DNA from: an uncultured bacterium
Lineage (GTDB): Bacteria > Cyanobacteriota > Cyanobacteriia > Synechococcales > Synechococcaceae
DNA: 25,361 nt
Direction: 5' to 3'
NCBI GenBank assembly: GCA_964481495.1
Contig: CAYZUY010000009.1
Span: 4,323-29,683, forward strand
Shown here: positions 1 to 25,361 of the stretch, piece by piece
Layout: each line of letters begins with the position of its first letter
Position numbering within the stretch: the stretch's first letter is position 1
Notes under the pieces: model-generated
What the model saw: only the letters and a program-made list of their open reading frames with translations
What the model was told of the DNA's origin: nothing
The model's database searches: none
Position numbers and translations under genes: made by a program

Positions 1-594
1 ATGAAGCTGCTGCCCCGACTCTACAACCCGCTCAGCGGCCGCATTCTGATTGATGACTACGACATCGCCAAGGTGGAGCTCTACTCCCTGCGGCGACAGA
101 TTGGCATCGTTCCCCAGGACAGTCTGCTGTTCGAGGGATCGGTGCAGGACAACATCAGCCTCACCAACCCCGAGGCAAGCAGCGACGAGATCATCGCCGC
201 CGCCAAGATTGCCTGCGCCCACGACTTCATCATGGAACTGCCCGCGGGCTACAACAGCCCGGTGGGTGAGCGGGGCGGAAACCTCTCCGGGGGCCAGCGC
301 CAGCGGATCGCGATCGCCCGCACTATTCTCCAGAACCCGCGCATGCTGGTGATGGACGAAGCCACCAGCGCCCTCGATCCCGACACCGAGCGCCAGGTGA
401 GCCAGAACCTGAAGCAGGCCTTCGCAGGCCGCACCGTCTTTTACATCACCCACCGGCTGAACACCATCCGTCACGCCGATCGGATTCTGATGATGGACAA
501 GGGAGCCGTAGTCGAGTCCGGTACCCACGAGCAGCTGATGGCCCTCAAGGGGCGCTACTTCTGCCTCTACCAGCAACAGGAAGCCGGTAACTGA
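1..594 (+). CDS. Type I secretion ABC transporter (HlyB-like), C-terminal ATPase part; 5' truncated by window edge
   Basis: Q-loop GIVPQD, signature LSGGQRQR, Walker B LVMDEATSALD, H-loop ITHRL, C-terminal GTHEQLMALKGRY; lies directly upstream of an HlyD gene. The ATG at position 1 is probably internal. Confidence 0.93.
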   Translation: MKLLPRLYNPLSGRILIDDYDIAKVELYSLRRQIGIVPQDSLLFEGSVQDNISLTNPEASSDEIIAAAKIACAHDFIMELPAGYNSPVGERGGNLSGGQRQRIAIARTILQNPRMLVMDEATSALDPDTERQVSQNLKQAFAGRTVFYITHRLNTIRHADRILMMDKGAVVESGTHEQLMALKGRYFCLYQQQEAGN

Positions 595-631
595 CCCCCC
601 GCTGTTTCGCCCCCTACCACCCACCACTGCC

Positions 632-1996
632 ATGACCGACTCTCTGCCGACGCCCCATGATGAGCAGCCCGCAGTTCCCGGCGGTGCCATCGTCCCTCGG
701 CCCAATACTCTCCCCCAACGAATCGAGACACACCTGGGCCTCGGCGACTCGGCCATGGCCTTCAAGCAGTCGCCCAGCTGGTCCCGGGCAATTCTCTGGA
801 CGCTGGTCGGCCTAACCACCTTCGGGGTGATCTACGCCTGCGTGGCGAAGATTGACGAGAGCGTTGTTGCCCAGGGCAAGCTCGAACCCAAGGTGAAGGT
901 GAAGCCGATTCAGGTGCCCCTGGGAGGCGTCGTGCGGGAGGTCCTGGTTCAGGACGGTGACATGGTCCGTGCAGGGCAATTGCTGGCGACTCTCGACACC
1001 ACAGCCGCCCGGGCCAAGTCCAGCTCCCTGGCATCGGTGCAGCAGAAGCTGGAGGCCGAAAACCGCCTCTATCGGGCTCAGCTGGGCGAGGGAAGCGGCG
1101 GTATCCTCAGTGTCGATCAGCAGCGACGGCTGCTGGCGGCCCGGTCCGAGTTCCGCTCCCGGCAGGCGGCCGCCTCCCAGGAAATCGCCCAGCAGCAGCG
1201 TCAACTACAGGAAACCGAGGCCCAGTTGCGCAGCAACGCCCAGTCTCTGGCCGTCAACGAGCGCATTCTGCGGGACATCGAACCGCTGTTCCGCCAGGGC
1301 GGCATGTCCCGGGTGCAGTACTACAAACAGGAGGAGCAGGTCTCTCAGCTGCGGGCCGAGGGCGATCGCCTACGGGCCGAGCGGGGCAGGATTCTCGAAA
1401 CCATCGGTCAGGCCCGAGAAAAGCTGATCAACACCCAGGCACTGACCCAGTCGGAGCTGCGCGAGAAAATCGACGACAACGAGAAGCAACTCGACGACAT
1501 CCGCACCCAGCTGAGCGAAACCCAGCTGACCCTGAAGTATCAGAACATCAAAGCCCCGGTGGCCGGTACGGTGTTTGACCTCAAGGCCGGTCCGGGTTTC
1601 GTGGCCAATTCCAGTGAACCGATTCTCAAACTGGTCCCCCGGGACAATCTGGTGGCGCGGGTGTTCATCACCAACCGGGATATCGGCTTCGTGCGGCCAC
1701 CCATGCCTGTGGACGTGCGCATTGATGCCTTCCCCTACAGCGAGTTCGGTGATGTGAAGGGGCAACTGACCGAGATCGGGTCCGATGCTCTGGCTCCGGA
1801 CGAGACCTATCAGTTCTTCCGCTTCCCGGCCACCATCCGCCTCAACCAGCAGACTCTGATGGTGCGGGGACGGCCTGTGAATCTGCAATCCGGCATGTCG
1901 GTGACTGTCAACATCAAGATCCGCCAGCGCCCGGTGATCAGCATCCTCTCCGACCTGTTCAGTCCGGCTTTCGACAGTCTCAAGACCATCCGTTAG
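632..1996 (+). CDS. HlyD-family type I secretion membrane fusion protein
   Basis: One N-terminal TM segment (AILWTLVGLTTFGVIYACV), lipoyl-like halves (GGVVREVLVQDGDMVRAGQLL; IKAPVAGTV), long coiled coil, beta-barrel end (DAFPYSEFG, LQSGMSVTVNIKIRQR). Confidence 0.93.
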   Translation: MTDSLPTPHDEQPAVPGGAIVPRPNTLPQRIETHLGLGDSAMAFKQSPSWSRAILWTLVGLTTFGVIYACVAKIDESVVAQGKLEPKVKVKPIQVPLGGVVREVLVQDGDMVRAGQLLATLDTTAARAKSSSLASVQQKLEAENRLYRAQLGEGSGGILSVDQQRRLLAARSEFRSRQAAASQEIAQQQRQLQETEAQLRSNAQSLAVNERILRDIEPLFRQGGMSRVQYYKQEEQVSQLRAEGDRLRAERGRILETIGQAREKLINTQALTQSELREKIDDNEKQLDDIRTQLSETQLTLKYQNIKAPVAGTVFDLKAGPGFVANSSEPILKLVPRDNLVARVFITNRDIGFVRPPMPVDVRIDAFPYSEFGDVKGQLTEIGSDALAPDETYQFFRFPATIRLNQQTLMVRGRPVNLQSGMSVTVNIKIRQRPVISILSDLFSPAFDSLKTIR

Positions 1997-2046
1997 GTCT
2001 GAACCAACGTGGCACCATGGGTCGAGGATCCCCACGACCTGTTGCC

Positions 2047-2553
2047 ATGTCCCGTTCCTCTCTGCCACGGCGGCGTCTGCTGCATGAACTGGGCCGCTGT
2101 CTGGGGGCAGGCCTGGGGCTGGCGATCGCTCAACCCTCACCGGCCCAGGCAGCCTACCCCGTCAGCTACCCGGATGCGGTCTGGAAACAGCGGCTCAGTC
2201 CCGCAGCCTACGCTGTGCTGCGCCAGGAGGCGACCGAGCGCCCCTTCACCAGCCCCCTCTACACCGAGAAGCGCCGGGGCATCTACCATTGCGCCGGTTG
2301 CGATCAACCCCTGTTCCGCTCCCGGGACAAGTACGACAGCGGCACCGGCTGGCCCAGCTTCAAACAGGCGATCGCCGGGGCCCTGGGCACCAAAACCGAC
2401 TTCAAACTGATCCTGCCACGCACGGAATACCACTGCAGCCGCTGTGGCGGCCACCAGGGCCACGTTTTCGATGACGGCCCACCGCCCACGGGCAAACGCT
2501 ACTGCAACAATGGTGTCGCTCTGCGCTTCCGTCCCGCCGCCAATCAGGGCTGA
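2047..2553 (+). CDS. msrB: Peptide-methionine (R)-S-oxide reductase MsrB with twin-arginine signal
   Basis: TERPF, CAGC and CSRC zinc pairs, KYDSGTGWPSF, GHQGHVFDDGP, RYCNNG. Start placed at ATG 2047, which gives the leader SSLPRRRLL...AQA. Confidence 0.93.
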   Translation: MSRSSLPRRRLLHELGRCLGAGLGLAIAQPSPAQAAYPVSYPDAVWKQRLSPAAYAVLRQEATERPFTSPLYTEKRRGIYHCAGCDQPLFRSRDKYDSGTGWPSFKQAIAGALGTKTDFKLILPRTEYHCSRCGGHQGHVFDDGPPPTGKRYCNNGVALRFRPAANQG

Positions 2554-3461
2554 TCCGGATCCAGGGAGGGGGGTGGCTCGGCTTCCAGTGCCAGGGGCTC
2601 CCCCGTGATCGGATGGGGCAGCTGCAACCGCCAGGCATGAAGGTGGTAGCCGCAGTCTCCGGGCACCGCTGCGATGCCGCGGGGTACACCGCCAGGCCCG
2701 TAGAGCGGGTCCCCCAGCAGCGGATAGCCCAGACTGGCCAGATGGACGCGGATCTGGTGGGGGCGACCGGTGGCGATCGCCACCTCGACCAGGGTGCGGT
2801 CGGCCCAGCAACGCCGCACCGTCACCTCGCTCAGTGCCGGTTTACCTGCCGCCGAGGCAGCATGGATCGTTCCCAACTGGGGATAGGCGACGGGACCGAT
2901 GGGCTGGGTCACGGTCAGCTGCGGCGGCAGATCGGGAGCCGGACCGATCAGGGCCAGATAGGTCTTGTGAATGCGGCGATCGCCCGCCGTCCCCGCCCGC
3001 ATCCAATCGCTGAGCACCGCCCGGGCCCGGCGGCTGCGCGCCAGCAGCACTAGCCCCGAGGTGCCCCGCCCGAGGCGATGGATCGGGTAGGGCGTGTCCT
3101 CGGGAAACTGCCGCTGAAGTTGGTGCAGCAGGGTGTGCTCCAGAAAGCCGCCCCCCGGCAGCACCGGCAGACCCGAAGGTTTCTCGACCACGATCAGGTC
3201 CTGATCCGCGTGACAGAGGTGGAAGTCCAGGGGCACCGTCGGTTCCTGCCAGGGCGGCCGATGATAGCTGAGCTGCTGCCCGGGCTGGAGACGGGTCTCC
3301 GGTGTTGCCCGCTGATCATCGATCCGAACCTGACCGGCCTCGATCCGGGCCCGCCACTCCTCTCGGTCGGAATGACGGTAGCGATCGCCGTAGAACTCCA
3401 GCAGGGTGCAGCCCGTAGCGGCGCGATCCACCCGATCCCGATAGACCCAGCCCTGGTTCAC
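2544..3461 (-). CDS. RluA-family pseudouridine synthase-like protein with S4 domain; catalytic Asp absent
   Basis: S4-like N-terminus, EKPSGLPVLP, IHRLGRGTSG, TGRPHQIRVH, LGDPLY, LHAWRL. GTG at 3461 has GGAG 5 nt upstream and overlaps the upstream gene's TGA. Confidence 0.88.
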   Translation of the reverse strand: MNQGWVYRDRVDRAATGCTLLEFYGDRYRHSDREEWRARIEAGQVRIDDQRATPETRLQPGQQLSYHRPPWQEPTVPLDFHLCHADQDLIVVEKPSGLPVLPGGGFLEHTLLHQLQRQFPEDTPYPIHRLGRGTSGLVLLARSRRARAVLSDWMRAGTAGDRRIHKTYLALIGPAPDLPPQLTVTQPIGPVAYPQLGTIHAASAAGKPALSEVTVRRCWADRTLVEVAIATGRPHQIRVHLASLGYPLLGDPLYGPGGVPRGIAAVPGDCGYHLHAWRLQLPHPITGEPLALEAEPPPSLDPDQP

Positions 3462-4120
3462 GGCCACTCCTGATCCCGAGCTGCCACCAGACAGGCCTGC
3501 ACCTCGGCATCCTCTGTCTGGTCGAAGCGGACATACCAGAGCCCAACCGCCTCCAGGGGCCGGGGCTCGAGCAGCGCCACGAGGTCATCCACCAGGGGTC
3601 GCAGCCGCCGGGCCACCCCGGGATCGATCACCGGCACCGCCACCACGATCCGGGCGGGCTGCTGCTGGCGCAGGGCGGCGATCGCCGCCCGCAGGCTGGC
3701 ACCGGTGGCCACGCCGTCATCCACCAGAATCACCGTGCGGCCGAGCAGGGAGAGCAGGGGGCGATCACCGCGATAGACCGACAGGCGTCGCTGCAGTTCC
3801 GCCTCCTCCCGTGCCGTCACCCGCGCCAGCGCTGCCTCGCTGATCTGCAGATCTGCCACCAGCGCCTGATCGAGCCAGCGGATACCGCCGGGGGCGATCG
3901 CTCCCATCGCCAGTTCCTCGTGGCCGGGCACCCCCAACTTGCGCACCAGCCAGACATCCAGGGGCAGATCCAGCGCCGCTGCAATTTCGGCACCCACCGG
4001 CACTCCGCCCCGGGGCAGGGCCAGCACCCAGGTGCGGGGGGATCGCCGATAGTCTGCCAGCGCCTCGGCCAGCAGCCGACCAGCCTGACGGCGATCCGTG
4101 AATCGGGACAGGGAAGCCAT
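3458..4120 (-). CDS. Phosphoribosyltransferase-family protein
   Basis: FTDRRQAGRLLA, ALPRGGVPVG, VRKLGVPGHEELAMGAIA, PRPP-binding VILVDDGVATGAS, WYVRFDQTEDAEV. ATG 4120 has GGAGG upstream. Confidence 0.9.
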   Translation of the reverse strand: MASLSRFTDRRQAGRLLAEALADYRRSPRTWVLALPRGGVPVGAEIAAALDLPLDVWLVRKLGVPGHEELAMGAIAPGGIRWLDQALVADLQISEAALARVTAREEAELQRRLSVYRGDRPLLSLLGRTVILVDDGVATGASLRAAIAALRQQQPARIVVAVPVIDPGVARRLRPLVDDLVALLEPRPLEAVGLWYVRFDQTEDAEVQACLVAARDQEWP

Positions 4121-4173
4121 GGAGCCCTCCCGCCGCATGCGGCGCTCCTGTGCCTCCAGCCTAGCCGCGACCG

Positions 4174-5151
4174 TCACCGGCTCTGGAAGATGTTGCGGGT
4201 CATCCGACCGGTGCAGCGACCCGCCGCCTGATCCAGTTCCAGCACTGCGGCTGCAGGCAGATCCCAGTCGAGGGCGCCCAGATTCTCTCGGGCCTGGGTG
4301 AGACTGCGCGCCCCCGGGATGGGAATCGTCTCCTTCTGCAGACACCAGTTGAGGGCCACCTGGGCAGGGCTGCGGCCGGTCTGGGTGGCCACCTCCCGCA
4401 GGCAGCCCAGCAGCGGTCGCACCTTGGGCAGCAGCTGCCGGAACAGCAGCCCCCGCACCCCTGAGGGCAGCGGCCCCCGTTCGCTGTACTTGCCGGTGAG
4501 CAGCCCCAGGGTAAGCGGGCTGTAGGCAATCAGCCGCACCCCCAGTTCGCGGCAGGTGGTGCGCAGTTCCGCATCCGGGCCAGGTTCGTAGGTGAGCAGC
4601 GAATACTGCACCTGCAGCGAGGTCAGCGGCACCCCCAGGGCCTGCAGGCGCCGGTGGGCCCAGCGCAGCCGCTGGGGCCCGAAGTTGGACAGCCCCACCC
4701 CCCGCACGGCGCCCTGGCTGTAGAGATCCGCCAGCCCATCGAGTAGGGCCGCCTCCTGCCAGGGGGCATAGTTGGCCGTCGACCAGTGCAGCTGTACCAG
4801 ATCGATGGGACGCCCGAACCGGGCCGCCGAGGCCCGCCCCGCCTGCACCATCGCTCCCCGGGTCAGCCGCCAGGGATAGGGCGCCAGCTTGGTGGCCAGA
4901 CAGAGGGATGCCTGTCGGGACGGCTCCAACTGCCGGGCGAACTGCCCCAGCAGACTTTCACTGCGTCCCTTGAGACGACCGGTACCGTAGGAGTCGCCCG
5001 AGTCGAACAGCGTCACACCGGCAGCGACGCAGGTCTCGAACACCTGCCGCAGGTCCCGATCCTGCTGCTCGTCATAGCCCCAGAGAAAGCGGTTGCCCCA
5101 GGCCCAGGTGCCGCAACCCATGGGTGGCAGTTGAAGGGGTGGACGTTCCAT
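4174..5151 (-). CDS. Aldo/keto reductase (resembles the pyridoxal-reductase-like subgroup)
   Basis: GTWAWG, FDSGDSYG, ATK, DLVQLHW, GVGLSN, QVQYSLL, IAYSPL, IPIPGA motifs. Subgroup call is from memory. Confidence 0.9.
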   Translation of the reverse strand: MERPPLQLPPMGCGTWAWGNRFLWGYDEQQDRDLRQVFETCVAAGVTLFDSGDSYGTGRLKGRSESLLGQFARQLEPSRQASLCLATKLAPYPWRLTRGAMVQAGRASAARFGRPIDLVQLHWSTANYAPWQEAALLDGLADLYSQGAVRGVGLSNFGPQRLRWAHRRLQALGVPLTSLQVQYSLLTYEPGPDAELRTTCRELGVRLIAYSPLTLGLLTGKYSERGPLPSGVRGLLFRQLLPKVRPLLGCLREVATQTGRSPAQVALNWCLQKETIPIPGARSLTQARENLGALDWDLPAAAVLELDQAAGRCTGRMTRNIFQSR

Positions 5152-5236
5152 GCAAGCCGGTCCGGGGGAGTGACATTTACTCTATTAGTTAAGGCCCTGG
5201 CCCCGATAATCCGTGCGTCTCCCCGAAGCCTTTTCC

Positions 5237-5536
5237 ATGACATCGCTGCGTCCACTGTTGGCTGCCCTGGTCCTGGCCTCGCTGCCCGCCATTGCCCAGG
5301 CCGCCGCTCCGCCCGTGACCCGCGCCAGCTTCGAACCCGCCTGCCTGAAGAACAGCAAGGACCAGGGTGCGCCCCCGGCTCTGAGCAGCGCGGTCTGTGC
5401 CTGCCTCTGGGAGAAGATCCAGGCTGACCCGAAGCTGGACCGCACCTCCACCACCGCCGTCAGCAGCTACGTCCAGGACAACCTGCGGCCCTGCCTGCGC
5501 CAGGTGCTGCGCCAGAGCACCCGCCGCACCCCCTGA
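5237..5536 (+). CDS. Small secreted hypothetical protein with four Cys (99 aa)
   Basis: Sec-type signal peptide (MTSLRPLLAALVLASLPAIAQA), GC-rich third codon positions, fills the gap before trmD. Confidence 0.75.
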   Translation: MTSLRPLLAALVLASLPAIAQAAAPPVTRASFEPACLKNSKDQGAPPALSSAVCACLWEKIQADPKLDRTSTTAVSSYVQDNLRPCLRQVLRQSTRRTP

Positions 5537-5588
5537 TACCCGGGGCACGCATCGGCGAAAATGGCTGAATTGGCCTGCGGACCCGACC

Positions 5589-6290
5589 TTGCGCTACGAC
5601 ATCCTCACCCTGTTTCCGGACTTCTTCGCCTCACCCCTGCAGTCCGGGCTGATCGGCAAGGCCCTGGGCCGGGGCATCGCCGAGGTAAACCTGACGGACT
5701 TCCGGGACTTCGCGACCGATAAGCACCACAAGGTGGATGACGAGCCCTACGGCGGCGGCGCCGGGATGCTGCTCAAGCCGGAGCCGATCTTCGCCGCCCT
5801 CGAGTCCCTGCCCCGACGCCCCCGCAGCCTCTCGCTGTTCATGACCCCCCAGGGCGAACCGATGCACCAGGAGATGTTCCAGGAACTGGTGCGGGACTAC
5901 GACCAGCTGATCCTGCTGTGCGGCCACTACGAAGGCGTAGACGAGCGGGTACTGACCCTGATCGATCGCGAGGTCTCCCTGGGGGACTTCGTGCTCACCT
6001 GCGGTGAGATTCCAGCCCTGACCTTGCTCAACGGCACCATCCGCCTGCTGCCGGGCACCGTCGGCAAGGAGGAGTCGCTACGCTTCGAGAGCTTCGAGGA
6101 ACCGTTGCTCGACTACCCCCAGTACACCCGCCCGCCGGAGTTCCGCGGCATGGGCATTCCCGAGGTACTGCGCTCGGGCAACCACGGCGCGATCGCCCGC
6201 TGGCGGCGGGAGCAGCAGATCCAGCGCACCCGCGATCGCCGCCCGGACCTCTACGAACGCTGGCTGGCCCAGCAGCAACAGCAGCAGTAG
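5589..6290 (+). CDS. trmD: tRNA (guanine37-N1)-methyltransferase TrmD
   Basis: TTG start gives MRYDILTLFP; VDDEPYGGGAGM, LCGHYEGVDER, SLGDFVLTCGE, LDYPQYTRP, LRSGNH. The ORF-track extension back to 5397 overlaps the previous gene and is rejected. Confidence 0.96.
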   Translation: MRYDILTLFPDFFASPLQSGLIGKALGRGIAEVNLTDFRDFATDKHHKVDDEPYGGGAGMLLKPEPIFAALESLPRRPRSLSLFMTPQGEPMHQEMFQELVRDYDQLILLCGHYEGVDERVLTLIDREVSLGDFVLTCGEIPALTLLNGTIRLLPGTVGKEESLRFESFEEPLLDYPQYTRPPEFRGMGIPEVLRSGNHGAIARWRREQQIQRTRDRRPDLYERWLAQQQQQQ

Positions 6291-6335
6291 CAGAAAGCCG
6301 GGGTAGAATCGGGGCCGCAAGGCTCGGGAACCTCC

Positions 6336-6818
6336 ATGGCGGACCTCCGCATCGGCAACGGCTATGACATGCACCGGCTGGTGGAAGGCCGACCGCTGAT
6401 CCTGGGCGGCATCGAAATCGAGCACAGCCTTGGCCTGGATGGCCACAGCGACGCCGACGTGCTTACCCACGCGATCATGGACGCCATGCTCGGGGCCCTC
6501 AGCCTCGGTGACATCGGTCACTACTTCCCGCCCACGGATCCGAAGTGGAAGGGGGCCAACAGCCTGGAGCTGCTGCGCCAGGTCAACCAGCTGCTGCTGC
6601 AGCGGGGCTGGCGGATCAGCAACCTCGACACGGTGGTGGTGGCGGAGCGGCCCAAGCTCAAACCCCACATCGAGGCCATGCGCAGTCGGCTGGCCACCGT
6701 ACTCGGTCTGGCTCCGGATCAGGTAGGCGTGAAGGCGACCACCAACGAGCAGCTCGGACCCACCGGCCGCGAGGAAGGGATCTGCGCCTACGCCGTCGCT
6801 CTGCTGGCCCGCAGCTGA
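6336..6818 (+). CDS. ispF: 2-C-methyl-D-erythritol 2,4-cyclodiphosphate synthase
   Basis: [38 protein letters not shown]. Confidence 0.97.
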
Positions 6819-6819
6819 G

Positions 6820-7575
6820 ATGCTCGACCCGGCCCGCACCCAGGCACTGCTGGCGGATGTCGCCGCCGGTCGGGTCGCCCCGGAGCAGGCCCTCGACCAG
6901 CTGCGGCGTCTGGACACGGAATCGGTCGGGGATTTCGCCCGCATCGACCATCACCGGGAACTGCGCACCGGTTTTCCGGAGGCGATCTGGGGCCAGGACA
7001 AGACCCCGGAGCAGCTGCGCCGGATGCTCGAACAGCTGGCCCGCAGCGATCGCCGCGCCCTGATCACCCGCCTCGATCCCGACGCGTTCCGGCAGCTGCG
7101 CGGCTGCGTACCCGACCTGCGCTACTACGAAGCCGCCCGTATCCTCGCCCTCCGTCCGGACGAGTCCGTCCGGCAGGCGGGTCAGCTGGCGATCCTGGCG
7201 GCAGGCACCTCGGATCTGCCGGTGGCGGAGGAGGCCACCGTTACCGCCCGCCTCAGCGGCTTCGCCGTCGACTGCATCTGGGACGTGGGGGTGGCCGGAC
7301 TGCACCGCCTGCTCCAGCAGCGCGATCGCCTCGACCGGGCCGACGCAATCATCGCCGTGGCCGGCATGGAGGGCGCCCTGCCCACCGTGGTCGCGGGCCT
7401 GACCCGGGCAGCGGTGATCGCGGTGCCCACCAGCATCGGCTACGCTGCCAGCTTCGGCGGGCTCTCGGCCCTGCTGACCATGCTCAACAGCTGCGCCACC
7501 GGCATCGGCGTCGTCAATATCGACAACGGCTACGGGGCCGCCATGCTGGCCGCCCGCATCCTCAGCCGCCGCTGA
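6820..7575 (+). CDS. larB: LarB / PurE-like protein (cyanobacterial CpmA type)
   Basis: FARIDHHRELRTGFPEAIWG, AGTSDLPVAEEA, DVGVAGLHRL, AGMEGALP, AVPTSIGY, MLNSCATG, VNIDNGYGAA. Confidence 0.92.
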   Translation: MLDPARTQALLADVAAGRVAPEQALDQLRRLDTESVGDFARIDHHRELRTGFPEAIWGQDKTPEQLRRMLEQLARSDRRALITRLDPDAFRQLRGCVPDLRYYEAARILALRPDESVRQAGQLAILAAGTSDLPVAEEATVTARLSGFAVDCIWDVGVAGLHRLLQQRDRLDRADAIIAVAGMEGALPTVVAGLTRAAVIAVPTSIGYAASFGGLSALLTMLNSCATGIGVVNIDNGYGAAMLAARILSRR

Positions 7576-7794
7576 GCACCCCCCGGCGATCGCCCCGGGG
7601 GATCGCTTGTCGGTATTCTTTGACAATCACCACCCCAGAAACGGGGAGTAAGCAACCGAAACAACTGCCCCAAGTCCAGCCGGGCTGAGCCATGCGGAAA
7701 CAGCAGATTTCAGAAAGTGTTTCTGATTTCCCTTCCGCATCCCAGATGTTTACTGTATGATTTGCGAGTCCGAAATCGAGGCAGTATTCCCAGC

Positions 7795-8067
7795 ATGAAT
7801 AAAGGTGAACTGGTCGATCAGGTTGCCGTTCGCACCGGCCTGACCAAAGCCCAGGTGTCGGCGGCCATCGATGCCACGCTCGATACCATCATCGAATCCG
7901 TCGTCAGCGGTGAAAAGGTGTCCATTCTCGGCTTCGGCGCCTTCGAGTCCCGCGAGCGTTCCGCCCGTCAGGGTCTCAACCCCAAAACCGGCGAAAAGAT
8001 CAAGATTCCTGCCAAGAAGGTGCCTGCTTTCACCGCTGGCAAGCTGTTCAAGGATCGCGTCAAGTAA
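7795..8067 (+). CDS. hup: Histone-like DNA-binding protein HU
   Basis: MNKGELV..., GFGAFESRERSARQGLNPKTGEKIKIPAKKVPAF. Start moved to ATG 7795. A TATGAT -10-like hexamer lies at 7756-7761. Confidence 0.96.
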   Translation: MNKGELVDQVAVRTGLTKAQVSAAIDATLDTIIESVVSGEKVSILGFGAFESRERSARQGLNPKTGEKIKIPAKKVPAFTAGKLFKDRVK

Positions 8068-8083
8068 TTGTCCCCCGGACAAT

Positions 8084-8123
8084 CGGAAAGGGCCTGTCAT
8101 CTCGGGATGACAGGCCCTTTCCG
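8084..8123. terminator. Strong hairpin, probably a bidirectional terminator between hup and the convergent mutS operon
   Basis: Perfect 18-bp stem CGGAAAGGGCCTGTCATC / GATGACAGGCCCTTTCCG with a TCGG loop. Confidence 0.85.
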
Positions 8124-8135
8124 GTTCTGAGCGTC

Positions 8136-8333
8136 TCAGGCCAGGTGATGATGCACCGGGTCATAGCGACCGCGGAACCAGGCGAGAATCTCCTCGGTAT
8201 TCAGCAGTCGCGGCACCAGTTGCTGAGCACCCTGGAACAGGTGCTCAAACGGTTCAAGAATCCGATACTCCCGATTGACGGCCACATCCAGCCGGTCGTG
8301 GAGTTCGGCATCGAGCTTAGCCAGACGAGCCAT
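8136..8333 (-). CDS. Hypothetical 65-aa protein downstream of mutS
   Basis: Protein-like composition, about two-thirds GC at third positions, same strand as mutS, stops 12 nt before the hairpin. No family recognised, and the nearest GGAGG is far from the ATG. Confidence 0.5.
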   Translation of the reverse strand: MARLAKLDAELHDRLDVAVNREYRILEPFEHLFQGAQQLVPRLLNTEEILAWFRGRYDPVHHHLA

Positions 8334-8410
8334 GGCACGATACCCATGCTTGCCTCCCGATTCTGGCTCCGGGGTAAGGCGATCGCCCAGGGCTGGCGCA
8401 CATTTTTTAA

Positions 8411-10972
8411 CTAACCGGCGAAGATATCCAGCTGGCCGCTGTCGGCCGCCCGCTGGCGGCGCCGGGGCTGGGGCAGCGGCGGCAGATCCGGCGTCTGTCC
8501 CTTGCGCAGGCCGACCGCAATGCGGCTGTGCTGCTCGATCTGCCCCATCACCTGCCGGGCCCGCTCGATCACCGTGGCGGGCAGACCCGCCAGCCGCGCC
8601 GCCTCGATGCCGTAGGAGCGGTCGGCACCGCCCGCCTGCACCTGATGCAGGAAGACGATCCGATCCGGCAGTTCCTTCACCGTCACCTGGAAGTTGGCGA
8701 CGTTGCTCAGCAGCGAGGCCAGCTCATTCATCTCGTGGTAGTGGGTGGCGAAGATGGTGCGGGCCCGCAGCTCCGCCGCCAGATACTCGGCCACCGACCA
8801 GGCGATGGAGAGACCGTCGAAGGTGGCGGTGCCCCGGCCGATCTCGTCGAGCAGCACCAGAGAGCGATCGCTGGCGTGGTTGAGGATATTGGCCGTCTCG
8901 TTCATCTCGACCATGAAGGTCGACTGGCCCGTCGCTAGGTCGTCCACAGCCCCCACCCGGGTGAAGATGCGATCGCAGATCCCCAGCCGGGCCGAGCGGG
9001 CGGGTACGAAGCTGCCCACCTGGGCCATCAGCTGAATCAGTCCCAACTGCCGCAGGTAGCAGCTCTTGCCGCTGGCATTGGGACCGGTGAGCACGATCAG
9101 GTCCGGGGACTCGGCACTGCCCTCACCCAGCTGGGCGCCATTGGGCACGAAGAAGCCGCTGGGCAGCGACTGCTCCACCACCGGATGGCGGCCGTCGGCG
9201 ATCGTAATCCCGCGATCCTCGGTCATCTCCGGGCAGCAGTAGTTCTGGTAGACCGCCACCTCCGCCAGACCCGCCAGCACATCGGCGGCGGCGATCGCCT
9301 GGGCCACCCGCCGGATTGCCTCGGCCTCGGCGCCAACCTCGTCCCGCAGGGCCGCGAAAATGCTGTATTCCAGCTGGTTGAGATCGCTCTGGACACTGAG
9401 GATGCGCGACTCGCGCTCCTTCAGATCCGGCGTGATGAACCGCTCCTCATTGGTCAGGGTCTGGCGGCGGATGTAGTGGTCGGGCACCTGGGCCGCCTTG
9501 GCCCGGCTGATGCTCAGGTAGTAGCCGAAGGTCTTGCTGTAGCCCACCTTGAGGGTGGTGATCCCGGTGGCGGCCCGTTCACTGGCTTCCAGGTCCGAGA
9601 TCCACTGCTCGTCGTCCTCGACCCGCTGGCGCAGGGCATCCAGTTCGGGGCTGACTCCCGCCCGGATCAGGCCCCCCGTGGTGAGGTAGGGCGATCGCGC
9701 CTGGGCCGCCAGCGCCGCCAGTTCCGGCAGCTTCAGCAGCGAGTCCGCCAGGGCAACGAGATCACGGGCATTGGCCGTGCCGGACCCCGCCCGTCCGGTC
9801 AGCCGCTCAAGGTCGTAGATCTGCTTGAGCAGAGCCCGCAGTTCCTGGCGCAGCCAGCCATCGTCCACCAGTTCCCGGATCGTCTGCTGGCGGGCCTCAA
9901 TCCCCACTCGGCTGAGCAGGGGCTGCAGCAGCCAGCGGCGCAGAGCCCGCCCCCCCATCGTGGTGACGGTCTGATCGAGAGCCCAGAGCAGCGACCCGTG
10001 GAAGCTGCCATCCCGCTGGGTCTGGGTGATCTCGAGATTGCGGCGGGTCTGGTGGTCGAGCACCAGATACTCGCCCAGATAGTAGGTGCTCAGGGGCAGC
10101 AGCGAGACCGGCGTTTCCTTCTGGGTCGCCTCCAGATACTGCAGCAGTCCCCCCGCCGCCCGGATCGCCAGCTTCAGGGTCTCGCAGCCGAAGCCTTCGA
10201 GCGATCGCACCCGGAACCGTTCCTGCAGCCGCTGGCGCGCCTCCACCGGATCGAAGGGTGTCTGGGGCCGCAGCGTGTAGCAGAACTGGCGCGGCAGAAA
10301 CTCCGGCAGGTAATCGCTCGGTTCACCGGGGCGCAGCAACCCCACCCGATCCGGGCTCGACACCGGGAAGAGTACCTCCGAGGGCTGCAGCCGGTAGAGC
10401 TCCTGCACCAGCACCTCCAGACCCTCGTGCTGGCTGGTGAGGAATTCGCCGGTGGAGATGTCGGCGATCGCCAGCCCCCACTGCTGCCCCGACCAGACCA
10501 CCGCCGCCAGATAGTTATTGCGGCGGGCGTTGAGCATTCCCTCCTCGAGGATGGTGCCGGGGGTGATGATCCGGGTCACCTCCCGCTTCACCAGCCCCTG
10601 GGCTTGGGCTGGGTCCTCCACCTGATCGCAGATGGCGATCGCGTAGCCCTTCTCCACCAGCTGAGCACAGTAGCGATCGAGGGCATGGAAGGGGATGCCC
10701 GCCATCGGCACCCGACCAATCTCCTTGCCCGCATCCTTACTGGTCAGCACCAGCTCCAGTTCCCGGGCCACGGTGATCGCGTCCTGGAAGAAGCATTCGA
10801 AGAAATCCCCCATCCGGTAGAGGAGGATCTGCTGCAGATGCTGGTCCTTCACCTCCGCCCAGTGACGCATCATCGGCGTCAGAATCTCCGGCGGCACCTG
10901 ACGGTGATCGGCATAGCGAACTTCGTGCTTGGCCAGGCGTTCCGGCAGGCCGGTTTCGGCGGGCGAGGTCAT
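8411..10972 (-). CDS. mutS: DNA mismatch repair protein MutS (MutS1), with an apparent internal in-frame deletion
   Basis: GDFFECF mismatch-binding motif, [16 protein letters not shown], Walker [37 protein letters not shown]. Confidence 0.96.
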
Positions 10973-12600
10973 GGTGCAGGGGGTAGGCCGTAGGGCCAGC
11001 GGTAGGGCTGAACCATCTTCTCAGCCCGGTAGACGCGGATGCGCATCACCACCTCCCCGTTCCGGCGCAGGGGCAGCTCCGTCAGGTAGGTGAGGGACCG
11101 GAACAGCGGCGTGAGTTCCCGCAGACTGTTGCCCTGGAGCTTGGCCGTGGTCAGGAACAGACCCGAGCGTCCCAGCCAGTCCTCGGGCCGGGACCAGAAG
11201 GCGAAACCGCGCGGGTCCTGACTGAAGGTGGTGATCGGCAGTCGCCGGATCGGGTCGAGGCCGAGGGCGTACTGACCCGCCAGCATGTAGTCGTTGGTGA
11301 ACAGGAAGTCGCTGCGCTGCAGCACCGCCATGAACTGCGGGTTGGCCCGGGCCGCCGCCGTCAGCCGCTCCGGCGGAAACAGCTCGACGGAGGTGTCGCA
11401 CTGCACCGGCAGCAGCTGCCACCAGGGGCGCGGCGGCGGCTGGCAGCCCCCCGGCGGCTCCAGGGTAAGGGCGGGCAGCAGGGTGCGGGTGCCGGGCACC
11501 TGGGCAACGCCGTCGCGGATGTGCAGAACGGCCAGGGTGCCGAGTCCGCCGACCAGCGCAGCGGTGGAGCCCAGCCAGAGAATCAGACCACGCCGATGCT
11601 GCTGGCCCCAGTCCGCCGCTGCCACCCCCAGCAGGGGCAGCAGACTCCAGTAGCCGGGCATCGGCCAGGAGGGCAGCACCCGCATCTTGCCGCCGAGCAG
11701 GGTGAAGCCCACCGCAATCGGCAGACCCAGCCAGAGCAGCAGTGCCCGACGATCAGCCTCGTCCGGGCGGTAGCGACCGCGCACCAGACCCAGCACATTG
11801 CCGACGCTCACCCAGGCCAGGGGCAGGCTGATCGTCGGGAAAAGCATGCCCCAGTGTTCACCCAGCAGCCCCAGCACCCGCAGCAGGTCGTAGCTTTCGG
11901 GAGTGTTCACCCGCCCGCCCTGGAATCGGAAGGAAATCCAGTCGTGGTGGATATTCCAGCCCCAGAGAGGGGCGCTGGTGAACGCGGTGGCAGCCAGGGC
12001 CGCCAGCAGCCAGGGGCTGGTGACCAGGCCCCGGAAGCGGGGTCGGGTCAGGCAGAAGCCCAGGACGCCACCGCCCAGCAGCAGCCCGTAGTACTTGCCC
12101 AGGGTCGCCAGACCCAGCAGCACCCCGAAGCCGACCATCCAGGGGCCAGGGCGGACCGGGCCGGAGCGTCCGAAGCAGCGCTCTGCCAGCAGCCACATCC
12201 CCGCCGACCAGAACAGCATCAGCGGGCCGTCAGGCTGGTCGAGAATCCCGAAGACCGCGAACAGCACCGGTGTCAGGGCCGCCAGGGCCACGGTCATCAC
12301 CCCGGCCCGGTCGCCGAACAGCCGCCGCGCCGTCAGGCCCAGCATCACCTGGGAGCCACAGAACATCAGCAGGGTGGCCAGCCGCAGGGTCAGGGGTGTC
12401 GCCACCCCGGTCAGGGCCGGACCCAGCGCACTGCCGATCGCCACCCCCAGCGGGTGGTCGAAATAGCTCCAGTCGGGGTGGTGCGTGTAGAGGTAGTAGT
12501 AGGCTTCGTCGTAGCCCGGAGGCAGCAGGACGGCGATCGCCAGCCGGAAGAGCAGACTGCCGATCACCCAGATCAGCGTCCAGGACCAGAAACGGTTCAA
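10969..12600 (-). CDS. GT39/ArnT (PMT-like) membrane glycosyltransferase
   Basis: [26 protein letters not shown], many TM helices. Start uncertain; TTG 12600 has GGAG upstream. Its stop overlaps the mutS ATG (ATGA). Confidence 0.88.
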
Positions 12601-12855
12601 GCGGGTCTCTCCTGCGGGGACGGCTGCGGCAGATCCGGCCCGGGCCAACGCTTTCCAACCCCTGCCGCCAACACTGCTTTCACGAGTTTGTGGGATGATG
12701 GCGGGTACGGTCCACCTCTCAGGTGTACCATAGGGCGAATTTTCCCCCTGAAAACAATTTCAGGGTCTGCCGGTCTGCTCCGCCCGCGGTTTCAGAACCC
12801 CGGCAGAGGGTGTATCGGTTCTGTCCATCTGCTGCTTTCTTGGGAGAACGAGACG

Positions 12856-13044
12856 ATGGTGATTCTGTTCCAGCTCGCGCTGCTGCTGCTGGTCGTCATG
12901 TCCTTCGTGATGATCGTCGGTGTGCCGGTCCTCTACGCCAGCAACGGCGATCGCGTCCAGTCCAACCGCCTGATCCTGATTGGCGGTCTGGTGTGGACGG
13001 CCATGGTGATCCTGGTCGGCACCCTCAACTACTTCGTCGCCTAG
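12856..13044 (+). CDS. psbZ: Photosystem II reaction centre protein Z
   Basis: 62 aa, two TM helices, [29 protein letters not shown]...[10 protein letters not shown]. Hidden at the 3' end of ORF-track entry 11521..13044. Confidence 0.96.
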
Positions 13045-13060
13045 GACCTCAGCAAAGCAG

Positions 13061-13552
13061 ATGGCGGTTTTCGAAGGACGCTTCACCGGCGCCCACCAGC
13101 AGCGCTTTGCCCTGGTGATTGCCCGGTTCAACGATCTGGTGACCGAGAAACTCGTGGCCGGTTGCCAGGATTGCCTGAAGCGCCACGGTGTCGATCCCGA
13201 CCCCCAGGGCGCACAGGTGGACTATGCCTGGGTGCCGGGGAGTTTCGAGCTGCCCCTGGTGGCGAAGCGCATGGCCGCCAGCGGTCGCTACGACGCCGTC
13301 ATCTGCCTGGGGGCCGTGATCCGCGGCGACACCCCCCACTTCGACTACGTCTGTGCCGAGGCCGCCAAGGGTGTGGCTGCCGCCAGTCTGCAGACCGGCG
13401 TGCCGATCGTCTTCGGGGTGCTGACCACGGACACGATGCAGCAGGCGCTGGAGCGAGCCGGGATCAAGAGCAATCTCGGCTGGAGCTACGCCATGAGTGC
13501 GCTGGAGATGGCCAGCCTGATGGGCGAACTGCCCGCCGTCAGTCCGGCCTGA
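13061..13552 (+). CDS. ribH: 6,7-dimethyl-8-ribityllumazine synthase
   Basis: [39 protein letters not shown]. Confidence 0.97.
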
Positions 13553-13573
13553 AAACTTTCTGAAGCAGCGGGG

Positions 13574-13602
13574 TTGACAGAGCCCCGAATCTCTGGAAAG
13601 AT
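13574..13602 (+). promoter_or_regulatory. Sigma70-type promoter for tRNA-Gly
   Basis: TTGACA (13574-79), 17 nt, then TGgAAAGAT (extended -10-like; hexamer 13597-602), about 50 nt upstream of the tRNA. Confidence 0.6.
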
Positions 13603-13654
13603 AAAACCTGTCCGAAAGCGAGAGACACCGAAGGGTGACGCCGCTGAGGGACAT

Positions 13655-13726
13655 GCGGGTATAGCTCAGTGGTAGAGCGTCACCTTGCCAAGGTGAATGT
13701 CGCGCGTTCGAATCGCGTTACCCGCT
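13655..13726 (+). tRNA. trnG: tRNA-Gly (GCC); CCA not encoded
   Basis: Cloverleaf: acceptor GCGGGTA/TACCCGC, D arm GCTC/GAGC, anticodon stem TCACC-TTGCCAA-GGTGA, T loop TTCGAAT; 72 nt. Confidence 0.98.
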
Positions 13727-13741
13727 TCCTGAATCCTCCGG

Positions 13742-13777
13742 ATGGGTTGTCAACGCTGTTGGCAGCCCATAATTTTT
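13742..13777 (+). terminator. Intrinsic terminator after tRNA-Gly
   Basis: 13-bp stem ATGGGTTGTCAAC-GCT-GTTGGCAGCCCAT (two G-U pairs) followed by AATTTTT. Confidence 0.75.
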
Positions 13778-13831
13778 GAGATACCTCTGTCCGCCTCCCG
13801 AGGAGGCGCAGTTCGCCCCCGGGCGATCGCT

Positions 13832-15100
13832 ATGACTCTCCCGTCACCCCCCGCAGCCTCCGACATCGCGGCCAGTGTCTATCAGGCCTACCAGGCGGCA
13901 TCCCAGCTGGGCCAGACCCGCCCGGTCGACCGCAGCCGTCTGCTGCACCAGATGGCCGATGCCCTGGAAGCCGCCTTCGATGACATCCTCGAGGCCAACA
14001 CCCTCGACCTTGAGGCCTGCCAGGACCAGGAACTCTCACCGCTGATCTGCCGCTGGGTGAAGCTGACGCCACTGCGGCTGGAGCGCACCCGGGACATCCT
14101 GCGCAAGCTGGGCGATCGCACCGACCCGATCCAGCAGGTGATGCGGGCCAGCTTCCAGCAGGAACACAGCCAGACCTACAGCCAGCTGATGCCCCTGGGC
14201 GTAATCGCCTTCATCCACGAGGCCCTGCCAGAGCTGGGGGCGATCGCCGCCGGGCTCTGCCTGCGGGCCGGCAACAGCATCGTCCTCCACGGCACCCCCG
14301 AGGCCCGTCACTCCAACAGCGCCATCACCCAGGCGCTGCTCCAGGCACTGGAGGACGGCGGGGCCCCCCGGGGCGCCCTCACCTGCATCGAGGGCCGCTG
14401 GCCCGAGAGCGTCCAGGAACTGGTCACCCAGGACCTGTGGGTGGACATGGTGATTCCCTACGGTCGCCCCTCCCTGGTGCAGGAGGTGGCCCGCCAGGCC
14501 ACAGCGCCGGTCCTGCGGACCTGCATGGGCAACTGCTACCTCTACTGGGCAGCCAGCGGCAGTCAGGATCTGGTGCGATCCCTGGTGGTGGACAGCCACG
14601 CCAGCGAGCCGGACGCGGTCAACGCGATCGAGAAGGTGCTGATCTGCCGCGATGTCAACCGCAGCAGCATCGACCTGCTCTGCGACGGCCTGCGGGAGAA
14701 GGGCTTCCGCATCCGGGCCGATGAGGCCCTGCGCGAGGAACTGCCGGACCTGGAACCGCTGCACGAACGGGACTGGTCCCACTCCTTCCTCGATAAGACC
14801 GTCGCCCTGAAACGGGTGTCGGGCTCGGAGGAGGCAATCAACTGGATCAACCACCACAGCAGCGGCCATGCCGACGTGGTGGTGACCGAATCCTACGCCG
14901 AGAGCCGCGTCTTCTCGACGGGCCTGCGCAGTGCCCTGGTGCACATCAACGCCTCCCCCCGATTCAGCCGCAACCCCCGCGAGAGCAGCGAGGTGGTGCT
15001 GGGCATGACCAACCAAAAGGGCTATCGCCGCGGTCGCATCGGCCTCGAGAACCTGACCACGATCAAGCAGGTGGTGCTGGGGCTGGAGCGGGAACGCTGA
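13832..15100 (+). CDS. Gamma-glutamyl phosphate reductase paralogue (ProA-like), catalytic Cys absent
   Basis: ILEANTLDL, PLGVIAFIHE, LRAGNSIVL, IPYGRPSLV, AINWINHHSSGH, INASPRF, GLENLTTIK. Start moved to ATG 13832. Confidence 0.88.
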   Translation: MTLPSPPAASDIAASVYQAYQAASQLGQTRPVDRSRLLHQMADALEAAFDDILEANTLDLEACQDQELSPLICRWVKLTPLRLERTRDILRKLGDRTDPIQQVMRASFQQEHSQTYSQLMPLGVIAFIHEALPELGAIAAGLCLRAGNSIVLHGTPEARHSNSAITQALLQALEDGGAPRGALTCIEGRWPESVQELVTQDLWVDMVIPYGRPSLVQEVARQATAPVLRTCMGNCYLYWAASGSQDLVRSLVVDSHASEPDAVNAIEKVLICRDVNRSSIDLLCDGLREKGFRIRADEALREELPDLEPLHERDWSHSFLDKTVALKRVSGSEEAINWINHHSSGHADVVVTESYAESRVFSTGLRSALVHINASPRFSRNPRESSEVVLGMTNQKGYRRGRIGLENLTTIKQVVLGLERER

Positions 15101-15119
15101 CCGGCCCCGGCCCTCGGGC

Positions 15120-15644
15120 TCAGCCCGTCGCTTCCGCGGTCACCGAGGTCGGCAGCTGGGCCAGGGGCCGATTATGGAGCACCATCGTCGTGGTGTCGTT
15201 CACCTGGAAGCCGACCCGCTCGTAGAAGCTCTGCTTGTGGGTGGTCATCAGGTAGACCCGCTCGACGTGGCAGACCACCGGGTGACTGAGGACGGTTTCC
15301 ACCAGCTTGCGGCCGATACCGGCGCCCTGGAAGTCAGGATGGACGATCACATCCCAGATGGTGGCTCGGTAGACCCCATCGGACGTAGCCCGGGCGAAGC
15401 CCACCAGCCGCTGGCCGGTCCAGGCGGTGACAACGGGTTCACTGCGGGAAATGGCCCGCTGCAGATCGGCGAGGCTGCGGTCCTGGGCCCAGAAGGCGGT
15501 GAGGCGGAACAGTTCCTGCAACTGCGGGTAGTCGAGGCTGCGGGGCTGGGCCAGGCCGGGGCGTCGTCGCACCGGTCGCAGCTCTGCCTTGCCCTGGAGT
15601 TGGTCAGGGGTATGGATACAGAACTCGAACGGAGCGTTGGTCAT
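15120..15644 (-). CDS. GNAT-family N-acetyltransferase
   Basis: LVGFARATSDGVYRATIWDV, acetyl-CoA motif VHPDFQGAGIG, FYERVGF. Confidence 0.92.
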   Translation of the reverse strand: MTNAPFEFCIHTPDQLQGKAELRPVRRRPGLAQPRSLDYPQLQELFRLTAFWAQDRSLADLQRAISRSEPVVTAWTGQRLVGFARATSDGVYRATIWDVIVHPDFQGAGIGRKLVETVLSHPVVCHVERVYLMTTHKQSFYERVGFQVNDTTTMVLHNRPLAQLPTSVTAEATG

Positions 15645-15795
15645 GACAACCTCGACGCGGAGGGACGGATTCAGGTCAGCGCTGGGTGTTTCTACTCAAT
15701 CTCGAACGGCGCTCATTTCAGCATAGGGTGATGGCCCGGCTTTTGACTGCGCGCCGGGCGCTATTCTGGTGCCACTGTGCCTGGTGCCCGGACCG

Positions 15796-16287
15796 ATGTC
15801 TGCCCGCCGTTTCCCCTGGCTGCTCTCGCTGCTGATCTGCGGCTGTCTGCTGCTGGGCAGCGGCCTGGAGCGCAGTCTCGCCCGCACGCTCCCCACGGTC
15901 GACCCGGTGCCGGAACGCTTCGCTCTCGGTCAGCAGCTCTACCTCGAAGCCTGCGCCCGCTGCCACCCGGGGCTGCCACCGGAGGTGCTGCCCACCCAGG
16001 CCTGGCAGATTCTGCTGCGGGAACCGGATCACTTCGGCGTGACGCTGCCGCCCCTGGATGCCGCCAGCCGCACCACCATCGGCAACTACCTCAAGGCCTT
16101 CTCGCTGCCCGCCGAGGAGAAGGAATCGAAATCCCTGCTGGTGGCCCGCTCCCGCAGCTTCCGGGCCCTGCACCCCCGGATCAGCTTCCGGGAGCCGGTG
16201 CACGCCACCACCTGCGTCAGCTGCCACCCCGGGGCGCCACGCTTCGACTACCGCAGCCTCAGTCCCGGCTGGGAAGACAGCCCCTGA
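15796..16287 (+). CDS. Diheme cytochrome c (DHC family)
   Basis: Signal or anchor peptide, two heme motifs CARCH and CVSCH, LPPEVLP...W...HFG pattern. Confidence 0.88.
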   Translation: MSARRFPWLLSLLICGCLLLGSGLERSLARTLPTVDPVPERFALGQQLYLEACARCHPGLPPEVLPTQAWQILLREPDHFGVTLPPLDAASRTTIGNYLKAFSLPAEEKESKSLLVARSRSFRALHPRISFREPVHATTCVSCHPGAPRFDYRSLSPGWEDSP

Positions 16288-16302
16288 GGCTGACCCAGCG
16301 CC

Positions 16303-17667
16303 ATGGGGCTGCCGCTGAGTCTGGGTGTTCTGGCGCTGCTGGCCCTGCCCCTGGGCTGGATCGGTCACCGCTGGCGCCCGGTTCTTGGGCTGGTCGCCAC
16401 GGGCTGGTTCTGGCTGATGGTGCTGGAGCAGCCCTGGCCCGGTCTGGCCCTGCTGCTAGGGCTGGTGTCCCTGACCCGGTTCGCGGCCCAGCGGCTGCAG
16501 ACCAGCCCCCACCCCCGCCGCTGGCTGGTCGGAGCCGGGGCGATCGCCCTGCTGCTCTGGGGGGCCCTGCGCCCGGGCACCGCCTGGGCGACCCTGGGCC
16601 TGAGCTTCGCCCTGTTCGAAAGCCTCGGCTTTCTGATCGATCGCCACCGCCACCGGGAGCCCCTGCCGTCGCTTGGGGACCTGCTGGCCTACCGCAGCTT
16701 CTTCCCCAAACTGCTGGCAGGACCGCTGACCCCCTACCCCACCTGGGCGATCCAGCAGACCCACCCCCTGGTGCTGGATGCCCCACGCCTGACCGAGGCC
16801 CTCTGGCTGATCGCCCTGGGGCTGTTCCGCAAGCGGGTGATCGGCGATCGCTGCGGGCAGATCGCCCTGGTGCTACTCAGCCATCCCGAACAGGCGGGCA
16901 GCGCCGACCTGCGTCTGGGGCTGCTCTGTCTGGGGCTGCAGATCTACTTCGACTTCGCCGGATACACCGATCTAGCCCGGGGCAGTGCCCTGCTGCTGCG
17001 GGTCTGGCTGCCGGAGAACTTCCGGGGGCCCTACTTCAGCACCAGCCTGAGCGACTTCTGGCGGCGCTGGCACATCAGCCTCGGGCTCTGGCTGCGGCAG
17101 TACCTCTACATTCCCCTGGGGGGCTCTCGCCGGGGGCTGGGGCGCACCTGCAGCAACCTGATGCTGGTGATGCTGCTGATGGGGGCCTGGCACGGGCCGT
17201 CCCCCGGCTTCCTACTCTGGGGGCTGCTGCAGGGCCTGGGGCTAGTGCTGCACCGGCTCACCCGCCACCTCTGCACCCTCCGGCCGATCCTGACCCTGCT
17301 CTGGGGTAGCTGGCCCGGTCAGATTCTGGGCTGGGCAATCACCCAGACCTGGGTGTTCGGTAGCTGGCTGGTATTCCGGCTGCCGCTGGAGCAGGCCGCA
17401 GACGTGCTCACCCGACTGGGAAACCATCCGGCCGCTCCCGACTTCCAGGCACGGGTCTACGGAACTGCCCTGGGCCTGAGTGCTCCGGAAATCCTGATCG
17501 GGGCCGGGCTCGTGGTGGCGGTCATGGCTCTGCGCCAGATCTGGCGCCACCGGGGTAGCCCGCCGCCTCCGCTCTGGCTGCCGACCCTGGCAGTGCCACC
17601 GCTGCTCTACGCCAGCTGGGTGCTGGCCCCCGCCGAGACCCCGCCCTTCGTCTACTGGGGCTTCTAA
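16303..17667 (+). CDS. MBOAT-family O-acyltransferase (AlgI/DltB-like)
   Basis: FFPKLLAGP, GLFRKRVIGD, QIYFDFAGYTD, ENFRGPY, DFWRRWHISL, RQYLYIPLGGSR, catalytic GAWHG. Confidence 0.93.
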   Translation: MGLPLSLGVLALLALPLGWIGHRWRPVLGLVATGWFWLMVLEQPWPGLALLLGLVSLTRFAAQRLQTSPHPRRWLVGAGAIALLLWGALRPGTAWATLGLSFALFESLGFLIDRHRHREPLPSLGDLLAYRSFFPKLLAGPLTPYPTWAIQQTHPLVLDAPRLTEALWLIALGLFRKRVIGDRCGQIALVLLSHPEQAGSADLRLGLLCLGLQIYFDFAGYTDLARGSALLLRVWLPENFRGPYFSTSLSDFWRRWHISLGLWLRQYLYIPLGGSRRGLGRTCSNLMLVMLLMGAWHGPSPGFLLWGLLQGLGLVLHRLTRHLCTLRPILTLLWGSWPGQILGWAITQTWVFGSWLVFRLPLEQAADVLTRLGNHPAAPDFQARVYGTALGLSAPEILIGAGLVVAVMALRQIWRHRGSPPPPLWLPTLAVPPLLYASWVLAPAETPPFVYWGF

Positions 17668-17674
17668 GCCCGCT

Positions 17675-18406
17675 TCAGATTCCGGCACCGTCGAGGAACT
17701 CCTCGATTTCCCGGTCCCGCAGGCGGCAGCGATCGCCCTCCTCCGCACTCAGCACCGGCGCCGGGGTGCCCCGCTGATCGATCAGTTCCTGGAGCTGATC
17801 CTCGAGAGCATCAATGCGGTCGAGCAGCGTCCGGATCACCCGCGCCTCAGAGTCAGGCATCTGATTGTGATCGAGGGGATTCACCCGCACGCCGGAGCGG
17901 TAGAGAATCCGCCCCGGAATCCCGACCACTGTGCAGTCCGGCGGCACATCCCGCAGCACCACGGAGCCAGCCCCAATACGGACGTTGTTGCCGATCAGCA
18001 GATTCCCAAGCACCTTGGCCCCGGCCCCCACCACCACGTTCTCGCCCAGGGTGGGGTGACGCTTGCCGCTCTCCTTGCCGGTGCCGCCCAGGGTGACGCC
18101 CTGGTAGATCAGGCAGTAGTTGCCGATAATCGCGGTTTCGCCGATCACCGCGCCCATGCCGTGGTCGATGAACACGCCCTCGCCGATGCGGGCGCCGGGG
18201 TGAATCTCGACGCCGGTCAGCCAGCGCGACAGCTGGGAAATCAGCCGCGGCAGTACCGGCAGCCCCAGACGATGCAGCGCATGGGCAACCCGATGGCAGA
18301 GCAGCGCCTGGAAGCCGGGATAGCAGAGCAGCACCTCCAGCCAGTTCCGGGCTGCTGGATCGCGTTCGAAGATGATCCGGTAGTCGGCAGCCAGCGTCCT
18401 GAGCAC
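17675..18406 (-). CDS. cysE: Serine O-acetyltransferase
   Basis: RDPAARNWLEVLLCYPG, TGVEIHPGA, FIDHGMG, QGVTLGGTGK, RHPTLG, hexapeptide repeats. GTG start; a TAGGAT -10-like hexamer lies at 18445-18440. Confidence 0.96.
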   Translation of the reverse strand: MLRTLAADYRIIFERDPAARNWLEVLLCYPGFQALLCHRVAHALHRLGLPVLPRLISQLSRWLTGVEIHPGARIGEGVFIDHGMGAVIGETAIIGNYCLIYQGVTLGGTGKESGKRHPTLGENVVVGAGAKVLGNLLIGNNVRIGAGSVVLRDVPPDCTVVGIPGRILYRSGVRVNPLDHNQMPDSEARVIRTLLDRIDALEDQLQELIDQRGTPAPVLSAEEGDRCRLRDREIEEFLDGAGI

Positions 18407-18472
18407 GGAGTCAGCGGTCTCGGCGGAAAAGCACTCTCTATCCTAGGACCTTCCCGCCGCCGCCCCGGTGAC

Positions 18473-18967
18473 TCAGGCGGCCACCAGTTGCCGCTCAGGC
18501 ACCGTCACCGTCAGGGATTTGGGCGACAGCACCTGATCGAGCAGGCGGCGCAGGCGGGGGATATCGCCACTGTTATAGACACGGAATTCCGTATGGACCG
18601 TGGCTTCGGCGGAGCGCACGCCCTGATTGAGCACCAGCGAACCATTCGGGTCGGAGACGGAGCGGTGGAAGGTGCCGGGGGGCAGACGCAGGATTTCCTT
18701 GCCCGCTTCCAGACGGACAATGTGGAAGGGCTGCTCCCAGCTGAAGTTAACCAGGTAGAAGGTACGACCGCCGGTCAGAGCCAGCAGGTTGTCTTCCTGA
18801 TGGGGGTGCAGATAGAACTGCCAGTTGCCGTGGTCGTCATTGTTGGGGCTGACCGCCGGTCCCTCATGGAACACCAGATCCCGGGCATTGGACTCGGGCA
18901 CCGTGATGTCGTAGAAGCGCACGCTGGGCGTGTCGCGGAACTTTTCGTAGGGGATGAGTTCGTACAT
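18473..18967 (-). CDS. Uncharacterised cupin-fold protein
   Basis: Cupin-like motifs FYLHPHQEDNL and LPPGTFHRS. Start moved to ATG 18967 (MYELIPYEKFRDTP). Confidence 0.82.
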   Translation of the reverse strand: MYELIPYEKFRDTPSVRFYDITVPESNARDLVFHEGPAVSPNNDDHGNWQFYLHPHQEDNLLALTGGRTFYLVNFSWEQPFHIVRLEAGKEILRLPPGTFHRSVSDPNGSLVLNQGVRSAEATVHTEFRVYNSGDIPRLRRLLDQVLSPKSLTVTVPERQLVAA

Positions 18968-18998
18968 GGCGGCGGTCCCTGTGGGTGGCGTGCCAGTC

Positions 18999-19065
18999 AC
19001 GTTAGCCGTCTCACTCGAGTCGATCAAAACGCCCGCGGACTGCCATCCATACGAAATCCGCATGG
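18999..19065 (-). promoter_or_regulatory. Cupin promoter with LysR-type operator
   Basis: Minus strand TTGATC (19027-22), 17 nt, TAACGT (19004-18999). Dyad CCATAC-N7-GCATGG (19047-65) contains T-N11-A, centred about 64 nt upstream of the predicted start site. Confidence 0.7.
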
Positions 19066-19143
19066 GAAGCCTGGTTCTGTAGCGATTGCTGCCATCTGAA
19101 GTGGAGGAATCCCCGAGATTGCTGGCAGTTCGGGAGATTGCCG

Positions 19144-20019
19144 ATGAATCTGGCCCAGCTGGAAGTGCTGATCACCGTCGCCGAAAGCGGCAGCTTCTCC
19201 CAGGCCGCCCTCGATCTGGGCACCTCCCAGCCCGCCGTCAGCCGGGCGATCGCCGCCCTTGAGGAGGAGCTGGGGGTGATTCTGCTGCACCGGGGTCGGT
19301 TCGGGGCCCGCCTCTCCCACATCGGCGAGCGGGTGCTGGAGCACGCCCGCCAGATGCTGCTGCTGCGGGACCAGATCCGCCACGACGCCAACCTGGAAAA
19401 GGGTCTGCGGGACGGCCATGTACGCATCGCCTCCTTCCGCAGTGCCGCCACCCACCTGCTGCCAGCCCGGGTCGCCGCCTTCCGCCGCCGCTGGCCGGGG
19501 GTGCAGGTGAGCCTGACGGAAACCGATCCCGCCGGGGTGGATCAGGCCCTGCGCGAGAGCCGCGCCGACATCGGTCTGGTGCCCCTACCCCGGGGCGAGG
19601 ACTTCGAGACCTGGGAGATCGCCCGGGACGAGTACGTGGTGCTGCTGCCAGGGCCACCCGCTGCCGCCCCCCCTAGCTGGGAGCAGCTGGCCCGCTACGA
19701 ATTCATCCTCTACAACTACGCCGAGTGCACCAGTGCCGTCCGCCAGCACTGGCAGCGCTGGGGCCAGGAGCTGAAGGTGGCCTACGAGATCAAGGAGGAT
19801 TCGACCATCGTCAGTATGGTCGCCCAGGGGCTGGGGGCGGCGATTCTGCCCCGACTGGCGGCCATGCCCCTGCCGCCGGGAGTCTGCGCCTATCCACTGC
19901 CGGAACCTCTGGAGCGGGTGATCGGAGCAGCCATCCTCACCCAGGCGCTGCAGCCCGCCTCAGTCTTCGCCTTCCTGGAAATGCTGCGCCAGCCCCAGCA
20001 ATTTGCCGCCGCCTCGTAA
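19144..20019 (+). CDS. LysR-family transcriptional regulator
   Basis: HTH GSFSQAALDLGTSQPAVSRAIAALEEELG and a substrate-binding domain. GGAG lies 7 nt before ATG 19144. Confidence 0.95.
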   Translation: MNLAQLEVLITVAESGSFSQAALDLGTSQPAVSRAIAALEEELGVILLHRGRFGARLSHIGERVLEHARQMLLLRDQIRHDANLEKGLRDGHVRIASFRSAATHLLPARVAAFRRRWPGVQVSLTETDPAGVDQALRESRADIGLVPLPRGEDFETWEIARDEYVVLLPGPPAAAPPSWEQLARYEFILYNYAECTSAVRQHWQRWGQELKVAYEIKEDSTIVSMVAQGLGAAILPRLAAMPLPPGVCAYPLPEPLERVIGAAILTQALQPASVFAFLEMLRQPQQFAAAS

Positions 20020-20050
20020 GCTAGGGCTGACCCACTGCCCCGTCGCTGCG

Positions 20051-21343
20051 ATGCTCCGCTCCCCGCTGCCCCGACGCCGCTTCCTCACCTGGCTGGCTGC
20101 CGGGGCCTGCACCCCCAGCCTGCTCAGCTGCGCCGGTCAGGGGGGCCGCCGCCCCGGGGAGATCGTCTTCTGGACGATGCAGCTGCAGCCGAAATTCATC
20201 CCCTACTTCACCCGCCTGATCCAACGCTTCGAAGCCGAGAACCCGGGCCAGACCGTGCGCTGGGTCGATATCCCCTGGTCAGCGATGCGCAGCAAGATCC
20301 TCACGGCCGTGTCAGCGGGCACTGCCCCGGATGTGGTCAACCTCAACCCGGACTTCGCCTCCCAACTGGCCGCCCGGGGCGCCCTGCTGAACCTGGAACC
20401 GAAGGTCAGCACCGCCGATCGGGAGCGCTTCCTGCCCAACCTCTGGCAGGCAGGCCAGCTGGGCAACGAGACCTTCGGTCTGCCCTGGTATCTGACCACG
20501 CGGGTGACGATCGCCAACCGCCAACTGCTGACCCGGGCCGGGTTCGACGCGCCTCCCCGGACCTGGGATGAGGTGCCCGCATTCGCCCACCGGTTCCGCC
20601 AGCGCACCGGCCGCTACGCCCTGTTCGCCTCCTTCGTACCCGAAGATTCGGCGGAGGTGCTCGAATCGCTGGTGCAGATGGGGGTGACCCTGGTGAACCC
20701 CGACGGGCGGGCCGGGTTCGACAGCGAGGCCGGTCGCCGTGCCTTCGGCTTCTGGGTGGACCTGTTCCGGGCCGGACTGCTGCCCCAGGAATGCCTGACC
20801 CAGGGGCACCGGCGGGCGATCGAGCTGTATCAGGCGGGGGATCTGGGGCTGCTGCAGAGCGGGCCCGAGTTCCTCAACAGCATCGCCACCAATGCCCCGG
20901 CGATCGCCCGGGTGAGCGAGGCCTTCCCCCAGCTGCGCGGCGAAAACGGGGCCACCAACGTCGCTGCCATGAATCTGGTCATCCCCCGGGATGCCGCCAA
21001 CCCCGACGGGGCACTGCGATTCGCCCTGACGGTGACCGACAGCACCAACCAGTTGGCCTTCGCCGAGGAGGCCAACGTCCTGCCCTCGACCCGGGAGGCC
21101 CTGACCCGCTACCGGGCCGGCCTCAGTCGCCGGGGCGGCTCGGCAGCGCTGATCCGGGCCCGGGCCCTGAGTGCCGAGCAGATCACCAGCGCCCGTGTGC
21201 TCGTGCCCGCCATGCGGAACCTGAACGTGCTCCAGAAGCTGATCTACGACAACCTCCAGGCCGCCATGCTGGGTCGCCAGAGCACCGCTGAAGCGGTCAC
21301 TGCCGCCGCCACCGCCTGGAACCGCCGTCTCTCAGGAAGCTGA
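20051..21343 (+). CDS. ABC transporter solute-binding lipoprotein (family 1, carbohydrate type) with Tat signal
   Basis: PRRRFL plus lipobox LLSC, PDVVNLN, LPWYLTT, NLVIP. Start moved to ATG 20051. Confidence 0.9.
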   Translation: MLRSPLPRRRFLTWLAAGACTPSLLSCAGQGGRRPGEIVFWTMQLQPKFIPYFTRLIQRFEAENPGQTVRWVDIPWSAMRSKILTAVSAGTAPDVVNLNPDFASQLAARGALLNLEPKVSTADRERFLPNLWQAGQLGNETFGLPWYLTTRVTIANRQLLTRAGFDAPPRTWDEVPAFAHRFRQRTGRYALFASFVPEDSAEVLESLVQMGVTLVNPDGRAGFDSEAGRRAFGFWVDLFRAGLLPQECLTQGHRRAIELYQAGDLGLLQSGPEFLNSIATNAPAIARVSEAFPQLRGENGATNVAAMNLVIPRDAANPDGALRFALTVTDSTNQLAFAEEANVLPSTREALTRYRAGLSRRGGSAALIRARALSAEQITSARVLVPAMRNLNVLQKLIYDNLQAAMLGRQSTAEAVTAAATAWNRRLSGS

Positions 21344-21457
21344 AACCTTAAAAGAGTCTGGAATTTTGGGCAGGCAATCGCTCCAGATGCCTGTCCCGGA
21401 CTGGCTTTTCTGTTCCTTCCCACCGGGCCGAAAAGGATGCCGGAAGTGGTTCAGGCT

Positions 21458-21475
21458 GTTACAATCGCTAACACT
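21458..21475 (+). promoter_or_regulatory. HLR1-like direct repeat (candidate RpaB site)
   Basis: GTTACAAT-CG-CTAACACT: first octamer matches the (G/T)TTACA(T/A)(T/A) consensus 8/8, second 5/8; overlaps a TACAAT -10-like hexamer. Confidence 0.55.
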
Positions 21476-21510
21476 ATGAAACCTTTCGTCACGAAATAAT
21501 CTTTCCTCCG

Positions 21511-22269
21511 ATGCGGTCAGCAACCAGCGGCGAAGGGCCCAAGCAGAAGATTCTGGTCGTGGATGACGAGGCCGCCGTTCGCCGCATCCTGACCATGCGG
21601 CTGTCCATGGCGGGCTACCGGATCGTCACCGCCGAGGACGGTCAGCAGGCCCTCGAGGTCTGGCAGCAGGAACAGCCCGACCTGATCGTCTTGGATGTGA
21701 TGCTGCCGAAGCTGGACGGCTACGGCGTCTGCCGGGAGCTGCGCCGCACCTCCAACGTGCCGATCATCATGCTCTCGGCCCTCGGGGACATCGCCGATCG
21801 GATCACCGGTCTCGACCTGGGTGCCGATGACTACCTGCCCAAGCCCTTCTCGCCCAAGGAACTCGAAGCCCGCATCGCCACCATCCTGCGCCGCTTCGAG
21901 GACAGCACCCCCGCCAGCAGCAGCCCCTCTCAGGGAGTGATCTCGATCAGCAACATCGAGATCGACACCAACCGCCGTCAGGTGTTCCAGAACGGCGAAC
22001 GGGTGCCGCTCACCTACACCGAGTTCAGCCTACTGGAGCTGCTGTTCCGCCAGCCGGGACGGGTGGTGCCCCGGGGCGAGATTCTCGAGGAACTGTGGGG
22101 CTACCCGCCACGGCGGGCCGCCGACCTACGGGTGGTGGATGTCTACGTGGCGCGGCTTCGCTCGAAGCTGGAGCCGGACCCCCGCAACCCGGAACTGATC
22201 CTCACCGTCCGGGGCACCGGCTACACCTCCCAGCGGCTCAAGGACGCCCCCCTGGAAGCAGCCAGCTGA
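21511..22269 (+). CDS. srrA: OmpR-family response regulator, RpaB paralogue (SrrA-like)
   Basis: RpaB-like receiver (KILVVDDE, LDVMLPKLDGYGVC, KPFSPKELEARI) with a divergent wHTH (WGYPPRRAADLRVVDVYVARLR) and position upstream of lysS, both matching my recollection of SrrA rather than RpaB. Confidence 0.8.
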   Translation: MRSATSGEGPKQKILVVDDEAAVRRILTMRLSMAGYRIVTAEDGQQALEVWQQEQPDLIVLDVMLPKLDGYGVCRELRRTSNVPIIMLSALGDIADRITGLDLGADDYLPKPFSPKELEARIATILRRFEDSTPASSSPSQGVISISNIEIDTNRRQVFQNGERVPLTYTEFSLLELLFRQPGRVVPRGEILEELWGYPPRRAADLRVVDVYVARLRSKLEPDPRNPELILTVRGTGYTSQRLKDAPLEAAS

Positions 22270-22335
22270 TCTGCTCCGGCCCGGACCTGCGCTTTTGTCC
22301 GATGATGGAAGACGGTCTTCCCGCCCTGCGTCTCC

Positions 22336-23871
22336 ATGTCCGACCTGCGCGCCACCCGCCTCGAGAAAGCCGAACAGCTCCGTGCCCTGGGCCTGAACCC
22401 CTACGAATACAGCTGGGAAATCAGCCACAGTACCCAGGCGCTGCAGGAGAAATTCGCGGATCTGGCGACCGGCGAGGACACCGATTTCGCCGTCTCCATC
22501 GCCGGCCGGATCATGGCCCGGCGTGTATTCGGCAAGCTGGCCTTCTTCACGCTGCTGGACGAGACCGGCCCGATTCAGCTGTTCCTGGAGAAGGCGACGA
22601 TCACCGCCAGCATGGGCGAGGACGCCTTTGCCCAGCTGAAGAACCTCACCGACGCCGGTGACATCCTCGGGGTGAAGGGGACGATCAAGCGCACGGACAA
22701 GGGTGAGCTGTCGGTGAGGGTGTCGGAGTTCCGCATCCTCACCAAGTCGCTGCAGCCCCTGCCGGACAAGTGGCACGGCCTCACGGACGTGGAGAAGCGC
22801 TACCGCCAGCGCTACGTCGATCTGATCGTCAATCCCGAGGTGCGCGAGACCTTCCGCCGCCGCGCCCGGATCACCGCCTCCATCCGTCGGCTGCTGGATG
22901 AGCAGGGCTTCATCGAAATCGAGACGCCGGTGCTGATGAGCGAAGCCGGGGGGGCCGAGGCCCGGCCCTTCATCACCTACCACAACACCCTGGACATGCC
23001 ACTCTACCTGCGGATCGCCACGGAGCTGCACCTGAAGCGGCTGGTGGTGGGCGGCTTCGAGAAGGTGTTCGAGCTGGGCCGTATCTTCCGCAACGAGGGA
23101 GTCTCGACCCGCCACAATCCGGAGTTCACCTCGATTGAGGTCTACCAGGCCTACGCCGACTACAACGACATGATGGACCTGACGGAGCAGCTGGTCTGCT
23201 ACGCCGCCAGTCAGGCCTGCGGGACGCTGAAGGTGCCCTACCAGGGTGAGATCATCGACCTCACCGGGCCCTGGCGGCGGGCGACGATGCACGAGCTGGT
23301 GCAGGAGGCAACCGGGGTCGACTTCGCTGCCTTCACGGATCTCGCCGAGGCCAAGGCTGCGGCGAAGGCCGCCGGACTGGTGCAGATCGACGACTGCCCC
23401 TCCATCGGCCACCTGCTCAACGAAGCCTTCGAGCAGAAGGTGGAAACGACGCTGATTCAGCCCACCTTCGTCACCGACTACCCGGTGGAGATCTCCCCCC
23501 TGGCCAAGCCCCACCGCAGCAAGCCGGGGCTGGTGGAACGCTTCGAGCTGTTCATCGTCGGCCGGGAAACCGCCAACAGCTTCTCGGAGCTGACGGACCC
23601 GGTGGATCAGCGACAGCGGCTGGAGACCCAGGCGGCCAAGAAGGCGGCAGGCGACGACGAAGCCCATGACGTGGACGAGGACTTCCTGTTCGCCCTGGAG
23701 CATGGCATGCCCCCCACCGGTGGCCTGGGCATCGGCATCGACCGGCTGGTGATGCTGCTCACCGACAGTCCGAGTATCCGTGATGTGATCGCCTTCCCGC
23801 TGCTGCGGCCGGAGAAGACCCAGAGCAGTGAAGAGGTGGAACCGGAAGTGGCGGTAACCGCCGAGGCCTGA
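22336..23871 (+). CDS. lysS: Lysyl-tRNA synthetase (class II)
   Basis: [67 protein letters not shown]. Confidence 0.98.
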
Positions 23872-23874
23872 GGC

Positions 23875-24381
23875 TCAGGGCTGGAGCTGCTCGAACTCCA
23901 GCACCCGTTCGTCGCGATCGCGCACCTGAAACCGCAGGGGCTGCTCCCGCAGAATCCGGTAGCGCAGCCCCCGCGCCTCGACCCGGCGGAGGATAAGGCT
24001 GAGGGCTTCGCGGTCGAAGGAGACGTGGCGATCGCTGTCCCCGGGGCGGGCTCCCACCGCCACGTGCAGCTGGGTGCGGCGGCGCAGCTGGTACCAGAGG
24101 CTGTCGGACTCGGGAGTGGCCAGGGCCGGATTGCCGTAGAGCCCGAAGCTGCCCAGCATCGGGTCGGTCTGGGCGTAGTAGTCGAGGGGCACCAGCGCCG
24201 GGGTCAGGGCCAGACTGTCGCCGTAGAAGCGGCGGGCCGCCTCCAGATCCGAGACGAGGATGGTGTGCACCCGGGGAGCCGTACGCAGGAAGTACCACAT
24301 CGCCCCGATGTAGCCCACCAGCAGCAGCACCATGATGCCGGGGGTGGAAATCAGGCCATCCAGGGGAAAGGTCTCGTTCAT
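23875..24381 (-). CDS. Membrane-anchored VOC/glyoxalase-like protein
   Basis: N-terminal TM helix (IMVLLLVGYIGAMWYFL), then VHTILVSDLEAARRFYG, QLHV, HVSF, VRDRDERVLEF. Confidence 0.8.
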   Translation of the reverse strand: MNETFPLDGLISTPGIMVLLLVGYIGAMWYFLRTAPRVHTILVSDLEAARRFYGDSLALTPALVPLDYYAQTDPMLGSFGLYGNPALATPESDSLWYQLRRRTQLHVAVGARPGDSDRHVSFDREALSLILRRVEARGLRYRILREQPLRFQVRDRDERVLEFEQLQP

Positions 24382-24502
24382 CGGCAGCGGCGATCCGGGG
24401 CCGGGGCACAACCGGCAGTGCGTTGATCGTAGCCCTGCACCGACGCTGCGATCGCCCCTGCGGCAGAGTGGAAAGGCACTGCCGAGGACCCCTGCTGTGG
24501 AC

Positions 24503-25361
24503 GTGACCCGTGAAGCCCCCCGGTTCTGGACCTGGCGAGGCGAGGCGATCGCCTACCGTCAGACGGGCGACCACGGCCCGGCAGTGCTGCTGATTCATGG
24601 CTTCGGGGCCAGCAGCCGTCACTGGCGCCGCAACCTGCCGGTGCTGGCGCAGCAGGCCCGGGTCTGGGCCATCGATCTGATCGGCTTCGGAGCCTCGGCC
24701 AAACCCCACCCGGACCACCTCGAGTACAGCTTTGAGACCTGGGGAGCCCTGGTGCGGGACTTCTGCCGGGAGGTAATCGGCGAACCGACGCACCTGATCG
24801 GCAACTCCATCGGCTGTGTGGTGGCGATGCAGGCGGCGGTGGACGAACCGGATCTGGTGCGATCGCTGGTGCTGATCAACTGCTCGCTGCGCATGCTGCA
24901 CGAGCGCAAGCTAGCGGAGGATAACTGGCTGAAGCAGCAGTTGGTGCCCGCCTTTCAGAAGCTGCTGCTCTGGAAGCCCTTCGGCTATTTCTTCTTCCGG
25001 CAGGTGGCCCAGCCCCAGGCGATCCGCAATGCCCTGGGCCAGGCCTACCGCAATCCGGCAGCCATCGACGATGAGCTGATCGAACTGCTGCTCACCCCGG
25101 CCCAGGATCCAGGTGCCGCCGATGTCTTCCTGCGCTTCGTCACCTATTCCCAGGGTCCGCTGCCGGAGGATCTGCTGCCGCGCCTGACCCAGCCGACGCT
25201 GATCCTCTGGGGTCAGGAGGATCCCTGGGAACCGATTGCCCTGGCCCGGGACTTCGCCCGCTACCCGGCGGTGGTGGACTTCGTGGAACTGCCGGGAGCG
25301 GGCCACTGCCCGATGGATGAAGCCCCGGATCTGGTGAACCCGCAGCTGCAGCGCTGGCTGG
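24503..25361 (+). CDS. Alpha/beta hydrolase; 3' truncated by window edge and missing from the ORF track
   Basis: My translation from GTG 24503: WTWRGEAIAY, VLLIHGFGASSRHWRRN, IDLIGFG, nucleophile elbow GNSIG (24800-14), LWGQEDPWEP, GHCPMDEAP; frame stays open to the end. Confidence 0.93.
   Translation, partial: MTREAPRFWTWRGEAIAYRQTGDHGPAVLLIHGFGASSRHWRRNLPVLAQQARVWAIDLIGFGASAKPHPDHLEYSFETWGALVRDFCREVIGEPTHLIGNSIGCVVAMQAAVDEPDLVRSLVLINCSLRMLHERKLAEDNWLKQQLVPAFQKLLLWKPFGYFFFRQVAQPQAIRNALGQAYRNPAAIDDELIELLLTPAQDPGAADVFLRFVTYSQGPLPEDLLPRLTQPTLILWGQEDPWEPIALARDFARYPAVVDFVELPGAGHCPMDEAPDLVNPQLQRWL

Follow-up and report, generated by a model that had tools for sequence, protein, structure and literature searches.

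Natural mutators defective in mutS are well known among isolates of E. coli, Salmonella and Pseudomonas aeruginosa, and natural mutators in general are well documented in pathogens and far less so in free-living phototrophs. Repeat-mediated slippage within mismatch-repair genes is a known source of mutator alleles in Salmonella (PMC2955026), where the 6bpΔmutL allele as well as candidate repeats in both mutL and mutS have been described for Salmonella Typhimurium (Chen et al., 2010, PMC2955026). For cyanobacteria, knockout of mutS in Synechococcus elongatus PCC 7942 raised the mutation rate about 10-fold, as determined by rifampicin-resistance frequency (PMC9985602). The taxonomic family of the genome studied here also includes S. 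elongatus, given that its protein P0038 agrees residue for residue with the MutS of genome G003 across the aligned stretch, and the ΔmutS strain therefore provides the expected size of effect (~10-fold) for a mutS lesion within this family.

The mutS gene analyzed here resembles the Salmonella slippage alleles in that a short direct repeat lies within a mismatch-repair gene and an in-frame stretch has been lost, which in Salmonella yields a defective allele and a mutator subpopulation. Unlike the tandem-repeat switches of Salmonella, its repeats lie 87 bp apart, the 77-bp spacer is lost as well, and the phenotype is a predicted one; since the spacer is gone, the change is not reversible by slippage, and reversal would need recombination with a wild-type allele. 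Whereas the S. elongatus ΔmutS strain is a complete knockout, the allele described here keeps 824 of 853 expected residues and may be only partly defective. Like the natural mutS mutators, it appears as a strain-level lesion in an otherwise wild-type species, a young and rare allele; unlike the clinical and laboratory mutators with measured rates, it is a single allele from an environmental freshwater cyanobacterial genome bin, known from its sequence. It thus probably represents an ordinary and known kind of event, found here in an environmental cyanobacterium.

The window, that is, the whole 25.4-kb stretch of DNA that was analyzed, carries mutS on its minus strand at positions 8411-10972 as an open frame of 853 aa encoding a MutS1-type mismatch repair ATPase. 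All five Pfam domains (MutS_I, II, III, IV and V) scored above cut-off with full or nearly full profile coverage, and the closest solved structure found in a PDB search was E. coli MutS (E = 6e-181). The Phe-X-Glu mismatch-binding motif in domain I (GDFFE, residues 55-59) and the Walker A (GPNASGKS, residues 630-637) and Walker B (LVLLDE, residues 705-710) motifs in domain V were all found, and their positions are invariant in the homologue alignment. The core domain III is incomplete, being devoid of a 29-residue helix and S-P-P loop element that precedes the lever helix. The genome bin containing the window consists of 301 contigs totaling 2.39 Mb, with 84% completeness and 4.3% contamination, and the sole other MutS match within this 84% complete bin is a MutS2-like gene with 31% identity.

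Several features of the genomic surroundings were recorded in passing. A 559-aa ORF on the same minus strand (10969-12648) overlaps the mutS start codon by 4 nt, and its counterpart in the sister species carries the Pfam domain PMT_2 (glycosyltransferase family); in the sister species, the region downstream of mutS encodes a small protein of 65 aa, an HU-like protein and a purE-like one. The mutL gene of the window's genome (G000) is divided over two contig ends, C235 (end) and C158 (start), as open frames of 402 and 180 aa (loci L034 and L033), an arrangement that suggests a fragmented assembly and not a disrupted gene. In the bin of the sister species (G001, 88% complete), no MutL_C match was found.

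Comparison with homologues showed that the stretch from SPYL to TTGG is shorter by exactly 29 residues (87 nt) in the window MutS, and thereby confirmed the original prediction that about 29 core-domain residues are absent from a protein whose frame is intact and whose gene otherwise looks complete. The match to E. coli MutS splits into two parts, query residues 31-422 and 425-822, with approximately 30 E. coli residues skipped, and the counterpart of the absent segment, counted along the alignment, is about Q391-V419, again 29 residues. When MutS was searched in 30 related cyanobacterial genomes, the match was broken at or near query 428-452 wherever this region was reached; in a MAFFT alignment with MutS of 26 related cyanobacterial genomes and six database homologues, a 29-column gap appeared in the window protein only. 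Among 121 database proteins, the interval from SPYL to TTGG is 39 residues long in 120, compared with 10 in the window protein, and six positions of the segment (L433, Q434, L440, L443, P455 and P456 in the sister numbering) are 98-100% conserved in the 120 homologues. The original prediction had described a helical segment of about 29 residues ending in a PP motif at this place in cyanobacterial and E. coli MutS.

At the DNA level, the window mutS and that of the sister species (L002) are 92% identical, with proteins 95% identical outside the gap, and their alignment shows a single clean 87-nt gap with the 46 nt upstream identical. Two samples of the sister species, represented by L002 and by the ENA contig L031 (99.7% identical to each other), retain the segment. 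Over the 10 kb collinear with the sister species, this is by far the largest indel, the next largest being 20, 12 and 9 nt; the 20-nt and 12-nt ones lie at window positions 8065 and 8103, just downstream of mutS.

Most 31-mers of the mutS region occur in each of at least 17 public metagenome runs, which come from nine studies. Contigs of four of these runs (X1, X2, X6 and X8), each from a different study, were aligned to the window mutS. The long contigs of the four runs are 99.1-99.6% identical to the window and are therefore conspecific with it. Those of X2, X6 and X8 are split in the alignment into a piece that stops at 9687 and a second one that begins at 9678. Between the pieces lie 77 letters without a match, and these together with the 10-nt overlap add up to an 87-nt insertion relative to the window. 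A 434-nt contig of X1 matches up to 9687 and then continues for 130 letters, which is consistent with the same insertion as 77 inserted and 53 matching letters that end 30 nt into the next contigs. The junction of the window was absent among the contigs listed from all four runs. The 87-base deletion is thus private to this assembly, and other populations of the species keep the segment.

The two pieces of the X2, X6 and X8 contigs overlap at identical boundaries, namely window positions 9678-9687 (minus strand), which mark the deletion junction and hold the single retained copy of a 10-nt direct repeat (ACCTCACCAC on the coding strand) that extends from within codon Y429 through L430 and T431 into T432. 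The mismatches of X8 record 25 are all explained by listed differences, at 9331, 9335, 9393 and 9506 for one piece and at 10112 for the other, hence the 10-mer is exact at both ends of the extra 77 letters, and by the same mismatch accounting it is likewise exact in the upstream pieces of X2 and X6. From the coordinates and mismatch counts, we infer that the full-length conspecific allele has a perfect pair of ACCTCACCAC copies 87 bp apart. The sister species has just ACCTG (5 nt) at both ends of the segment, so the 10-bp repeat is specific to the window's species.

Slipped-strand mispairing and RecA-independent short-homology deletion both classically yield this outcome, in which one repeat copy disappears together with the spacer. 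Among the options raised by the original prediction, an 87-nt microhomology deletion is accordingly the one that gained support, as the conspecific contigs carry both the 77 nt and the second perfect repeat copy. Slipped-strand mispairing or a microhomology-mediated deletion between the two ACCTCACCAC copies would have removed one copy and the 77-bp spacer, and this points to an in vivo origin. The proposed event would be a strain-specific, in-frame deletion of 87 bp, and a recent one, because the rest of mutS is intact and shows purifying selection. We therefore lean, with somewhat better than even confidence, to a recent strain-specific slippage deletion that left a probably defective mutS and a moderate mutator.

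The first alternative to be weighed is that the organism has a full-length mutS and that the 87 nt were lost in assembly, by bubble-popping, in polishing or through a chimeric library molecule. In its favor are the fragmentation and contamination of the bin, whose assembly is the single source of the allele; in addition, the exact window protein has a single entry in the protein collection, and the junction was absent from the other contigs and runs compared. A search of the indexed public runs with 100 nt centered on the junction (7 sampled words) reached 4 of 7 words at best, a value at which 16 runs from at least nine studies tie, and we read the three missing words as the junction-spanning ones. 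When JGI metagenome contigs were scanned for exact copies of a 32-nt flank that both species conserve, no match was obtained, and the nearest JGI-sourced protein to the window MutS, among the matches listed, is ~70% identical. Contigs encoding the exact window protein were absent from the record, and a protein search for short conspecific fragments with a 201-aa piece returned matches of at most 62% identity only.

Against this, 12 single-base differences set the window apart from all four runs. These private differences indicate that the indexed runs do not include the strain or sample from which the window stems, so that the absence of the junction elsewhere is uninformative on whether the assembly is correct and silent on the window's own reads. 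Furthermore, de Bruijn assemblers are not known to use word sizes below about 21, and as the 10-nt repeat is shorter than these words, a graph collapse is not expected and an assembly collapse is mechanistically unlikely. In addition, a deletion that takes out precisely one repeat copy and the spacer, in frame, is what slippage in vivo classically yields. For the assembly collapse that the original prediction had offered, as for an artefact of any such kind, we keep a small but appreciable chance; the allele itself is probably real.

To evaluate what the deletion may mean for MutS function, we compared AlphaFold2 models of the full-length sister protein and the window protein. In the sister model, residues 431-459 comprise most of a short helix (428-434), a 13-residue helix (438-450) and a V-D-S-P-P loop. 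Directly after this segment comes the long lever helix (471-498), which runs on to clamp domain IV. Across the segment stretch of this full-length model, the block-mean pLDDT is 82-95. The core-domain pLDDT is 72-95 in the full-length sister protein versus 34-67 in the window protein, modeled on nearly the same alignment, and residues 412-439 of the window model fall below 50; because overall model quality is low (mean pLDDT 55 and 65), we used the core-domain contrast alone, and AlphaFold confidence is no measure of stability. The MutS_III score decreases from 180 bits in the full-length sister to 165 bits in the window protein, and the mismatch-binding, connector, clamp and ATPase domains lie outside the deletion.

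The loss of near-invariant residues together with the lower predicted confidence of the core suggests impaired mismatch repair. A shortened core would impair folding or the coupling between DNA binding and ATPase activity, and the strain would then be a mismatch-repair hypomorph or null and so a moderate mutator. Such an outcome appears likelier than a neutral one, because both the length and the residues of the segment are strictly conserved from E. coli to cyanobacteria.

A second alternative, which we consider unlikely although it retains some weight, takes the deletion as real and functionally tolerated, with a core that folds, mismatch repair near normal and the allele a neutral polymorphism. 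The intact frame and the retention of all catalytic and DNA-binding motifs would agree with it, as would the mostly synonymous differences from the conspecific contigs and the retained mutL, open though divided over two contig ends. However, a length change at this place was found in none of the 120 homologues and none of the 29 relatives, nor in E. coli, and the six segment positions named above are nearly invariant. The fall in predicted core-domain confidence likewise argues against tolerance, and the allele went unseen in the other conspecific populations compared, as is the case for a short-lived deleterious or hitch-hiking variant.

The remaining coding sequence bears on the age of the event. 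Of the 40 listed differences from the conspecific contigs, 32 are synonymous and eight are not. Changes derived on the window branch number six in mutS, of which a single one, A527V, is non-synonymous, and five of the six are G:C to A:T, too few to judge. Private amino-acid changes in MutS amount to 12 in the window lineage and seven in the sister lineage, a comparison that reveals no acceleration and could hardly detect an event at strain level. In these comparisons, no sign of decay of the remaining mutS or of a mutator history was detectable. Such a lack of signs would be expected for a young event, for which few traces are foreseeable, and the intact frame without decay fits a very recent event and a tolerated variant as well.

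Elsewhere in the window, an RluA-like pseudouridine synthase (2544-3467, minus strand) has HRLG in place of the catalytic HRLD, with the motif near 3055-3083. The RluA-like protein of the sister species (G001) has the same IHRLGRGTSG, the two proteins being 80% identical. As a candidate mutator lesion of the strain, this substitution was rejected, because it is common to the sister species and thus a genus-level trait.

Codon T432 (9677-9679, minus strand) overlaps the retained repeat copy. In the alignment of 120 homologues, the position that Thr occupies here is acidic in 97%, with E in cyanobacteria (E461 of the sister protein) and D421 in E. coli. As X8 record 25 matches window positions 9507-9687 without any difference, T432 is present in full-length conspecific contigs and is a species trait that did not arise through the deletion. 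Relative to the sister species, each repeat copy lies within a small cluster of substitutions, 5 of 6 nt at the upstream copy, as deduced for the full-length allele, and 4 of 14 nt at the downstream one. Judging from the sequence, a single templated event might have created the 10-bp repeat. A more far-reaching possibility, to which we give little credence, is that two unusual substitution clusters, one of which exchanged the 97% conserved acidic residue for Thr, made the perfect repeat pair a fragile site at the species level, which recurrently yields Δ29 mutator subclones, one of them abundant enough among the freshwater cells in nature to become the assembled consensus. If this reading were true, a free-living picocyanobacterium would possess a built-in mutability switch that is reversible by recombination.

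A lineage-specific short MutS fixed in the species or genus, the third option of the original prediction, has the window itself as its sole support and can be dismissed with near certainty, as the gene is full-length in two samples of the sister species and in conspecific contigs of three or more studies, and the segment is present in every relative compared, so that the gap is not common to close relatives.

A role for HIP1 in the deletion was also considered. The HIP1 octamer GCGATCGC is indeed located at 9691-9698 (no strand assigned), within the codons for A-R-S of ARSPYL and 3 nt from the retained repeat copy (9678-9687), as the original prediction had stated; its suggested link to the deletion was not supported. 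The same octamer stands at this place in the full-length sister allele L002, whose 87 nt contain no second HIP1 copy. HIP1 sites are moreover frequent: the window contains 37, seven of which lie in mutS, where shuffled sequence would give 1.15 for the whole window, and by arithmetic from the site list ~8% of mutS positions lie within 10 nt of one. HIP1 was therefore rejected as the cause of the deletion, the site being ancestral, shared with the full-length sister allele and outside the repeat pair, and its nearness to the junction appears coincidental.

Annotation pipelines will call this mutS intact despite its missing conserved core element. The mutS of this bin is atypical for its species, which calls for caution when the bin is used in mutation-spectrum, recombination or phylogenetic work. 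If real, the allele would be a cleanly defined natural mismatch-repair variant, whose progenitor allele and mechanism of origin are both readable from public data.
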